A DNA stretch of 51,413 nucleotides from Candidatus Udaeobacter sp. (GTDB taxonomy: Bacteria; Verrucomicrobiota; Verrucomicrobiia; Chthoniobacterales; UBA10450). The DNA lies in contig JBARMF010000042.1 in NCBI GenBank assembly GCA_049802315.1, positions 1 to 51,413 of the forward strand. Direction: 5' to 3'. Positions 1 to 51,413 of the stretch are shown here, one piece after another; position 1 is the first letter of the stretch, and the number at the start of each line of letters is the position of its first letter. Both the position numbers and the translations under genes were made by a program. Under the pieces are notes generated by a model. The model was given only the letters and a program-made list of their open reading frames with translations, made no database searches and had not been told where the DNA came from.

Positions 1-271
1 CGCCTGTTTCGAGCAGGTCCGGTTCGTGAACGAGGGAAGTGGGAAAGCCGGCATACTCGCCGGTGGCAAAGAAACTTTGGAACAATTCCGGATGCCGGTG
101 CGTGTTGATGACGAATCTGTTCACTCCGACGGCTATCAAATGATCGAGCGCAAAAGTAATGAGCGGCTTTTGAAAGATCGGGATGAGCGGCTTCGGCAGC
201 TCATCGGTCAACGGACGCAGGCGCGTGCCAAGACCAGCAGCTAATACAAATGCCTGTAGGATGTCGTTCAC
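1..271 (-). CDS. sugar-phosphate nucleotidyltransferase (NTP_transferase family), N-terminal part; the gene continues past the window start
   Basis: Edge-truncated, so absent from the ORF track. Reverse-strand translation from the GTG at 271 gives VNDILQAFVLAAGLGTRLRPLTDELPKPLIPIFQKPLITFALDHLIAVGVNRFVINTH... The LAAGxGTRLxPxT...PKP motif is the signature of sugar-1-phosphate nucleotidyltransferases. Confidence 0.75.
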   Translation of the reverse strand, partial: MNDILQAFVLAAGLGTRLRPLTDELPKPLIPIFQKPLITFALDHLIAVGVNRFVINTHRHPELFQSFFATGEYAGFPTSLVHEPDLLETG

Positions 272-381
272 AAAGAGGAATATTTGAGATTCCTCGACTT
301 CGCTCGGAATGACATAAGACACGGACGCAGGCGCGTGCCCAAACCCGCTGCCAAAACAAATGCGTGAGTGATTCGGTTCAC
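268..381 (-). pseudogene. orphan 5' fragment of a paralogous nucleotidyltransferase gene, about 20 codons, broken by a short repeat element
   Basis: Reverse strand from the GTG at 381 reads VNRITHAFVLAAGLGTRLRP and then junk (CLMSFRAKSRNLKYSSL-stop). An identical 19-mer, acggacgcaggcgcgtgcc, occurs at 211-229 and 321-339. The upstream codons differ mostly at synonymous sites. The stop TGA overlaps the GTG start of the intact gene. Confidence 0.6.
286..314. repeat. short hairpin repeat, copy 1 (gagaTTCCtcgacttcgctcGGAAtgaca)
   Basis: Near-identical 29-mer at 47809-47837. A longer relative lies at 19354-19393. A 5-bp stem (attcc/ggaat) encloses a 12-nt loop. Confidence 0.7.
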
Positions 382-477
382 GAGCAGAAAATCGAGAGAT
401 TGCTTTCGCCTACGCTAAAGCTGCGGCGTGCAGGCGACTCTCTTCACAATCGAAACAGACAGAGCGACGCACGCTTT

Positions 478-1455
478 TTATCTCAGATAAAGCGTCCGCG
501 TGCCGAAATCGATGATGCCATGGTGCCGTCGCAGCGTTTCTGCGCCCAGCAACCCGGCGACCGGTGGCGATCCTTCTAACAATCCGTCGTGAATGAGTCC
601 TTCGAGGTCTATGACGCCCACGTCCTTCCCCATGATATTGACCGAGCCGACGGTCAGCTTGCGAATGTTCGCCACACGCACGCCGCGCTCTTTAAGGTTT
701 ACAGCCGAGGAGCTGTATGGGGTCTCGTGAGTGGCAATTCGCATCCGGCGAACGAACGAACGGTGCAATAGTGTGGTGAACGAGCCCGTATCAACCATAA
801 GTTTCGCCGCTGTTCCGTTCACTGCTCCGTTTACGAAAAGATTGTAACCATCGCTGACCTGAATCGGAACAGCGCGTAAGCCACGCCGACTGAAACCGGG
901 GACGCTCCCAAGGACATTCGGATCGGTCTTCAGAATCAGTAACTGCTTTTCACAATCGAGCACTGCTTGTGTCGGGAAAAGAATGTCCGCTCCGATGATT
1001 CCGTCGATCTGTGGTTCGTGCGCCATTCGCGCAGCGCGCGCAGAACCGCCGAGATCGACCGTGACAACAGGCTCATCGACCAGACTCAGTCCGCCGATTC
1101 GCAGTTCGCGCGCGATCGCCACATTGTTGAATGCACCGTTGATTTGGACCCGTGCTGGCAAACTTGATTTGGAGGTGATCGGTTTGAGCTTGAAATATTG
1201 CCGGCGATTCAGGGCAATCGCGCTCACGGGCGCACCGCTATCGACCGTCAACCATGCGGGTTTGCCGTTAATGAACGCACGCAGTAACAAATGATTTTGT
1301 CGCGAGCGGACGAGCGGCAATGCTTCAAACTGCGGCGCTGGTCGCGCGACAGCCCCACGCGACGTAGCAGCAAATTCGATGACTAAAAAAAAACCAAGCG
1401 CAGCGCCGCAAACCCACAGCAAGCGTCGTGCGCGCAGCAGATGATTTGAGGTCAT
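478..1455 (-). CDS. membrane-anchored retropepsin-like aspartic protease with two catalytic half-domains
   Basis: 325-aa ORF with an N-terminal hydrophobic anchor (LLWVCGAALGFFLVIEF). Two D-S/T-G-A/S motifs are present (LTVDSGAPVSAI and LMVDTGSFTTLL), as in clan AA single-chain pseudo-dimers. Confidence 0.7.
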   Translation of the reverse strand: MTSNHLLRARRLLWVCGAALGFFLVIEFAATSRGAVARPAPQFEALPLVRSRQNHLLLRAFINGKPAWLTVDSGAPVSAIALNRRQYFKLKPITSKSSLPARVQINGAFNNVAIARELRIGGLSLVDEPVVTVDLGGSARAARMAHEPQIDGIIGADILFPTQAVLDCEKQLLILKTDPNVLGSVPGFSRRGLRAVPIQVSDGYNLFVNGAVNGTAAKLMVDTGSFTTLLHRSFVRRMRIATHETPYSSSAVNLKERGVRVANIRKLTVGSVNIMGKDVGVIDLEGLIHDGLLEGSPPVAGLLGAETLRRHHGIIDFGTRTLYLR

Positions 1456-1572
1456 CGGTGGCGGGGAGATTACACGCTTATTTTTTTACGTAAACAACTT
1501 TACGCGGTTTTTTGGCGTTGCAGTGCATCCGTGCGTGATGATTAACTCCTCCGGCAAGTCCAGCCGACCAAA

Positions 1573-3120
1573 ATGACCACTCCGGTAACTGAGACGCCTG
1601 CTAGCGATCAAAACTTCGTTCGTGGGCTTGGCTTGCTCGACTCCACGATGTTAGTGGCCGGCTCGATGATCGGTTCGGGAATTTTCATTGTGTCGGCGGA
1701 TATTGGGCGGCTGGTTGGCTCGGCTGGATGGTTGCTTGTGGTGTGGGCCGTCACGGGCGTGCTCACCGTTGTCGCTGCGCTCAGCTACGGTGAGCTCGCT
1801 GCAATGATGCCTCGGGCCGGCGGCCAATATGTTTATCTGCGCGAGGCGTACAGTCCGTTGTGGGGATTTCTCTATGGCTGGACGCTGTTCCTCGTGATCC
1901 AGACCGGCACAATTGCTGCGGTCGCAGTGGCGTTCGCGCGATTTCTCGGCGTGTTAACTGATTCAGTTTCGCCGACGCAATGGATTGTCTCGCCAATCAC
2001 GCTCTCGCAGCGCTACGCCATCAGCCTTTCCACCCAGCAACTAGTCGCAATCTTGATTATCGTTCTCCTGACGTTCGTAAACACGCGTGGATTAGCGCTG
2101 GGTAAGCTGATCCAGAATGTTTTTACCTCCGCGAAGACGTTGTCACTGATGGCGTTGATCGCGCTGGGCATTTTTGTGGGACGCAACGCCAATGCATTAC
2201 ATGCTAATTTCACGAATTTCTGGACGCCGGCCGCGGCTTCTCCGATCACATCGGATCTGCCGTTCGTCAGTGCTGTTTCTGCGGCTGGCGGCGCGCTTGG
2301 GATGCTGATCGCAGTTTGTGTTGGCCAAGTCGGTTCGCTGTTTTCCTCGGATGCCTGGAATAACATTACGTTCACCGCTGGTGAGGTGCGCGAGCCGCGG
2401 CGAAACATTCCGTTGTCGCTTCTATTCGGCACCGCGTTGGTTATTACGTTGTATCTGCTGGCGAACGTGGCTTATCTCTGCGTGCTCCCGTTGGAAAAAA
2501 TCCAGCACGCTCCGGACGATCGCGTCGGCACTGCGGCGATGGAGGTAATGTTCGGCGGCGCAGGCGCTGGGATAATGGCGGTCGCCATCATGGTCTCTAC
2601 ATTCGGGTGTTGTAATGGACTGATTCTGGCAGGAGCGCGTGTGTATTACGCAATGGCGCTGGATGGGTTGTTCTTTAAAGCAACAGCACGGCTCAATTCG
2701 AAACACGTACCTGCCACCGCTCTCGTGATGCAAGGAATCTGGACTGCGGTGCTGGTGCTCCCGCGCACGCGAAACGTTGATACCACAAGCGGAGCCGTGA
2801 GCTACGGTAATCTTTACAGTAATCTGTTGGACTACATTATCTTCGCCGCTCTAATTTTTTACGTGCTGACGATTGCAGGGATATTCGTGCTTCGCCGAAC
2901 GCGGCCAGATGCCGAACGTCCGTACCGCGCATTGGGTTACCCGATTTTGCCGGCGCTTTACATGGTCGGTGCTACGGCGATCATGCTGGTTCTGCTGGCC
3001 TACCGAGCACAAACGACGTGGCCGGGCCTGGTGATCGTGTTGACCGGTGTCCCCGTTTATTTCCTCTGGAAAAACGCAAATCAAACTCGAAGCGGAACCG
3101 GGCAGCCGCCCGCTGGCTAG
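1573..3120 (+). CDS. APC-family amino acid permease
   Basis: 515 aa with about 12 predicted hydrophobic segments. The N-terminal GSMIGSGIF and GELAAMMPRAGGQYVYL motifs are typical of amino acid/polyamine/organocation transporters. Confidence 0.85.
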   Translation: MTTPVTETPASDQNFVRGLGLLDSTMLVAGSMIGSGIFIVSADIGRLVGSAGWLLVVWAVTGVLTVVAALSYGELAAMMPRAGGQYVYLREAYSPLWGFLYGWTLFLVIQTGTIAAVAVAFARFLGVLTDSVSPTQWIVSPITLSQRYAISLSTQQLVAILIIVLLTFVNTRGLALGKLIQNVFTSAKTLSLMALIALGIFVGRNANALHANFTNFWTPAAASPITSDLPFVSAVSAAGGALGMLIAVCVGQVGSLFSSDAWNNITFTAGEVREPRRNIPLSLLFGTALVITLYLLANVAYLCVLPLEKIQHAPDDRVGTAAMEVMFGGAGAGIMAVAIMVSTFGCCNGLILAGARVYYAMALDGLFFKATARLNSKHVPATALVMQGIWTAVLVLPRTRNVDTTSGAVSYGNLYSNLLDYIIFAALIFYVLTIAGIFVLRRTRPDAERPYRALGYPILPALYMVGATAIMLVLLAYRAQTTWPGLVIVLTGVPVYFLWKNANQTRSGTGQPPAG

Positions 3121-3138
3121 CGAAGGAGAACACAACGC

Positions 3139-4647
3139 ATGGCAGGTTTATTCGCAAGAAAACCGTTGGAGCGGCTGATGACCGAGGCGCAGGACGTCGG
3201 CGAACATTGCCTCAAACGGTCCCTCGGGCCGGTTAATTTGGTCATGCTGGGTATTGGAGCAATCATCGGGGCGGGTCTGTTTGTGCGAACTGCCGCGGCA
3301 ATTGCCGATCGTGCGGGTCCTTCAGTCGTGCTCGCGTTCGTCGTAGCAGGAATCGGCTGCGCGTTTGCCGGCCTGTGTTACGCCGAATTTGCCTCGATGA
3401 TCCCAGTTGCCGGCAGCGCCTATACTTATTCCTACGCAACGATGGGCGAACTCGTCGCATGGATCATTGGGTGGGATTTGATCCTCGAGTACGCGGTCGG
3501 CGCGGCGACTGTAGCAATCGCGTGGAGCGAATATGCAAATCGCGTCCTCGACTGGTTCGGCATGCGCATACCCTACCAATGGGCACACTCGCCCTTTGAA
3601 CACGACATCAATACCGGTGTTCACGGCATTATGAACATGCCGGCCGTGTTCATCCTACTATTGCTGACCCTGCTGCTGATTCGCGGTACCAAAGAATCGG
3701 CATTCGTAAATGGGATCATCGTGATTTTGAAGGTAACCATCGTGTTGCTCGTGATCGGCATCGGGTGGCACTTTGTGAATCCGGCGAACCACACGCCGCT
3801 CATTCCAGCGCCAACCACGTACGTCACACCACAAGGCATCAGCCACGCGTACGGAGGAATCCTCGGCATTCTCGGCGCGGCGGGCGTTGTGTTTTTCGCA
3901 TACATCGGGTTTGATGCGGTTAGCACGGCGGCGCAAGAGGCGCGAAATCCTAAGCGTGATATGCCGATCGGCATCCTGGGTTCTCTGGTAATCTGCACGG
4001 TGCTTTACGTGCTCTTCTCGTACGTCTTGAGCGGCCTCGCGACCGTCCAGGATTTCCGCAGCCATGGCCGGGAAGCATCCGTAGCATTCGCGATCACGAA
4101 ATACATGCCCGGCTTTGAATGGCTGTCGAAGTCTGTGACAGTCGCTATCCTTGCCGGCTTCTCATCCGTAATTCTCGTGATGCTGCTTGGCCAATCGCGC
4201 GTTTTCTATTCGATGAGTCGCGACGGACTTGTCCCGAAAACCTTTTCCGATGTGCACCCGAAATTTAGAACGCCGTACAAGTCGAACATTCTTTTCTTTT
4301 TGTTCACCGGCGCCTTCGGCGCATTCATTCCGGAGGACATCGTAGGCGAGATGACCAGTATTGGAACGCTTTTTGCCTTCATTCTTGTCTGCGCCGGAGT
4401 TTGGATCTTGCGTTCTTCACGTCCAGATCTCGAACGTGCATTTCGCGTACCCGCGGTGCCGGTTGTTTCCACGCTCGGCATCATCGTTTGCGGGGCGATG
4501 ATTTATGGTCTTGGCTGGACGAATTGGATGCGTTTGCTTGTTTGGCTTGTGATTGGACTGATCTTCTATTTTAGCTACGGCAAACGGCACAGCCGCATCA
4601 GCGCGCCACCACCGGAAATGCCCGAAGGCATTCAACTGACGCGCTAA
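3139..4647 (+). CDS. amino acid permease, cationic amino acid transporter (CAT)-like subfamily
   Basis: 502 aa and polytopic. IGAIIGAGLF and YAEFASMIPVAGSAYTYSY are characteristic of the CAT/YfnA-type APC transporters. It follows the previous permease after 18 nt. Confidence 0.85.
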   Translation: MAGLFARKPLERLMTEAQDVGEHCLKRSLGPVNLVMLGIGAIIGAGLFVRTAAAIADRAGPSVVLAFVVAGIGCAFAGLCYAEFASMIPVAGSAYTYSYATMGELVAWIIGWDLILEYAVGAATVAIAWSEYANRVLDWFGMRIPYQWAHSPFEHDINTGVHGIMNMPAVFILLLLTLLLIRGTKESAFVNGIIVILKVTIVLLVIGIGWHFVNPANHTPLIPAPTTYVTPQGISHAYGGILGILGAAGVVFFAYIGFDAVSTAAQEARNPKRDMPIGILGSLVICTVLYVLFSYVLSGLATVQDFRSHGREASVAFAITKYMPGFEWLSKSVTVAILAGFSSVILVMLLGQSRVFYSMSRDGLVPKTFSDVHPKFRTPYKSNILFFLFTGAFGAFIPEDIVGEMTSIGTLFAFILVCAGVWILRSSRPDLERAFRVPAVPVVSTLGIIVCGAMIYGLGWTNWMRLLVWLVIGLIFYFSYGKRHSRISAPPPEMPEGIQLTR

Positions 4648-4661
4648 GCCATAGCAGAAGC

Positions 4662-5444
4662 TTAACTCCAGCTACTCTCGCTTCGAATCCATGCGCTGGA
4701 CTGGTCGCGGCGAATTGAAATCATTGCGCGGGCGCGCCGGGCGAGCTTTTCGGTGTCGATCTTTTTAAAATCGCGCTGTGCGGCTCCTATTTCAGGCAGG
4801 GAGAGGTTCAGGTTTCGGAGAATTCGTGTGTCGGACGGTATTGCCTCGTTAGGCTTGTGGCCGCTTAATACCCGCTTTTGAAATTCTGAAACTACCCTCG
4901 CTACCGACGTGTCATTAGCCACTCCGAAGAAATTGGCGAGCTTTTGGAAACTGAGATGAAACGGAATGGTCGCCAAATCTACATCAGCAAACCCAACGCT
5001 TCCTTGCGGCGGCATTTCAATCTCACTCGACATCGCGACAGAATGCCAAGTGTCGAATACCTGAAAATAGCCGATCTCCACACGGTACGAGTTGTGCAAA
5101 CCGGATATCGTTACGTAGTGCATTCCGCTCATCGGTTCGACGGCAACTCTGGTTTCTACGCCGCCCTCCCCGTCTATCACCTGAAGATGCACTTCTCGAT
5201 GCGCCGGCATAGCCTTTTCAAAGACAAATCGCCAATCAATATTCCAACTGACGAAGATTGTGCGGGGGTCACGTGCGATGGCGAAGAGAAATGGCTGCCC
5301 ACACATACTTGTCGGCGCGATGCGATCATCGACGTCAGGCTGTGATGGATGTCCGGCCAGATGCACCATTGGACCCTGGCGGATTTGGAAGCCGCCGTTT
5401 GCAGGTAATCTTCCCGCGTTGCGTTTTGTTTTTCCTTTGACCAT
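4662..5444 (-). CDS. DUF4912-like hypothetical protein
   Basis: The track ORF is 4662-5657. I chose the internal ATG at 5444 (MVKGKTKRN...), which avoids overlap with the divergent gene at 5519. The segment FAIARDPRTIFVSWNIDW resembles the DUF4912 motif (RDPxxxxxxW). Confidence 0.5.
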   Translation of the reverse strand: MVKGKTKRNAGRLPANGGFQIRQGPMVHLAGHPSQPDVDDRIAPTSMCGQPFLFAIARDPRTIFVSWNIDWRFVFEKAMPAHREVHLQVIDGEGGVETRVAVEPMSGMHYVTISGLHNSYRVEIGYFQVFDTWHSVAMSSEIEMPPQGSVGFADVDLATIPFHLSFQKLANFFGVANDTSVARVVSEFQKRVLSGHKPNEAIPSDTRILRNLNLSLPEIGAAQRDFKKIDTEKLARRARAMISIRRDQSSAWIRSESSWS

Positions 5445-5518
5445 TCTTGCAAGAACGTGCGCAAACCAGTTAAAGGCCAACTGCGATTGACGCGCAATAT
5501 GAAAATCAGGGAGAAGGA

Positions 5519-6004
5519 ATGAGTTCAAAAATCGTCGAGCTTGAGGAGCTTCCCGATCGGTGCGAGAAGCTGCGGTCGGCCGGGAAGAAGATTGTAGCCA
5601 CAAACGGATGTTTTGATCTGTTGCACGTTGGGCATGTGCGGTATTTGCAGGCGGCACGAGCGCTGGGCGATCTTCTGGTTGTTGGCTTGAACGGTGACTG
5701 TTCAGTCCTTGAGTTAAAAGGAACAGGGCGCCCGATCACAACCCAACGCGATCGCGCGGAGATCCTCGCGGCATTGGAATGCGTAGATTTGGTCACGGTT
5801 TTTCCCGAACTCAGGGCCACAAAGTTTCTCGCGGCGGTTCGCCCTGCCGTTTATGTCAAAGGCGGCGATTACACCCCGCGGACGCTAGACGAAGAAGAGG
5901 TTGTAATATTAAAGGAAATTGAAGCGGCGATTCGGATCATCCCATTTGAAGCAGGGTATTCAACTTCCGGATTGATCGAGCAGATTTGTAAGGGCAGGAG
6001 TTAA
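5519..6004 (+). CDS. cytidylyl/adenylyltransferase-family protein, RfaE domain II-like (D-beta-D-heptose 1-phosphate adenylyltransferase type)
   Basis: 161 aa. NGCFDLLHVGHVRYL carries the (T/H)xGH nucleotidyltransferase motif. GGAGAAGG lies upstream of the ATG. Confidence 0.8.
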   Translation: MSSKIVELEELPDRCEKLRSAGKKIVATNGCFDLLHVGHVRYLQAARALGDLLVVGLNGDCSVLELKGTGRPITTQRDRAEILAALECVDLVTVFPELRATKFLAAVRPAVYVKGGDYTPRTLDEEEVVILKEIEAAIRIIPFEAGYSTSGLIEQICKGRS

Positions 6005-6019
6005 AAAAACCGATTTAGA

Positions 6020-6622
6020 ATGAAAAGCCTTCCAATTGGAGTTCTCGGGTCGGGGAAGGGCAGTAACTGCCGCGTGATCCTCGAGCGCATCCGGTCGGGC
6101 GATCTCCCTGCGGAAGCGCGCCTGGTCGTCTCGGATGTGCTGGATGCACCGATCCTTGATATCGCGCGCAAATTTGGTGTGGCAAATGCGTATTTGCCGC
6201 CGGGCAGATTTCGTACGCGATTGGAGCCGGCAATAGAAGAGCAGCTCGTGAAAATGTTGCGCGATGCCGGTGTCGAACTTGTCATTCTCGCCGGTTTCAT
6301 GCGTGTCTTGCATGAACCAACGCTCAAAGCGTTCCCCCGTCGCATTATCAACATTCATCCATCGCTTCTGCCTAAATTCCCAGGACTTGAATCATGGAAA
6401 CAAGCTTTCGTCGCAGGCGAAACTGTGACCGGTTGCACGGTGCATTACGTCGACGAACGAATCGATCACGGGCGAATACTGGCACAGAAAGAGGTAAAGA
6501 TTTTGCCTAACGACACGGCGGAGAGCCTGCATGCTCGGATTCAAGTCCTGGAGCACGAACTATACCCGGCCGTTATCGCCGAATTCTGCAAAAGATATAA
6601 TGAAGCAAGCCAGCAAATTTGA
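6020..6622 (+). CDS. purN: phosphoribosylglycinamide formyltransferase
   Basis: 200 aa. Contains GSGKGSN, VILAGFMRVL and the INIHPSLLPKFPGL motif of PurN. Confidence 0.9.
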   Translation: MKSLPIGVLGSGKGSNCRVILERIRSGDLPAEARLVVSDVLDAPILDIARKFGVANAYLPPGRFRTRLEPAIEEQLVKMLRDAGVELVILAGFMRVLHEPTLKAFPRRIINIHPSLLPKFPGLESWKQAFVAGETVTGCTVHYVDERIDHGRILAQKEVKILPNDTAESLHARIQVLEHELYPAVIAEFCKRYNEASQQI

Positions 6623-6658
6623 GGCTGGCCAGATAAATAGCTCCTTTAAGCTTCGTGG

Positions 6659-7651
6659 CTAAGCCTGTTCAGGCTTGGGCTCGCGCTTCAGCAGTTCTTC
6701 CAAGGCAACGTCCGGCTTTTTCTGTTTATACAAGATCGCATATACCTCATCGGTAATAGGCGTAGCGATATTCAAGCGCCGCGCGCATTCCCAAGCGCTT
6801 CGCGCTGTCGGAATGCCTTCCGCGACCGTTTTCGTTGAGTCCAGGATTACTGGCAACGGTTCACCTCGGCCGAGTCGTTTCCCAATGCTATGATTCCGGC
6901 TGCCCTCGCTATAGCACGTCAGTATCAGGTCACCCGCGCCGCTTAGGCCATAAAAAGCATTCGCCGTCCCACCCATGGCTACTCCGAACCGAACCAGCTC
7001 AGCCAATGACCGAGTAACCAATGCTGCTTTGGCGTTGTCGCCGAGTCCAAGACCGTCACTGATCCCAGCGGCGATGGCGAACACATTTTTCAACGCACCG
7101 CCCAGCTCAACCGAGACCACATCCAAGCTGGTGTAAACGCGGAAGCGTGGGCTTCCCAACGCGGTCTGCAGCCTCGCGGCGCTCTCGACATCGTCACACG
7201 CAACCACAGCCGCGGTGGGAAGATCTCTCGCGACTTCGACCGCGAGATTTGGTCCGGACAACGCCGCGATTTTATTCTTTGGGAAGGTCTCGCGCAGGAT
7301 TTCGGTCATCCTCATCCCGCTGCGATATTCTATGCCTTTTGTGCAACTCAGGAATACGGCACGAGTTGGGCCAATTACTTTTGCCAAATGCGCTGCGATG
7401 GTGCGCAATGCGGCAGAGGGAGTCGCAAGTACGATCAGTTCGGAATCGGCGCAATTACCCAGTTCCGAGGTAACATGTACTGACTCGGGAAGGCGGAGTC
7501 CCGGAAGATAGTCGCTGTTTTCGCGAGTCTTTTGCATGCGTATCGCCCGATCCGCGTTGTGGCCCCAGAGAACAATTTGCCGACCGTCTTTTGCCCACAA
7601 ACTAGCCAACGCCGTTCCCCAACCACCAGCACCTATGATTGCTGTGTTCAC
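6659..7651 (-). CDS. gpsA: NAD(P)H-dependent glycerol-3-phosphate dehydrogenase
   Basis: 330 aa. Has the N-terminal Rossmann motif IIGAGGWGTALA, plus GALKNVFAIAAGI and the conserved C-terminal part. The start overlaps the plsY stop by 4 nt. Confidence 0.93.
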   Translation of the reverse strand: MNTAIIGAGGWGTALASLWAKDGRQIVLWGHNADRAIRMQKTRENSDYLPGLRLPESVHVTSELGNCADSELIVLATPSAALRTIAAHLAKVIGPTRAVFLSCTKGIEYRSGMRMTEILRETFPKNKIAALSGPNLAVEVARDLPTAAVVACDDVESAARLQTALGSPRFRVYTSLDVVSVELGGALKNVFAIAAGISDGLGLGDNAKAALVTRSLAELVRFGVAMGGTANAFYGLSGAGDLILTCYSEGSRNHSIGKRLGRGEPLPVILDSTKTVAEGIPTARSAWECARRLNIATPITDEVYAILYKQKKPDVALEELLKREPKPEQA

Positions 7652-8286
7652 AATTCTCGCTTTCGAGTAAAACGCGGTTCAGTGCCGCGAATCAGTCGCG
7701 AAAGATTTGAACGATGACGCCAAATGACAAGTGCCGCGACGCAGACGGAAGAATAAACTAAAAGTTTCCCACTCTTTTCGTCAGACGATCTAATCATGAG
7801 AATAACGATCGGTAAGGCGACCGTAGCTACGACAGAAGCCAATGAAACGTACCGGGTCAACCAGAAGACAATTATCCAAACAGCAACGCTTATGAGTGTT
7901 GCGACCGGCGTCAACGCCAAGAGTGCCCCCGCAGAAGTAGCAACGCCTTTTCCTCCTTTGAACTTAAGCCAGGGTGGATACACGTGCCCCAGGACGCTAG
8001 ACGTAGCTGCGAGAATTCCAAATATCTCGGGCGAATTCCACTCGGGCGGCCGTCCGGACGCCATCAACATCGAGATCTTTACGGCCGCGAATCCTTTTAA
8101 AACGTCTAAGGCAAATACCGGGTAACCATATTGCTTGCCAAGGACACGCACCACGTTAGTAGCGCCAACGTTACCGCTGCCAGCTTTTCGGACGTCGATC
8201 CCAGCAAGCCGACCAGCCACATAGCCGAAAGGGATCGATCCCAAGAGATAGCTGCCAATTACGATCGTGGCCAGGGTGACCATCAC
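7648..8286 (-). CDS. plsY: glycerol-3-phosphate acyltransferase PlsY
   Basis: 212 aa, polytopic. Contains GSGNVGATNV and KGGKGVAT motifs. Confidence 0.93.
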   Translation of the reverse strand: MMVTLATIVIGSYLLGSIPFGYVAGRLAGIDVRKAGSGNVGATNVVRVLGKQYGYPVFALDVLKGFAAVKISMLMASGRPPEWNSPEIFGILAATSSVLGHVYPPWLKFKGGKGVATSAGALLALTPVATLISVAVWIIVFWLTRYVSLASVVATVALPIVILMIRSSDEKSGKLLVYSSVCVAALVIWRHRSNLSRLIRGTEPRFTRKREL

Positions 8287-8294
8287 AGTAAGAA

Positions 8295-10184
8295 CTATCT
8301 TAACTCTCGAATATCGGAGTGTATATTATGTAATGTATTCCGATTCAACCAAATGTGTAAAATAGAGATATCGGATGGAGTGATTCCGCTGATGCGTGCC
8401 GCTTGTCCCAATGAGGGGGGGCGCAAACGTGATAGCTTCTGTCTGGTTTCCGACCTCAACCCGGCAATTTTATCGTAGTTGAGGCCATCTGGAATCTTCT
8501 GATTTCGTTTGTGGTCGATCCGTTGATTCTGCTCCGACTGGCGGGCTGCGTATCCTTCGTATCTCAAGTCTGTTTGAAGAAGTTCCCAAATCGAAAGCGG
8601 GAGGCTTGATAGTATGTCACCCGGCAACAATGTTACATCAAAATCGGGCTGCTTGAGAAGCCGAGAAATCGCACTTCCGTTTAACTTAGTTCGGATAGCT
8701 AGCGCGCGCGCCTGCTCTAGCAGGTGCATTTTCTGTTTGAAACTGTGAAATCTTGCTTCACTGACAAGGCCGGTATCAAAGGCCCTACCGGTAAGGCGCT
8801 GATCGGCATTGTCGTGTCGCAAACACAACCGATCTTCAGCACGGCTCGTAAACATGCGATACGGTTCTTCTGTCCCTTTAGTGACGAGATCATCAATCAG
8901 AACGCCGATGTACGCTTCGCTCCTGCTTAAGACTAAAGGCGAACGATCTTTGATTTTTAAAGCTGCATTAGTTCCCGCAATCAAGCCTTGTGCTGCGGCT
9001 TCTTCGTAACCCGAAGTGCCATTAACTTGGCCGGCTAAGTAGAGCCCGCTGACAATCTTCGTTTCAAGTGTCGGTAGCAGTTGCGTTGGCGGAAAATAAT
9101 CATATTCCACCGCGTAGCCAGGCCGCATAATTTCTGCTTCCTCCAAGCCCGGGATCGAATGCAAAAAATCGACCTGAACTTCATATGGCAGACTGGTGGA
9201 GATTCCATTGACGTAGTACTCGTTGGTGTGCCGCCCTTCTGGTTCAAGGAACAACTGATGTGAGGGTTTATCTGTGAATTTGACGACCTTATCTTCAATC
9301 GAAGGACAATATCGCGGACCAACCCCATTAATTCGCCCGGCGTACAAGGGTGACCTGTGTAAATTCGCTCGAATAATGTCATGCGTCCTTTGGGTGGTGT
9401 GGGTAATCCAGCAAGGCAATTGTTCCACGTGGAACTGTCCGTTACGAACAGGGTTCAGAGTGAAAATCTCACCGAAGCCGGTGCCGATCTCTTCACAATT
9501 GAAGGCGAAGCCGCATGGCGGTTCATCGCCGAGCTGAATCGAGCATCGTGTGAAATCAATCGATCGCGCATTTAGGCGACAGGGCGTCCCTGTTTTGAAT
9601 CGCCCCACCTGGAGTCCCATCTCCTGTAAGCTGGCGCTGAGGTTTGAACTCGCGTCCGCCATCCGTCCGCCAGGCTTACTGCTTTCGCCGATGTGCAAGA
9701 GCCCTCGTAAGAATGTCCCAGAGGTGATTACGACAGACCGAGCGGCAATAGTTACACCCATGTCAGTCTCGACGCCAATCACGGCTCCGGCATCGCGAAT
9801 AACGCGTGATACAGTTCCCTGTTTAATGTCGAGATTCTGCGCTTCTTCCAAAATGGCTTTCATTCGAAACTGGTACGCCTTCTTGTCACATTGAACTCGG
9901 GGGGCACGTACCGACGGGCCCTTTCTTCGGTTCAGCATTCGAAAGTGAATTCCGGTTGCATCAGCGTTAAGCCCCATCGCTCCTCCCATGGCGTCGATTT
10001 CGCGAACAATATGCCCTTTTGCCAGTCCGCCGATGGCAGGGTTGCACGACATCTGCCCAATAGTATCCAAATTCTGGGTCAACATCAGTGTGCGGCAGCC
10101 GATGCGGGCGGCCGCCAGTGCCGCCTCGATTCCAGCGTGTCCGCTCCCTACTACTACTACGTCGTAACTATCTAAGGTAAACAT
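8295..10184 (-). CDS. mnmG: tRNA uridine-5-carboxymethylaminomethyl synthesis enzyme MnmG (GidA)
   Basis: 629 aa. [19 protein letters not shown] motif, with the highly conserved [12 protein letters not shown] and [16 protein letters not shown]. Confidence 0.97.
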
Positions 10185-10205
10185 AAACGTATAGTGGCAA
10201 GTATA

Positions 10206-10961
10206 TTATCCAGATAATACACTGGGATTTAGGCGATCCTTCGAGGTTCTCTTGGGCCCCTGGTTCAATGGTGGCTGAATTGCTCGGTGCGCGATACGGC
10301 CCAAAACAACCAAGAGCAACACGGTTGTTATGAACGCGCCCCCCCAAATCCAATACTCGAGTGTCTTAGGGTAACTTTTGCCGCGCATGATGCGCACTGC
10401 AAGCTGCCCCAGCGTCCCCACGTATGCGTAAAAGAAAAGGCCAGGCATACGGCCAATCGAAGCCCAAAGCATGTAGGTACTAAAGCGGATTCGCGTCAGC
10501 CCATAAAAGTAGTTCAGCAGACTGGTAGGAAATAGCGGATGCAACTGGCTCAAAAGAATGATCTTCCAGCTCTCGCTTTCAACGGCGGGACCAAGCGCCC
10601 TCAATGTTGGGTTAGCTGAGAGCTTTCGCTGAAACCACCGCCTAGCGACGAAGCGACTCAGCGAAAACGAAATTGCGGTCGAAACGATGTTGCCCGCAAA
10701 CACGATCAAAAATCCCCACCATAGTCCGAAGAAGAAACCGCTTCCCACTGCGAGGACACCTCCCGGCAGTAAAAGGATATTACAAGCTGCAAACAGCAAT
10801 GGATAGCAAATCCCGGCCCAAGCGCCCCAACTCATCACACCCTCTTGCAAGGCTCCAACAAAACTGACAACGGGAAAGAAGCGGGAAAGCATTACCGCGA
10901 GGGAAATCGCAGCCACGATGGCTGCACCTTGCCAGAAAATAATGCGGCGGACAGTCAGCAC
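10206..10961 (-). CDS. TVP38/TMEM64 (DedA-related VTT domain) membrane protein
   Basis: 251 aa and polytopic. LLPGGVLAVGSGFFFG and the downstream pattern are typical of the TVP38/TMEM64 family. Confidence 0.7.
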   Translation of the reverse strand: MLTVRRIIFWQGAAIVAAISLAVMLSRFFPVVSFVGALQEGVMSWGAWAGICYPLLFAACNILLLPGGVLAVGSGFFFGLWWGFLIVFAGNIVSTAISFSLSRFVARRWFQRKLSANPTLRALGPAVESESWKIILLSQLHPLFPTSLLNYFYGLTRIRFSTYMLWASIGRMPGLFFYAYVGTLGQLAVRIMRGKSYPKTLEYWIWGGAFITTVLLLVVLGRIAHRAIQPPLNQGPKRTSKDRLNPSVLSG

Positions 10962-11081
10962 CCTGAGAGTGTGCGCACGCCGCGCAGTCTGCGCAAATGT
11001 TAGCGGCTGTGTGTAAAACGGCTCGAATCATGCATAAAAGACACGAAGCCTCTGAAAGTGCGGCCCAATCGTTTGCTACAG

Positions 11082-12005
11082 TTAAACGCTCGATGCTTGC
11101 AGATTCCGATGCCGCGCAATGCCGAGACTGTCTACGATCATTCGAGTAGCGTCCGACTGGTTGAGCGTGTAGAAATGGATACCGGCAACATTATTAGCGA
11201 TGAGATCATCGCATTGTTCCAATGCGTATTGAATGCCAGCTCGCCTGACCATCTCTGGATCATTTTGGCAAGGCTGCAGAGCACGCAATAGCTTCGCGGG
11301 AAAGCGTGCACCGCCAGCCAGATCGGCCATGCGTTTCAGTCCGCCGATGGAGGTAATCGGCATGATTCCGGCGATAACTGGGATGTGAATACCCGCGAGC
11401 GCGCAGCGTTCCTTAAAATCGAGAAAGTCGCGATTATCGAAAAACAGTTGTGTGACAATGTAATCAGCGCCGGCGTCGACCTTTGCTTTGAAATAATCCA
11501 TTTCAACCAGTCTATTTGGCGTGGCCGGATGTCCTTCGGGAAAACCAGCAACTCCAATCCCGAAACCTCGGCGGTCAGGATGGGCGCCGGATTCGTTGAA
11601 ACGGCGAACAAATTTTACCAGGTCGATCGCATGTTGGAACGAGTCGCGCGATTTATCGTAAGCTATCCCAGCCGGCCGATCGCCGCCAAGCGCGAGAATG
11701 TTTCCAATGAGTGACGTTGCGTATCGGCGGAGAATCGTTTCGATTTCCTCTTCGTTGTGGCAGACGCAGGTAAGATGCGGGATGGGGTCCAGTTTTGTCG
11801 TGTGTTGAATGCGCTGCACGAGATCGTGGGTCAACTCACGCGTCGAGCCGCCGGCGCCATAAGTCACGCTGACAAAATCGGGCATGTACGACTCGAGATC
11901 GCGAATCGTCTGATAGAGCGTCTCCGCGGCCTGTGGCGTCTTGGGCGGAAAGAACTCGAACGAAAACGTAGGAGAATGTCCCCGCATGATTTCGGTGATA
12001 TGCAT
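11082..12005 (-). CDS. metF: 5,10-methylenetetrahydrofolate reductase
   Basis: The track ORF extends to 12146. I chose the ATG at 12005 (MHITEIMRGHSPTFSFEFFPPKT...), which matches the canonical MetF N-terminus. Also has SVTYGAGGSTR and YIVTQLFFD. Confidence 0.9.
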   Translation of the reverse strand: MHITEIMRGHSPTFSFEFFPPKTPQAAETLYQTIRDLESYMPDFVSVTYGAGGSTRELTHDLVQRIQHTTKLDPIPHLTCVCHNEEEIETILRRYATSLIGNILALGGDRPAGIAYDKSRDSFQHAIDLVKFVRRFNESGAHPDRRGFGIGVAGFPEGHPATPNRLVEMDYFKAKVDAGADYIVTQLFFDNRDFLDFKERCALAGIHIPVIAGIMPITSIGGLKRMADLAGGARFPAKLLRALQPCQNDPEMVRRAGIQYALEQCDDLIANNVAGIHFYTLNQSDATRMIVDSLGIARHRNLQASSV

Positions 12006-12302
12006 GAGTCGGCGCTTATCTTCGTTCCTGCTGCGACTTTCGGTCAAATCATCGCGAAATGCGACACCGCGCTGCAGTCGCCACAACTGGCAGACAGAAT
12101 TTGAAATCGTCACATTTTGATCCCTCGCGATGGCAAAGCTTGGCACCCAAAGTTACGGTGGAAACGAGCGAAGCCGATCGTGGACTGATTTGTTCGGGAC
12201 GAAAATACGTCTGGCAGCAGCAGGCGACTGACGCGCTGCCGGCGTTCAACTGGGCTCGCTGCCAATATCTCTAGAACAATGCGTTCCGTCTGGCAGCCGG
12301 GA

Positions 12303-12668
12303 TTATTTCGGCGAACGCGTGTCGGCGTGGGTTTTAATGTCGCGCCTTTGCTTGTCTACAACACGACGCAGTTCCCGCTCCATGGTTTTGAATGCGTCGT
12401 GGATGACCTTCTTGATCGGTTCGTGAGTACCGTTATCCATTTGCCTTTCATCGGCCACAAGCTCGTGGCGCGGCGCCACGGTCACATCAATGCGGCACCG
12501 GTATGGATTGCCTTTGTGATGGTTATGATTGGTTTGTTCGATTGCGACATCGCAGCGGTTAATGTGATCACAAAATCTTTCGAGTCTTTGTGCATAATCC
12601 AAAATGACGTTGTCGATCTGGTCAGACTTTTCCAGACCCCGATACGAGATCTTAACAGGCAGTTGCAT
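12303..12668 (-). CDS. hpf: ribosome hibernation-promoting factor / RaiA family (short form)
   Basis: 121 aa. MQLPVKISYRGLEKSDQIDNVILDYAQRLERF...V fits the HPF/YfiA (sigma-54 modulation protein) pattern. Confidence 0.85.
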   Translation of the reverse strand: MQLPVKISYRGLEKSDQIDNVILDYAQRLERFCDHINRCDVAIEQTNHNHHKGNPYRCRIDVTVAPRHELVADERQMDNGTHEPIKKVIHDAFKTMERELRRVVDKQRRDIKTHADTRSPK

Positions 12669-12735
12669 AATTAGTTAGATACTAGGGCGCTAGTCGCCGT
12701 TGAGGGAACAAAAAATCGCGGCTCCACCATTCCAT

Positions 12736-13203
12736 TTAGATTTGACGCAACGATCGGAAATGGCTGATCAGTCTGGCCGGTTCGACTTTTACCAAATCCG
12801 ATTTCACGTGTTCGACAATTCGCTGTCGCACATCGCCAGGCAACAAATCTACGATCGCCGCGTGGATTTCCGCAGGTGCTGCAAACGACCAGCCGTCCTT
12901 GCCGTTTTGCGAAACAATTTTCGCGATTTGGTCGGCCAACTCTTTTTGAATTCGCCGGTCCGTCTCCGTGACCAACTGCGTGCGCTCGGCAATTGACGCC
13001 GGCCCGCGGTGCGCACCCGCGCCTTCGGTTACAGGGAACCGCCCGGCCGAGTCGCTCACCTTATCGACGAGTCTTCCGTGCGCGTCAGTCATGTCGAATG
13101 CTTGCACGAGCTGCAGGCTCGGTCCGCGTGTCGGCGTTTCGTGTACGCGATAAGCTTTCAAGCTGCCGCGATCAGTGACGATCACAAGAGAACTCGGTGT
13201 CAT
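12736..13203 (-). CDS. host-attachment-protein-like (eRF1-related, baeRF12-type) protein
   Basis: 155 aa. The N-terminal LVIVTDRGSLKAYRV, central DSAGRF and C-terminal FAAPAEIHAAIVDLLPGDVRQRIVEHVKSDL follow, from my memory of the family, the Host_attach pattern. Not verified by search. Confidence 0.5.
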   Translation of the reverse strand: MTPSSLVIVTDRGSLKAYRVHETPTRGPSLQLVQAFDMTDAHGRLVDKVSDSAGRFPVTEGAGAHRGPASIAERTQLVTETDRRIQKELADQIAKIVSQNGKDGWSFAAPAEIHAAIVDLLPGDVRQRIVEHVKSDLVKVEPARLISHFRSLRQI

Positions 13204-13311
13204 GGCAAATCACTGGCGGCGCACGTGTCTGCTATCCTATAAGTAAAATCGTTAGCCGTTGCAACATCGCGCTTGTTTGAAACTTGTATGTTCCGCACGT
13301 GGGCGCGTCGG

Positions 13312-15558
13312 TTAGCCGCTGCGTCTCTCGCGTTCTTCCTCGGCGCTGAACCGGGGAAATTCGACGTGCCGCCTTTTCCAGGATTCTTCGCGCGCCTGAG
13401 CTTGTGTGCCGCCGACAAGTTGCAGCAAACAACAAGCTCGCCCGGCGAGATCGACATCATCCCCCGAGGCAAATCCTTTCGGCTCCGCCACAAAACCCGC
13501 CGCGTCGTTCGTGTCGAGAATCAATTGCCACTCGAGATGTTCCTGGCCAGGTAAGACAAAGGCGATGGGCTCGTAATGCGCGTTGATCAATAACAGAAAC
13601 GTGTCGTCACGGACTGCTTCGCCCTCGAAGTTGAGCACGTCGGTTGCATCCCCACTCAACAGCATGCCGAGACATCGCACGAACGGCGACGTCCATTCTT
13701 CCTCTGTCATCTGGTTGCCACCGGGGTTGAACCACATCACATCTCGAATCTCCGAGCCGCGGATACGGCGACCTTTTAGGAACTTCGGCCGCCGAAAAAC
13801 CGCATGTTCTTTTCGGAGCTGTATCAATCTTCGCGTGAACTCAAAAAACTGATTCTGCTTTTCGTCACGTTCCCAGTTAAACCAACTGATCTTGTTATCC
13901 TGACAATAAGCATTGTTGTTGCCGTTTTGTGTCCGACCCAACTCATCCCCGCCGCAGAGCATTGGCACGCCTTGGGAAAGAAACAATGTCGTGAGAAAAT
14001 TGCGGCGCTGTCGGTCGCGCAATGCATCGATCTGCGGGTCGTTTGTCGGACCTTCGACGCCGCAATTCCACGATTGATTATTGTTGTCGCCGTCGCGGTT
14101 TTCGTCGTTGTTCAGCTCGTTGTGCTTTTCGTTGTAGCTGACCAAATCGGTCAGTGTGAATCCATCATGGACTGTAACGAAGTTGACGCTCGCGTAAGGC
14201 CGCCGGCCGTGATGTTCGTAGAGATCGGGGCTTCCGGTGAGTCGATACGCCATTTCACCAATGCGGCCTTCATCGCCTTTCCAAAAACCGCGGACCGCGT
14301 CGCGGTATTTGCCGTTCCATTCCGACCAGGGTGGAGGAAAGTTGCCTACCTGATACCCGCCTTCTCCGACATCCCACGGTTCTGCGATCAACTTCACCTG
14401 CGAGAGCACCGGGTCCTGCTGAATTACTTGGAAGAACGGATGAAGCGTACTGAACCCCGAATGATTGCGCGCTAGTTCGGTTGCGAGATCGAATCGAAAC
14501 CCGTCCACGTGCATCTCCTCCACCCAGTACCGCAAACTGTCGGTCACCAATTGTAGCGTCCGTGGATTAAGCAGATTCAAACTGTTACCGGTGCCTGCAA
14601 AATCGAGATAGAACCGGGGTTTCTCAGGGTGCAGCCAGTAGTAGGAAAGATTATCGATTCCCCGGAAACAAAGCGTTGGTCCGAGATGATTTCCTTCCGC
14701 GGTATGATTATAAACCACGTCGAGAATCACTTCGATGCCGGCAGAGTGCAGGCTGCGCACCATCGCTTTGAACTCGGCAACCTGTTGCCCCATTTGTCCG
14801 CTGCTGGAATATTCTGCATGCGGAGCGAAAAAGCCGATCGTGTTGTAACCCCAGTAGTTCGTTAGGCCGTTCTCAACCAAAAGTTTTTCATTGGTGTGAG
14901 CGTGGACGGGGAGCAGTTCCACTGCAGTCACACCAAGCTTTTTGAAATAGTCGATCGCAGGCGGACTAGCCAGACCCGCATAGGTGCCGCGCAAATGCTC
15001 AGGCAAGTGCGGCCAAAGTTTGCTGAAACCTTTAACGTGCACTTCATAGATCACGGATTCATGCAGTGGAATCGCCGGCCTTTTGTCATTCTGCCAGTCG
15101 AATCCGGAATCGATCACGAGTGATTTCGGGACGCCCGACGCATCGTCCCGCAAATCCTGAGTCAAATCTTCCTTCTCATTCCCGATGACATAACCGAACA
15201 CTTCATCGGCCCAGTTCACCGCTCCCACGATCGCTTTCGCGTACGGATCGAGGAGGAGCTTCGAGCTGTTGAAACGCAGGCCTCTCTCTGGCGCGTACGG
15301 TCCGGATACGCGAAAACCGTACAACTGTCCCGGCCGGGCGTCGGGCAAAAAGACATGCCACACCTGGTCAGTACACTCATTGATCGGGATTCGAACGTAT
15401 TCTTTCGCGTCTTCCATGCTGTCGAACAAGCAGAGCTCAACGCTGCTGGCGTGCTCGGAAAAAATCGCAAAGTTCACCCCATTACCCATCCAGGTTGCCC
15501 CTAGCGGATACGGCTGACCGAGAAACCTTCGTAATTGAGTCATAAACGGGCCGCGCAT
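13312..15558 (-). CDS. glgX: glycogen debranching enzyme GlgX (GH13)
   Basis: 748 aa. PYPLGATWMGNGVNFAIFSEHA N-domain, then VILDVVYNHT, GFRFDLA, EPWD and FVTVHDGFT, which are GH13 regions I-IV. The start could be the Met at 15543. Confidence 0.93.
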   Translation of the reverse strand: MRGPFMTQLRRFLGQPYPLGATWMGNGVNFAIFSEHASSVELCLFDSMEDAKEYVRIPINECTDQVWHVFLPDARPGQLYGFRVSGPYAPERGLRFNSSKLLLDPYAKAIVGAVNWADEVFGYVIGNEKEDLTQDLRDDASGVPKSLVIDSGFDWQNDKRPAIPLHESVIYEVHVKGFSKLWPHLPEHLRGTYAGLASPPAIDYFKKLGVTAVELLPVHAHTNEKLLVENGLTNYWGYNTIGFFAPHAEYSSSGQMGQQVAEFKAMVRSLHSAGIEVILDVVYNHTAEGNHLGPTLCFRGIDNLSYYWLHPEKPRFYLDFAGTGNSLNLLNPRTLQLVTDSLRYWVEEMHVDGFRFDLATELARNHSGFSTLHPFFQVIQQDPVLSQVKLIAEPWDVGEGGYQVGNFPPPWSEWNGKYRDAVRGFWKGDEGRIGEMAYRLTGSPDLYEHHGRRPYASVNFVTVHDGFTLTDLVSYNEKHNELNNDENRDGDNNNQSWNCGVEGPTNDPQIDALRDRQRRNFLTTLFLSQGVPMLCGGDELGRTQNGNNNAYCQDNKISWFNWERDEKQNQFFEFTRRLIQLRKEHAVFRRPKFLKGRRIRGSEIRDVMWFNPGGNQMTEEEWTSPFVRCLGMLLSGDATDVLNFEGEAVRDDTFLLLINAHYEPIAFVLPGQEHLEWQLILDTNDAAGFVAEPKGFASGDDVDLAGRACCLLQLVGGTQAQAREESWKRRHVEFPRFSAEEERERRSG

Positions 15559-15630
15559 TTATCCGGCATTGGTCCCATGTTAGCAATGAGGAACGGCGCG
15601 CGGGATAAATTCTGACGTAGTTGTGTTTGC

Positions 15631-16179
15631 TTGAAACTCGAATCGAAACCTCACAACGTGAAACTCACGATAATATTCGCTCCCCTAATTCTGATTTGTG
15701 CTTTCGCGATTTACCTCTACGCGCATCACAATTGGAATTTATTGCCAGCCGGAACCACGATCGATCGCATCGTTGTGGAAAAATCAGCGAGGCGATTGTC
15801 AGTGTGTCGAAATGGTAATCAGATAAAGACCTATCGAATGGCTTTGGGCCGGAATCCGCGAGGCGCGAAGCAGGAAGAAGGCGACATGAAAACGCCGGAA
15901 GGGATCTACAAGATCGATGGCCGAAATCCGGAAAGCAGTTTCCATCTGGCGTTGCACGTTTCTTATCCATCGGGTGAAGACGTTAAGCGTGCCGCTGAAC
16001 GCGGAGTTTCGGCGGGTTATGACATCATGGTCCACGGAATTCAAAACGGACGCGGCTGGATTGGCGCGTTTCATCGCTGGAACGATTGGACCGCCGGTTG
16101 CATCGCAGTTACCGACGAAGAGATCGAGGAACTCTGGCGGGTTACACCGGACGGCACGACAATCGAGATTCGTCCATGA
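15631..16179 (+). CDS. L,D-transpeptidase (YkuD) domain protein
   Basis: 182 aa with an N-terminal TM anchor and the catalytic motif HG...WTAGCIAVTDEEIEELW (H...GC). The start is non-ATG in the track; the GTG at 15658 is an alternative. Confidence 0.8.
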   Translation: MKLESKPHNVKLTIIFAPLILICAFAIYLYAHHNWNLLPAGTTIDRIVVEKSARRLSVCRNGNQIKTYRMALGRNPRGAKQEEGDMKTPEGIYKIDGRNPESSFHLALHVSYPSGEDVKRAAERGVSAGYDIMVHGIQNGRGWIGAFHRWNDWTAGCIAVTDEEIEELWRVTPDGTTIEIRP

Positions 16180-16204
16180 GGGACCAGGCGGCCGAACGAT
16201 TTTC

Positions 16205-16624
16205 CTAAAGCCCCTCAAGCACACGTCGCGCTTTTAGGACATTCGATGGTCGTAAAATAATCAGACCTTTTTCCGCTTCGCGGCCGGCGGCGAGATAGGT
16301 GTATTCAATGTTCACTTCGGCCTCGGCGAGGCGCTCCGCGATCTTACCCAGAACACCCGGCTCGCTAGCGGTCTCGATACTGAGCACGTCGCTCTCAAGC
16401 GCGAGTACTCCGGCTTCGCCTAAGAGCATGAGCGCCTTCGTAGGATCGCTCACCACCATCCGCACAACGGTGTGATCGACGGTATCAGATGTAGCCAACG
16501 CGTAGATGTTGATCCCGGCATTGGCCAACGCCTCACACACGCGCGCGAGTGCGCCGGGACGATTAGCAAGGAAAACCGCCAACTGCGTGGCCGTTTCGAC
16601 GGAGAGCCTGGGATATGCGTTCAT
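16205..16624 (-). CDS. tandem ACT-domain (amino-acid-binding) protein
   Basis: The track ORF runs to 16876. I chose the ATG at 16624 (MNAYPRLSVETATQLAVFLANRPGALARVCEALANAGINIYAL...). There are two ACT-like beta-alpha-beta-beta-alpha-beta units. It is divergent from an amino acid permease. Confidence 0.75.
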   Translation of the reverse strand: MNAYPRLSVETATQLAVFLANRPGALARVCEALANAGINIYALATSDTVDHTVVRMVVSDPTKALMLLGEAGVLALESDVLSIETASEPGVLGKIAERLAEAEVNIEYTYLAAGREAEKGLIILRPSNVLKARRVLEGL

Positions 16625-16760
16625 GCTCCTGCAAACTGATACCTGGAAGCGCTTCTGACAACCAACGAAAGTGGTCTGGCAAAGCATAAAACCGTTCTTG
16701 GCGTTGAACCTTGGATGTTCGGCATTCTGGAGTAAGAAACTTGAAGAGAATCTGCCACGG

Positions 16761-18101
16761 ATGACCACACTTACCCAGCCTGCTTCGGTTAAGTCTGCAC
16801 CGCCCAGGCGGACCATCGGCTTCGTGACCGCGTGCGCGATCGTGATTTCCAACATCATTGGCACCGGCATCTTCACGAGCCTTGGCTTTCAATTAAATGA
16901 TATTCAGTCTGGATTCGCGCTGTTGATGCTCTGGGTCATCGGTGGAATTGCTGCGCTCTGCGGCGCGCTCTGTTACGGTGAACTCGCCGCTGCAATGCCG
17001 CGTTCCGGCGGCGAATACCATTTTCTCTCGAAAATTTATCATCCATCGCTTGGGTTCATGGCGGGATTCGTCTCTGCTACGGTTGGATTTGCAGCGCCTG
17101 TTGCACTCGCCGCGTTGGCGTTTGGGCAATATTTCAACGGAGTTTTCGGCGCCGGTTCGCCGCTTGTTCTGTCGTTCGTAGTTGTTTGGATAGTCACGGT
17201 TTTCCATGTGGTGAATCTGCGAGTCGGGAGCGTATTCCACAATGTTTCGACGCTCGTGAAATTGCTTCTTGTCGGCGCGCTGATTGGCGCGGGCTTCTTC
17301 GTTCCATCAAAACAGCCGATCAGTTTCTTGCCTGCCCCAGGCGACAAAACCGCGATCCTCAGCGGGCCATTCGCGGTCGCACTCGTTTACGTGATGTATT
17401 CCTACTCCGGTTGGAATGCGTCGGCATATATCAGCAGCGAGATCAAGCGACCTGAGAAAAACGTACTACGCTCCCTGCTCGCCGGCACCAGCTTGGTGAT
17501 CGTGATTTATGTGCTGCTGAACGCCATCTTTCTCGCGGCCACGCCTGCGGAGGAATTGAAAGGCCAGCTCGAAGTCGCCTTAATCGCAGGTAAACACATT
17601 TTTGGCGAAAACGGCGGGCGATTTGCCGGCGCTATCATTTGTCTCGGCCTGGTTGCCGCCATCAGCTCGATGACGTGGATTGGGCCACGCGTGACCATGT
17701 CGATGGGCGAAGATCATTGGCTGCTGCGATGGCTCGGCGGGAAAAATAAAAATGGCATCCCCATAAATGCCATTTTCCTGCAACTGCTCTTCGTGAATCT
17801 ACTTCTGCTGACCCAAAGCTTCCAGAACGTGGTCCGCTACACGCAATTCAGTTTGCTGCTTTGCTCGTTGCTTGCTGTGCTGGGAGTGATCGTGCTTCGT
17901 TTCACGCGTCCCGAAATGACGCGACCATACCGGGTTTGGCTTTACCCCATTCCTCCTGTTGTTTTTTCGGTAATCACGATTTGGATGATGTTTTATTTAT
18001 TGCGCTCGCACGCTGCCGAATCGCTGGCCGGTTTAGCAACGGCGCTGTTGGGTCTGCTAATCTATTTTTGCGCGCAAAAGCGCCGTGATCGCTCGCCATG
18101 A
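16761..18101 (+). CDS. APC-family amino acid permease
   Basis: The track ORF starts at 16671. The ATG at 16761 (MTTLTQPAS...) is the more plausible start. Has NIIGTGIF and GELAAAMPRSGGEYHFL motifs and is polytopic. Confidence 0.8.
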   Translation: MTTLTQPASVKSAPPRRTIGFVTACAIVISNIIGTGIFTSLGFQLNDIQSGFALLMLWVIGGIAALCGALCYGELAAAMPRSGGEYHFLSKIYHPSLGFMAGFVSATVGFAAPVALAALAFGQYFNGVFGAGSPLVLSFVVVWIVTVFHVVNLRVGSVFHNVSTLVKLLLVGALIGAGFFVPSKQPISFLPAPGDKTAILSGPFAVALVYVMYSYSGWNASAYISSEIKRPEKNVLRSLLAGTSLVIVIYVLLNAIFLAATPAEELKGQLEVALIAGKHIFGENGGRFAGAIICLGLVAAISSMTWIGPRVTMSMGEDHWLLRWLGGKNKNGIPINAIFLQLLFVNLLLLTQSFQNVVRYTQFSLLLCSLLAVLGVIVLRFTRPEMTRPYRVWLYPIPPVVFSVITIWMMFYLLRSHAAESLAGLATALLGLLIYFCAQKRRDRSP

Positions 18102-19225
18102 AAACAAATTGCACCGCTCTATCGATAGCTCTCAGCCTTGTGAGTGCGCTGACGGTTTGCGCGCAGGAAAATCCGGAAGTTGCGCCACGAGCAATTCCGG
18201 TCAACACCGGTCCAAATGAGGTTGCGCATTTTCTTGCCGGAATGCCGGTGTCGGAGAATTCGCCGCTCGCGCCGCTGACGCGAGATCCAGCGTGGCAGGC
18301 GCATTCTGCATTTTTTGAAGAGCAATTCTCAAAAGTAAACCTCAGGCAGCTCCAGAAATTGCACGAATGGCAATCGACGTATCTCCCCGAATCAGCTCAA
18401 CCAAAACCCGTGGTGTTTTACATGTTTAGCGGGCCCGATTTTTTGTATGTGGATCAATTCTTTCCAAGGGCCGCAGTGTACGTGCTTTGCGGAAAAGAAG
18501 CTTTGGGCTCGCCACCGGACCCGTTGCGCATCCCGAACTTGTCCGGCGCGCTCGGGAATCTGGAGAACGCAATGAAGTCCTCGCTCAACACGACCTACTT
18601 CATCACAAAAGATATGAAGGTCGATCTGCACGAACAGAACTTGAACGGCGTGCTGCCGATTCTTTACACTTGCATCGCGCGCGCGAATAAATCGATCACC
18701 AGCGTCTCGGTCGGATCGCTTAGCAGCGGCGGCGTATTTGAAGAAGCCGCGCCCGGCAGAAAAGGCGGTAGCACCGATGGAGTACGTATTCGTTACACCG
18801 ACAACGAATCCGGCACCGGGCAGACGCTATATTATTTTACCACCGATATTTCTGACGGCGGCATCAAAGCAAGTCCCGGTTTCCTGAAATTTTGCCAACG
18901 TCTCGGCACGGGCGAGAGCTTTCTAAAATCGCCATCGTACCTGTTGTTCGAAAGCGGTTTTGGCACCATTCGCAATTTCATTCTCGATCATAGCAACATG
19001 ATCGTGCAGGACGATTCAGGGATTCCGCTCGCTTACTTCGATCCTAACAAGTGGAATCTGCGTTTCTTTGGCGTTTATCTCGGCCCCATCGACGTGTTCA
19101 AACAATATTATCAGCCCCGGCTGCAGGAACTCTACCAACAAACCAATCCGCAGCCGCTCGACTTCGGATTCGGTTACCGATGGAATTACAAGGAAGCGAA
19201 TCTGATTGTCGCCACGCGGAAGTAA
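18098..19225 (+). CDS. secreted or lipoprotein-like hypothetical protein; I recognise no family
   Basis: 375 aa with a signal peptide (MKTNCTALSIALSLVSALTVCAQ). Its ATG overlaps the stop of the upstream permease (ATGA at 18098-18101). It is a long uninterrupted ORF with composition like its neighbours. Confidence 0.6.
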   Translation: MKTNCTALSIALSLVSALTVCAQENPEVAPRAIPVNTGPNEVAHFLAGMPVSENSPLAPLTRDPAWQAHSAFFEEQFSKVNLRQLQKLHEWQSTYLPESAQPKPVVFYMFSGPDFLYVDQFFPRAAVYVLCGKEALGSPPDPLRIPNLSGALGNLENAMKSSLNTTYFITKDMKVDLHEQNLNGVLPILYTCIARANKSITSVSVGSLSSGGVFEEAAPGRKGGSTDGVRIRYTDNESGTGQTLYYFTTDISDGGIKASPGFLKFCQRLGTGESFLKSPSYLLFESGFGTIRNFILDHSNMIVQDDSGIPLAYFDPNKWNLRFFGVYLGPIDVFKQYYQPRLQELYQQTNPQPLDFGFGYRWNYKEANLIVATRK

Positions 19226-19353
19226 TCTGTCCTCTCGAGCGCAGCCGAGAATGGAGTGGCTGGGAAGCCGCGACATGGACGGGAAGGCCGGAGGCTGAGC
19301 GAACGGGAAGTGAGCGAATCAAATCTCGTGGCAAACTTTATCGGTAATTTCGC

Positions 19354-19393
19354 GGGATCCTTCGACTTTGCTGCGCTTCGCGAGGATGACGCA
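19354..19393. repeat. long variant of the short hairpin repeat (gggatccttcgactttgctgcgcttcgcgaggatgacgca)
   Basis: Shares the gatccNtcgactt and ggatgac ends with the 286-314 and 47809-47837 copies. It lies 6 nt beyond the stop of the amidase gene. Confidence 0.5.
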
Positions 19394-19399
19394 GAACCG

Positions 19400-20461
19400 T
19401 TAAAACCTGCGGAACCACGAATAAGGAAAAGCATCGCCCGGGCAATCCGTGGGCCAGCGCGGTGGGTTGATGTCGCGGTGCGGCTTCACCGGTATCGGGC
19501 CTCTCTCGGTTTTGCCGCAGCGATCTCGCAGAAAGCGAATGAGTTCCTCACATGCATCGAGCTGCGCGCGCGTTGGCTGGTCTCGATTGAAATCGCCTAC
19601 GAGACAAATGCCGAGGGAGATATTGTTCAAATAATCGCTGTGCACATGACCGCCGTTTATCTGACGCCGCCATCGATCGCCGACTTCGACTTGGCCGTTG
19701 CCGGTTGATGTGCCATTCCCGATAACGAAGTGATAGGCGAGACCGTTCTGCATCCGGCGAACGTGCCTGTGGTAATAATCGAAGACACGCGCATTGCCCT
19801 GCCGCGTGCCGCTGTTGTGCACAACAATAAACTGCCAGCGACGTCGTTTCACTGGCGCGCGCCGGATCGCTTCGACTACCGAACTTGTCAGGTAGCGGTA
19901 CGTGACTGGACGACTCCATGGCCAAAAACCCCGGCGCGGCGGCGGCGACGGCGGAGGCTCGAATCCCTGGTCCTCCTCGATACCTGATTTTTCGATTACA
20001 ACCTGAGCCTGGCCGCCGGCTGAACCGGCACGCGCGGGCTTTGGCTGTGGCGAAGGTGCTGGCGTTGGCACGGCAAGAGCCCGTGGCGGCGTCGGTGCGG
20101 GTTCGGATGCGGCTCGCTCTTCTTCTACGTGCGGCGTTGGCGTTTTTCGTGGCTTAGGCGTCTCCTCGTTTTGTGCCGACTTCGATTTCGCGCTTTTTTT
20201 CGCGTCGGCTTTCTTCTTTGCGGTTTTTGGGTTCGGTGTTGGAGTGTGGTGTCGCTTTGCTTTCGGTGTTGGAGATTTCTTTGGTTTCGGAGTGGACGCC
20301 GAGTGTGTCTCGGTTTCCTCGGCTTGATCGCGACGTTTTTCTTCGTTGACCTGCGCGCAAACGAGACCCGCGACTAATGCGCCAAATGCGAGCGCGGTTG
20401 CAAGCCAAATGCGAAATCGCACCACTGCGACGGAGCGTAACAGAGCGCGCGACGCGATCAA
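19400..20461 (-). CDS. N-acetylmuramoyl-L-alanine amidase (Amidase_2/PGRP fold) with TM anchor and Lys/Pro/Thr-rich linker
   Basis: 353 aa. The C-terminal domain reads FIVVHNSGT...YHFVIGNG...ISLGICLVGDF...PHRDI...TDCPG, the amidase_2 pattern. The N-terminal TM is followed by an about 130-aa low-complexity region (TPKPKKSPTPKAK...). Confidence 0.8.
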   Translation of the reverse strand: MIASRALLRSVAVVRFRIWLATALAFGALVAGLVCAQVNEEKRRDQAEETETHSASTPKPKKSPTPKAKRHHTPTPNPKTAKKKADAKKSAKSKSAQNEETPKPRKTPTPHVEEERAASEPAPTPPRALAVPTPAPSPQPKPARAGSAGGQAQVVIEKSGIEEDQGFEPPPSPPPRRGFWPWSRPVTYRYLTSSVVEAIRRAPVKRRRWQFIVVHNSGTRQGNARVFDYYHRHVRRMQNGLAYHFVIGNGTSTGNGQVEVGDRWRRQINGGHVHSDYLNNISLGICLVGDFNRDQPTRAQLDACEELIRFLRDRCGKTERGPIPVKPHRDINPPRWPTDCPGDAFPYSWFRRF

Positions 20462-20536
20462 CGCTTACAGCAGCGATTTGTGAAAAAAGTTACAAACACA
20501 AAGAGCTTCGTCTTTCGCCGTCGTTTATCGGTAACT

Positions 20537-21445
20537 TTACGGATTCGTCGATGGAGCCAGTGGCGCCGCAGGCCCGGTCGCTACAGGCTGGGCGACGCGC
20601 GTCTTCTGGCGCTCGCGTCGGATGATTGCGTTCAATTTGCCTCCCAGCAACAGCAGCAGACAAGTCAAATACATCCACGTGAGCAGCACGATGATGGACG
20701 CCAGCGCGAGATAAGTAGGATTATAACGATCGTATCGTGCCACGTAGAGCTGGAAGAGTTTCGTCGCGATGATCCAACCGACCGCAAAGAAAATTGCGCC
20801 CGGCAGCGCTTGACGAACGGTCAAATAGTTTTCAGGCGTGAGAAGGTAAAGTGCAAGCGCGAGCCCGACCAGCGCCAGGCCGGTCAACGGCAGATTCAAC
20901 CCGGCGATCCATGCCTGGAGCGGAAATGAGAGTTGCCAATTTACCTCTGCAATGCCGGCCAGTTTTTCGCCGAAAACGACGGCATTAAAACTAAAGACGA
21001 TGACAATCCCAAACCAGAAAAGCATGAAAAATGAGATGATGTATTTGGACCACCAATGGCGATCTTCCCGGACTCCGTGCATATGGCTGAGTGCGCGTGA
21101 AACCGTAGCGATGAAAACGGTGCCAAAATAAATTCCCAGGATGATGCCGGCGTTCGCGAGCAGCCCGCTCGTGCCTGTCACCACTACGCTCGCCATAGCA
21201 GAGTCTAGAATGTCCTGCACTTTTGGATCTGGCGGCATGAAGCTTTTCAAAAGAACAAACATTCGATGCAACCTGTTAGGGTCAGTGCCGAACAGCCCCA
21301 GCAGATGCCAGAAAAACAATGTGCCTGGAGCGAGCGCGAAAAGGAGCAGATACGCCATTTGTGCGGCCAGCCCGGTCGTGTTGTCCATTGCGGTTTCCCA
21401 AACCAGCCGGCGTGTAGTGCGCCAAATCAATCTGAGATATTTCAT
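20537..21445 (-). CDS. YihY/BrkB-family membrane protein
   Basis: 302 aa and polytopic. The overall pattern (N-terminal LAAQMAYLLLFALAP, C-terminal LTWMYLTCLLLLLGGKLNA) is typical of the YihY/virulence factor BrkB family. Confidence 0.75.
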   Translation of the reverse strand: MKYLRLIWRTTRRLVWETAMDNTTGLAAQMAYLLLFALAPGTLFFWHLLGLFGTDPNRLHRMFVLLKSFMPPDPKVQDILDSAMASVVVTGTSGLLANAGIILGIYFGTVFIATVSRALSHMHGVREDRHWWSKYIISFFMLFWFGIVIVFSFNAVVFGEKLAGIAEVNWQLSFPLQAWIAGLNLPLTGLALVGLALALYLLTPENYLTVRQALPGAIFFAVGWIIATKLFQLYVARYDRYNPTYLALASIIVLLTWMYLTCLLLLLGGKLNAIIRRERQKTRVAQPVATGPAAPLAPSTNP

Positions 21446-21558
21446 CTCCGCAGGAGTTTACTTTGCCGGGCACAAATATCCATTAAAGTCCAAATGCTTT
21501 CCCGAGTGATTACCCTCTGCGTGTTTCCTCGATCGTAGTCCATGTCGCCTAACGATAG

Positions 21559-22647
21559 ATGAAGAAGAAAATATTGATTCTCACGGCCGGTTTTGGAGAG
21601 GGTCATAACAGTGCCGCCAGAGGAGTGCGCGACGGGCTGGCTCGCGTTGCTTCGGATCAGACTGCCGTGGAATTGCGGGACCTGTTTGCCGAAGCGTACG
21701 GGCCGATCAACGAGCTGGTGCGCCGAAGCTATCTGGCGCTGGTGAATTCTGCGCCGCGGGCGTGGGGATTTGTTTATCGCTGGCTCGACCGCAAGACAGA
21801 TTACAGCACGGAATTTCGCCGACTGAGGAAGTTAAAGGCGCAGTTTGGTCCCGTGCTTGACCGGTTTAAGCCGGACACTGTCGTCTGCTCTTTTCCCGTC
21901 TACGCCAATGTGCTTCACGAAATTTTGGGAGCTGACAGAGTCTGCAAATGTGTGGTGGTTGTCACCGACTCGATCACCATCAATGCCTCCTGGTATCGAA
22001 GCCCTGCGGATTACTTCATCGTTGCAAACGAGCAAAGCGCAAGCGTCCTGCGGAGCGGCGGCGTCGCCGCTGAAAAAATCAAAATCTTTGGATTTCCGGT
22101 CAGTCCGAAGTTTGCGGATTTCGCTGAAGACCGTCCATTGCCTTCCACTAATTCCAACCGGCGGGTTTTGTACACGATCAACGCCGCGAAGCGCGGCGCG
22201 GTGGAACTGGTGCGTATGCTCGCGAAACTTGATCTGGATCTCACGGTCACGATCGGTCGCAATGATGAACTCCGGGCCGGCATTGACACGGCTGCAGATG
22301 GTCACCCAATAAAGATCATTGGCTGGACAAACGAACTCCCCCGCATGATGCACGAGAACCATTTGCTTATCGGCAAAGCCGGTGGCGCGACGGTGCAGGA
22401 AACGATTGCTGCAAAATGTCCTATGATCATCAACCACGTCGTCGCCGGTCAGGAGGAAGGCAACGCCCGCTTGATCGTCGAAACGAATTCGGGCGCGATG
22501 GCCCAGTCGCCAGAAGAAGTGGTCGCTCAGGTGCAGCGCGCGTTCGATGACGGCGCAAAACAATGGCGGGAATGGGCCGGCAACATCAGCAAGCTGAGCC
22601 GCCCACGCGCAGCGCTCGACATCGCGGAATTTCTGATCTCGCTCTAG
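21559..22647 (+). CDS. MGDG-synthase-like glycosyltransferase (GT28, diacylglycerol glycosyltransferase type)
   Basis: 362 aa. KILILTAGFGEGHNSAARGV is the N-terminal signature of the MGDG_synth/UgtP family. The C-terminal GKAGGATVQE is the GT-B nucleotide-sugar binding part. Confidence 0.8.
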   Translation: MKKKILILTAGFGEGHNSAARGVRDGLARVASDQTAVELRDLFAEAYGPINELVRRSYLALVNSAPRAWGFVYRWLDRKTDYSTEFRRLRKLKAQFGPVLDRFKPDTVVCSFPVYANVLHEILGADRVCKCVVVVTDSITINASWYRSPADYFIVANEQSASVLRSGGVAAEKIKIFGFPVSPKFADFAEDRPLPSTNSNRRVLYTINAAKRGAVELVRMLAKLDLDLTVTIGRNDELRAGIDTAADGHPIKIIGWTNELPRMMHENHLLIGKAGGATVQETIAAKCPMIINHVVAGQEEGNARLIVETNSGAMAQSPEEVVAQVQRAFDDGAKQWREWAGNISKLSRPRAALDIAEFLISL

Positions 22648-22651
22648 GTTG

Positions 22652-22747
22652 TCATTAACACCTGGGCTTTAGCCCGGTGAAAAAACAGCTCAACAATGCG
22701 AACCGTTTCAACGGTCTGATGAAAGAGGGAAGCCGTTAAAACGGCTT
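22652..22747. repeat. 96-nt three-hairpin dispersed element (tcattaacacc... family), copy 1
   Basis: Aligns with 26433-26528, which has the same length, the same tcattaacacctgg start and the aaccgtttNaaNggt and aagNcgttNaaacgg modules. Two more small hairpins follow up to the nagA stop. Confidence 0.7.
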
Positions 22748-22789
22748 GAGCTTCGCAGCGAAGGCACACACCGGGCCGAAGCCACGGTG

Positions 22790-24019
22790 TCACTGAGACC
22801 AGATTTGCTCACCGCAACGGTACGTTCGCACCACTTCCAATTCCGGCGACAGCACAATCAAATCGGCGTCCGCTCCGACGATAAGCCGACCTTTCGTTTC
22901 GAGACCGATAGCGCGCGCCGGATTTTCCGTAGCCATTGCGATCGCTTCATTCAACGGAACGTTCACCTCGCGCACCATTATACGGACAAGGTTGATCATG
23001 CGCGCGGCGCTGCCCGCGAGCGCTGAACGATCAGCTAGCAGGCAGACTCCGTTTTCCACGATGCAGTCCTTGCCGAAGAGCGCGAACTGCGATCCGTCCG
23101 GCACTCCCGCGCCTGCGGTCGCGTCAGTCACCAGACAAATTCCCTGTGCGCCTTTCGCGCGATACAACATTTTCATCAGCGTGGGCGAAACGTGATGACC
23201 GTCGGCAATCAGTTCACAACTGATGTCTGGTTCGCTCAATGCAAACTCAAGCAAACCAGCAACCCGATAAATGCCGCGACGGCGCGCGGTCGACATGCAG
23301 TTAAATATGTGTGTCACGCTTCGCATACCGTGATCGAATGCTGCCTGGACGTCTTCGTCCCAGGCATCGCTATGTCCGCCGCTGACGCTGATCTTATGAG
23401 CATGGAAGACTTCGATCGCTTCAAGAGCTCCAGGCAGTTCAGGCGCGATCGTCACACGCTTGAGCACATCCGCATGCTCGAGCAACTGCCGCACACCAGC
23501 TGGTGACGGGTCCTGAATAAACTCGGCGCGTTGCGCTCCGGCTTTCGCTTTCGAAATGAAGGGCCCTTCGACATGAACACCGACGATGGTAGGGACAGCG
23601 CGCTGCGCTGTCCGGACGCCGCAGCGCGGCGTCCCTACCCCGGACCGCTGCTCCGTCGAATTACGCACCGCTTCCAATACATCGACGATTCTATCCAGAG
23701 GCGCCGTAGCCGTCGTGAGCAGAAGCGATGTCGTGCCGCCACTCGCGTGGAAATCGCAAATAGAGCGAAACGCTTCAGCCGAGGCTTCCATTGTGTCGCG
23801 GCCAAGCGCGCCGTGCACATGAAGATCGATAAAACCGGGCGCGAGATAATTTCCATTGAGATCAATGACCTCATGTTCCCCGTGCGCCAGGGATCGCTCT
23901 CGGATCGCAGCGATTTTTCCTTGTTGCACGACAACTTCAAGCCCATCGCGAATTCCATCGGGAAAAATCAAACGCGCGTTCGTGAAGATCATCTCGTATG
24001 CCATCAATCCTGCCTGCAC
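22790..24019 (-). CDS. nagA: N-acetylglucosamine-6-phosphate deacetylase
   Basis: 409 aa. PGFIDLHVHGA metal-binding motif, then GVHVEGPFIS, THIFNCM and the amidohydrolase C-terminal part. It carries an in-frame palindromic insert (next feature). Confidence 0.9.
   Translation of the reverse strand: MQAGLMAYEMIFTNARLIFPDGIRDGLEVVVQQGKIAAIRERSLAHGEHEVIDLNGNYLAPGFIDLHVHGALGRDTMEASAEAFRSICDFHASGGTTSLLLTTATAPLDRIVDVLEAVRNSTEQRSGVGTPRCGVRTAQRAVPTIVGVHVEGPFISKAKAGAQRAEFIQDPSPAGVRQLLEHADVLKRVTIAPELPGALEAIEVFHAHKISVSGGHSDAWDEDVQAAFDHGMRSVTHIFNCMSTARRRGIYRVAGLLEFALSEPDISCELIADGHHVSPTLMKMLYRAKGAQGICLVTDATAGAGVPDGSQFALFGKDCIVENGVCLLADRSALAGSAARMINLVRIMVREVNVPLNEAIAMATENPARAIGLETKGRLIVGADADLIVLSPELEVVRTYRCGEQIWSQ
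23588..23639. repeat. clamped double-hairpin palindromic element (ggtaggg...ccctacc family) inside the nagA coding sequence
   Basis: ggtagggac-agcgcgctgcgct-gtccggacgccgcagcgcggcgtccctacc has a 9-nt outer inverted repeat and two inner stem-loops (7 bp and 9 bp). It is translated in the nagA frame as GVGTPRCGVRTAQRAVPT. Confidence 0.8.
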
Positions 24020-24067
24020 CGTGATGGGGGCTCAATCGAAAATAGTCATTGCGTTCGTGGCTTAGCT

Positions 24068-24478
24068 AGAACGCAAGGTTTTTACGATAGTCGCATCTTC
24101 AAATTTCCAGAGGGACCGACACTGGGGCAACGATTGCAAGCGCACATTCTGAACAACCCCGTCGACCGCGAAATCTTCGGCGCAGCAAAAGTGATCGAAG
24201 GCGACGTGCACGCGCTTTCAATGCTGCCGTATCACAGCGAAAAAGTTTGCGACGACGGTTGGGCGATGGTGGGCGATGCCGCCGGATTCATCGATCCACT
24301 TTACAGTCCCGGTGTCGATTTTTGTTCTTACACTTCCTATTACGTGTGCGCGTTTCTGAGCCTGCCGTTCCCTGGGAAAGGGGGTAGATTTGCCCGCAAG
24401 TTGATGAATTTTTACAATCGCAGGTTTGTGACTCTCGCAAATCGCCGATGGGTGACCGGCTCCTCCGCGCTCTCATAA
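24068..24478 (+). pseudogene. remnant of an FAD-dependent oxidoreductase / halogenase-like gene; N-terminal about two thirds missing, C-terminus degraded
   Basis: Only the last about 135 codons of track ORF 23531-24478 lie outside nagA. They read ...DDGWAMVGDAAGFIDPLYSPGVDF..., the GDAAxFxDPxxSxG motif of FAD-dependent halogenase/geranylgeranyl-reductase-like enzymes. There is no start codon, and no Rossmann GxGxxG part is present. Confidence 0.6.
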
Positions 24479-24516
24479 TTTTTTCGCCTTCGATCTGCCC
24501 TAAGTGGCCAATGGCA

Positions 24517-25692
24517 TTACGGGCTGAGCAGCGTTCCGTACCAGCGCAAAACGATTTCGCCAAAAAACATCCAAGCGAGTGCACCGAATGCCAGATAGGG
24601 CCCAAAGGGTAATTTGGCTGACCAAACAGGTTTTCCCGCGACCAGGGTAACCAAGCCAATCACTGAACCGAGAAGTGATCCTGCGAAAAGGCTGAACAAC
24701 ACCGCGCGCCATCCGAGAAATGCGCCGATCGCGGCAAGAAATTTCAGGTCACCGCGCCCCATTGCCTCGCGCGGAATAACCAGCTTGCGCGTAACGCCGG
24801 AAATGTGCGTTACATCATCGAGCATCAGCACGTCCCCATCCGCATTCACGCGATCGTAACGAAAATCCAGCGTCACGTTTCCATATTCGCGATCGTCGAT
24901 CCGAACTTCATCGCACTGGAGCAGAAGACGATCTTTTTCGCGGGCAAAATATTCGCTCCAGAGACTCTCTTCAGTGCCTACGACAAAATCTGCGTCATCG
25001 TCGCGTTTACTCCACCTGAACAGCGTCGGTGCATCAAACACGATCCGTTTTCTGCCAAAAGCGATCTTACCCGCTTCGAGCACGATCCAAAGAATCACGT
25101 AGCCAAGCGCAGCCGCCAGCGCCGCGCGAATACCGGCTGCCAGTCGCGAATTGGTCTGCATCAAAGCTGGAACAACAACACTGCAAGCCACGCCCGCGAT
25201 TGTTCCGCCGATCGTGACGCGGTCCGGAATAATGAAATGCTCAAAATCGATAAACGTTCCGATGATGAGGAACGAAACAAAAATCCAGTACGCCATCGCT
25301 ACCTGCGATGGGAACCTTTGCCAGATCGCAAAGAACAGAATTGCGGTAACGAGTTCCACCGCGAAATAGCGGAACGCAATTTTTGCACCGCAATTTCCGC
25401 ATCGGCCGCCAAGCGCGAGCCAACTGATCAATGGAAGATTGTGATGCCATGGAATCGGTTGTTTGCACTGCGGACAAAACGAACGACGCGGCCGATTGAT
25501 GGAGAGATCGACCGGCCAGCGATAGATACAAACGTTCAAAAACGACCCGACCGCCGCGCCGAGCACGAACGCAAATACGCTGAAGAGAAGATTTTGAGTC
25601 GAATGCTGCACGTGATTTAACTGGCGATCCGTTTCGATGCGCGGCGCTCCATCAGCCATGCGATCCAGATGCAGCTTTCGTACAGCAGACAC
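24517..25692 (-). CDS. pilD: prepilin peptidase / N-methyltransferase (A24 family, PilD-like) with a large internal insertion
   Basis: CPQCKQPIPWHHNLPLISWLALGGRCGNCGAKI forms a four-Cys motif. The aspartate motifs are FIDFEHFIIPD and GRGDLKFLAAIGAFLGW. The start is uncertain: 25692 overlaps tatC by 76 nt, while the GTG at 25611 lies 5 nt after the tatC stop. Confidence 0.85.
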   Translation of the reverse strand: MSAVRKLHLDRMADGAPRIETDRQLNHVQHSTQNLLFSVFAFVLGAAVGSFLNVCIYRWPVDLSINRPRRSFCPQCKQPIPWHHNLPLISWLALGGRCGNCGAKIAFRYFAVELVTAILFFAIWQRFPSQVAMAYWIFVSFLIIGTFIDFEHFIIPDRVTIGGTIAGVACSVVVPALMQTNSRLAAGIRAALAAALGYVILWIVLEAGKIAFGRKRIVFDAPTLFRWSKRDDDADFVVGTEESLWSEYFAREKDRLLLQCDEVRIDDREYGNVTLDFRYDRVNADGDVLMLDDVTHISGVTRKLVIPREAMGRGDLKFLAAIGAFLGWRAVLFSLFAGSLLGSVIGLVTLVAGKPVWSAKLPFGPYLAFGALAWMFFGEIVLRWYGTLLSP

Positions 25693-26399
25693 ATCGGCAG
25701 CGCCATGGCGATCAAAGTCAGAATGTCAGGCGTCGGCGTGATGATTGTTGCCAGAATAAAGATGAGCACGAGGGCGTAGGGGCGGGTGCGCGCCATAAAT
25801 CGGTAGGTGATCATCCCGAATCGGACCAGCGCCAGCACGACGACCGGCAGTTCAAACGCCAGACCGAATCCGATCGTGAATCGCGTCACGAACGAGTAAT
25901 ACTGCTGCACCGTCCACGTCGGTGCCCAGCCGAGCGATTCGGTATCGCGAAAGAAAAAAAGAATCGTTTTCGGCAGCAACCAAAAATAGCAAACCAAGAC
26001 GCCCAGGAGAAAGAGAGCGAAGCTGACGACAATCGCTGGAAATATAAACCGTTTCTCCACGGCGGTGAGCGCCGGTAAAACGAATTCCGCGAGAAAATAC
26101 AGGAGCAGCGGGAAGGAGAGAACGATCCCGGCGTAAAAGGCCAGATGAAATGAAATCACGATCGAATCTGTGATGCCGAGCGCCTTAAGCGTTCCGACTT
26201 GTGACCCGAGATGGTTAAGCGGCGCCTGGATGACGCGCACCAGCGTCGAGCGAAACGCGAAACAAACAATCATCGTGACACCCAGCGTGAGAGCCATTTT
26301 CACGATCGTCCAGCGCAAGTCTTCCAGATGTTCCAGAAACGGCTTGGACGTTTCGGTCTCCGGCGGATCACGAAATTTAAAGATGTCTCGCAGCGCCAT
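25617..26399 (-). CDS. tatC: twin-arginine translocase subunit TatC
   Basis: 260 aa with six TM segments. Has PFLEHLEDLRWTIVK at the N-terminus and the FFLAEFVLPAL and FGLAFELPVVV motifs. Confidence 0.93.
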   Translation of the reverse strand: MALRDIFKFRDPPETETSKPFLEHLEDLRWTIVKMALTLGVTMIVCFAFRSTLVRVIQAPLNHLGSQVGTLKALGITDSIVISFHLAFYAGIVLSFPLLLYFLAEFVLPALTAVEKRFIFPAIVVSFALFLLGVLVCYFWLLPKTILFFFRDTESLGWAPTWTVQQYYSFVTRFTIGFGLAFELPVVVLALVRFGMITYRFMARTRPYALVLIFILATIITPTPDILTLIAMALPMCLLYESCIWIAWLMERRASKRIAS

Positions 26400-26432
26400 A
26401 GAGTTGCTTTCGTGCGGGTACCTGACGACTTC

Positions 26433-26528
26433 TCATTAACACCTGGCTTCAGCCAGGTGCAGCCAACTGAAAGAACGACAAACCGTTTTAATGGTTTTGA
26501 ACTCAAACAGAAGTCGTTGAAACGGAGT
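26433..26528. repeat. 96-nt three-hairpin dispersed element, copy 2
   Basis: See 22652-22747. Contains the perfect stem cacctggc-ttca-gccaggtg. It accounts for spurious track ORF 26300-26506, which reads ...KPLKRF...LKPGVNEK. Confidence 0.7.
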
Positions 26529-27118
26529 CATGGACGTGGCGCGAGCGATAACAGACCGCGAGCAGCGAGCGTGGCGCAAATGCCAAGCGTGTTGGCGTCG
26601 CGAATTTCATTGTCTGCGATCATGCGGCGAATTTCTTCGCTGTTGAATCCGCGGCAATCGAGAATCGATTCACCTTCGTCGCGGTCCGGGCCTTCCGCAC
26701 AGGGTTGAACTGGACGGGCCAGGAAGAAATAACCGCGCTCATTTGTAAACCCCGGTGACGAGAAAAAATAACCTAACGAAATAAGCTCCCCGTTTGGCGC
26801 CAACTCGTAGCCGGTTTCTTCGCGAACTTCGCGCAACGCTGTGTTCTGAATTTTATCTTCGCCGCCATCATGATCGTCGATCTGACCTGATGGCATTTCC
26901 CAAATCGCTTGCTCGATCGGGATGCGTTCCTGGCGAATAAGAATGATTTTTCCATCGCGCGTCATTGGTGCGATCACGACCGCCGGTTTGCGATGGACAA
27001 TCGTCCAAGCCCGCGCGTCGGGCCGGCCTGGTGTTTGCACACAATCCGTCACAACTTCGAGATTCCTGTTGGCGAAGTGCCGCTCGCTCGAGATCGTTTT
27101 CCAATTACCGCCTTTCAT
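26528..27118 (-). CDS. NUDIX hydrolase (ADP-ribose pyrophosphatase-like)
   Basis: 196 aa with a Nudix box ending in ALREVREETGY. Confidence 0.85.
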   Translation of the reverse strand: MKGGNWKTISSERHFANRNLEVVTDCVQTPGRPDARAWTIVHRKPAVVIAPMTRDGKIILIRQERIPIEQAIWEMPSGQIDDHDGGEDKIQNTALREVREETGYELAPNGELISLGYFFSSPGFTNERGYFFLARPVQPCAEGPDRDEGESILDCRGFNSEEIRRMIADNEIRDANTLGICATLAARGLLSLAPRP

Positions 27119-27130
27119 CCATCAATTGTA

Positions 27131-27240
27131 GTTGCGCTGTCTTCAGCGGCAAACTGGTAGGGGCGGTTCACCTGAACCGCCTGTGGCGATTGAGGTCAAT
27201 CGCCGCTACCTCACAAGAAGTCCGCTGGGGACAGCGGACG
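27131..27240. repeat. composite nested palindromic element (outer hairpin pair with an inserted ggtagg...ctacc double-hairpin core at 27156-27210)
   Basis: Hairpins are ggcggttca-cc-tgaaccgcc, ggcgattga-gg-tcaatcgcc and gtccgctg-ggga-cagcggac. The flanks align with the 46494-46563 element, which lacks the core. Confidence 0.7.
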
Positions 27241-27290
27241 ATACAGCTCAGTGCTGCGCATGTTTGTTTTGATTAGTTCTCCGTTCGAAA

Positions 27291-27677
27291 TCAACCGACG
27301 GATGCAGTTCGGCTGACGGTAATCGAAACATATTTTGCGTCTTGTAACGGGAACTTTCGCAGTTCGATCGTGACCTTTTGAATCGGAAAATTCTTCAGCA
27401 AATGACTTGCGAGCCGTTCCGCCAGTGTCTCGATCAGCTTCACCGATTGATCGCGCAAAAAATTCTTCGTCTCTTCCGCCACAGTTGAATAGTTCACTGT
27501 CCGTTCAATGTGGTCCGCCAGATCGCTTGTCTCCTGATACGGCCAGAAAGAAATGCTCACGGTCAACCTTTGCGGATTCGCGCGTTCTTCTTCTGGCACT
27601 CCGACGCGCGTGAAAACGTCAAGCTGCTCGATGTGAACTTTGTCTGGGAACGGATGCGATTCGTTCGGCACGCGCAA
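27291..27677 (-). CDS. folB: dihydroneopterin aldolase
   Basis: 128 aa. VHIEQLDVFTRVGVPEEERANPQRLTVSI... plus the downstream TVNYSTVAEE are typical FolB motifs. Confidence 0.88.
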   Translation of the reverse strand: MRVPNESHPFPDKVHIEQLDVFTRVGVPEEERANPQRLTVSISFWPYQETSDLADHIERTVNYSTVAEETKNFLRDQSVKLIETLAERLASHLLKNFPIQKVTIELRKFPLQDAKYVSITVSRTASVG

Positions 27678-27776
27678 ATCTTAACCACGAACACGTCTTG
27701 GCCAATCACGGTCTAACAATTCAAGGCGGCGCAGCCATTCGCGTGATTCACCGGGTTCTGGTAAATTTGTCGCGCG

Positions 27777-29612
27777 ATGAAAACGGTCTGGCGCGTATTT
27801 GCGTATCTAAAGCGATATCCCTGGTTGGCCGCGGGGACGCTCACGTGCGCGATCTTCGGCACCTTGATGGTGATTGTGTTTCCGAGTGTGACCAAATGGA
27901 TCATTGAGGACGTGGTGCGGGCGAATCGGCCGGACAAATTGCTGCCGCTGATTTTGCTGGCCGCGGTCGCTTTTATTGTTCAGCACCTTTTCAATTCGCT
28001 CCGAATCGTTCTGAACAACACATTCGAGCAGAAAGTCATTTTTGATCTGCGCAGCGACTTGTATTCGCACATTCAACTCCTTCCGTTGCGCTGGTTTGAT
28101 AATCGGGCGACGGGCGACCTGATGACGCGCGTGATCGAAGACGTGAACTCGGTCGAGCGCGTGTTGATCGACGGAATCGAGCAAGGCGTCGTCGCGGTTT
28201 TACAAATCGTGATCGTAATGGCGGTGATGTTTTATTGGAACGCAAAGCTCGCATTGCTTGCGCTGGTGCCGCTGCCGCTGCTGATCGCGGGCGCGCTCGC
28301 TTACACGCTAACGGCGCACCGGCGGTATCGATTACAGCGGCGCGCTGCGTCGAATATCAACGCGCTGTTGCACGACAATCTTGCCGGTGTTCGTCAGATC
28401 AAAAGCTTCGCGCGCGAACGCGAGGAACACGCGCGTTTCAATCGCGCCAGCGATCAACTGCGGCATGCCACGCTGGTGGTGATGCGGACATGGGCGATTT
28501 ACTCGCCATCGATGTCGATGTTCGAAGCAATCGGCGCGTTGCTCGTGCTGGGATTTGGTAGTCACGACGTTTTGACCGGCAGCCTGCAACTCGGAGATCT
28601 GGTCGGAATCCTGATGCTCATGGCATTTCTTTACGATCCCATCAGCCGGTTGCATCAGTTGAATCAATTGGTGCAGGCCGGCCGTGCAGCGGGCGAACGT
28701 GTGTTTGAGATTCTCGACGAAGACGCCGAGCCGGGAGTTGTAGCCGTGGTCGGTGACCCTGGGACCGCGGCCGACGGCCGCGGCTACAGTGGACGCGTCA
28801 TCGGCGACATTCGCTACGACGATGTGAGCTTCAGTTACGTCGACGGGTTATCTGCGCTTCGGCACATTTCTTTTCACGCACCACCGGGCACCACGACTGC
28901 GCTCGTCGGCGCGACTGGCGCGGGAAAATCGACGCTGGTGAATTTGCTCGTGCGCTTTTACGAGTTCGACTCGGGCCAGATTTATGTCGATGACAAACCC
29001 GTTCGAGAGTACGACCTGCGCACTTTACGCGAAGGCGTCGGAGTCGTGACGCAGGAAAGCTTCCTTTTCAACGGATCGATTCGCGAAAATCTTTTGATGG
29101 GCAAACCAACGGCCAGTGACGCGGAACTATGGCGCGCGGTGGATGCCGCGAATGCGCGACAATTCATCGAGCGTTTGCCACAAGGATTGGAGAGCGTGGT
29201 TGGCGAGCGCGGCGTGAAATTGAGCGTGGGCGAGAAACAGCGGCTCTCAATTGCACGGGCGCTGCTCAAGGATCCGCCCATTTTGATTCTCGATGAAGCA
29301 ACAGCCAGCGTGGACACGGCGACAGAACGCTTAATCCAAGAGGCGCTGGAACATTTGATGGCGAATCGGACGTCGATTGTGATTGCACACCGCCTTTCGA
29401 CAATCGTCGGTGCGGACCAGATCCTGGTGTTGGATCACGGCCGCATCGTCGAGCGCGGCACCCACGCCGAATTGCTGGTGCTCGATCAAAAATACGCGCA
29501 GTTATGCCGTCAGAGTCTGTTAGAATCGTCGCCTCAGCGCGAAGCAGAGTCTGACGAGGAAATTGTCACCTCAGAAGTTGCGGAACCGGAAGAACAACGA
29601 TTGTCGGTCTAA
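27777..29612 (+). CDS. ABC exporter, fused permease/ATPase (MsbA/ABCB-like)
   Basis: 611 aa with six N-terminal TM helices. Walker A is GATGAGKST, the signature is LSVGEKQR, and Walker B is ILILDEATS. It carries an in-frame palindromic insert in the TMD-NBD linker. Confidence 0.9.
   Translation: MKTVWRVFAYLKRYPWLAAGTLTCAIFGTLMVIVFPSVTKWIIEDVVRANRPDKLLPLILLAAVAFIVQHLFNSLRIVLNNTFEQKVIFDLRSDLYSHIQLLPLRWFDNRATGDLMTRVIEDVNSVERVLIDGIEQGVVAVLQIVIVMAVMFYWNAKLALLALVPLPLLIAGALAYTLTAHRRYRLQRRAASNINALLHDNLAGVRQIKSFAREREEHARFNRASDQLRHATLVVMRTWAIYSPSMSMFEAIGALLVLGFGSHDVLTGSLQLGDLVGILMLMAFLYDPISRLHQLNQLVQAGRAAGERVFEILDEDAEPGVVAVVGDPGTAADGRGYSGRVIGDIRYDDVSFSYVDGLSALRHISFHAPPGTTTALVGATGAGKSTLVNLLVRFYEFDSGQIYVDDKPVREYDLRTLREGVGVVTQESFLFNGSIRENLLMGKPTASDAELWRAVDAANARQFIERLPQGLESVVGERGVKLSVGEKQRLSIARALLKDPPILILDEATASVDTATERLIQEALEHLMANRTSIVIAHRLSTIVGADQILVLDHGRIVERGTHAELLVLDQKYAQLCRQSLLESSPQREAESDEEIVTSEVAEPEEQRLSV
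28739..28788. repeat. palindromic element (tgtagccg...cggctaca family) inside the ABC exporter coding sequence
   Basis: An 8-bp outer inverted repeat (tgtagccg / cggctaca) encloses the 9-bp palindrome ccgcggccg-a-cggccgcgg. It is translated as VVAVVGDPGTAADGRGYS. The same outer clamp occurs at 49784-49865. Confidence 0.75.
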
Positions 29613-29637
29613 CAAGTTAGCGGACGAGATCGCTGAG

Positions 29638-30186
29638 CTAGGAGAGATCGCGCAGCAAAAGGTCCTGGTATTTTTGCTCCAGCTCGTTGTAACGCTGTTG
29701 GCTCTCGGCCAGTGCGCGGCGTTCTTCCTGAAGCGTTTGCTCAAGATCGCGAATTCGTTCGTGGAGACGACCGGACATTTTCGCTACGCTCGGCCCGACA
29801 GGATCGCCAAGTTGAATTTGGAATTGGTTCTCGTCGGCCTCTGACGGCGCGGTTTCCCACAGGTCGGGCATTTCCCGGACTTGACGGCGAGTACCGTCAC
29901 AACTGTTGATCACGACAGTTTCGCTATCAATTTCGCCGAGCCGAACAAATTCCCGCAAGGTACCGAGCGTCGTCGGTCCATAGTAATGCTCGCTTGTTAG
30001 CTCGACGAGCCAGTCCATGCCCAGCTGCGGTACCATCGGCGCTCTGACCCACGTCTGGCCGTCGCTCGATAGGGTGTCGTGCGGCGCGATCTGCGCCGCA
30101 GCGGCCCAACGCGTGATCTGGTCGAACTGCACCGGCCCGAAGGTGCTTCCGTCCTCGTGCTTGCGAAGAAACCACTTTTGGTTCAC
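29638..30186 (-). CDS. GYF_2 (DUF4339) domain protein with C-terminal coiled coil
   Basis: 182 aa. WFLRKHEDGSTFGPVQFDQITRWAAAAQIAPHDTLSSDGQTWVRA matches the GYF_2 pattern. A second, weaker copy follows, and the C-terminus is heptad-rich. Confidence 0.6.
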   Translation of the reverse strand: MNQKWFLRKHEDGSTFGPVQFDQITRWAAAAQIAPHDTLSSDGQTWVRAPMVPQLGMDWLVELTSEHYYGPTTLGTLREFVRLGEIDSETVVINSCDGTRRQVREMPDLWETAPSEADENQFQIQLGDPVGPSVAKMSGRLHERIRDLEQTLQEERRALAESQQRYNELEQKYQDLLLRDLS

Positions 30187-30204
30187 CGGAGATCTCGTTG
30201 TCCG

Positions 30205-30699
30205 TTAAGGCGACGGCGAACTGGAAGCAGCAGGCGATGCCGTCGGAATCGTGATGGTTTGGCCGGCCTGCAACTTACGGCCGTCTTCGATGTGGTTGGC
30301 TTTTTGCAAATCGTCCACGGTCACTTTGTACATTTTCGCGATGGACGTAAGCGTTTCTCCGCGCGCAACAGTGTGCACGTTGCCTTCGACGGGGGAATGC
30401 GATGCAGATACGCCAGCAGCGGCAGAGGTTGCTGTGGCGGGCGCAGCTTCTCCGACCATTACACCCGGCCGAGCATGCGAGAGTTCTTGCTCTAGTTTGA
30501 GAATCTCTTGAGAAAGCGCATCGATCTTGACGTTTTGTTCGTCAATCTTTTTTGCCAAAGCTTCGAGTTGCACGGATTCCGCTCGTTTTCCTTCATGCGG
30601 CGCGGGCGTCTCCGCAAATGCAGTCCAAAGTGCGAGAGCGCTTATTGCGCAAAGAACACCGATTACTTTCATCTCATCGGAATTTTGCCACCGGGACAT
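30205..30699 (-). CDS. secreted LysM peptidoglycan-binding protein
   Basis: 164 aa with a signal peptide (start possibly the Met at 30672) and a coiled-coil segment. The C-terminal LysM is HTVARGETLTSIAKMYKVTVDDLQKANHIEDGRKLQAGQTITIP. Confidence 0.8.
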   Translation of the reverse strand: MSRWQNSDEMKVIGVLCAISALALWTAFAETPAPHEGKRAESVQLEALAKKIDEQNVKIDALSQEILKLEQELSHARPGVMVGEAAPATATSAAAGVSASHSPVEGNVHTVARGETLTSIAKMYKVTVDDLQKANHIEDGRKLQAGQTITIPTASPAASSSPSP

Positions 30700-30826
30700 T
30701 TATCTGACAAGCGGGTTCGCTGCGCTTAACCGTTGTTTTTGCAAGTGTTAACGAATCACCGCGCTGGTGCAATGATTCCGCGTGTCGGATGGCTTGCGTT
30801 TCGAACTTTTGCTCGTACGTTTTTTT

Positions 30827-31003
30827 ATGCCTGAGCGCATTCAAAAGCCGGCGGAACCGGCTCCGTGGGGACCAAAACAAGGCGATGGCGGTGGCCCGCG
30901 TTCGCCGGACGTTTCACGACCGGACACAAAGGATTTGTTAAAGAAAATGCGCAAAGTCGATCCCAACCAATCCAAGCGCTATCGCCAGCGCACCGGTCAG
31001 TAA
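30827..31003 (+). CDS. prokaryotic ubiquitin-like tag protein (Pup/UBact-like), 58 aa, C-terminal ...RTGQ
   Basis: This is the ATG-initiated part of track ORF 30782-31003: MPERIQKPAEPAPWGPKQGDGGGPRSPDVSRPDTKDLLKKMRKVDPNQSKRYRQRTGQ. It ends Gly-Gln and sits immediately 5' of prcB, with its stop overlapping the prcB ATG (TAATG). Confidence 0.7.
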   Translation: MPERIQKPAEPAPWGPKQGDGGGPRSPDVSRPDTKDLLKKMRKVDPNQSKRYRQRTGQ

Positions 31004-31827
31004 TGGACCGTTCACAGTTGGGATTTGACCAGATCTTTTCTGGTGCAGCGGATGATTTTCCTTCGCTGATGCGGCGCAAAGGTCTGCTTGGCCCGGCTGC
31101 CACCACTCCGATGCCGCAAAACGCGACGCAACAACAAACGTGGCAACCAACCGAGGCGACAACGATTCTTGCGTTCAAATTTTCCGGCGGTGTTCTGGTT
31201 GCGGGAGATCGCCGTGCGACTGCCGGTAACACTGTCGTCTACGATCGTGCGGACAAGGTTTTGGAAATCGACAGGCAATCGATAATGGCCATCGCCGGTG
31301 TGCCTGCGACCGCGTGGGAGATGGCGCGCGTGCTCGAACATTCCCTCCAATATTTTCGGCGAACTCAGCTCCAGGAGATGAGTGTCGACGGCAAAGTACG
31401 AGCGCTCTCGAAGTTATTGCGCGACAATTTCGGGTTAGTCATGCAAGGCGTAGGCATTGTTGTCCCGATCTTTGCTACTTACGACGGAAATTCGAAGCCT
31501 GAGGGGCGCCTGTACTTCTATGATGCAATGGGCGCGCAGTTTGAAGCGACCGATTACGCGGCGACGGGATCCGGCTCGCCTGCGGTCCGCGGCATTCTCT
31601 ATTATGAAAATTCCTGGGGCGCGAAGCGGCTGCATAAGCTGAACGAAGAGGAAGCGGTGTCGCTCGCTCTGCGCGCTCTCGATACCGCTGCGGAATCCGA
31701 TACCGCAACAGCGGGTGTAGATCGTGCCGGAAAGATTTTTCCTGTGATCAAGATTGTATCGCGCGAAGGCATCAACACTTTACCCGAGAGCAAAATCGCC
31801 GCCGTATTCAAAGAAATGGTTGCATGA
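31003..31827 (+). CDS. prcB: 20S proteasome beta subunit (bacterial PrcB type)
   Basis: The track ORF starts at 30865. I chose the ATG at 31003 (MDRSQLG...). A 52-aa propeptide is followed by TTILAFKFSGGVLVAGDRRATAGNTVVYDRADKV, which gives Thr1, Asp17 and Lys33 at canonical spacing. Confidence 0.85.
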   Translation: MDRSQLGFDQIFSGAADDFPSLMRRKGLLGPAATTPMPQNATQQQTWQPTEATTILAFKFSGGVLVAGDRRATAGNTVVYDRADKVLEIDRQSIMAIAGVPATAWEMARVLEHSLQYFRRTQLQEMSVDGKVRALSKLLRDNFGLVMQGVGIVVPIFATYDGNSKPEGRLYFYDAMGAQFEATDYAATGSGSPAVRGILYYENSWGAKRLHKLNEEEAVSLALRALDTAAESDTATAGVDRAGKIFPVIKIVSREGINTLPESKIAAVFKEMVA

Positions 31828-32603
31828 TCGAAGAGCCGTATCGTTGGGTCGAAGCCATCGCCAACCGGCGCGAATACATTGAAGGGCAGCTCGCCCCCGG
31901 TAGTCCCATCGCGGCGCTCGGTTACCGCGAAGGCATTCTGTTTGTCACGCTTGGTCAGACGCGCCAGAAACTTTTCGAGATCTACGATCGGATCGCAATG
32001 GGAGGGATTGGGCATCCTGGCGACATCGAGAGATTGCGAATGGCCGCGATTGAAATGGCCAGCACGGAAGGCTTCACTCGCTCGGCTGGTGATGTTTCAC
32101 TGCGGCGGCTCGCGCATTATTCGCTCAGTCCTGTCATGAAAAGCGCGTTCGAGCAGATCTATGGACCGCCTTATCTGGCGCGGATGCTTTTTGCGGAGGT
32201 GGGCGCACGCCCCGAGGACGATTTGTTTTTGCGCGTAGAATATGACGGCGAGATTGCGAGCAACGGCGCGACCTACGCGCGAGCGCGACAAGATTTTGCC
32301 GTGCTCAGCGGCACGCGCCAATCGGTCGAAATGATGGAAGCGTTTCTCAAAAGCGAGCACAAACCGGACGCCAGCTTTGAAACGGCAGTGAACTCGGCGC
32401 TCGACGCATGGAGCGTCGGGCACATGTTGTTGCAAGCCGGCGAAGCAAAAGAAGTTCCCGCGCGCGACGCAATCGCGCAACATCGCGAGGAACAACTCAA
32501 CATTGCCGCAATCGAAGCAGCAGTGCTCGAGCGCGATGGCAGCAGGCCAATTCGTTATCGTTCGTCAACAGATAAGGAATTGCGCTCCATCATTTCTCGG
32601 TGA
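31824..32603 (+). CDS. prcA: 20S proteasome alpha subunit (bacterial PrcA type)
   Basis: 259 aa with an ATGA overlap to prcB. GILFVTLG...KLFEIYDRIAMGGIG...YDGEIA...IEAAVLER resembles, from memory, actinobacterial PrcA (VLFVAEN...ISELYDRVGFAAAG...YDGSIA...LEVAVLD). Confidence 0.85.
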   Translation: MIEEPYRWVEAIANRREYIEGQLAPGSPIAALGYREGILFVTLGQTRQKLFEIYDRIAMGGIGHPGDIERLRMAAIEMASTEGFTRSAGDVSLRRLAHYSLSPVMKSAFEQIYGPPYLARMLFAEVGARPEDDLFLRVEYDGEIASNGATYARARQDFAVLSGTRQSVEMMEAFLKSEHKPDASFETAVNSALDAWSVGHMLLQAGEAKEVPARDAIAQHREEQLNIAAIEAAVLERDGSRPIRYRSSTDKELRSIISR

Positions 32604-32641
32604 TTAAATGTTGAGGCGAACTCTTCTGACGGGGACTACAA

Positions 32642-33439
32642 ATGAAACGAGCCATCCGGAATGTGCTTGGGGTCGTGGGCTTGTTGTTGATGATCGCCTC
32701 GCTTATCTGGATTTCGTTTCATCAACAGATACATCCGGCGATTCCTAAGGAATCAAAGTCAACTCAGCCGCAGACATCCAAACCATTTGCAGTAGTGGTT
32801 CTTGATCCAGGCCATGGGGGTAAAGACTCCGGCGCAATGTGTGGCGGAGTCATGGAAAAGGATCTGACATTGGACATTGCGCGCCGCGTCGAGCGGCTCC
32901 TCGACTCCGAAGGTGTCGCCACATTGATGACCCGGGTCGGCGACAGCTACGTCTCACTGGCGGATCGCGCGGCGTTCGGGAATCGGGCGAAAGAAAGCAT
33001 TTTCGTTAGTATTCATTTCAACGAAGACAACAAACCGGTCGCGACCGGTGTGGAGACTTATTATGCTGCGCATCAGATCAACTCAGACTCTACTTTCGCT
33101 TCCTGGCTCCCGTTTTTCTCGCGGCCGCCGTCCAATTCGCCCAAGCCCGAAAGCCAAACTCTCGCCGGTTTCATTCAGGAAGCGCTGGTGGTACGGACCC
33201 GCTCCGTCGATCGCGGGACGCAAGCCAAACAATTTTTTGTTATTGCAAACGTGACTTCTCCCGCGGTGTTGATTGAGGGAGGATTTATTACGAACAAGGA
33301 CGAACTTTCAAAACTTGTGAGCGAGGACTATCGCGACCAATTAGCGGCAGCGGTTGCCGACGGCGTTCTGCGATATCGCGACGCGTTGAGTCAGCGGAAA
33401 TCAGCAGTGGCAGCTACAGGTCAGAAGGGCACTGAATAG
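32642..33439 (+). CDS. N-acetylmuramoyl-L-alanine amidase (Amidase_3, AmiC-like)
   Basis: 265 aa with a TM/signal anchor. Has the VVVLDPGHGGKDSGA, SIHFNE and VLIEGGFITN motifs. Confidence 0.9.
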   Translation: MKRAIRNVLGVVGLLLMIASLIWISFHQQIHPAIPKESKSTQPQTSKPFAVVVLDPGHGGKDSGAMCGGVMEKDLTLDIARRVERLLDSEGVATLMTRVGDSYVSLADRAAFGNRAKESIFVSIHFNEDNKPVATGVETYYAAHQINSDSTFASWLPFFSRPPSNSPKPESQTLAGFIQEALVVRTRSVDRGTQAKQFFVIANVTSPAVLIEGGFITNKDELSKLVSEDYRDQLAAAVADGVLRYRDALSQRKSAVAATGQKGTE

Positions 33440-33459
33440 ACAAAGGGCGTCGTCGTCGA

Positions 33460-34212
33460 ATGACCATGAAAATCACAACTGCCGCGGTGATCTTCATGGG
33501 ATCAATGATGTTAATGCGAGCCGACCAACTCGTTGAGAGTGTGCAACAGGCTCTGAAGGACGAAGGTTTTTACTACGGCGAAGTCAACGGCGACATGAAT
33601 GCGAATGTGACTGCAGCGATTCGCCGGTATCAAATTCGCAACGGTCTGCAGGTTAGCGGCGAGCTGAATGATGAGACGCTGCGATCGCTCGGAATTAAAT
33701 CTTCCGGGTCCTCGTCGCGCTTAACGACCAAATCTGCGTCACCGACTCCTGCGACGGGGGCTGTGTCCGGCGAACCTCCTTCCGATGAGACGGAAGCCGC
33801 AAGTCCCGCCCCTCCGGTTCAGCCTTTCGGTAACGCCTCACAGGGCCAGCAGGTTTTTCCCTCGACTCCCATGGGGCCGGCCGGTTCGCCGGGGACGGTT
33901 TTTGCCGACACGCCGTTTCAGACCGCGCCTCCCGCCGTTCAACGCAATGTGATTGTCTCGGCGCAAATCGTTCTCGCACGGTCTGGACTATATCGTGAAC
34001 AAATTGACGGAATCTACGGACCCGCGATGGAATTCTCCCTTCGTGCCTACCAGGCGCGAGCGAGACTGCAGGTGACTGGCCGGCTAGATCTGGAAACCCT
34101 CGCGGCGCTGCGCTTGTTGCCCGGGCCGCGCCAGCAGTTTTCTAATCCCTATCGCCAGCGCATGCGTCCAATGCCTGGGCCGCCGGTTCGCGGTCAATGG
34201 GAGCCCGACTAG
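33460..34212 (+). CDS. secreted protein with two PG_binding_1 peptidoglycan-binding domains
   Basis: 250 aa. LKDEGFYYGEVNGDMNANVTAAIRRYQIRNGLQVSGELNDETL and LYREQIDGIYGPAMEFSLRAYQARARLQVTGRLDLETL are joined by a Pro/Ser-rich linker. Confidence 0.8.
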   Translation: MTMKITTAAVIFMGSMMLMRADQLVESVQQALKDEGFYYGEVNGDMNANVTAAIRRYQIRNGLQVSGELNDETLRSLGIKSSGSSSRLTTKSASPTPATGAVSGEPPSDETEAASPAPPVQPFGNASQGQQVFPSTPMGPAGSPGTVFADTPFQTAPPAVQRNVIVSAQIVLARSGLYREQIDGIYGPAMEFSLRAYQARARLQVTGRLDLETLAALRLLPGPRQQFSNPYRQRMRPMPGPPVRGQWEPD

Positions 34213-34214
34213 TC

Positions 34215-35033
34215 TTATTTTGGATTATCGAAACGGACCGACTGCAACTCCGCGAAAACTGTGCCCACGAAAATCTGTGCGTCGATGCGAAGGATCAGCC
34301 GCTCGGCATCGTCTGACACCCAGATTGTGGCACGACGAAATTTCTTGTGCGGCTCTAATTCGAGATGTTTTCCGATGTGTTTAAGTCGCAGATCAAGCTT
34401 GATCGCGTTGTAAGTGCCGGCGCGCACGGAGATTTTTTCTCGTCCAATCACGGTCACGGTGGCCAGGTAAGCGTTTGTTGCCGCGTAAATCGCGACGGGA
34501 TAAACGCTCCCTTGTTTGAGGGGCTGACTGCGGAGGTAAAGCGCCGCGGAGTGCAAATCGAACAAGTTAGGTAGTACGAAGTCGCGCGTGGTTGTCTTGG
34601 CGGCGGTCCCTTCGCCCTCGGTTCGTACTCGAGTCACTCCACTATTGGTGAAGGTCAGATGGGTGGCGATTTTTTTTGATCGGTAGCTTTCGGTTTGCTG
34701 CGTTTCGATGGGAGCCAGCGTTTGGGAGTTCGCAAAGGCGCGATACGTGACATCCAGTTTCCACAACGCCCGGACGAAGCCCATGGTTCGGCCTGTACCT
34801 TCGAGTTCAAACTTGTCGTTCGATGGCTTGGTGAAGTGAACTTCACCGGTGGCCGCGGTCACTCCAGACCAGCCAAAGCGATAAAACGCCCGCAGAGGGC
34901 GCAACTCTGGAAAATTCCCACGGGACTCCTTGTTAAGCGCTGCCTGCCAATCCGCAGCGAACGTACCGGCAGCAGACGGGAGCACGATCGTAATCGCGCA
35001 TATCGTTATTCGGAGTCGGGATCGAAAAAGCAT
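34215..35033 (-). CDS. DUF3108-like secreted beta-rich protein
   Basis: 272 aa with a signal peptide. The pattern (FYRFGWSGVTAATGEV..., DLHSAALYLRSQPLKQG, IWVSDDAERLILRI) fits my recollection of DUF3108. Not verified by search. Confidence 0.5.
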   Translation of the reverse strand: MLFRSRLRITICAITIVLPSAAGTFAADWQAALNKESRGNFPELRPLRAFYRFGWSGVTAATGEVHFTKPSNDKFELEGTGRTMGFVRALWKLDVTYRAFANSQTLAPIETQQTESYRSKKIATHLTFTNSGVTRVRTEGEGTAAKTTTRDFVLPNLFDLHSAALYLRSQPLKQGSVYPVAIYAATNAYLATVTVIGREKISVRAGTYNAIKLDLRLKHIGKHLELEPHKKFRRATIWVSDDAERLILRIDAQIFVGTVFAELQSVRFDNPK

Positions 35034-35093
35034 TCTTTGGAGGTTCGCAACTGCTCACGACCATCGGCGTGTCAGCAATTGATTTCATCCGTA

Positions 35094-35127
35094 CAAAAAA
35101 ATACACGCGAGTTTTCCCCGCGTGTAT
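35094..35127 (-). terminator. rho-independent terminator downstream of skp
   Basis: On the minus strand, a 9-bp stem (atacacgcg / cgcgtgtat) with a 9-nt loop is followed by a T7 run (plus-strand A run at 35095-35101). It begins 22 nt after the skp stop. Confidence 0.6.
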
Positions 35128-35148
35128 CTTTGAAATTCGCGGCGAACC

Positions 35149-35793
35149 TCAGGGCTTCGTTGCTCTTGCTGCTGCCGGGGTAACGGACGCGCCTGCTGCA
35201 GGCCTCCTCGCCGAAGTTGTAGCGCGACCCGGCTTGTTTAGGACTTCAATGATTTCGTTTGTGAAATCAACGTTTTCCGGCGCGTACAGCACGACAGGAA
35301 CCCCATTGATGCTGACGCCCGATTTATCCAGCACAAAATCGAGGTTCTTGGTTTTGACTTTCTCTATGACGACGTCGGTGATTTCCTTCACAATCCCCTC
35401 GCGCATTCGCATCAATTGCTCCTGCAACTGACGCTCCCGCGTCTGACGGAAGTCGCTGATCTCGCGTTCCATGTTTTTGATGTTGGCGATTTTGTCATCG
35501 CGCTCCTTGGCCATGCCTGTCTTTTTGTCCGCGCTCAATGCCGGGGACTCAAGCTGCTTGTTCAGATTGTTGATTTCATCGAGCGCCTTCTTGTAAGCTT
35601 CCGCCCTGTCATCGTATTCCTTTTTGGCGGCGTTTTTGGCGTCGTTGATTTTAACCTCGGCGTCCTTGGTTTTAGTGTAATCCTTAAACGCTCGCTGCAT
35701 ATCGACTGTTCCAATTTTGGCTGTGCCCTGTGCGAAGGCCACAATTGGAGCAACCAGCGTCAGCGCAAAGAGTATTGACAGAGACTTTTTCAT
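35149..35793 (-). CDS. skp: OmpH/Skp periplasmic chaperone
   Basis: The track ORF runs to 35853. I chose the ATG at 35793 (MKKSLSILFALTLVAPIVAFAQGTAKIGTVDMQRAF...). It has a long charged coiled-coil arm and lies directly downstream of bamA. Confidence 0.85.
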   Translation of the reverse strand: MKKSLSILFALTLVAPIVAFAQGTAKIGTVDMQRAFKDYTKTKDAEVKINDAKNAAKKEYDDRAEAYKKALDEINNLNKQLESPALSADKKTGMAKERDDKIANIKNMEREISDFRQTRERQLQEQLMRMREGIVKEITDVVIEKVKTKNLDFVLDKSGVSINGVPVVLYAPENVDFTNEIIEVLNKPGRATTSARRPAAGASVTPAAARATKP

Positions 35794-35849
35794 AAAAACA
35801 GATGATACGGTTGGACGAATCGGGTTAGAGTGCAACCACATATATTCGT

Positions 35850-38192
35850 TCAAAATTGGTAGCCCACGTTGAAGTTGAAATGGCCGCCGCCATTGTAGCC
35901 GTCACGCATGATCGGATATCCGTAATCGAGGCGTAGTGGCCCGATCGGCAAATCAAGCCGGAGGCCTACACCGATATCCGAGGCCATATGATTGAAGCCA
36001 AAAGACCACGCGCTGCTATTCACAAAACCTGTATCGTAAAAAACTGCGCCCCGCGCTTTTTCTATGATCGGGAAGGTCCATTCCAACGTCGCCCGCGCCA
36101 TTGATTGACCGCCAACCGGCTCGCCGTTTTCATCCTGTGGACCAACTTCGCGGAATGGAAAGCCACGGAGATTGTTCGAGCCTCCGAGGAAAAGCCGCTC
36201 ATAAATCGGCACCAGGTTGCCATTACCCCATTGGCTGACCGTCGAGATTTCGCCGTTGAGAAGCAGGATGGTATCCTTCGGCAAGCGGAAATACTGTGAC
36301 CCCTCCAGATCGAACGCGTAAATCTGGGTATCGCCGCCCAGAAAACCGCCGGCGATCATAGGCGAAAATGTGATGCGCTGCCCGCGGCGGGAGAGCAACG
36401 GATTGTCGCGCGAATCAAAGACGAGGCTCGCGAGGAGCTTGCTTTCAACGGACGATCCCTTTTGCGACTGAATGAATTCGGAGGCGGTCGGGTCCACGTT
36501 AAAGATGTCGATGTCCTGCAGCAGATATCCGAGGGTACCATACATGTATGCGTTGATTGGCTTGCGCAGCTCAAATGAGACTCCGTAATTGCGCTGGTCG
36601 TACACTGCGCTCAAGTAATTCGCCTCGGTGTAAAAAAGCTGGCCACCCAGCGAAAGACGTCGATCGAGAAAGTAAGGCTCGGTGATCGCTAGAACAAAAT
36701 CCTTTCGCTCTGTTCCATATTGAATACGTAACCGGAATTTTTGCCCCGCACCCGTGAACGACGGCCAGTTAAACAGGTCGAAATTGCCTTGGGTAAGTTC
36801 CGCAAATCCTACCAGTTTATCGACCGTACTGAAGCCACCTCCAAAACTGAGGGAACCAGTGCGTTTTTCCTGGACCAGAACTGTTAGATCTTTCCGGCCC
36901 GGTATATCTGTGTCTTCGGGATAAGTCTCGACCTTTGCAAAGTAACCCAGGTTCTCCAGACGCTTCTTCGTGGTGTCTACACGGACCGTGTTGAAAACAT
37001 CTCCCGGAGCAACGAGGACTTCACGGCGGATAACCTTGTCCTTCGTGCGCGTGTTCCCCTCAATGTTCACCCGATTCACAAACGAGCGGGGGCCTTCTTC
37101 GATAAGGTAGTGCACGTCTATGAGCGCCGGGCCGGCCGGCGTCCCTTCAGGTGTAATCACAAGATCGACGTAGCCCCCGCTGCCGTATGCGTCGGCAATA
37201 GCCTTGGCATCGTCGTGAAGCTGTTTCGGCGAGTAGACGCTGCCCTCTTTCATTTTTATGAAGGCGCGAACTCTTGCATCGGTGGTGTGCTCGTAACCGG
37301 TGATCGACAGTTTGCTGACGTGATATTGTGGACCTTCCGCAATCACGATCGTGATGATCATCGGGCCCTTTGCAGTGCGATCTTTGCGCACTTCCTTTAC
37401 TTCCACATCGATGAAACCGTGGTTTTGGTAGTACTCGCGGATCTTGTCCAGGTCCTGTTCCAACTGAACTTCATCAAGCCGACCGGTCTTATCCAAGAAA
37501 TAGATCAGCGTTCTTCCACGGGTTTTCATCTGTTTGCGTAATACCTTTTGGGTAATATGTGCGTTGCCCTCGAAACGGATCTGGCTTATCGCGCCTTTGA
37601 CGCCCTCGGTCACCGTGAAAACGGCGCGCGCCGTGCCGCGTTTCTCGTCGATTGGTTCCACGCGGAATTCGACGCTGACGTCGTTGTATCCCTTCCCTTG
37701 ATAAACTTCGATAATTTTCTGGCGCGCTTCCTCTAGTGCCTGCTCATTAACCGCCTGATTGAGTCTCACCTTCATCTCTTTGCGGAGTCTCTTCGGTTTG
37801 ACCCGTTCGGCGCCGTTGATTTCGATCTCGCGTAAGACCGAATTAGTTTGAACGGCAACGATCACCTTCACACCGTCGCCTTGAGACTGCGCAAATATTC
37901 GAACGTTTCGAATGTAACCAGTTCCGTACAGCGCCTTGATGTCCTCCTGCACGATCTCGTTTGAATAAATCTGCCCAACTTTTGTGCGCATCTGCGCCAG
38001 AATGCGTTCCTTGCTGATGGATGCAGGGCCCGTGTATTCCACGTCGATGGAGTGGATGACGGGAGGTCCCGGAGCCGATTGTGGCGCCTGTGGCGCCTGT
38101 GCCCGGACAGTTACGGCCGTCAAAAGCGCACAAAGGGAGGCGATCCAAATCGCAATCGGCGGGGGGCGCATCCATCCACAAAAACGTTGCAT
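35850..38192 (-). CDS. bamA: outer membrane protein assembly factor BamA
   Basis: 780 aa. A signal peptide and five POTRA-like repeats are followed by a C-terminal beta-barrel ending ...FNFNVGYQF with a terminal aromatic residue. Confidence 0.93.
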   Translation of the reverse strand: MQRFCGWMRPPPIAIWIASLCALLTAVTVRAQAPQAPQSAPGPPVIHSIDVEYTGPASISKERILAQMRTKVGQIYSNEIVQEDIKALYGTGYIRNVRIFAQSQGDGVKVIVAVQTNSVLREIEINGAERVKPKRLRKEMKVRLNQAVNEQALEEARQKIIEVYQGKGYNDVSVEFRVEPIDEKRGTARAVFTVTEGVKGAISQIRFEGNAHITQKVLRKQMKTRGRTLIYFLDKTGRLDEVQLEQDLDKIREYYQNHGFIDVEVKEVRKDRTAKGPMIITIVIAEGPQYHVSKLSITGYEHTTDARVRAFIKMKEGSVYSPKQLHDDAKAIADAYGSGGYVDLVITPEGTPAGPALIDVHYLIEEGPRSFVNRVNIEGNTRTKDKVIRREVLVAPGDVFNTVRVDTTKKRLENLGYFAKVETYPEDTDIPGRKDLTVLVQEKRTGSLSFGGGFSTVDKLVGFAELTQGNFDLFNWPSFTGAGQKFRLRIQYGTERKDFVLAITEPYFLDRRLSLGGQLFYTEANYLSAVYDQRNYGVSFELRKPINAYMYGTLGYLLQDIDIFNVDPTASEFIQSQKGSSVESKLLASLVFDSRDNPLLSRRGQRITFSPMIAGGFLGGDTQIYAFDLEGSQYFRLPKDTILLLNGEISTVSQWGNGNLVPIYERLFLGGSNNLRGFPFREVGPQDENGEPVGGQSMARATLEWTFPIIEKARGAVFYDTGFVNSSAWSFGFNHMASDIGVGLRLDLPIGPLRLDYGYPIMRDGYNGGGHFNFNVGYQF

Positions 38193-38331
38193 ATCCTAGA
38201 AGCGCAGCCCCACGCGACCCAAAGCGACGCAGGACAGGCGGCTATATCGGAAATAAGACCGCAATCGTCAAGGCGAGATTTTCCCTATCTACGAAAGAGA
38301 ACATGCAGATTTATCGCGTGTGCTTGTCTTC

Positions 38332-39693
38332 TCAATGAGGTTTTCTCGTTAATGTGATGGTTAGTCCCTGCACGGCCGCGATCCTGGCTTCTTCGCCTTT
38401 TTCTATAGGGGTATCGCTGATCGCGTTCCAGTATTCGCCTTCGACGAAGATCCTGCCGTTGCGCGAATCAATTGGAGTCAACGCCGTCACAGTCCTTCCG
38501 ATAAGAGTTTCTTTTCCCACCTTTACCGGCAACAGTTGCGCGCGCAGTCCCTTTCCGATGATGAAAATAAAGAACGCGGCGGTGACGAGTGTCGCAGGGA
38601 TGATGAAGCTCAACGACAAACGAAAAAGTGGATCGGCGCGATTAAAGAGCATGAGTGACCCGATCAGAAAGGCAATGATTCCGCCAACTGTCAGCACGCC
38701 GTGCGTTGGCGTGTAAAGATCAAATATGAAAAGCATCATTGCGAGCGCGATCAGGACGAGTCCAGCGACGTTGACCGGCAGAATCGCCGCGAGATAAAGC
38801 GCAAGGATCAACGCAATCGCTCCGACTACCCCGGGAAGAATTGCTCCGGGCGAACTTAGTTCACCGATGATCCCGTAGATCGCGATCAGCATCAGGATGA
38901 ACATGACTTCCGGTCGCCACAGTTTTTGAAACACGCGCTCTGCTGGCGACATTTTGATTTCGGTCAGTTGCGCGCCGGCGGTGTTGAGCGGTTTGCCGTC
39001 CACAGTGCGTCCGTTCAATTTTTGCAGCAGATCAGGCATATCGGTCGCGATGAAATCAATGACTTTCAATTCCAGCGCTTTCTGCGCAGTGATCGAAGCG
39101 CTCTCCTTTACAGCGGACTTGGCCCATTCAACGTTGCGCTGGCGCTTGCCCGCAATGGTCTCCATGTAGCTGACGGAAAAGTTTTCCAGCTTCTGCTTCA
39201 TGGTTTCGTCTGGTTTTTCTTCGCCGCCGCTGGGGAAACCGCCGATGGAAACCGGGTGCGCCGCGCCGATCGTAGTGGCCGGCGCCATTGCCGCGACATT
39301 GGCCGCCAGCGTGATGAAACAGCCTGCGCTGGTCGCGGTCGCACCGGTGGGCGCGACGTAGACCACAACGGGAACTGGAGATCCGAGGAAGCTTTGCACA
39401 ATTTTCTGCGTCGAATCGAGTAGACCGCCCGGCGTGTTGAGCTGAATCACCAGGCACTGCACATTTTGCGCCTTCGCTTCTTCGATGCTTCGGGAAATGT
39501 AACTCGCTGTCGCGGGGCCGATAGCGCCGTCGACATTGATAAAGCCGACTTTCTCCGCGGCGAAAGTTTCCGGCGCCGATGCGCTGGCGAGCCAGAGGAG
39601 CAGCGCAACAATGCAAATGGAGGGCCGAGCTCCGCGAGCCCGCGCATAACACTCGCAGCCTTTCTCTCGGCGTCGCAGAGCTCCGCCCTCCAT
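38332..39693 (-). CDS. NfeD-family membrane-bound ClpP-class serine protease
   Basis: 453 aa. An N-terminal ClpP-like domain (VIQLNTPGGLLDST, ATSAGCFI) is followed by multiple TM helices and a C-terminal OB-fold NfeD domain (GRIFVEGEYWNAIS). Confidence 0.85.
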   Translation of the reverse strand: MEGGALRRREKGCECYARARGARPSICIVALLLWLASASAPETFAAEKVGFINVDGAIGPATASYISRSIEEAKAQNVQCLVIQLNTPGGLLDSTQKIVQSFLGSPVPVVVYVAPTGATATSAGCFITLAANVAAMAPATTIGAAHPVSIGGFPSGGEEKPDETMKQKLENFSVSYMETIAGKRQRNVEWAKSAVKESASITAQKALELKVIDFIATDMPDLLQKLNGRTVDGKPLNTAGAQLTEIKMSPAERVFQKLWRPEVMFILMLIAIYGIIGELSSPGAILPGVVGAIALILALYLAAILPVNVAGLVLIALAMMLFIFDLYTPTHGVLTVGGIIAFLIGSLMLFNRADPLFRLSLSFIIPATLVTAAFFIFIIGKGLRAQLLPVKVGKETLIGRTVTALTPIDSRNGRIFVEGEYWNAISDTPIEKGEEARIAAVQGLTITLTRKPH

Positions 39694-39700
39694 GGTAAGC

Positions 39701-40186
39701 TCAAGCTCCTTTCATCGGCTGAAACTTGATCGCCAAGTCTCCTACCTTTGGCTTCACGATTTTCTCATAATCGCCGTAGCTCATTTTTATCGCGTCAGTG
39801 TGTGTGCCGGCTTCGAACACAATGTAATCCTGCTCGGCGAGATGTTTATCGACGAACGTCGGCAGACCATAAAGATTCCCAAACGGCGGCATCGCTCCGA
39901 TCGCCGAGTCTGGGAACAGTGATTTGAAGTCGTTTTCCTTACCAAGAGAAACAGGTTTTCCGATCGCTTTCTCGATTTTCTCCAGATCGATGTGGTGATC
40001 TGCTGGCAAAACGACGATCAAATGTTGATCGCCAGATTTCACCATCACCACTTTGGCCTGATGCCTGCCTTTCACGTGTTCTGCTTGCGCGATCCGTTGC
40101 GCCGTGACCGCCTCGGCGTGGTGCAGGATTTCGTACTGCACTTTGTTTTGATCTAAACAATCAATGAGTTGTTTCGGTATTTCCAT
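39701..40186 (-). CDS. YbaK/EbsC-type aminoacyl-tRNA deacylase domain protein
   Basis: I chose the ATG at 40186 (MEIPKQLIDCLDQNKVQYEILHH...). Has KVVMVKSGDQHLIVVLPADHHIDLEKI and IGAMPPFGNLYGL. Confidence 0.75.
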   Translation of the reverse strand: MEIPKQLIDCLDQNKVQYEILHHAEAVTAQRIAQAEHVKGRHQAKVVMVKSGDQHLIVVLPADHHIDLEKIEKAIGKPVSLGKENDFKSLFPDSAIGAMPPFGNLYGLPTFVDKHLAEQDYIVFEAGTHTDAIKMSYGDYEKIVKPKVGDLAIKFQPMKGA

Positions 40187-40246
40187 AGGGGCCTCCGGTG
40201 AAAAAGTATCACTTTCTTGAGCCATCTCTACTACTCGCAAGAGTCG

Positions 40247-41632
40247 CTACTCTGCGTCCTCGCGTCCGAGGATTAAGGTAACGACCAGACCCAGCAGACT
40301 TACCCCCGATACAATTCCAAGAACGCTCGCAACGCCGAATTTTTCTTTTAAGATTGGCAAAAGGAAAACGCCGAACGTTGCGCCGAGTTTCGCTATGGCC
40401 GCGGCGAATCCACCTGCTGTGGCGCGCAATTGGGTCGGGAACAGTATTGGGGCGAGCGCAAACGTGGTCGAGTTAGGACCAGCGTTCATCAGCAAGTTAA
40501 ACGTGATGAATCCGGCGAACACCAGCGGGACGTGCAAATTCGAGTTCGTTAGGCCGACGGCTGCCGCCAATATCAACATGCCCACGGCCATGCCTGCGAA
40601 ACCAATCGCCTGCATCCGGATCTGTCCGAATCGTGGAACTATCCAGATTCCAAGAAGGAAACCAATCAGCAAAAACAAATCGATAATGGCGCTACCCTCT
40701 GCGAGACCAAAGTCATGCGCGTTCAATCCACGCGTTCCTCTGGAGATTTCGATCGCTCCGAGAATTGTCGGGGTAAACAATCCAACGCCGTACGTAGCGA
40801 TATCCATCAGAAACCACGGAATAGTCACCAGCGCAGTGCGTGCCCGATAACGACGCGAAAATAAGATCGGCAGCCCACCGTCTACGTGCGGAACCGGAGC
40901 TGCGAGCTTCTCGTGATTGCCGGTAAGTTGCAACACTGCCTGTCGTTGCGCGGGAATGATCCGAATAAAAACTTGCGCTGCCTCCGTAAATTTACCGCGG
41001 GACATCAACCAATGCGGACTTTCTGGTGCCGGCAGACGTAAGACAAAAAAGAGCAGGGCAACTGCGGCTTCGGTCGCCAGAAATAGCCGCCAAGCCTCAG
41101 CGCTTCCGCTCCTGAGCAAGACCAATGTAATTCCTGCCGCGAGCAGCATGCCGACAGATTGACACGCAATCGTGGCCACCATCATTCGCGCACGACTGGC
41201 CTTGGGCAGAATTTCGGAGACGTAGCTGCTACTGACAGGGAAATCGATACCTACTCCGATCCCAACGAGCAGTTGTCCGATAAAAAGCATCGTCGGTCCA
41301 TTGGCCAGCGCACTGGTACAGGCGCCGGCGGTAATGATGATCATGTCGGCGAGCATCAATTTCTTTCGGCCAAGATGGTCCGCCATCGGGCCGCCAACTC
41401 CTGCTCCAATTACAGCACCAAATACAAGGCTTCCTCCAATGAGACCAACCACGCCGGGTTGAATGTGAAAATCAGCAATGATGATGGGCATCGCCACGCC
41501 GAGAACGAAAATGGCGTAGCCATCCAGCAACGTTCCTCCGGTCGAGAGCACCCAAAGCCATCGCTGAATCCTGTTCAGCGACGACTCATCCAGCAGGAGC
41601 GTCAGGCGTTGTGGTGGCGCGATCTCGGACAA
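40247..41632 (-). CDS. MFS transporter (sugar-porter/metabolite:H+ symporter-like)
   Basis: 461 aa with 12 TM segments. The GPMADHLGRKK loop motif lies between TM2 and TM3. Confidence 0.85.
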   Translation of the reverse strand: MSEIAPPQRLTLLLDESSLNRIQRWLWVLSTGGTLLDGYAIFVLGVAMPIIIADFHIQPGVVGLIGGSLVFGAVIGAGVGGPMADHLGRKKLMLADMIIITAGACTSALANGPTMLFIGQLLVGIGVGIDFPVSSSYVSEILPKASRARMMVATIACQSVGMLLAAGITLVLLRSGSAEAWRLFLATEAAVALLFFVLRLPAPESPHWLMSRGKFTEAAQVFIRIIPAQRQAVLQLTGNHEKLAAPVPHVDGGLPILFSRRYRARTALVTIPWFLMDIATYGVGLFTPTILGAIEISRGTRGLNAHDFGLAEGSAIIDLFLLIGFLLGIWIVPRFGQIRMQAIGFAGMAVGMLILAAAVGLTNSNLHVPLVFAGFITFNLLMNAGPNSTTFALAPILFPTQLRATAGGFAAAIAKLGATFGVFLLPILKEKFGVASVLGIVSGVSLLGLVVTLILGREDAE

Positions 41633-41634
41633 CG

Positions 41635-42498
41635 TTAGCGTTTCTTACTTCTGTCCGATTTCTCCTGATCGGCTGCCTGATGATATTTACGCCGGATCTC
41701 CGCAAGGTTCACGGTTGGCTCGGGAAATTGCATGTCCATTTCTTCCAGCGACCGGACAATAATTTGTGAAATAGCCAGGTCCCTAAACCATTTGTGGTTT
41801 GAAGGAATGATGAACCACGGAGCGTGTTCGGTGCTCGTCTTGTTAAGCACATCCTCGAACGCCTTGATGTAATCATCCCAATATTCGCGTTCCTTGTAAT
41901 CGGATTCACTGATCTTCCACTGACGCGCCGGGTCATCCAGTCGTTTCTCAAACCGGGCAAGCTGCTCCTCTTTTGAAATGTGCAGAAAAAATTTGAGGAG
42001 CGTCGTGTTGTTTTGCGTGGTGATCAGCTTTTCGAAATCATTGATTTCATCGTAACGCTTCGACCAGATTTTTTCCGGCACCAAGTCGTGAACGCGCGCC
42101 ACCAGCACATCTTCATAATGGGAGCGATTGAAAATTACGACTGAACCTTTGGCGGGCACATGCGGATGCACGCGCCAGAGAAAATCGTGTGCCAGTTCTT
42201 TCGGCGTCGGCTGCTTGAAACCAATCGAAACGCAGCCGGCCGGATTCATTCCAGTTAAGACGTGGCGGACTGTGCCGTCTTTGCCACCAGCATCGAGTCC
42301 CTGCAACACAACGAGAAGCGAATGCTTGTGCTCCGCATACATAAGATATTGCAGTTCGTCCATTTTCTGGCGGTTCTTCCCAATTTCAGGCAAAGCTGAC
42401 TTGTGTGATTCATGTTCGCCATGGTAGCCGGGGTCGAAGCGCTTTAACCGAATCCTGGATCCCGGCTTCACCACAAATTTTTTTCGATAATTGGGCAT
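41635..42498 (-). CDS. ppk2: polyphosphate kinase 2 family protein (polyphosphate:nucleotide phosphotransferase)
   Basis: The track ORF runs to 42579. I chose the ATG at 42498 (MPNYRKKFVVKPG...). LLVVLQGLDAGGKDGTV is the Walker A-like motif, followed by IFNRSHYEDVLV. Confidence 0.9.
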   Translation of the reverse strand: MPNYRKKFVVKPGSRIRLKRFDPGYHGEHESHKSALPEIGKNRQKMDELQYLMYAEHKHSLLVVLQGLDAGGKDGTVRHVLTGMNPAGCVSIGFKQPTPKELAHDFLWRVHPHVPAKGSVVIFNRSHYEDVLVARVHDLVPEKIWSKRYDEINDFEKLITTQNNTTLLKFFLHISKEEQLARFEKRLDDPARQWKISESDYKEREYWDDYIKAFEDVLNKTSTEHAPWFIIPSNHKWFRDLAISQIIVRSLEEMDMQFPEPTVNLAEIRRKYHQAADQEKSDRSKKR

Positions 42499-42512
42499 GA
42501 TCTTTTTTTGAT

Positions 42513-45035
42513 TTACCTCACGGCCTTTTGCGTGTCCGTCGATGTAACTCGTAGCGGCTCGAACAGCCATCGTTTCCATGAGTGAGCGGGATCCAGAATG
42601 CGATAAAGTCCAAGCTTTACGATGTCCTGCACTATCATCCAGGCGATGTTATAAGCCCACACCAACCCAATGATTCCCCAAGGCAGTGCCGGCACGAGCC
42701 AACCCTGACTGCACATGAATACCGCCGCGATTTGTGTTGCCACGATAGCGAAGAAAAGGCGCGAGCTGGGATAGGGCGGTTTCCAGAAGGGACCTCTCGC
42801 GCGCACTACAAAGAGCATGAGATGACCGCCAGCGACCAGTTGCAGAAACATCATTGTTTGTAGCTGCGGATGCTGCAGGTGATAAACCGTGTCGCCGAGA
42901 TAAAGCAAACCGAAGCTTTGAATAACGCCGAGTAATCCAAGCACTGACGAGATCACCAGGACTCTGTCCAATTCCCATCTCACCGGCTGCGGCGGCACAG
43001 TGGCGTTGTCGAAAGCAATTGTCATAATGGGCACGTCGTCCAGAAGCGCCAATGCGATTAGCATGATCGCGGTGAGCGGAAAAAAGTGATAGAAGATCGA
43101 GGCCAGCACCACAAACACCATGATGGCAATGGTCATGGCGATTCGGTACAGCACGTAGCTTGTCATTCGCTCGAAGATGCGCCTGGCCTCCGCGATGCCG
43201 TCGATGATCACGGATAAACCGGGCGCAATCAGGACCAATGCCGCTGCTGCGCGCGCAGCTTCGGTCGCACCAGAAACCGCGATGCCGACATCGGCTTGCT
43301 TAAGCGCGGGCGCATCGTTCACGCCATCGCCTGTCATACCAACGATGTGACCGTTCTGCTGGAGTATTTTTACGATCGCATATTTGTGTTCTGGAAAAAC
43401 CTCGGCGAAGCCATCGGCTTGGTCGATCTTCTCGGCCGCATCAAGCGGGATTTGGCCTTTCGTTACATCGCCCGGGAAAAGTTCCGTTGCCGGCTGGATG
43501 TTCGCACCCATGCCCAGCTCCAATGCAATTTGTCGTGCGATGGCGACGTTATCGCCTGTAACCATTTTGACTTTTACCCCATAAGCGCGAGCCCGCGCGA
43601 TAGTGCTCTTTGAATCGGGTCGCGGCGGATCGTTCAGTGGCAGAATTCCGAGGAAAACCCATTCATCATCGCTATGAGCGACAGCGACAGCAATCGTGCG
43701 GTAACCGTGACCGGCGAGATCGTTCACCGTCTGCTGTGCTTTGAACAAATCGGCGCCCGCAAGTTTCGTCAGCGTCAGGATTACCTGTGGCGCACCTTTG
43801 CTGACTCGAAACACTGTGCCTGACGGATCCTTGATCGTTGCTTCGGTGCGTTTGTGCACCGGATCAAAGGGAACGTAAGCTTCCTGTTGATACCGCTTGA
43901 GCAGCGATTGGTCTTTAAGTCCGGCCATTATGGCGAGATCGATCGGATCGTTATCCGCTGCGCGTGAAGCGAGCGATGCCATCAAAACTAACGTGTCCGG
44001 ATCGGTGCCCACCCACGGCTGTGCTTCGCCCAGAGTCAGCTTATTCTCCGTTAACGTTCCGGTCTTATCCGAACAGAGCACATCGACGCCTGCCAGTTCC
44101 TCGATCGCTTCCAATCGCGAGACGATCGCCTTGCGCTTCGCGAGCATGCGCGCGCCAAGGGCCATAGTCACCGAGAGCACCGCTGGCATGGCTACAGGCA
44201 CTGATGCTACAAGGAGAATCAGAACAATTTCGGCCAACCTTAACAAGACAGCCCGATCGTAATGGCCGCGCATATCGAAAAGACGAGCGGCCACCAGAAT
44301 CACCACCAGCGCCAGTGCGAGGATGATCAGAAAATTGCCGATCCGCATCACGGCTCGTTGGAAATGCGAAACATTTCCCGCGCTCGCCACAAGTTTCGCC
44401 GTACGTCCAAAAAACGTGTTCGCGCCGGTGGCAGTAACCACCGCTGTCATTTCGCCCTGTTTAACGATCGAACCGGAGTAAGCCTCTTCGCCCGATTTCT
44501 TGCTGACCGGCAACGATTCTCCCGTGAGCGCTGATTGATCGATGCTGATGTAATCGCCTGCGATGAGTGTGCAATCAGCGGGGACAACGTCGCCGAGATA
44601 CAATCGAACAATGTCTCCCGGCACCAGCGTTCCAGCGTCGATCTGCTGCCAGCTTCCGTTGCGCAGTGCACGGGCTTTTAGCGCCAGCGAACTCTTCAAC
44701 GCGTCCAGCGCGTTCGACGCTTCATGTTCCTCCCAAAACCCCAGCAGCGCATTGAACAACAACAGTGAGGTGATGATGGCAAAATCGCCCCAGTCACCGA
44801 CGATAAAAGCCATCAATGCCGCCGCCTCGATCATCCATGGAATGGGCCCCCAAAAATATGCGAGCAACGCGGTGAACGCGTTTTTCTGTTTTTCCACCAA
44901 TGCGTTTGGCCCGTACTTCTTCAACCGCGCCTGGACTTCGGCATCAGTTAAACCCGTCTTATCGTCGGCTCCGAGTTTCGCCAGTGTTTCGGCGATAGTA
45001 GGGGCAGCGGCCCCGTTGGCATCTGGTGTTTGCAT
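42513..45035 (-). CDS. P-type ATPase, P3A plasma-membrane H+-ATPase-like
   Basis: 840 aa. Has the CSDKTGTLT phosphorylation site, TGDGVNDAPALKQA, and an N-terminal half (LVPGDIVRLYLGDVVPADCTLIAGDYISIDQSALTGESLPVSK) that closely follows the plant/fungal AHA/PMA1 pattern. Confidence 0.88.
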   Translation of the reverse strand: MQTPDANGAAAPTIAETLAKLGADDKTGLTDAEVQARLKKYGPNALVEKQKNAFTALLAYFWGPIPWMIEAAALMAFIVGDWGDFAIITSLLLFNALLGFWEEHEASNALDALKSSLALKARALRNGSWQQIDAGTLVPGDIVRLYLGDVVPADCTLIAGDYISIDQSALTGESLPVSKKSGEEAYSGSIVKQGEMTAVVTATGANTFFGRTAKLVASAGNVSHFQRAVMRIGNFLIILALALVVILVAARLFDMRGHYDRAVLLRLAEIVLILLVASVPVAMPAVLSVTMALGARMLAKRKAIVSRLEAIEELAGVDVLCSDKTGTLTENKLTLGEAQPWVGTDPDTLVLMASLASRAADNDPIDLAIMAGLKDQSLLKRYQQEAYVPFDPVHKRTEATIKDPSGTVFRVSKGAPQVILTLTKLAGADLFKAQQTVNDLAGHGYRTIAVAVAHSDDEWVFLGILPLNDPPRPDSKSTIARARAYGVKVKMVTGDNVAIARQIALELGMGANIQPATELFPGDVTKGQIPLDAAEKIDQADGFAEVFPEHKYAIVKILQQNGHIVGMTGDGVNDAPALKQADVGIAVSGATEAARAAAALVLIAPGLSVIIDGIAEARRIFERMTSYVLYRIAMTIAIMVFVVLASIFYHFFPLTAIMLIALALLDDVPIMTIAFDNATVPPQPVRWELDRVLVISSVLGLLGVIQSFGLLYLGDTVYHLQHPQLQTMMFLQLVAGGHLMLFVVRARGPFWKPPYPSSRLFFAIVATQIAAVFMCSQGWLVPALPWGIIGLVWAYNIAWMIVQDIVKLGLYRILDPAHSWKRWLFEPLRVTSTDTQKAVR

Positions 45036-45182
45036 GAATAACTGCTTCTGCCGCGGTGATGGCGATCAGTGATAACTTTTGCCCTCTTCCAAGACGAGAA
45101 AAATTTCGGCCACAGTGTTTCTGCAATTGAACGGGGCATCGACGCTGCGTAGGTGTTTAGCGTTACGGTGCAACGGCCCCAT

Positions 45183-45351
45183 CAGGCCAAGGGCCTGAAC
45201 CATTTTAACCGAGGGCGGCGCCCTCGGAAACGTGTCCAACAAATGGGATCCGCCCTGAAGGGGCAAATCCGACGAAGTCAGCGCCAAAAATTGGATTTCC
45301 CTTACAGGCCGAATCTTATTCGAACATTCGAACCGAGGGCGTTGCCCTCGG
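45183..45351. repeat. cluster of GC-rich hairpins including two copies of aaccgagggcgNNgccctcgg
   Basis: Copies at 45207-45227 and 45331-45351 each have an 8-9 bp stem. Additional hairpins are caggcc-aag-ggcctg and aaatcc...ggattt. The cluster sits in the 480-nt gap upstream of the ATPase. Confidence 0.65.
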
Positions 45352-45516
45352 CTAAAATCGCCACCGCCTTTCAGGCGAGTTCAACTCAGAAGAGCTGTGC
45401 AGAAGCGCAGTCTAGAAAGCCTAAATAGGCACCATGATGCCGACCGGCTTGGCTGGCTGAATCTCATCCGCGAAGGGAAATAGACACCGCCACTGACCGC
45501 CTCTCGCGCGAACGAA

Positions 45517-45756
45517 TTGTGTATGCCCAGATGCGAAGTCTGTGGGAATGATTATGACAAGGCGTTTGAAATCGTCATGGACGGACAGCGCCACATCTTT
45601 GATAGCTTCGAGTGCGCAATCCACGCCCTCGCGCCTGTTTGCCCGCATTGCAATTGCCGTATCATGGGCCACGGCGTCGAAGCCGACGGACAAATCTTCT
45701 GTTGTGTCCACTGCGCACGCGCGTCTGGCAAAACGCAGTTGAAGGATCGCGCTTGA
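45517..45756 (+). CDS. small Cys-rich putative metal-binding protein
   Basis: 79 aa with 10 Cys arranged CxxxCxxC...C...CxxCxC...CCxxC. I recall close homologues annotated only as hypothetical or metallothionein-like. Adjacent to sodC. Confidence 0.55.
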   Translation: MCMPRCEVCGNDYDKAFEIVMDGQRHIFDSFECAIHALAPVCPHCNCRIMGHGVEADGQIFCCVHCARASGKTQLKDRA

Positions 45757-45827
45757 GGTGGGGCGCGTCACTCCGTGCGCGCCGTTTTACCTTCATGACC
45801 GGCGTGCAGAGGACTGCACGCCCTACC
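45757..45827. repeat. clamped double-hairpin element (ggtgggg...ccctacc), third member of the family seen in nagA
   Basis: It starts right after the stop codon. Hairpin 1 is ggcgcg-tcactccgtg-cgcgcc, followed by gtttt, so it may double as a terminator. Hairpin 2 is ggcgtgcag-agga-ctgcacgcc, a perfect 9-bp stem. The closing clamp is ctacc. Confidence 0.65.
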
Positions 45828-45920
45828 TGGCGTTTAACTTCCACCTTTGGTGTTATGGCGTGGTCATTGGAATATTGATGCGACTGGACGTGAAGACTCG
45901 TGCGAAATACAAATGATAAC

Positions 45921-46472
45921 ATGAACTTGTTCAAAGCTTCCTTCATCGGGCTGGTGCTCGTATCGTTCGCAGGTTTATTTGCGCTGGCACAAACACCCGC
46001 GGCGAAATCCGCGGCATCATCCAAAGGCATTTCGGTGCTGCATCCCACCGCAGGCAACAAAGTCAGCGGCACCGTCACATTCACTCCCGGCGCCGATGGC
46101 GTGCAAGTCCACGCAGAGCTTGCCGGTCTGACGCCAGGAAAGCACGGCTTTCACATACATGAATTCGGCGATTGCAGCGCCGCCGATGCAAGTTCCGCAG
46201 GCGGACATTTCAATCCCACGAACCAACCGCATGCCGCGCCAGATGCAGCCGCGCGGCACGAGGGCGACATGGGCAACGTGGAAGCAGACTCTTCCGGCAA
46301 CGCAAAGCTGGATTACGTCGATCATCAGATTTCTCTCGCGAATGATGCGAAATCGGCGATTGGCCGCGCGGTCATCGTCCACGCGAAACCCGACGATCTG
46401 AAGACGCAACCATCCGGCGACGCGGGCGCTCGCATCGCCTGTGGCGTAATCGGTTGGGCGAAATCCCCCTGA
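45921..46472 (+). CDS. sodC: periplasmic Cu/Zn superoxide dismutase
   Basis: I chose the ATG at 45921 (MNLFKASFIGLVLVSFAGLFALAQ signal peptide). Has HGFHIHEFGDCS, GGHFNP, HEGDMGN and GDAGARIACGVIG. Confidence 0.92.
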   Translation: MNLFKASFIGLVLVSFAGLFALAQTPAAKSAASSKGISVLHPTAGNKVSGTVTFTPGADGVQVHAELAGLTPGKHGFHIHEFGDCSAADASSAGGHFNPTNQPHAAPDAAARHEGDMGNVEADSSGNAKLDYVDHQISLANDAKSAIGRAVIVHAKPDDLKTQPSGDAGARIACGVIGWAKSP

Positions 46473-46493
46473 CCTGAACTATAAGTTCACGTG

Positions 46494-46563
46494 CTGTAGT
46501 GTGCGCTGTCCTCAGCGCAAGCATTTGAAGCAACTCTCCGCTGAGCACAGCGGACGCTTCAGG
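46494..46563. repeat. two-hairpin palindromic element (core-less relative of 27131-27240)
   Basis: gcgctg-tcct-cagcgc and tccgctg-agca-cagcgga. The latter is nearly identical to 27221-27240. Confidence 0.65.
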
Positions 46564-46646
46564 CGTTTCGGAAGGCTGTAATCTCTTTGCTCGACAGAGC
46601 AGATTTCATCTGATCAAATTACTGGAAACCATCGCCCTGCACGCTT

Positions 46647-47045
46647 ATGCCACGATTATCTAAAATTGAATTGTCACCCGATAACGGGTGTGTCATCGAC
46701 ATGAAATGGACCCTCGGCCCGCTCAGTTACCGTTCTTCCGGTGCTGGCAAGGTCGAACTTGAACCAACCAAGGAAATTACCCGGCTGCCGGAGTTGGTGC
46801 TTTACGATCACATCGGATTCAAGGGTTCCTACGCCCGCACGAATTTGAGTTTCCATTACGTTGGCGATTACTGGAACGACCGGATGAGCTGCGTCATTGT
46901 GGTCAGCGGCGTCTGGCGTTTTTTTCGCGATGATTATTACAAAGGTCCACATTGGGACCTCGGGCCCGGCTACTACGAAAGTTTCTTCTCCGAAAAAGGC
47001 CCCGACGACGTCGTCAGCTCATTTCAGTGCATCACGCTCACGTAG
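46647..47045 (+). CDS. beta/gamma-crystallin-like domain protein
   Basis: 132 aa. VLYDHIGFKGSYARTNL...NDRMSCVIVVSGVWRFFRDDYYKGPHWDLGPGYY...DDVVSSFQCI shows two Greek-key Y/FxxxxF/YxG...S motifs. The start is uncertain; the Met at 46701 is possible. Confidence 0.55.
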   Translation: MPRLSKIELSPDNGCVIDMKWTLGPLSYRSSGAGKVELEPTKEITRLPELVLYDHIGFKGSYARTNLSFHYVGDYWNDRMSCVIVVSGVWRFFRDDYYKGPHWDLGPGYYESFFSEKGPDDVVSSFQCITLT

Positions 47046-47200
47046 GGTAACGCACGCGTCTCGCGTGCTGGCGAAGCCGTCCTCGGGTTCGCGAACTTCC
47101 GGTCGCAGGCTTGCACCTAAACCCGCGCGGTTTCGTGTAGGAACTGCTTGGAAAAGATTGTTTCTCCGTGAGACCAAAAGCAGCATGTCGGACGCGTGCA

Positions 47201-48160
47201 CTATCCAGACGAAGCTGCGATGTCGAGAACTTCACGCGCGCAGCCCCAGGAGAGGGTGAAACCGGCGCCGCCGTGACCGTAATTGTGAATGACAGCGCGA
47301 CCGTCGGCGAGACGATCGCGTTCGAGGCGCACGCCTGATTTTCGGAATGGACGCAGGCCGACGCGTTCGGCGAGAAGGCGCGGTTCGTTAATGTTCAGCA
47401 CACGGCTGCATTCTCCGACAATTCGTTGTGTCGTTGCGGGATCCGCCGCCAAGTTATCGCTGAGATCGTTGGTTCCACCGAAGACGCAATCGTTCGCGCG
47501 GGGGATTGCGTACATGAGCGGCGCGTCATCACATACAATCGCGCAGGAGAGACCCTCGATTTTCGGTACTATCGCCACCTGTCCGCGATGCGGTTCGAGA
47601 TCGGCATCAAGCATAAGCTCGCGCGCCCCGATTCCTGCGCAATTGATCACAATGTCGAATTTGGCATCGACATCTTCGAGCTTTTCGAAACGTACGTTCG
47701 CACGGATTTCGCCGTCAGCCTTGTGAAAGCGCGCGGTGAGGTAATCGAGATAAATCGTAGTGTCCATCAGCGGGACGCGCAGTGAGAAACCGCTTTTGAA
47801 TGACTCGCGAGATCCCTCGACTTCGCTCGGGATGACAGAAGCGCCCAGCGGAATCGCCCAATCTGGAATTTCAATCTCACCGGTCCGCAAAAACTGCCGC
47901 GATTCGATGATCGAAACACCGCTTTTGTGAAAGCGGGCGAGATCGAGGAGCACTTGGTAGGTTTCGAGCGCCAATGGGATTACTCTTTCGGCTGGCTCGA
48001 CATGGTACGGAAACCAAACCGCCGCAGCCACGCTGGAGGTTGTTTGCTGTCCGATGTCCTTTGCGAAGATAGCAGTGCGGTAACCGTGCTCCGCAAACAC
48101 GACACCGCACGTCAGTCCCGATACGCCCGCGCCAACGATTGCGACTGGTTCTGCCGACAT
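47201..48160 (-). CDS. FAD-dependent D-amino-acid oxidase-like oxidoreductase
   Basis: 319 aa. VAIVGAGVSGLTCG is the dinucleotide-binding motif, and the C-terminal HNYGHGGAGFTLSWGCA is typical of DAAO. It contains an in-frame repeat insert. Confidence 0.85.
   Translation of the reverse strand: MSAEPVAIVGAGVSGLTCGVVFAEHGYRTAIFAKDIGQQTTSSVAAAVWFPYHVEPAERVIPLALETYQVLLDLARFHKSGVSIIESRQFLRTGEIEIPDWAIPLGASVIPSEVEGSRESFKSGFSLRVPLMDTTIYLDYLTARFHKADGEIRANVRFEKLEDVDAKFDIVINCAGIGARELMLDADLEPHRGQVAIVPKIEGLSCAIVCDDAPLMYAIPRANDCVFGGTNDLSDNLAADPATTQRIVGECSRVLNINEPRLLAERVGLRPFRKSGVRLERDRLADGRAVIHNYGHGGAGFTLSWGCAREVLDIAASSG
47809..47837. repeat. short hairpin repeat, copy 2, inside the DAO coding sequence (gagaTCCCtcgacttcgctcGGGAtgaca)
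   Basis: Differs from copy 1 (286-314) at exactly two positions, and both differences preserve the stem (attcc/ggaat versus atccc/gggat). Translated in frame as VIPSEVEGSR. Confidence 0.75.
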
Positions 48161-48169
48161 TGAAGGACC

Positions 48170-48380
48170 TTAAAATCCAAACTCAGCGCGATCCAAGCCG
48201 GATTGGCGAATAATCGAACGCAGCGTGCCAATTGGAATCTCCTTCCTTGTGGCCGGCACAAATGACGGTTCGGCCGCTGGCAGAACGAAATTTAATGTGA
48301 CTGCCTCGCTGGGAGACGCGGGCACAACCGTGGCTTTCCAAGATCGCGATTATCTCGGTTGAGCTGAGACGTCTAGGCAC
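48170..48380 (-). pseudogene. hicA: hicA-family toxin gene with a frameshift
   Basis: Track ORF 48183-48380 reads ...GSHIKFRSASGRTVICAGHKEGDSNWHAAFDYSPIRLGSR. From 48241 downward the next frame reads EIPIGTLRSIIRQSGLDRAEFGF-stop (TAA at 48172-48170), which is the canonical HicA C-terminus. The frame break lies in aaggaaggag at about 48242-48250. Confidence 0.7.
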
Positions 48381-48582
48381 CGATCAGTTCCTCGCCGACG
48401 GTGATCTGAGAGATGTCGATATAATCGGGATTCGGTTCGCCCTCGAAATACAGCTCGACTGCTTCGCGGAAATTTGCCGCGGCTTCTTCGCGCGTCTTAC
48501 CCAAACTGGAAACATCAACACTCAGCCCTTGAGCGACGAAGTAAGGCTCCTCTCGGTACAAGCAATACTTCACCGCGCGCAT
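48373..48582 (-). CDS. hicB: HicB-like antitoxin (UPF0150 fold, short form)
   Basis: I chose the ATG at 48582 (MRAVKYCLYREEPYFVAQGLSVDVSSLGKTREEAAANFREAVELYFE...). It overlaps the hicA GTG start by 8 nt. Confidence 0.65.
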   Translation of the reverse strand: MRAVKYCLYREEPYFVAQGLSVDVSSLGKTREEAAANFREAVELYFEGEPNPDYIDISQITVGEELIGA

Positions 48583-48671
48583 ACTGAAACCTTGAGGCAA
48601 ATACAGGTTGAGGCAAGACCGATTGAAATCAAGTGTGCAATAGATCGCTGCGTCATATAAAATGACCGGCG

Positions 48672-49763
48672 ATGGTTTCACTCAACCGAGATGCGCTCAC
48701 AGAAAAAATCCTGGAGGGCGCGCGGATTTCCACAGACGACGCGCTGGAATTGTATCGGTCGCCGCTGGAAGAATTGGCGGCGCTTGCGAATGCGCGGCGC
48801 GACATGGCAAAGGCGAAAAGCTACGAAGGCCGCGGCCGCGAGATCGTGACCTACATCGTCGATCGCAACATCAATTACACGAACGTGTGCAACGTTTACT
48901 GCAAGTTCTGCGCGTTTTATCGGACCGAACGCGACGAAGATCATTATGTGCTGACCTTAGGGCAGTTTGATCAAAAGCTGGATGAACTCACCGCTGCAGG
49001 CGGCGTGCAAATCCTGATGCAGGGCGGGCATCATCCGAAATTGTCGTTCCAATGGTACATCGATCTCTTGCACCACATCCGCGAAAAATATCCGCACATC
49101 AATATTCACGGATTCAGTCCGCCGGAGTTTCAACATTTCGCGGAGACATTCCAGATGCCGCTGCGAGAAGTGATCTCGGCATTTAAGACCGCTGGCCTCG
49201 GGTCGATCCCGGGTGGCGGCGGTGAAATCCTTGTGGACCGGGTGCGGAAGAGAATTTCGCCTTTGAAAATTAACAGTGACGAATGGCTGGAGGTGATGCA
49301 GGTGGCGCACGAGCTCGGATTAAAATCGAGTGCTACGATGATGTTCGGCCACGTGGAAACGATCGAAGATCGCGTCGAGCATCTGAAACGGATTCGCGAT
49401 CAACAGGATCGCAGCGGCGGATTCACAGCGTTCATTTGCTGGACCTTTCAACCGCAGCATACCGTGTTGAAAGTGAAGCAGCCCACTGGCGTGTCCGAGT
49501 ATCTGCGAATGCAAGCGCTCGCACGGATTTTCCTGGACAACATCGATAACATCCAAAGCTCTTGGGTCACGCAGGGCCCGGACATCGGCCAGATCGCGCT
49601 GAGATACGGCGCAAACGATTTCGGCTCGGTGATGATGGAAGAAAATGTGGTCAGCAGCGCCGGCACAGCCTTTCGGCTCGATGCAGCGGAAATCGAGTCG
49701 CTCATTCGTGGCGCAGGATACGAGCCACACCGGCGAGATAATTGGTACGAACTGTTGAACTGA
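48672..49763 (+). CDS. radical SAM enzyme of the futalosine menaquinone pathway (MqnC-like; an MqnE assignment is not excluded)
   Basis: 363 aa. VDRNINYTNVCNVYCKFCAF carries the CxxxCxxC cluster. ILMQGGHHPKL and FTAFICWTFQPQHT resemble cyclic dehypoxanthinyl futalosine synthase more than aminofutalosine synthase, as far as I recall. Confidence 0.75.
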   Translation: MVSLNRDALTEKILEGARISTDDALELYRSPLEELAALANARRDMAKAKSYEGRGREIVTYIVDRNINYTNVCNVYCKFCAFYRTERDEDHYVLTLGQFDQKLDELTAAGGVQILMQGGHHPKLSFQWYIDLLHHIREKYPHINIHGFSPPEFQHFAETFQMPLREVISAFKTAGLGSIPGGGGEILVDRVRKRISPLKINSDEWLEVMQVAHELGLKSSATMMFGHVETIEDRVEHLKRIRDQQDRSGGFTAFICWTFQPQHTVLKVKQPTGVSEYLRMQALARIFLDNIDNIQSSWVTQGPDIGQIALRYGANDFGSVMMEENVVSSAGTAFRLDAAEIESLIRGAGYEPHRRDNWYELLN

Positions 49764-49783
49764 AGGTCAACCGAGCCGCGTAG

Positions 49784-49865
49784 CTGTAGCCGCGTCTCTG
49801 TAAGACGCGATAGCCGTCCTGGTTTACCTGCCACGATTACGCCTCGCACAGCGAGGCGGCTACAG
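49784..49865. repeat. clamped palindromic element (ctgtagccgc...gcggctacag)
   Basis: A 10-bp outer inverted repeat encloses two inner hairpins: gcgtct-ctgta-agacgc and cgcctcgc-aca-gcgaggcg. It has the same clamp as the element inside the ABC exporter gene. Confidence 0.7.
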
Positions 49866-49958
49866 ATCGGTGCTCGCTATTCGGAATCAAACACGCACAC
49901 GATCCTTCTGGAATACCGCGTGATTTGAGTTCAGACTCATTTTCAGGAGGAGACAGCC

Positions 49959-50744
49959 ATGGAATTAATTGAAGTCTTTCCGCGATTGCTCACTTGGGCC
50001 GTGCCCGTCATCATTCTTGCCGTCATCATCTTGCCGCAGGCGATCCGGATCCTGCGCGAATACGAGCGAGGCGTGATTTTTCGACTCGGGAAATTACTTA
50101 CCGCGAAAGGTCCCGGCATAATCTTCCTTATCCCGATCGTCGATCGCATGGTGCGCATGGACCTGCGCGTGGTGACCATCAACGTCGAGCGCCAGGAAAT
50201 GATGACGCGCGATAACGTGCCCGTAAGCGTGGATGCGGTGGTTTATTTCCGGGTGGTCGATCCGCAGTCGGCAGTGGTGAAAGTCGAAAATTTTCTCAAG
50301 GCGACGTCACTTATCGCCCAAACTACGTTGCGCAGCGTAATCGGGCAGGCGCCGCTAGATGATTTGCTCTCCCAGCGCGAGTCGATCAACCAAACGCTCC
50401 AGGACATCATTGACAAACAAACTGAGCCGTGGGGCGTAAAAGTCACTGCAGTCGAGGTTAAGGACGTGGTTTTGCCCGACACGATGAAGCGCGCCATGGC
50501 CAAGCAGGCCGAAGCCGAGCGCGAGCGCCGAGCCAAGATCGTCAACGCCGAAGGCGAATTTCAGGCGGCGGCAAAGATGGTGCAGGCAGCCGCGATGATG
50601 AGCAAGGAGCCGATCGCACTGCAACTGCGTTTCCTGCAAACCATGCGGGAAATTTCCAGCGAGCGCAACACAACGACGTTTCTTCCCATCCCGATCGACA
50701 TCTTCACGCCATTAATCAAAAAGACCGAACCGCGCACGGAGTGA
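49959..50744 (+). CDS. SPFH/band-7 (stomatin-like, slipin) protein
   Basis: 261 aa. An N-terminal TM is followed by ILREYERGVIFRLGKL..GPGIIFLIPIVD and the EAERERRAKI coiled coil. AGGAGGAG lies upstream of the ATG. Confidence 0.9.
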   Translation: MELIEVFPRLLTWAVPVIILAVIILPQAIRILREYERGVIFRLGKLLTAKGPGIIFLIPIVDRMVRMDLRVVTINVERQEMMTRDNVPVSVDAVVYFRVVDPQSAVVKVENFLKATSLIAQTTLRSVIGQAPLDDLLSQRESINQTLQDIIDKQTEPWGVKVTAVEVKDVVLPDTMKRAMAKQAEAERERRAKIVNAEGEFQAAAKMVQAAAMMSKEPIALQLRFLQTMREISSERNTTTFLPIPIDIFTPLIKKTEPRTE

Positions 50745-50747
50745 ACC

Positions 50748-51413
50748 TCATGCCGCCACTCTGGCTGGCATCTCGTCGTAGGTTCTCCCACGGAGTAAGC
50801 GACCCGTCAGGTCTTTGCGGACTCCGCCCCACTGTTTAAAGAAAAATGGAACATTTTGCTTGCGACACGCCTTAAAGATTTCTCGAATCCATTCGATTTT
50901 CACTGGTCGAGCGCCCCATCCGGATTCACCACCGACGATCACCCACTGAATACCTTTTAAATTGATTCCAGTCAGCGAACCGATGAGCGGTTCACAGGAC
51001 AGGAACCGAATAGCAGCTGGGACTTTCCTGAGATCATCCACGCGCGACAACACGCGTGAATCCTCAATGCTCACGCCCATCCAAACGTTTACCGGCCAAT
51101 CAATTTTCGCGGCGAGAGCCATCAATCGTCCGCTTCGCTTAGTTAGGATTTGGAACGTGTGCTGGGGGCATGCGCGCATCGTAGCAAACACGCTCTGAAT
51201 GAATTCGAGCGGCACTTGCTCATGGAACAGATCGCTCATCGAATTCACAAAGATCAATCGCGACTCCCGCCAGCGTTTCGGTAGGTCTATGAGATCTTCG
51301 TGGAGCGTGAGTTTGAAGCCGTTGCGATATCGAGGATTGCCCATCGCCTGCAACCGTAACGCAAGGCGGTCAGCGTAGCAGTTCTTGCACCCCGCACTGA
51401 CCTTTGTACAACC
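50748..51413 (-). CDS. DUF5131 (phage Gp37/Gp68-like) protein, N-terminus truncated by the window end
   Basis: The track ORF is 50748-51353, but the frame stays open to the window edge. The reverse strand at 51413 reads GCTKVSAGCKNCYADRLALRLQAMGNP..., the conserved Cys motif of the family. Later motifs are FVNSMSDLFHE and FFFKQWGG. Confidence 0.8.
   Translation of the reverse strand, partial: GCTKVSAGCKNCYADRLALRLQAMGNPRYRNGFKLTLHEDLIDLPKRWRESRLIFVNSMSDLFHEQVPLEFIQSVFATMRACPQHTFQILTKRSGRLMALAAKIDWPVNVWMGVSIEDSRVLSRVDDLRKVPAAIRFLSCEPLIGSLTGINLKGIQWVIVGGESGWGARPVKIEWIREIFKACRKQNVPFFFKQWGGVRKDLTGRLLRGRTYDEMPARVAA

Follow-up and report, generated by a model that had tools for sequence, protein, structure and literature searches.

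How does a palindromic repeat come to lie within the reading frame of an enzyme gene, and what becomes of the enzyme? This question is raised by a contig of Candidatus Udaeobacter sp., 51,413 nt of which were analysed (this whole stretch is hereafter called the window). A preliminary description, made from the sequence alone, had noticed a 52-nt element with an outer inverted repeat and two internal stem-loops inside nagA, next to the codons of the catalytic HxEGPF motif. It compared the element with the in-frame palindromic elements of Rickettsia (RPEs), and proposed that either the protein tolerates an extra loop or the gene has been inactivated without a stop codon. Here, we define the element and its family, the transposase associated with this family and the allelic forms of the nagA site. 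The features are collected in Table 1.

Table 1. Positions of the features described in the text; the strand is marked with a dot for features without orientation
Feature	Sequence	Position	Strand	Remarks
nagA CDS	window	22790-23992	-	N-acetylglucosamine-6-phosphate deacetylase, 400 aa from MIFTN; stop codon included
GTAG-REP tail-to-tail heterodimer, zero spacer	window	23588-23639	.	52 nt; GGTAG clamp, hairpin 1, hairpin 2, CTACC clamp
REP arm A ('AG' stem variant)	window	23589-23613	+	GTAGGGAC-AGCGC-GCT-GCGCT-GTCC
REP arm B ('GC' stem variant)	window	23614-23638	-	GTAGGGAC-GCCGC-GCT-GCGGC-GTCC
Patch strongly diverged from L001	window	23585-23698	.	~115 nt, codons about 99-137
Intergenic GTAG-REP doublet	window	27156-27210	.	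GGTAG-GGGCGGTTCA..TGAACCGCC-TGT-GGCGATTGA..TCAATCGCC-G-CTACC; arms differ by compensatory pairs
Degenerate GTAGCC-type doublet	window	28741-28787	+	in ABC exporter CDS (27825-29612); translated VVAVVGDPGTAADGRGY
Intergenic GT(G/A)G-REP doublet	window	45757-45827	.	17-nt spacer
GTAGCC-type REP doublet	window	49786-49863	.	30-nt spacer; arms differ by compensatory pairs
RAYT gene	L061	5509-5967		NF047646
RAYT gene	L200	3001-3456		NF047646
LeuS	two MAGs			in-frame REP doublet, same site in both
HemA				in-frame REP doublet
IlvD				in-frame REP doublet
MnmA	two MAGs			in-frame REP doublet
CofH/MqnC-type radical-SAM enzyme				in-frame REP doublet
'Gate' nucleoside-recognition membrane protein				in-frame REP doublet
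Ser/Thr kinase				REP doublet between catalytic loop and DFG motif

Position and reading frame of the insertion in nagA

The ORF 22790-24019 on the minus strand encodes NagA (match to the E. coli enzyme 1YMY, E = 6e-48). Its translation across the element is ...EQRSGVGTPRCGVRTAQRAVPTIVGVHVEGPF..., and the readthrough gives ...SGVGTPRCGVRTAQRAVPTIVGVHVEGPF, which confirms that the element is read in the NagA frame. Most NagA orthologues have 383 aa and read ...AVRDFRSAISPIVGVHVEGPF at this site. Alignment with these insert-free orthologues sets the boundaries of the insertion at window positions 23588-23638, that is, residues V119-T135, a net gain of 51 nt or 17 aa (VGTPRCGVRTAQRAVPT). The frame is kept, as first described, but the extra loop is slightly shorter than the ~18 aa then proposed.

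The same 17 extra residues are carried by the proteins P0003 to P0009, P0012 and P0013. Insert-bearing nagA is found in the window and in about ten other clusters defined at 90% identity, some of them with 14-24 member sequences, and the same insert was recovered in independent ENA and JGI assemblies. The proteins closest to the window NagA are from soil metagenomes; in one source, they carry the name Candidatus Udaeobacter. Close relatives differ in the presence of the insert: like most orthologues, the closest one, on the syntenic 48-kb ENA contig L001 (97.5% identical to the window over 21 kb), is without it. Moreover, alignment to solved structures revealed no counterpart of the segment in the NagA proteins of E. 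coli and B. subtilis. Compared with the empty alleles, the 24 nt upstream of the element show several indels and substitutions. Since these are more than point changes, the window allele cannot be reconstructed as an empty site plus 51 nt, and a single compensating frameshift upstream of the insert, which we also considered, could not be established.

The nagA element is a doublet of GTAG-tagged REPs

The sequence at 23588-23639 is ggtagggacagcgcgctgcgctgtccggacgccgcagcgcggcgtccctacc, letter by letter as first reported. The 9-mer GGTAGGGAC occurs twice in the window, once per strand and only at the two ends of the element (0.11 matches expected by chance; two or more in 1 of 100 shuffles). As single-stranded DNA, either strand of the element folds into a 5-bp outer clamp (GGTAG/CTACC) around two 9-bp hairpins with 3-nt loops. 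The fold energy of -26.7 kcal/mol (z = -5.1) was equalled by none of 200 shuffles, and the two hairpins remain separate in the minimum-energy fold, a three-way junction. Thus, both of the stem-loops first described do fold, and the 9-nt repeat is indeed present at both ends, but its last 4 nt (GGAC/GTCC) are common with the hairpin stems, so that the true clamp is limited to 5 bp. Each arm follows the pattern GTAG-GGAC..GTCC, has a 9-bp stem with a 3-nt loop and is distinguished from the other by two compensatory pairs in the stem. As a whole, the 52 nt make up a heterodimer of two GTAG-tagged REPs joined tail to tail, a BIME/REPIN-like doublet with zero spacer. An Rfam scan of 23300-23900 matched no family, the two matches obtained being both far below the gathering scores.

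The window contains nine GTAG-REP arms compared with 0-2 in shuffled sequence, and GTAG is the tetramer most enriched directly before hairpins. These arms make five doublets (starting at 23588, 27156, 28741, 45757 and 49786), each consisting of two similar arms set apart by compensatory stem pairs. Within the 51 kb, the exact GGTAGGGAC clamp is restricted to the nagA copy, the four other doublets being diverged subfamilies. Two of them, at 27156-27210 and 45757-45827, had already been recognized as elements of the same architecture; both have the GTAG-hairpin-hairpin-CTAC layout (z = -5.9 and -3.4, respectively), with stems unlike those of the nagA copy. tRNA genes were considered as a source of hairpins near 45.2 kb and rejected. 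The doublet at 49786 begins 23 nt 3' of the stop codon of the ORF 48672-49763. Finally, the doublet at 28741-28787 lies in the ABC exporter, where it falls in the linker that joins the membrane domain to the nucleotide-binding domain; its second hairpin alone is intact, and this linker is ~11 aa longer than in the nearest homologue, which is 72% identical.

A REP family dispersed in Verrucomicrobiota and associated with a RAYT

A scan of species-representative genomes, with one genome per species, for the pattern GTAGGGACNNCGCNNNGCGNNGTCC gave at least 118 stretches, nearly all in Verrucomicrobiota. The matches listed for this phylum belong to Chthoniobacterales, Verrucomicrobiae, 'Spartobacteria' and one Candidatus Udaeobacter MAG; a few were listed in Lentisphaerae or Kiritimatiellia, and the others were scattered. 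Among the matches listed, several stretches per MAG are present (for example on four contigs of SMAG_U11933), and four main stem variants can be distinguished, GCCGC, GGCGC, ATCGC and AGCGC, with the loop GCT throughout. The 'GC' stem of arm B is the commonest variant in the family among these same matches.

The GTAG REPs are organized as inverted, BIME-like dimers. Thirty-four tail-to-tail doublets have spacers of 0-122 nt, six of them having no spacer, as in the nagA copy; the longer-spacer forms contain two extra inner hairpins. Homodimers are absent from the 34 doublets with both arms matching the pattern, whereas 27% would be expected (P = 2.5e-5). No direct duplication was seen in the flanks of the nagA copy and of the six zero-spacer copies. 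An IS-derived MITE was rejected, as the clamp of 5-9 nt would be its only terminal repeat and a target-site duplication is lacking.

Nine copies in the loci analysed are located within long ORFs, with Pfam domains that extend across the insertion (Table 1). All nine use the frame GTA-GGG-... and specify the peptide V-G-(T/S)-x-R-C-x-(V/D)-R-T-x-Q-R-x-V-P-T; the +1 frame of the doublet contains TAG on both strands. The occurrence of the 50-52-nt element in unrelated genes supports the view that the NagA peptide is translated repeat DNA. Likewise, the dispersal of the family in many genomes, in genes and in intergenic DNA is in agreement with the RPE-like mobile palindrome with intergenic kin initially proposed.

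RAYT candidates were searched for by scanning these loci for the motif HxH...YxxNP. The 151-aa proteins encoded by L061 and L200 (P0128) scored 95-105 bits on the NCBIfam model NF047646 (REP_Tyr_transpos, cutoff 80). The L061 protein obtained 19.8 bits on Pfam Y1_Tnp, below the cutoff of 23, and we assign it as a REP-associated tyrosine transposase because of its NF047646 score, which is above cutoff. Both genes have zero-spacer doublets of the nagA-element family on each side, and each ends with a stop codon provided by the TAG of the GTAG tag in the 3' doublet. This layout is the defining arrangement of REP/RAYT systems. The protein family has >1285 members, several of which are named RayT or REP-associated tyrosine transposase by JGI, and the NCBI record of one member (P0138) assigns it to Candidatus Udaeobacter sp. 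The REP-flanked RAYT genes are located on contigs related to the window, and the evidence for a RAYT and for many copies comes from MAGs and metagenome contigs other than the genome that holds the window. Binding of a single-stranded hairpin and cleavage at GTAG have been demonstrated for the E. coli RayT alone (PMC3733652), and by analogy with this enzyme the same chemistry would apply to transposition of the family described here.

Allele classes and probable recombination at the nagA site

The nagA site was parsed in 74 loci (72 of 80 JGI metagenome loci, the window and L001). It is empty in 51 loci and contains 7 or 8 extra aa (..TQRRARRSRPT..) in 18; in three others it has 15 or 16 extra aa that enclose further, nested sequence. 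The full 17-aa doublet is carried by the window, L120, L121 and L140. At the end next to the I-V/A-G-V-H codons, every insert form has CCCTACC, exact or degenerate. The 7-aa allele (..QRRARRSRPT..), with CGCGCCCTACC at its end, could be a REP in decay; since it folds no better than shuffled sequence (z = -0.5 to -0.9), we do not claim it as a REP.

The allele classes do not cluster in a neighbour-joining tree of nagA computed with the insertion site masked, but are dispersed over it. Two doublet carriers, the window and L120, each have an empty allele as sister (L001 and L141, respectively). A third, L121, has almost the same sequence as L127, which carries the 7-aa form; L121 and L127 differ by 2 nt outside a patch of ~150 nt. 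The differences between the window and L001 fall likewise mostly within 23585-23698. Moreover, the flanking polymorphisms inside a patch are shared with other sequences that carry this class of allele: the window shares DRIVDVL with P0003, P0004 and P0011, and the patch of L127 matches that of L158. We read the 23585-23698 patch as a short homologous-recombination tract carrying the insert allele, and the whole pattern is most simply explained by old alleles being transferred from one backbone to another through short-patch homologous recombination.

Tolerance of the additional loop

Outside the insertion site, dN/dS of the insert-bearing nagA alleles is 0.17-0.24, and 0.12-0.14 in comparisons with the distant L140; among empty alleles, the value is 0.19. 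The insert-bearing alleles have diverged from each other to dS values of 0.3-1.2 and their ORFs are all intact. In the orthologue alignment, all catalytic columns of NagA (HxH, HxEGP, His, His and Asp) are invariant. Thus, nagA with the insert is still under purifying selection, and since this selection is the same as that acting on the empty alleles, the extra loop is tolerated, which decides between the two outcomes initially proposed in favour of the first. We infer that the insert is translated and, from this selection, that NagA with 17 additional residues remains an active, functional enzyme.

Alignment to solved NagA structures positions the insert between helix alpha2, which follows strand beta2, and strand beta3. 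In the sequence, 6 residues separate it from the catalytic, metal-binding Glu142 of HxEGP. The catalytic residues of (beta/alpha)8 amidohydrolases are found at the C-terminal ends of the strands. As the insert precedes beta3 and is thus at the N-terminal end of this strand, the loop is predicted to lie on the face of the barrel opposite Glu142, a placement based on the structure alignment and on general TIM-barrel topology. The insert therefore adjoins the HxEGPF motif in the sequence, as originally noticed, but probably not in the fold. An AlphaFold2 model built from a shallow alignment (A1), of which the secondary structure alone was used, has a low confidence (mean pLDDT 50); it predicts a helix at residues 99-114, a coil at 115-135, which includes the insert, and a strand at 136-145.

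Origin and maintenance of the insertion

Taken together, these data make it very probable that the nagA insert is a non-autonomous, RAYT-mobilized GTAG-REP heterodimer, tolerated as a loop at a polymorphic site. A RAYT, which is a REP-associated tyrosine transposase of the HUH/Y1 type, would mobilize the element in trans, recognizing hairpins in single-stranded DNA and cutting at GTAG, and one copy would have landed in the TIM-barrel loop that leads from helix alpha2 to strand beta3. There, it could have persisted because the net 51 nt are a multiple of three, because the frame GTA-GGG-... is free of stop codons on either strand and because this loop is at the N-terminal end of beta3 while the catalytic Glu is at the C-terminal end. 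The insert would be translated as a Gly/Arg/Pro-rich loop of 17 residues in an enzyme that stays functional. Within the Candidatus Udaeobacter population, the site has empty, short remnant-like and doublet alleles, which short-patch homologous recombination would move between backbones.

Inactivation of nagA by the insertion, leaving a young pseudogene that has so far acquired no stop codon, would be in line with the short distance between the insert and the metal-binding Glu of HxEGP and with a peptide that resembles translated repeat DNA. However, the invariant catalytic columns, together with dN/dS values like those of the empty alleles, lead us to reject it, and so many insert-bearing clusters with ORFs intact over such divergence would hardly be expected of a dying gene; we consider this reading very improbable. 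Still less probable is that the segment is an ancestral NagA loop lost in most lineages, or an assembly artefact. The patchy distribution of alleles on the tree would, taken alone, be compatible with repeated loss, but the loop is absent from the E. coli and B. subtilis structures, and the same 50-52-nt sequence also lies within unrelated genes, between genes and on both sides of a transposase gene, whereas its recovery in independent ENA and JGI assemblies argues against an artefact.

A role of the element itself deserves more attention, although we regard it as unlikely. The doublet might have been exapted as a DNA or RNA structure that modulates how nagA is transcribed or translated or how stable its mRNA is, or as a switch depending on the RAYT, with selection at the nucleotide level keeping it in place and the allele classes forming a balanced polymorphism. 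The window, L120 and L121 have the same 51 nt, although synonymous differences elsewhere in the gene amount to 26-36%, and the element of L140 differs by 1 nt at a dS of about 1.2, whereas in these same doublet alleles 4 of the 24 positions directly upstream vary; moreover, the allele classes are kept across deep branches of the nagA tree. However, a RAYT constrains the consensus of its family phylum-wide, so that such conservation is expected without any function in nagA, and gene conversion, re-insertion or the recent spread of recombinational patches would homogenize the element as well. Its occurrence in unrelated genes and intergenic DNA speaks against a nagA-specific role, and Rfam holds no matching family. 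The extra conservation of the element fits homogenization with, or constraint by, the genome-wide family and does not by itself show a function in nagA. It is similarly doubtful that a balanced polymorphism, serviced by the RAYT, exists at this site, with the pair of hairpins acting as a regulatory or recombination-initiating structure inside the gene. If the balanced-polymorphism reading were true, in-frame REP doublets would repeatedly supply essential enzymes with new surface loops, in one of the most abundant soil bacteria.

With the RAYT-mobilized, tolerated insertion as the preferred reading, the nagA element adds one well-documented case to the short list of mobile palindromes translated inside essential bacterial enzymes, in an uncultured clade comprising Candidatus Udaeobacter and other Chthoniobacterales. 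Since empty, short and doublet alleles occur naturally on backbones that are almost identical, they provide an allelic series for studying the tolerance of a TIM barrel and the turnover of a REP/RAYT system. For annotation, Arg/Gly/Pro-rich 17-mers of the type VGTxRCxVRTxQRxVPT in Verrucomicrobiota are to be taken as translated REP DNA and not as enzyme sequence; in NagA, a peptide that would span the insert is, for example, AVPTIVGVHVEGPFISK. The current understanding of REPs is unchanged by these results.

Comparison with known systems

As summarized in PMC3733652, RPEs (Ogata et al. 2000) are palindromes inserted in frame in genes that remain functional, where they give short surface peptides. 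The nagA insert resembles them in this respect, lying in frame in a gene whose function is deduced from selection. RPEs are unrelated to it in sequence and tag, RPE-4 and RPE-6 being CGTC-tagged and RPE-1 much longer; RPE-4 and RPE-6 have been equated with CGTC REPs (PMC3733652), and these repeats are not known to have a transposase associated with them (PMC3733652, Table 1). RPEs occur in obligate intracellular Alphaproteobacteria, whereas the host of the nagA element belongs to Verrucomicrobiota. With its GTAG tag and its host, the nagA element behaves like an RPE without being a member of the family.

The Pseudomonas REPIN-RAYT and the E. coli BIME/REP-RayT (TnpA-REP) systems share with the nagA element the inverted pair of REPs, the GTAG tag and a REP-flanked Y1/HUH transposase gene (Bertels and Rainey 2011, PMC3116915; Nunvar 2010, PMC2817692). 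Their copies are many and dispersed, as are those of the nagA-element family among the MAGs and metagenome contigs in which it was listed. In contrast to the nagA element, REPINs are almost entirely extragenic and have a spacer, and their arms pair into one long hairpin (PMC3116915). Such arm-to-arm pairing was rejected for the nagA element, which forms two separate hairpins and belongs to a family with 0/34 homodimers: given the zero spacer, and arms that always differ by compensatory stem pairs, each arm folds alone.

The closest precedent is found within the phylum. Di Nocera, De Gregorio and Rocco (2013, BMC Genomics 14:522, PMC3733652) defined GTAG- and CGTC-tagged REP superfamilies, described head-to-head and tail-to-tail dimers with a preference for heterodimers as well as REPtrons, in which RAYT genes are flanked by REPs, and catalogued about 70 GTAG REPs located within genes of the Verrucomicrobium Opitutus terrae. 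The likeness to RPEs in behaviour proposed at the outset therefore stands, but elements of this kind had been described in this lineage since 2013. The O. terrae families GTAG-17, -18 and -19 and the nagA element have in common the phylum and a GTAG tag followed by a GC-rich stem-loop, inverted dimers with partners 0-2 bp apart and heterodimers preferred, insertions of 15-17 aa in frame in housekeeping genes, and a flanked RAYT (PMC3733652). The GTAGCC subfamily of the window, with VVAVVGDPGTAADGRGY in the ABC exporter, resembles GTAG-17 peptides of O. terrae such as VAGVADPGTGLSEAGY (PMC3733652). Unlike the O. terrae families, the nagA element has the stem GTAGGGAC-N5-GCT-N5-GTCC, read as VGTxRCxVRTxQRxVPT, and is hosted by Chthoniobacterales, Candidatus Udaeobacter and many uncultured Verrucomicrobiota. 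nagA is outside the gene list of PMC3733652, as are an allele series and recombination patches at one site, and our literature search returned no paper linking Udaeobacter with REPs. As intragenic GTAG REP dimers and RAYT-flanking REPs were already described in O. terrae, the nagA element is not new in kind: it is a new and widespread REP sequence family of a kind known in the phylum, to which it adds mainly a natural allele series at one site and a clear link with a RAYT.

Variant insertions in other nagA alleles

In the alignment of homologous NagA proteins (A1), a second short insertion is found near residue 35 of four Udaeobacter alleles (P0003, P0004, P0013 and P0028; columns 78-90). This segment reads ..PTPKLRRTGE.., replaced by ..RSEYGGQAST.. 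in P0028, and, like the doublet insert, has the look of palindromic DNA read as protein. At the site of the doublet insert, the P0011 protein reads VGT--------QR--AVPT. As read from the protein alone, this is consistent with the reduction of the doublet to a single hairpin through an internal deletion between repeated GGAC segments.

Composite forms of the REP family and a RAYT-like domain in recG

Longer composite forms of ∼100-135 nt are present in loci of other genomes (genome_contigs loci L039, L050, L083, L097, L107, L109, L112 and L115), with a GTAG arm at each end and two conserved inner hairpins. The long form is translated in frame within MnmA in L038 and L109. In locus L084, ∼240 aa are inserted in frame in recG, between ...LRTAARQEES and IIVGTHALL, and a RAYT-like Y1 transposase domain lies within this segment (Pfam PF01797; score 31 bits, cutoff 23). 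Similar hairpins are located at both edges of the insertion, AAGTTCGTCG(T/C)CGC... The reading frame of RecG, a DNA-repair helicase, appears to run through an entire RAYT-like gene.

Features of the window and related loci
Feature	Location	Remarks
Degenerate GTAGCC-type REP doublet	window 28741-28787	host gene: ABC exporter, 27825-29612, plus strand
recG ORF with insertion	L084, plus strand 5418-6212	ORF on minus strand, 950 aa
Inner hairpins of composite forms		gcgccgc..gcggcgc and ccgcccgc..gcgggcgg
Insertion, ∼205 nt	L001 9388-9592	counterpart: window 24454-24461, without insertion
Hairpin AACCGAGGGCGnnGCCCTCGG, two copies	window 45207-45227 and 45331-45351	124 nt apart; a different hairpin
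Gene-poor stretch, ∼850 nt	window 45036-45899	contains both AACCGAGGGCGnnGCCCTCGG copies

Intergenic features

L001, the closely related syntenic 48-kb ENA contig, carries an insertion that is missing from the window, in the spacer separating nagA from the prepilin-peptidase gene; a simple hairpin doublet was ruled out as its identity. In the gene-poor stretch that harbours both AACCGAGGGCGnnGCCCTCGG hairpins, a tRNA was looked for and not found.

A REP doublet within an ABC exporter gene

The doublet of the ABC exporter gene, also present in L001, is translated as VVAVVGDPGTAADGRGY and lies in the linker joining the membrane and nucleotide-binding domains. This linker exceeds that of a 72%-identical homologue by ∼11 aa. 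The peptides encoded by dimers of the Opitutus terrae GTAG-17 REP family (PMC3733652) are similar to this doublet peptide.

Follow-up and report, generated by a model that had tools for sequence, protein, structure and literature searches.

REPs are non-autonomous palindromic DNA elements whose mobilisation, in single-stranded hairpin form, is attributed to RAYT (HUH/Y1) transposases, and classical REPINs are extragenic by definition and usually served by one RAYT per family. The GTAG and CGTC superfamilies of REPs, together with the RAYT "REPtrons," were described by Di Nocera, De Gregorio and Rocco in 2013 (PMC3733652). The same work reported intragenic GTAG REPs, which were most numerous in the verrucomicrobium Opitutus terrae, and argued that these inserts are neutral and located in linkers (PMC3733652). 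Rickettsia palindromic elements (RPE) are selfish palindromes found in frame in many unrelated housekeeping genes, where they add surface loops (PMC10969869); they are about 100-150 bp long and a CGTC tag is present on RPE-4 and RPE-6 (PMC3733652, PMC10969869). A search for literature specific to Udaeobacter repeats found nothing.

The element analyzed here is a compact REPIN, an inverted dimer of a GTAG-headed REP family specific to Udaeobacter (type A), an assignment that rests on the GTAG head, the short hairpin, the pairing of units as inverted doublets and the large number of copies. The extragenic location of classical REPINs is not shared, as the element lies inside a 611-aa open reading frame. 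It resembles the intragenic GTAG REPs (PMC3733652) in its GTAG head, 6-9 bp stem and tight tail-to-tail dimers 1-2 bp apart, in its position inside the open reading frames of known proteins, where about 20-30 aa are encoded that are presumed neutral in linkers or loops, and in the presence of REP-flanked RAYT genes in the same genome. It differs from them in genus (Ca. Udaeobacter) and consensus, and goes beyond them in that an empty ancestral site is shown, at least six families replace one another at a single site and coding depletion is absent family-wide. The kind of element is therefore already known from the 2013 report; what is new is that comparison of orthologues points to a landing-pad site and that the family does not avoid coding DNA, and no new principle is involved. 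The REPIN/RAYT systems of Pseudomonas and E. coli (REP doublets; TnpA-REP) share with it the inverted doublet, the long hairpin and a lineage-specific family, and share with its genome the presence of RAYTs with cognate REP flanks. Unlike classical REPINs, about half of the copies here lie within genes and are predicted to be translated, and the genome contains six or more RAYTs. In-frame insertion in unrelated protein-coding genes is shared with RPE, but the present element is 50 nt long, has a GTAG tag and lacks sequence similarity to RPE, which occur in an obligate intracellular alphaproteobacterium and have no associated RAYT.

The window, the whole stretch of 51,413 nucleotides that was analyzed, is contig C42 of a 3.15-Mb MAG of Candidatus Udaeobacter (Verrucomicrobiota, Chthoniobacterales; 589 contigs, 54.9% G+C, 86% complete). 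Positions 27777..29612 of the forward strand encode an MsbA-like half-transporter of 611 aa in which Pfam detected ABC_membrane (residues 22-288) and ABC_tran (residues 361-510) domains and in which all ATPase motifs are intact and conserved among orthologues. The protein scored under every NCBIfam equivalog cut-off, including those of the MsbA equivalogs TIGR02203 (452 bits vs. 602) and NF008381 (365 vs. 867), and its sequence is that of a predicted MsbA-like type IV ABC exporter. Positions 28719..28802 of the forward strand encode residues 315-342, the TMD-NBD linker, which is 28 aa long and joins ...EILD to GDIRY. The initial annotation placed an in-frame palindromic element in this linker, which the sequence, the open reading frame and the Pfam domains showed to be real. 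It also held the linker to be about 10 or more residues shorter in typical relatives, and alignment bore this out, with linkers of 17 aa in distant orthologues (about 11 shorter) and 16 aa in a paralogue from the same genome. The net effect of the element on the linker is a gain of 33 nt, or 11 aa. Alignment with ABCB19 (PDB) opened nine gap positions at the linker. The mean pLDDT (52) and pTM (0.40) of an AlphaFold2 model built from a 19-orthologue alignment are too low for reading linker structure. The linker between the membrane and ATPase domains is presumably flexible, and its tolerance of insertion is supported.

Direct reading of 28739-28788 gave 50 nt, TGTAGCCGTGGTCGGTGACCCTGG-GA-CCGCGGCCGACGGCCGCGGCTACA, which are arranged as two inverted units of 24 nt joined tail-to-tail by a 2-nt spacer, with the TGTAG heads facing outward and beginning at 28739 on the forward strand and at 28788 on the reverse strand. 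The element as a whole (28739..28788, unstranded) is in frame within the exporter gene and translated as VVAVVGDPGTAADGRGYS, or (V)VAVVGDPGTAADGRGY(S) with its neighboring residues, between the flanks ...RVFEILDED and GDIRYDDVSFSY. The 8-bp outer inverted repeat reported previously (TGTAGCCG/CGGCTACA) was recovered, and the inner palindrome (CCGCGGCCG-A-CGGCCGCGG, 28765-28783), previously called near-perfect, is perfect, with 9+9 bp around a central A. The left unit (TGTAGCCGTGGTCGGTGACCCTGG, 28739..28762, forward strand) differs from the type-A consensus at four positions, uses the sole open forward frame to encode VAxxGDPG and has a decayed hairpin with two broken pairs and one G-U pair (7/9 positions paired, G-U counted). 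The right unit (TGTAGCCGCGGCCGTCGGCCGCGG, 28765..28788, reverse strand) has five consensus mismatches, encodes ADGRGY and has a perfect 9-bp stem in which two pairs are altered on both sides relative to orthologous alleles and are thus compensated. Folded as RNA, the element forms a single long hairpin of -30.3 kcal/mol, with z-scores of -2.65 for the sense (+) and -3.2 for the antisense (-) strand. Rfam gave only sub-threshold matches in the region, to P10 (18.6 bits vs. a gathering score of 37) and to one miRNA model, and both were dismissed as below the gathering threshold; neither a promoter-like nor a terminator-like site was found in the element region. An IS-derived MITE was also considered and rejected, as the outer 8-bp inverted repeat consists of the GTAG heads themselves and no flanking direct repeat or target-site duplication was seen.

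The type-A unit follows the pattern TGTAGCC-GGGG-(G/T)CGNTGA-CCCC-GG (consensus TGTAGCCGGGGGCGTTGACCCCGG), which matched the genome 34, 39 and 47 times at up to 3, 4 and 5 mismatches, respectively, compared to 0, 0 and 0-1 times in shuffled genomes. Type A was present in 25 of 25 sampled Udaeobacter genomes (reversed-pattern control, 0) at 3-86 copies each, numbers that are lower bounds because MAG assemblies break at repeats; of 16 genomes representing the order's other families, two had any. Compact type-A dimers with spacers of 1-8 nt recur in relatives. A genome-wide search for the clamp found 27 elements with TGTAGCCG...CGGCTACA pairs that fall into two subfamilies; within the window, the clamp 10-mer alone was not above chance (4 matches at up to one mismatch vs. 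2.4 expected). The clamp had also been reported around 49784-49865. There, CTGTAGCCGC/GCGGCTACAG do bound an intergenic REPIN of 82 nt (49784..49865, unstranded; -42.4 kcal/mol, z = -5.6), but this element does not belong to the same subfamily: only the TGTAGCCGC head is shared, and the hairpins are those of the sister subfamily B, with units such as TGTAGCCGC-TTCGC-TGTG-CGAAGCG. A generic genome scan for GTAG plus any hairpin was no better than shuffles overall (1610 vs. 1935), enrichment being restricted to specific head classes.

Copies were placed relative to genes predicted by a crude, purpose-made gene caller (2953 genes, 85.6% coding), and copies were classed as interior if the surrounding gene was a confident call of 200 aa or more with both of its ends well removed from the copy. 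Eighteen of the 34 type-A copies were interior to such genes, compared to 55% of random 24-mers. Type A thus does not avoid coding DNA, about half of its copies being in housekeeping genes as random placement gives, whereas the sister families are mostly intergenic. Interior copies numbered 1/28 for B1, 0/14 for B2, 1/13 for B3, 0/16 for type C, 3/51 for type E (GTAGGGCG), 10/136 for the GTCATTCCGAGCGAAG... family and 37/155 for type H (GTAGGGAC). The hosts of type A include PurL, TreS, MnmA, a family-B polymerase, an E2 acyltransferase, MutL, a MurQ-like protein, an MFS transporter, a histidine kinase, an HD protein and CobW, with Pfam domains on either side of the repeat or spanning it. The forward unit is always read as VAGxxDPG because the other two frames contain stops; reverse units yield PGSTPPAT or GVxxPGY. 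Whether insertions in genes favor lengths divisible by three, as the initial annotation proposed to ask, is uninformative in that form: 50 nt, the length of the element, cannot be divided by three, the linker has gained 33 nt net, and the eight codons that were there before can no longer be recognized. Counted post hoc, dimers in coding sequences were 1 or 2 mod 3 in length, and 5 of 6 intergenic or partly overlapping dimers were 0 mod 3. This pattern rests on small numbers and follows from which reverse frame is read, and no support is claimed from it.

The genome has 15 matches to PF01797 (Y1_Tnp), and six loci score above the cut-off of NCBIfam NF047646 (REP-associated tyrosine transposase). 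Several RAYTs, on contigs C171, C107, C51, C292 and C167, are flanked by inverted cognate REPs in the canonical arrangement. The C171 gene has inverted TGTAGCGGCGGTCTATGACCGCCG on its flanks; the head and the TC..TGAC loop of this REP are those of type A, from which it departs in two loop letters and three compensated stem pairs. The C107 gene is flanked by TGTAGGGGAAGCTGACAGCTTCCC, the type-C REP, which also occupies the exporter linker in sister species. The C51 and C292 genes are flanked by GTAGGGACGCC... REPINs and the C167 gene by GGTAGCGCACGCG..., and no RAYT with exact type-A REP flanks was found in the 86%-complete, 589-contig assembly.

The history of the linker was followed by aligning 19 same-genus orthologues, extracting the linker from 96 orthologues and building a gene tree from the 1.65 kb that flank it. 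Outside the linker, identity among the orthologues is 78-95%, and internal indels are absent. The EILD-GDIRY linker is 17 aa long in 28 sequences (e.g., EPIEPGWIDNYTPVRVA) and 18 aa long in six; these cover all of the distant Chthoniobacterales lineages and are free of palindromic DNA throughout. A linker conserved in palindrome-free orthologues would have argued against an inserted repeat, but the linkers of those orthologues differ from that in the window and are shorter. Filled states are limited to the crown Udaeobacter clade in the flanking tree, so the direction of change is a gain, and the ancestral linker, judged from these alignments, is 17 aa long and palindrome-free.

Within Udaeobacter, the site holds palindromes of at least six families, always in frame, and the linker length ranges from 17 to 77 aa. 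Type-A dimers (TGTAGCCGGGG...) occur in 28-aa linkers (L001, L002, L003) and single or decayed type-A units in linkers of 20-21 aa (L015, L014). Type C (CTGTAGGGGAACC.../...GCTTCCCCTACAG) gives linkers of 43 aa (L004, L020, L029, L033, L037), TTTGGAGTGCG...CGCACTCCAAA linkers of 24-30 aa (L007, L016, L062, L067, L040), GTAGGGCGTCTG... linkers of 41-48 aa (L047, L048, L068), GTAGCGCAGAC... a linker of 49 aa (L051) and the GEGERIEVRGF/PSPYPLPL element linkers of 70-77 aa (L063, L073, L100). On the tree, presence or absence must have changed at least seven times and element type at least 29 times. L094 has an independent, full-length REPIN of type A on an ancestral-type background, and its sister, L076, is empty (100% branch support). 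The window's own type-A allele (L001) is nested among type-C carriers, implying either repeated gains or recombination of linker alleles between lineages. A stretch of about 19 nt resembling the left type-A unit is retained in type-C alleles, and both types are present in L050, which suggests that new elements land on existing ones. The earlier statement that a repeat had been fixed inside a coding sequence stands as regards a dispersed repeat within a gene, but "fixed" applies only in a relative sense, as, among species with 87-95% identical exporters, the site is empty or contains a single unit or other element families.

These results are probably explained by a selfish REPIN, presumably mobilised by a RAYT, that selection filtered for an unbroken reading frame and a harmless peptide within a flexible linker, where it is tolerated and has no required function. 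A type-A copy would have landed between the extension of the last transmembrane helix and the first strand of the NBD. Its survival may be attributed to retention of the frame (+33 nt, +11 aa), to the forward unit being in its only stop-free frame and to the Gly/Pro/Asp/Ala-rich peptide falling in a flexible linker. The element would be co-transcribed and co-translated with its host gene, presumably with little consequence for the transporter, and the copy in the window appears to be decaying on its left arm. Repeated use of the site may reflect targeting of GTAG hairpins, a scarcity of permissive sites, both of these, or recombination.

One observation that counts against this explanation is the state of the stem. 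Across the type-A alleles of the linker in 11 orthologues, 87% of the positions in the hairpins are paired, five pairs are changed on both sides compared to 2.2 in shuffles, a control that is inflated by relatedness, and the covariation score was equalled or exceeded by 1 of 500 shuffles. The pairing and the excess of double changes could mean that the structure is kept by some function. The hairpin might, for instance, act at the nucleic-acid level as an mRNA structure at which ribosomes pause between TMD and NBD, as an RNase or gyrase site, or as a recombination or landing site; the fold z-scores and the compensated pairs of the perfect right stem agree with such a role. We consider it very unlikely, however, since many healthy orthologues have an empty site and others have unrelated elements of differing size and sequence there, the left arm of the window's copy is decaying, and terminator, promoter and Rfam family are all absent. 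Stem covariation is, moreover, a general property of the family's copies genome-wide and would be explained by re-seeding or conversion from other copies. The stem pattern thus fits re-seeding or weak structure maintenance and, because relatedness inflates the shuffle control, is not proof of function.

It is also very unlikely that the 11 extra residues are an adaptive linker extension, in which the repeat was co-opted to tune TMD-NBD coupling or partner binding. Retention in frame across many species and a recognizable VAGxGDPG...GYS peptide would be expected of such an extension, but the peptide is free to vary in sequence and length (17 to 77 aa across six unrelated element families), close relatives differ, and the same peptide motifs occur in dozens of unrelated proteins.

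The tolerated, RAYT-mobilised REPIN also has to be reconciled with the boundaries of the insertion. At the 50-nt exporter element, the ancestral linker is missing about 24 nt and a target-site duplication was not seen, and neither the comparison of L094 with L076 nor that of mnmA alleles revealed a clean filled/empty boundary, about 16-24 nt of old sequence always having been replaced. The element seems to have replaced about 24 nt and not simply to have been inserted. Although the missing boundary and the replaced sequence would suit a local origin of the palindrome by template switching, hairpin-templated mutation or gene conversion from a REP elsewhere, such an origin is very unlikely because both arms match a dispersed 24-nt consensus for which shuffled genomes gave 0-1 matches, the identical dimer architecture recurs at many loci in many genomes, RAYTs with cognate REP flanks are present in the genome, and conversion from a dispersed copy needs flanking homology that the empty site lacks. 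The mnmA gene shows the same pattern as the exporter, with a short loop in outgroups and occupancy of one site by several families in relatives, namely type-A dimers, single units, the GEGER element and another GTAG palindrome; in one species, a compact 50-nt dimer is nested inside older remnants.

A bolder reading, which we put forward tentatively and regard as rather doubtful, is that type-A REPs are part of a coding-adapted guild of DNA derived from HUH transposons in Udaeobacter. This guild would comprise 24-nt, eight-codon units for benign Gly/Pro/Asp loops and stop-less REP-RAYT-REP cassettes in alaS, recG, carB and rarA, and its members would preferentially land on GTAG hairpins, making a few loops permanent landing pads. 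If so, it would be a source of rapid variation in protein loop length in one of the most abundant soil genera.

The type-A family indicates that REP-type selfish DNA can inhabit essential genes in a soil bacterium that is free-living and dominant worldwide, in addition to intergenic spacers and Rickettsia. With at least 29 changes of element type over 96 species, the one exporter linker is a natural experiment on tolerance to loop insertion and on REP-on-REP targeting. To gene callers and orthology pipelines, such insertions will look like hypervariable linkers, and MAG assemblies are fragmented by the repeats. To the published description of intragenic REPs, the present analysis adds comparative detail and a link to in-frame RAYT cassettes.

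A literature search found no paper describing in-frame REP-RAYT-REP cassettes in housekeeping genes. Such cassettes and the exporter element are both intragenic and predicted to be translated, but the cassettes are about 600-750 nt long and autonomous-looking, whereas the exporter element is a non-autonomous dimer of 50 nt. A RAYT domain with its flanking REPs was present in frame and free of stops within recG (C167, a 712-aa frame), carB (C265, 1370 aa), rarA (C461, 619 aa) and alaS (C120, 1139 aa). The alaS cassette is common to three species, and other members of the genus have a loop of 37-99 aa at that position.

The linker alleles of the MsbA-like exporter (L001-L108, orthologues of window positions 28719-28802) formed a mosaic across the exporter gene tree. 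The TTTGGAGTGCG...CGCACTCCAAA element was detected in the linker at four separate places on the tree, and the type-A allele of the window was nested among carriers of type C, another REP family. This mosaic pattern suggests that the elements were inserted repeatedly or that linker alleles recombined between species. A longer element of approximately 170-190 nt, encoding ...GEGERIEVRGF...PSPYPLPL.GRGE..., was found at two protein sites in different species, namely the exporter linker (L063, L073, and L100) and a loop of mnmA (L127 and L129). The linker region (window 28723-28809, minus strand) also gave a sub-threshold Rfam match to the Pseudomonas sRNA P10 (18.6 bits vs. a gathering score of 37), which probably reflects nothing more than a REP-like hairpin resemblance.

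All seven intragenic type-A dimers in the genome of the window (G000) had lengths of 1 or 2 modulo 3 (50, 71, 76, 79, 82, 82, and 88 nt) and five of the six intergenic or partly overlapping dimers had lengths divisible by three (69, 69, 78, 78, and 81 nt; the exception was 79 nt), a comparison that involves few dimers and a post hoc test. The frame RGQRPRL of the type-A reverse unit (the 24-nt REP unit on the strand opposite to the reading direction of the host gene) was used in no gene among the dimers of this genome.

Four housekeeping genes of G000 each contained a whole REP-associated transposase (RAYT, Y1/HUH) domain, in frame and free of stops: recG (contig C167:1-2136, plus strand), alaS (C120:984-4400, minus), carB (C265:538-4647, minus; reading by eye only), and rarA (C461:1933-3789, plus). 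Pfam showed host domains split around the Y1_Tnp match in alaS and rarA and a DEAD domain shortened at the insertion in recG. Cognate REPs were present on both sides of the RAYT in recG, the copy covered by the flank check. RAYT homologues of relatives likewise lay within open frames, of approximately 900-1600 amino acids. The alaS cassette was common to G000 and two other genomes of the genus (G017 and G010), and its position was occupied by a loop of 37-99 amino acids in other genus members. A back-to-back GTAGGGCG REPIN (C120:3482-3527), translated within alaS (...PTVGRLCETPAADTAALQ...), was located approximately 450 nt from the RAYT cassette. Two distinct insertions of palindromic DNA are thus present in a single essential gene.

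The commonest repeat in G000 was GTCATTCCGAGCGAAGTCGAGGAATC, with approximately 136 copies, 109 of the 136 being intergenic and 10 gene-interior. Copies in the window were located at 286-315 and, within a D-amino-acid oxidase open reading frame, at 47811-47838.

Follow-up and report, generated by a model that had tools for sequence, protein, structure and literature searches.

A UBact tag gene overlapping prcB in a relative of Candidatus Udaeobacter, with Mpa, Dop and PafA absent from its neighbourhood

We analysed a 51,413-nt stretch of DNA, here called the window, that contains a gene for the small protein tag UBact directly followed by prcB and prcA, the genes for the beta and alpha subunits of a 20S proteasome (Table 1). 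The nearest genomes belong to Candidatus Udaeobacter and the Chthoniobacterales (Verrucomicrobiota), and NCBI taxonomy places Udaeobacter in the family Chthoniobacteraceae. The window encodes BamA, OmpH and TatC; because BamA and OmpH are among them, the host is judged to be a diderm. The host is a soil, non-actinobacterial diderm close to Ca. Udaeobacter, in agreement with an earlier note on this DNA, which had placed the module outside the Actinobacteria.

Table 1. Features of the UBact-prcB-prcA locus and its 3′ neighbours (window coordinates).
Feature	Position	Strand	Details
Promoter-like element	30794..30821	+	-35-like TTGCGT 30794-30799, 16-nt spacer, -10-like TACGTT 30816-30821
UBact gene	30827..31003	+	58 codons, then TAA (31001-31003); C-terminus ...YRQRTGQ
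TAATG	31001..31005	+	UBact stop and prcB start (ATG at 31003) share one base; direct read
prcB, 20S proteasome beta subunit	31003..31827	+	274 aa; propeptide 31003-31158; Thr1 codon 31159-31161
ATGA	31824..31827	+	prcB stop overlaps prcA start (ATG 31824); direct read
prcA, divergent 20S proteasome alpha subunit	31824..32603	+	259 aa
Amidase_3 N-acetylmuramoyl-L-alanine amidase	32642-33439	+	Pfam
Protein with two PG_binding_1 domains	33460-34212	+	Pfam

Read directly from the DNA, the ATG at 30827 opens a frame whose product, up to its TAA, is MPERIQKPAEPAPWGPKQGDGGGPRSPDVSRPDTKDLLKKMRKVDPNQSKRYRQRTGQ. The earlier note had quoted this peptide from within a longer mechanical ORF (30782-31003, opening at GTG 30782) and had described a Gly/Pro-rich N-terminal half, a basic C-terminal half and a Gly-Gln end. 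The composition bears this out, with 9 Pro, 6 Gly, a pI of 10.4 and a net charge of +6 over the last 27 residues; UBact is a small, basic protein that is presumably disordered. The note's family assignment, to a Pup- or UBact-like tag, holds for UBact and fails for Pup. The 58-aa peptide scores 84.5 bits with the NCBIfam UBact model (NF033388; cut-off 35) and 82.1 bits with the Pfam UBact model (PF20513; cut-off 27.8), in both cases more than twice the curated cut-off, and the Pup model PF05639 gives no match at E ≤ 1. These scores identify the 58-codon ORF as a genuine UBact gene, encoding a Pup-like protein tag.

The peptide has homologues in 483 clusters (90% identity), the closest of which carry the names UBact and Ca. 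Udaeobacter. This type of UBact is also encoded on the 4.18-Mb chromosome OY969715.1, at about 400.9 kb, and on the Mb-scale contigs CAVSMF010000001.1, JBJMXD010000006.1 and CAWFNX010000005.1. JGI gives the name UBact to proteins that match the window peptide at all 58 residues, and near-identical proteins are labelled UBact by both NCBI and JGI. The gene had been considered hidden; it is masked within the longer ORF, but gene callers do detect it, in most cases giving it a spurious extension at the N-terminus. The UBact family is already curated and publicly annotated, and the locus is a known system correctly called, not a discovery.

We place the start of UBact at the ATG at 30827, the Met at which identity among its relatives precisely begins. 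This start yields the G-Q terminus that had been proposed, and in every locus a stop codon stands directly behind G-Q or G-E. An alternative is that the real product is the 73-aa ORF from GTG 30782, or that the short ORF codes for no protein and forms the leader of prcB. The mechanical ORF list contains the longer frame, and N-terminally extended gene calls in public databases give UBact proteins of 58 to 102 aa. However, these extensions vary in length and in sequence, GTG 30782 lies upstream of a conserved promoter-like block, and the UBact profiles start a few residues past the ATG at 30827. The substitution pattern of the gene also argues against this alternative, which we consider very improbable.

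In a genome-collection scan for UBact loci, the nearest 80 loci all come from Chthoniobacterales. Across 73 distinct gene sequences, the variable sites are distributed 22/17/55 over the three codon positions, and pN is 0.069 with a pS of 0.67 (pN/pS of about 0.10), falling to a pN of 0.039 in the C-terminal half. The codon-position pattern and the pN/pS ratio therefore indicate selection at the protein level, and strong purifying selection acts on UBact. All 90 sequences compared (window and loci) end in RTGQ or RTGE, and of the 263 UBact family members collected, 221 end in R[TS]G[QE]. The terminal residue alternates between Q and E among close relatives, as it does in Pup.

Directly 5′ of the ATG, a block of about 35 nt is conserved in 69 related loci, with the consensus CTTGC.TTTC.AA.TTTTGCTC.TA..TTTTTT.ATG; conservation in these loci does not extend beyond about -40. 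In the window, the -10-like TACGTT is followed by TTTTT and then the UBact ATG. Because a consensus promoter scanner made no call at this position, we only infer that the element functions as a promoter. It would set the transcription start within 0-2 bases of the UBact ATG, so that the mRNA would have little or no leader. The window sequence shows nothing that resembles a Shine-Dalgarno site upstream of UBact.

Both gene junctions are compact. The stop codon of UBact shares a base with the start codon of prcB in 48 loci, the window included, and the stop codon of prcB overlaps the start of prcA, both junctions being as previously noted. These overlapping stop and start codons suggest that UBact, prcB and prcA are translationally coupled. 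Wherever the contig permits, the order UBact-PrcB-PrcA is kept throughout the 82 Chthoniobacterales loci.

PrcB scores 102.6 bits with PF00227 and 176.5 bits with TIGR03690; because the latter lies under the equivalog cut-off of 191.9, we call the protein a divergent relative of its actinobacterial orthologues. Its best PDB matches are the PrcB chains of Rhodococcus and M. tuberculosis, in which residue 1 of the mature beta chain aligns with Thr53, and the propeptide is consequently 52 aa long and ends at Ala52. Thr1, Asp17, Lys33, Gly47, the serine of the GSG motif, and the Asp and Thr of D-x-A-T are invariant in 84/84 PrcB sequences. The propeptide length and the Thr1/Asp17/Lys33 triad claimed for PrcB agree with this alignment. 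Because the Thr1 site is intact behind its 52-residue propeptide, the 20S core should be proteolytically active. The alpha subunit reaches neither of its model cut-offs (83.1 bits versus 139 for TIGR03691; 22.0 versus 22.4 for PF00227). A phmmer search of the PDB nevertheless matches it to PrcA of Rhodococcus and M. tuberculosis (E = 5e-14), and a profile of 36 PrcA orthologues matches only bacterial PrcA chains (E = 4e-19), which identifies it as a homologue of bacterial proteasome alpha subunits. A single-sequence AlphaFold model of PrcA has a mean pLDDT of 34, too low to be of use. An exact look-up of the window PrcB in the assembly collection gave no record.

The genes downstream of prcA encode an amidase and a PG-binding protein, in the same orientation and separated by gaps of 38 nt (prcA to amidase) and 20 nt (amidase to PG-binding gene), with no terminator-like sites called between the three genes. 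They may share a transcription unit with UBact-prcB-prcA. Counting the window, 67 loci contain a relative of the amidase and 71 a relative of the PG-binding protein, and in the window and related loci the three-gene module is flanked by LysM, amidase and PG-binding genes, a conserved cell-wall neighbourhood. Neither the amidase nor the PG-binding protein is a known part of a tagging system. Scanning the full window for Rfam families and tRNAs gave no matches. PADLOC returned none for UBact, PrcB, PrcA and two upstream proteins, and therefore indicates no link to known anti-phage ubiquitin-like systems.

The module had been described as system-like, and this description applies to UBact-prcB-prcA but not to the ATPase, deamidase and ligase. 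Using tblastn, we found no Mpa, Dop or PafA in the 51-kb window, in which all ORFs of at least 450 aa belong to other families. In 82 related loci (L001-L082), the 10 kb on either side of UBact likewise contained none of the three. Large ORFs adjoining UBact in more divergent loci were considered as hidden ATPases or ligases and rejected; they encode TonB-dependent receptors, GlmS, a sulfite/nitrite reductase and phosphofructokinase. On four Chthoniobacterales-type contigs, Mpa and Dop form a separate two-gene unit away from UBact. MAGs labelled Chthoniobacteraceae and related genomes contain such units, and two of the Dop proteins tested exceed the Dop equivalog cut-off. The NfeD gene of the window is not orthologous to those near the Mpa-Dop units. 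In Chthoniobacterales, including the very abundant soil genus Udaeobacter, the Pup-like cluster appears to have been taken apart, and the enzymes are not beside the tag.

In two homologue searches and a cluster-member listing, the best 120 matches listed (down to about 71% identity) include no Dop from the same genome as a Udaeobacter-type UBact, and those from Chthoniobacteraceae are Dop-class homologues only. No PafA for Chthoniobacterales is among these 120 matches, and PafA, only about 40% identical to Dop, would fall below the listed range. In other lineages, the order Mpa-Dop-UBact-PrcB-PrcA-PafA is seen (L083 and L086/L087). One UBact from a canonical-order cluster is 71% identical to the window UBact, and the canonical Verrucomicrobiae cluster carries both the Dop and the PafA paralogue. 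In related Verrucomicrobia, Mpa homologues terminate in SPVA, SHVI or GHVI, and the C-terminal docking motif GQYL of actinobacterial Mpa is missing.

Our preferred explanation, to which we assign a probability of about 0.75, is that the locus is an operon for a UBact tag and an active 20S proteasome, that tagging proceeds by Pup-like conjugation, and that the enzymes are encoded elsewhere. UBact would be the first gene of the operon, its stop overlapping the prcB start and the prcB stop overlapping the prcA start. Because of these overlapping codons, the tag and the 20S core would be made from one message, probably a leaderless transcript and probably by termination-reinitiation. Mpa, Dop and PafA would be present in the window's own genome. 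The subsequent steps are transferred from Pup by analogy, because UBact and Pup have no significant similarity and carry opposite charges. A Dop homologue would deamidate the C-terminal Gln of UBact to Glu, a PafA-type ligase would join the new side-chain carboxylate to substrate lysines, and an Mpa-type AAA ATPase would bind the UBact-tagged proteins and feed them to the 20S core by threading. On this analogy, we infer that UBact is conjugated to its substrates. Physiologically, the system might plausibly help an auxotrophic oligotroph to recycle amino acids, a role proposed for Udaeobacter.

The dispersal of the cluster allows for other readings. UBact may be unconjugated here and may act non-covalently on the 20S core with which it is co-translated, for instance by assisting assembly, regulating the gate or serving as an adaptor; once the cluster had dispersed, the ligase genes would have disappeared or taken on other functions. 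The tag does stay with prcB-prcA, Mpa, Dop and PafA are missing from every neighbourhood examined, no PafA for the order is among the best 120 matches listed, and the Mpa homologues are without the known docking motif. An invariant RTG[QE] followed by a stop, however, fits a conjugation tag and is otherwise hard to explain, and the Q/E alternation between close relatives is Pup-like. Mpa-Dop units, with Dop above its equivalog cut-off, occur in the same NCBI family, and a published Udaeobacter genome is said to hold a complete bacterial proteasome with all components (Brewer et al. 2016, bioRxiv 10.1101/053942). We consider an unconjugated UBact improbable.

The exclusively Dop-class homologues of Chthoniobacteraceae, among the best 120 matches listed, could also mean that one Dop-like enzyme beside Mpa both deamidates or removes the tag and ligates it, and that the lineage has no separate PafA. 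Certain Planctomycetes are reported to possess only one Dop/PafA homologue, and Dop and PafA activity reportedly differ by few substitutions (Hecht et al. 2020, PMC7947786). Yet a PafA about 40% identical to Dop would fall outside those 120 matches, and both paralogues are present in the canonical Verrucomicrobiae cluster, making a single dual-purpose enzyme more improbable still. Taken together, the proposition that tagging in Chthoniobacterales runs without a classical PafA, whether a Dop-like enzyme also ligates or UBact is unconjugated, is rather unlikely.

In one of the most abundant bacterial lineages of soil, strong selection maintains both the tag and a 20S core that looks active. This retention is consistent with a published proposal that the amino-acid auxotroph Udaeobacter depends on protein turnover. 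With its enzymes elsewhere, the compact three-gene module is a handy unit for heterologous expression. The locus leaves the accepted view of what a UBact system is unchanged.

In 2017, Lehmann, Udasin, Livneh and Ciechanover reportedly described UBact from in silico work in Nitrospirae, Verrucomicrobia, Armatimonadetes, Nitrospinae and Planctomycetes. To our knowledge, UBact-proteasome systems are the sole proteasomal tagging systems predicted in Gram-negative bacteria. The earlier note had stated that they have had almost no experimental work, and the open literature searched contained no experimental UBact study, including any of conjugation in any organism. The window peptide shares with the family (PF20513, NF033388) its small size, Gly/Pro-rich N-terminal half and basic, conserved C-terminal half ending in YRQR[TS]G[QE]; its gene likewise lies directly 5′ of prcB-prcA in a Gram-negative host. 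In contrast to the described cluster, Mpa-Dop-UBact-PrcB-PrcA-PafA, the window and the 82 Chthoniobacterales loci keep only UBact-PrcB-PrcA. This missing linkage concerns the cluster and not the protein family, and the peptide's membership in UBact is unaffected.

The Pup system of Actinobacteria has a similar layout, with a small tag ending in G-[QE] upstream of prcB-prcA; the closest PrcB and PrcA are the Rhodococcus and M. tuberculosis subunits, and Dop and Mpa homologues occur in genomes related to the window. The C-terminal halves of the two tags show a weak collinear resemblance (T.DLL...Y.Q..G[QE]). However, hhalign gives UBact and Pup a probability of 4.3%, and a PDB search with the UBact profile recovers no Pup chain at E ≤ 10, though the PDB includes such chains. 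The charge is reversed: UBact carries +7 (pI 10.4) and Pup -12 (pI 4.05), and the last 31 residues of Pup, which has an acidic Mpa-binding helix, carry -10 versus +6 over the last 27 residues of UBact. Pup ends in GGQ-type G-G-[QE] and the window UBact in TGQ, actinobacterial Mpa ends in GQYL and that of related Verrucomicrobia in SPVA, SHVI or GHVI, and the window host is a diderm. By its sequence, the window peptide is not a member of the Pup family.

Tag, ligase and proteasome genes have been seen apart before. In Plesiocystis and Rhodopirellula, Pup/PafA pairs are unlinked to a proteasome, and the tag gene was generalised to always adjoin a PafA homologue (Iyer, Burroughs and Aravind 2008, PMC2588565). 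In those genomes, as in the window lineage, the tag-ligase-proteasome neighbourhood is broken outside Actinobacteria. The retained partner differs, however: there it is the ligase that accompanies the tag, with the proteasome unlinked, and here it is the proteasome, with the ligase unlinked. The arrangement in the window therefore contradicts the rule that the tag always lies beside PafA, and amounts to a small correction of it.

The 58-residue peptide encoded ahead of prcB matches the equivalog model for the ubiquitin-like protein UBact (NCBIfam NF033388, 84.5 bits, cut-off 35) and Pfam PF20513 (UBact, 82.1 bits, cut-off 27.8). The profile scan matched it to no further family, and Pup PF05639 was without a match even at E <= 1. 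A profile built from 54 diverse members of UBact found no Pup chain at E <= 10 among PDB sequences, where Pup chains are present. When UBact was compared by profile with Pup of M. tuberculosis, the probability was only 4%, and the sole alignment returned placed the two C-termini collinearly (T.DLL ... Y.Q..G[QE]). The charges are opposite, with UBact at +7 (pI 10.4) and Pup at -12 (pI 4.05). Taken together, the matched UBact models, the unmatched PF05639, the weak profile comparison and the reversed charge place the peptide, on its sequence, in the UBact family and outside Pup. The earlier note had claimed a Pup/UBact-like tag and proposed profile searches against both families; that reading is supported, with UBact as the family. 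Any relationship between UBact and Pup would lie in position, size and terminus.

A search of a 5.8-billion-protein collection returned 483 homologous clusters, the best being 91-100% identical across all 58 residues; several are called UBact by JGI or NCBI, and 'Candidatus Udaeobacter sp.' is among the UBact-named close homologues. In 221 of the 263 collected family members, the terminus reads RTGQ (162), RTGE (38), RSGE (11) or RSGQ (10). Six Chthoniobacterales loci (L007, L036, L051, L066, L067 and L082) end in RTGE and their close relatives in RTGQ; one base change separates the two terminal residues.

The gene geometry claimed earlier, with a 58-residue peptide, a TAA/ATG shared base and an ATGA overlap, proved correct in every detail. 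The UBact frame opens at GTG 30782 in a mechanical ORF list, and annotated homologues are 58 to 102 aa long. Their N-terminal extras vary in length and sequence, and starting at the Met each alignment column is conserved. A comparison of 73 distinct nucleotide versions gives 22/17/55 variable sites per codon position and a mean pS of 0.67 vs a pN of 0.069 (0.039 in the C-terminal half); a stop follows directly behind G-Q or G-E in 90/90 sequences from the window and the compared loci. The earlier note's own grounds for abandoning the gene therefore find no footing, and a wrong start or a non-coding ORF is effectively excluded, the only rival explanation with that outcome.

A block of ~35 nt immediately 5' of the ATG is conserved across 69 loci, and conservation is absent past about -40. 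In the window, its TTGCGT and TACGTT elements are spaced like those of a sigma-70-type promoter, from which transcription would begin at or next to the UBact ATG; a consensus promoter scanner made no call at this element. No Shine-Dalgarno-like sequence was read ahead of UBact, prcB or prcA. These features suggest that the message has no leader, or almost none, and that ribosomes reinitiate at both overlapping junctions.

PrcB matches PF00227 (102.6 bits) and falls slightly below the cut-off of the actinobacterial equivalog TIGR03690 (176.5 bits, cut-off 191.9); in PDB it is closest to the PrcB chains of Rhodococcus and M. tuberculosis. Its Thr53 aligns to residue 1 of the mature chains, and the propeptide therefore has 52 residues. 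All 84 orthologues compared keep Thr1, Asp17, Lys33, Gly47, the G-S-G serine and, in D-x-A-T, both Asp and Thr. Propeptide length and catalytic triad agree with the earlier note. PrcA is more divergent (TIGR03691, 83 bits vs a cut-off of 139; PF00227, 22.0 vs 22.4). It is nonetheless clearly homologous to bacterial alpha subunits, reaching them in PDB at E=5e-14 as a single sequence and at E=4e-19 as an orthologue profile, whose PDB matches are bacterial alpha subunits only.

The non-actinobacterial context is also confirmed. The window encodes diderm functions (BamA, OmpH, TatC and others), and of at least 580 UBact-encoding stretches found by scanning one genome per species, the closest 80 all come from MAGs of Chthoniobacterales. 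Many of these carry the label Ca. Udaeobacter, a member of Chthoniobacteraceae, Verrucomicrobiota, in NCBI taxonomy. Closest of all is locus L014 (Ca. Udaeobacter sp. SMAG_U5199), which has the window's gene neighbours and a PrcB and PrcA 94% and 98% identical to the window's. The 51-kb window holds three amino-acid permease genes, two of them adjacent, in keeping with the amino-acid auxotrophy and the enrichment in transporters described for Udaeobacter (Brewer et al. 2016, bioRxiv 10.1101/053942).

Features of the window and of compared loci (coordinates in the window unless a locus is named)
Feature	Coordinates	Strand	Remarks
UBact gene	30827-31003	+	ATG...TAA, 58 residues
TAA of UBact	31001-31003	+	last base is first base of prcB ATG
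prcB	31003-31827	+	274 codons; ends TGA
prcA	31824-32603	+	259 codons; ATG overlaps prcB TGA in ATGA
-35-like TTGCGT	30794-30799	+	then 16 nt
-10-like TACGTT	30816-30821	+	then TTTTT, ATG
LysM protein	30205-30699	-	just upstream of trio; 76 loci, window included
Amidase_3	32642-33439	+	just downstream, trio's strand; 67 loci, window included
Protein with two PG_binding_1 domains	33460-34212	+	downstream, trio's strand; 71 loci, window included
GYF_2-domain protein	29638-30186	-	
GYF_2-domain protein	L085 6623-7153		
DUF3108-OmpH-BamA	34215-38192	-	BamA 780 aa, five POTRA stretches
Amino-acid permease genes	1573-3120, 3139-4647, 16671-18101	+	
Mpa-type ATPases	L086 466-2190, L090 8301-9953, L091 4366-6063		TIGR03689 455-460 bits, cut-off 504.75
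Lon_C-domain protein	L091 7677-9551, L092 1908-3782		downstream of Dop
Frameshifted locus L001			ENA contig_92367; long-read metagenome contig
Frameshifted locus L093	L093 8158-9886		long-read metagenome contig

Across the window and L001-L082, at the locus counts tabulated, the UBact-PrcB-PrcA trio stands in a conserved cell-wall neighbourhood, which persists where the surrounding gene order has changed. Several divergent loci have the PG-binding gene directly behind prcA, the place of PafA in the canonical cluster. In 40 loci, window included, a gene for a GYF_2-domain protein separates the LysM gene from an ABC transporter; in the out-group locus L085 it lies right beside UBact, in divergent orientation. 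GYF domains in eukaryotes bind proline-rich peptides, and the N-half of UBact is proline-rich; the proximity may be mere synteny. The outer-membrane biogenesis cluster DUF3108, OmpH and BamA is convergent with the proteasome unit and kept in L001 and L002. In L001, frameshifts break the genes for the ABC transporter, PrcB/PrcA and BamA, and in L093 the Mpa gene; faulty assembly is a more probable cause than pseudogene formation.

In its described form, the UBact cluster runs Mpa-Dop-UBact-PrcB-PrcA-PafA. This order occurs in other lineages: it is complete in L086 and L087 of a Verrucomicrobiae lineage (UBact 71% identical to the window's). L083 has a Dop fragment and then UBact-PrcB-PrcA-PafA, an order repeated in L084 on a short, partly frameshifted contig. 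With PafA, Dop and Mpa of these loci as queries, tblastn found no match in the window, which extends 30.8 kb upstream of the module and 18.8 kb downstream, and none in the 82 Chthoniobacterales loci, up to 10 kb either side of each. Every window ORF of at least 450 aa was assigned to some other family, none being Mpa, Dop or PafA. Large neighbours in divergent loci, considered as candidate missing enzymes, were rejected as unrelated enzymes. Some Dop homologues do carry the labels Chthoniobacteraceae or Chthoniobacter, and both of those scanned (P0369 and P0358) exceed the Dop equivalog cut-off. Dop directly follows an Mpa homologue in four contigs (with one small gene between in L094), including a complete 7.8-Mb chromosome, and no UBact, proteasome or PafA lies within 10 kb of Mpa-Dop in those four. 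The cluster is therefore split in Chthoniobacterales. Directly downstream of Dop, two Chthoniobacteraceae contigs encode a protein of 624 aa that carries a Lon_C protease domain. The Mpa-type ATPases of L086, L090 and L091 (Verrucomicrobia) have the C-termini ...SPVA, ...SHVI and ...GHVI, not GQYL, the proteasome-docking motif of actinobacterial Mpa.

A Pup-like mechanism is the best-supported reading for UBact. Dop would deamidate the terminal Gln, a PafA-type ligase would join the new carboxylate to lysines, Mpa would recognize the tag and the 20S core would degrade the tagged substrate. The invariant terminus, the Q/E alternation among close relatives and the presence of Mpa-Dop in Chthoniobacteraceae all fit this reading; one rival is that UBact has a non-conjugating role, and another invokes a single bifunctional Dop-like enzyme. 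Among the best 120 matches listed, there is no PafA for Chthoniobacterales, and neither Mpa nor Dop from the genome of the window. Brewer et al. (2016) report a complete bacterial proteasome for Ca. Udaeobacter. For the Pup-like mechanism, all steps past gene identity are ones that we infer, because a literature search found no experimental UBact study.

The system found here is already known and was correctly recognized, since Pfam and NCBIfam hold curated models, proteins identical over all 58 residues are named UBact and the Udaeobacter proteasome is already in the literature (Brewer et al. 2016, bioRxiv 10.1101/053942). To this, the splitting of the cluster and the conservation of its cell-wall neighbours add a little. 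The split arrangement departs from the statement that the tag gene always adjoins a PafA homologue (Iyer et al. 2008, PMC2588565).
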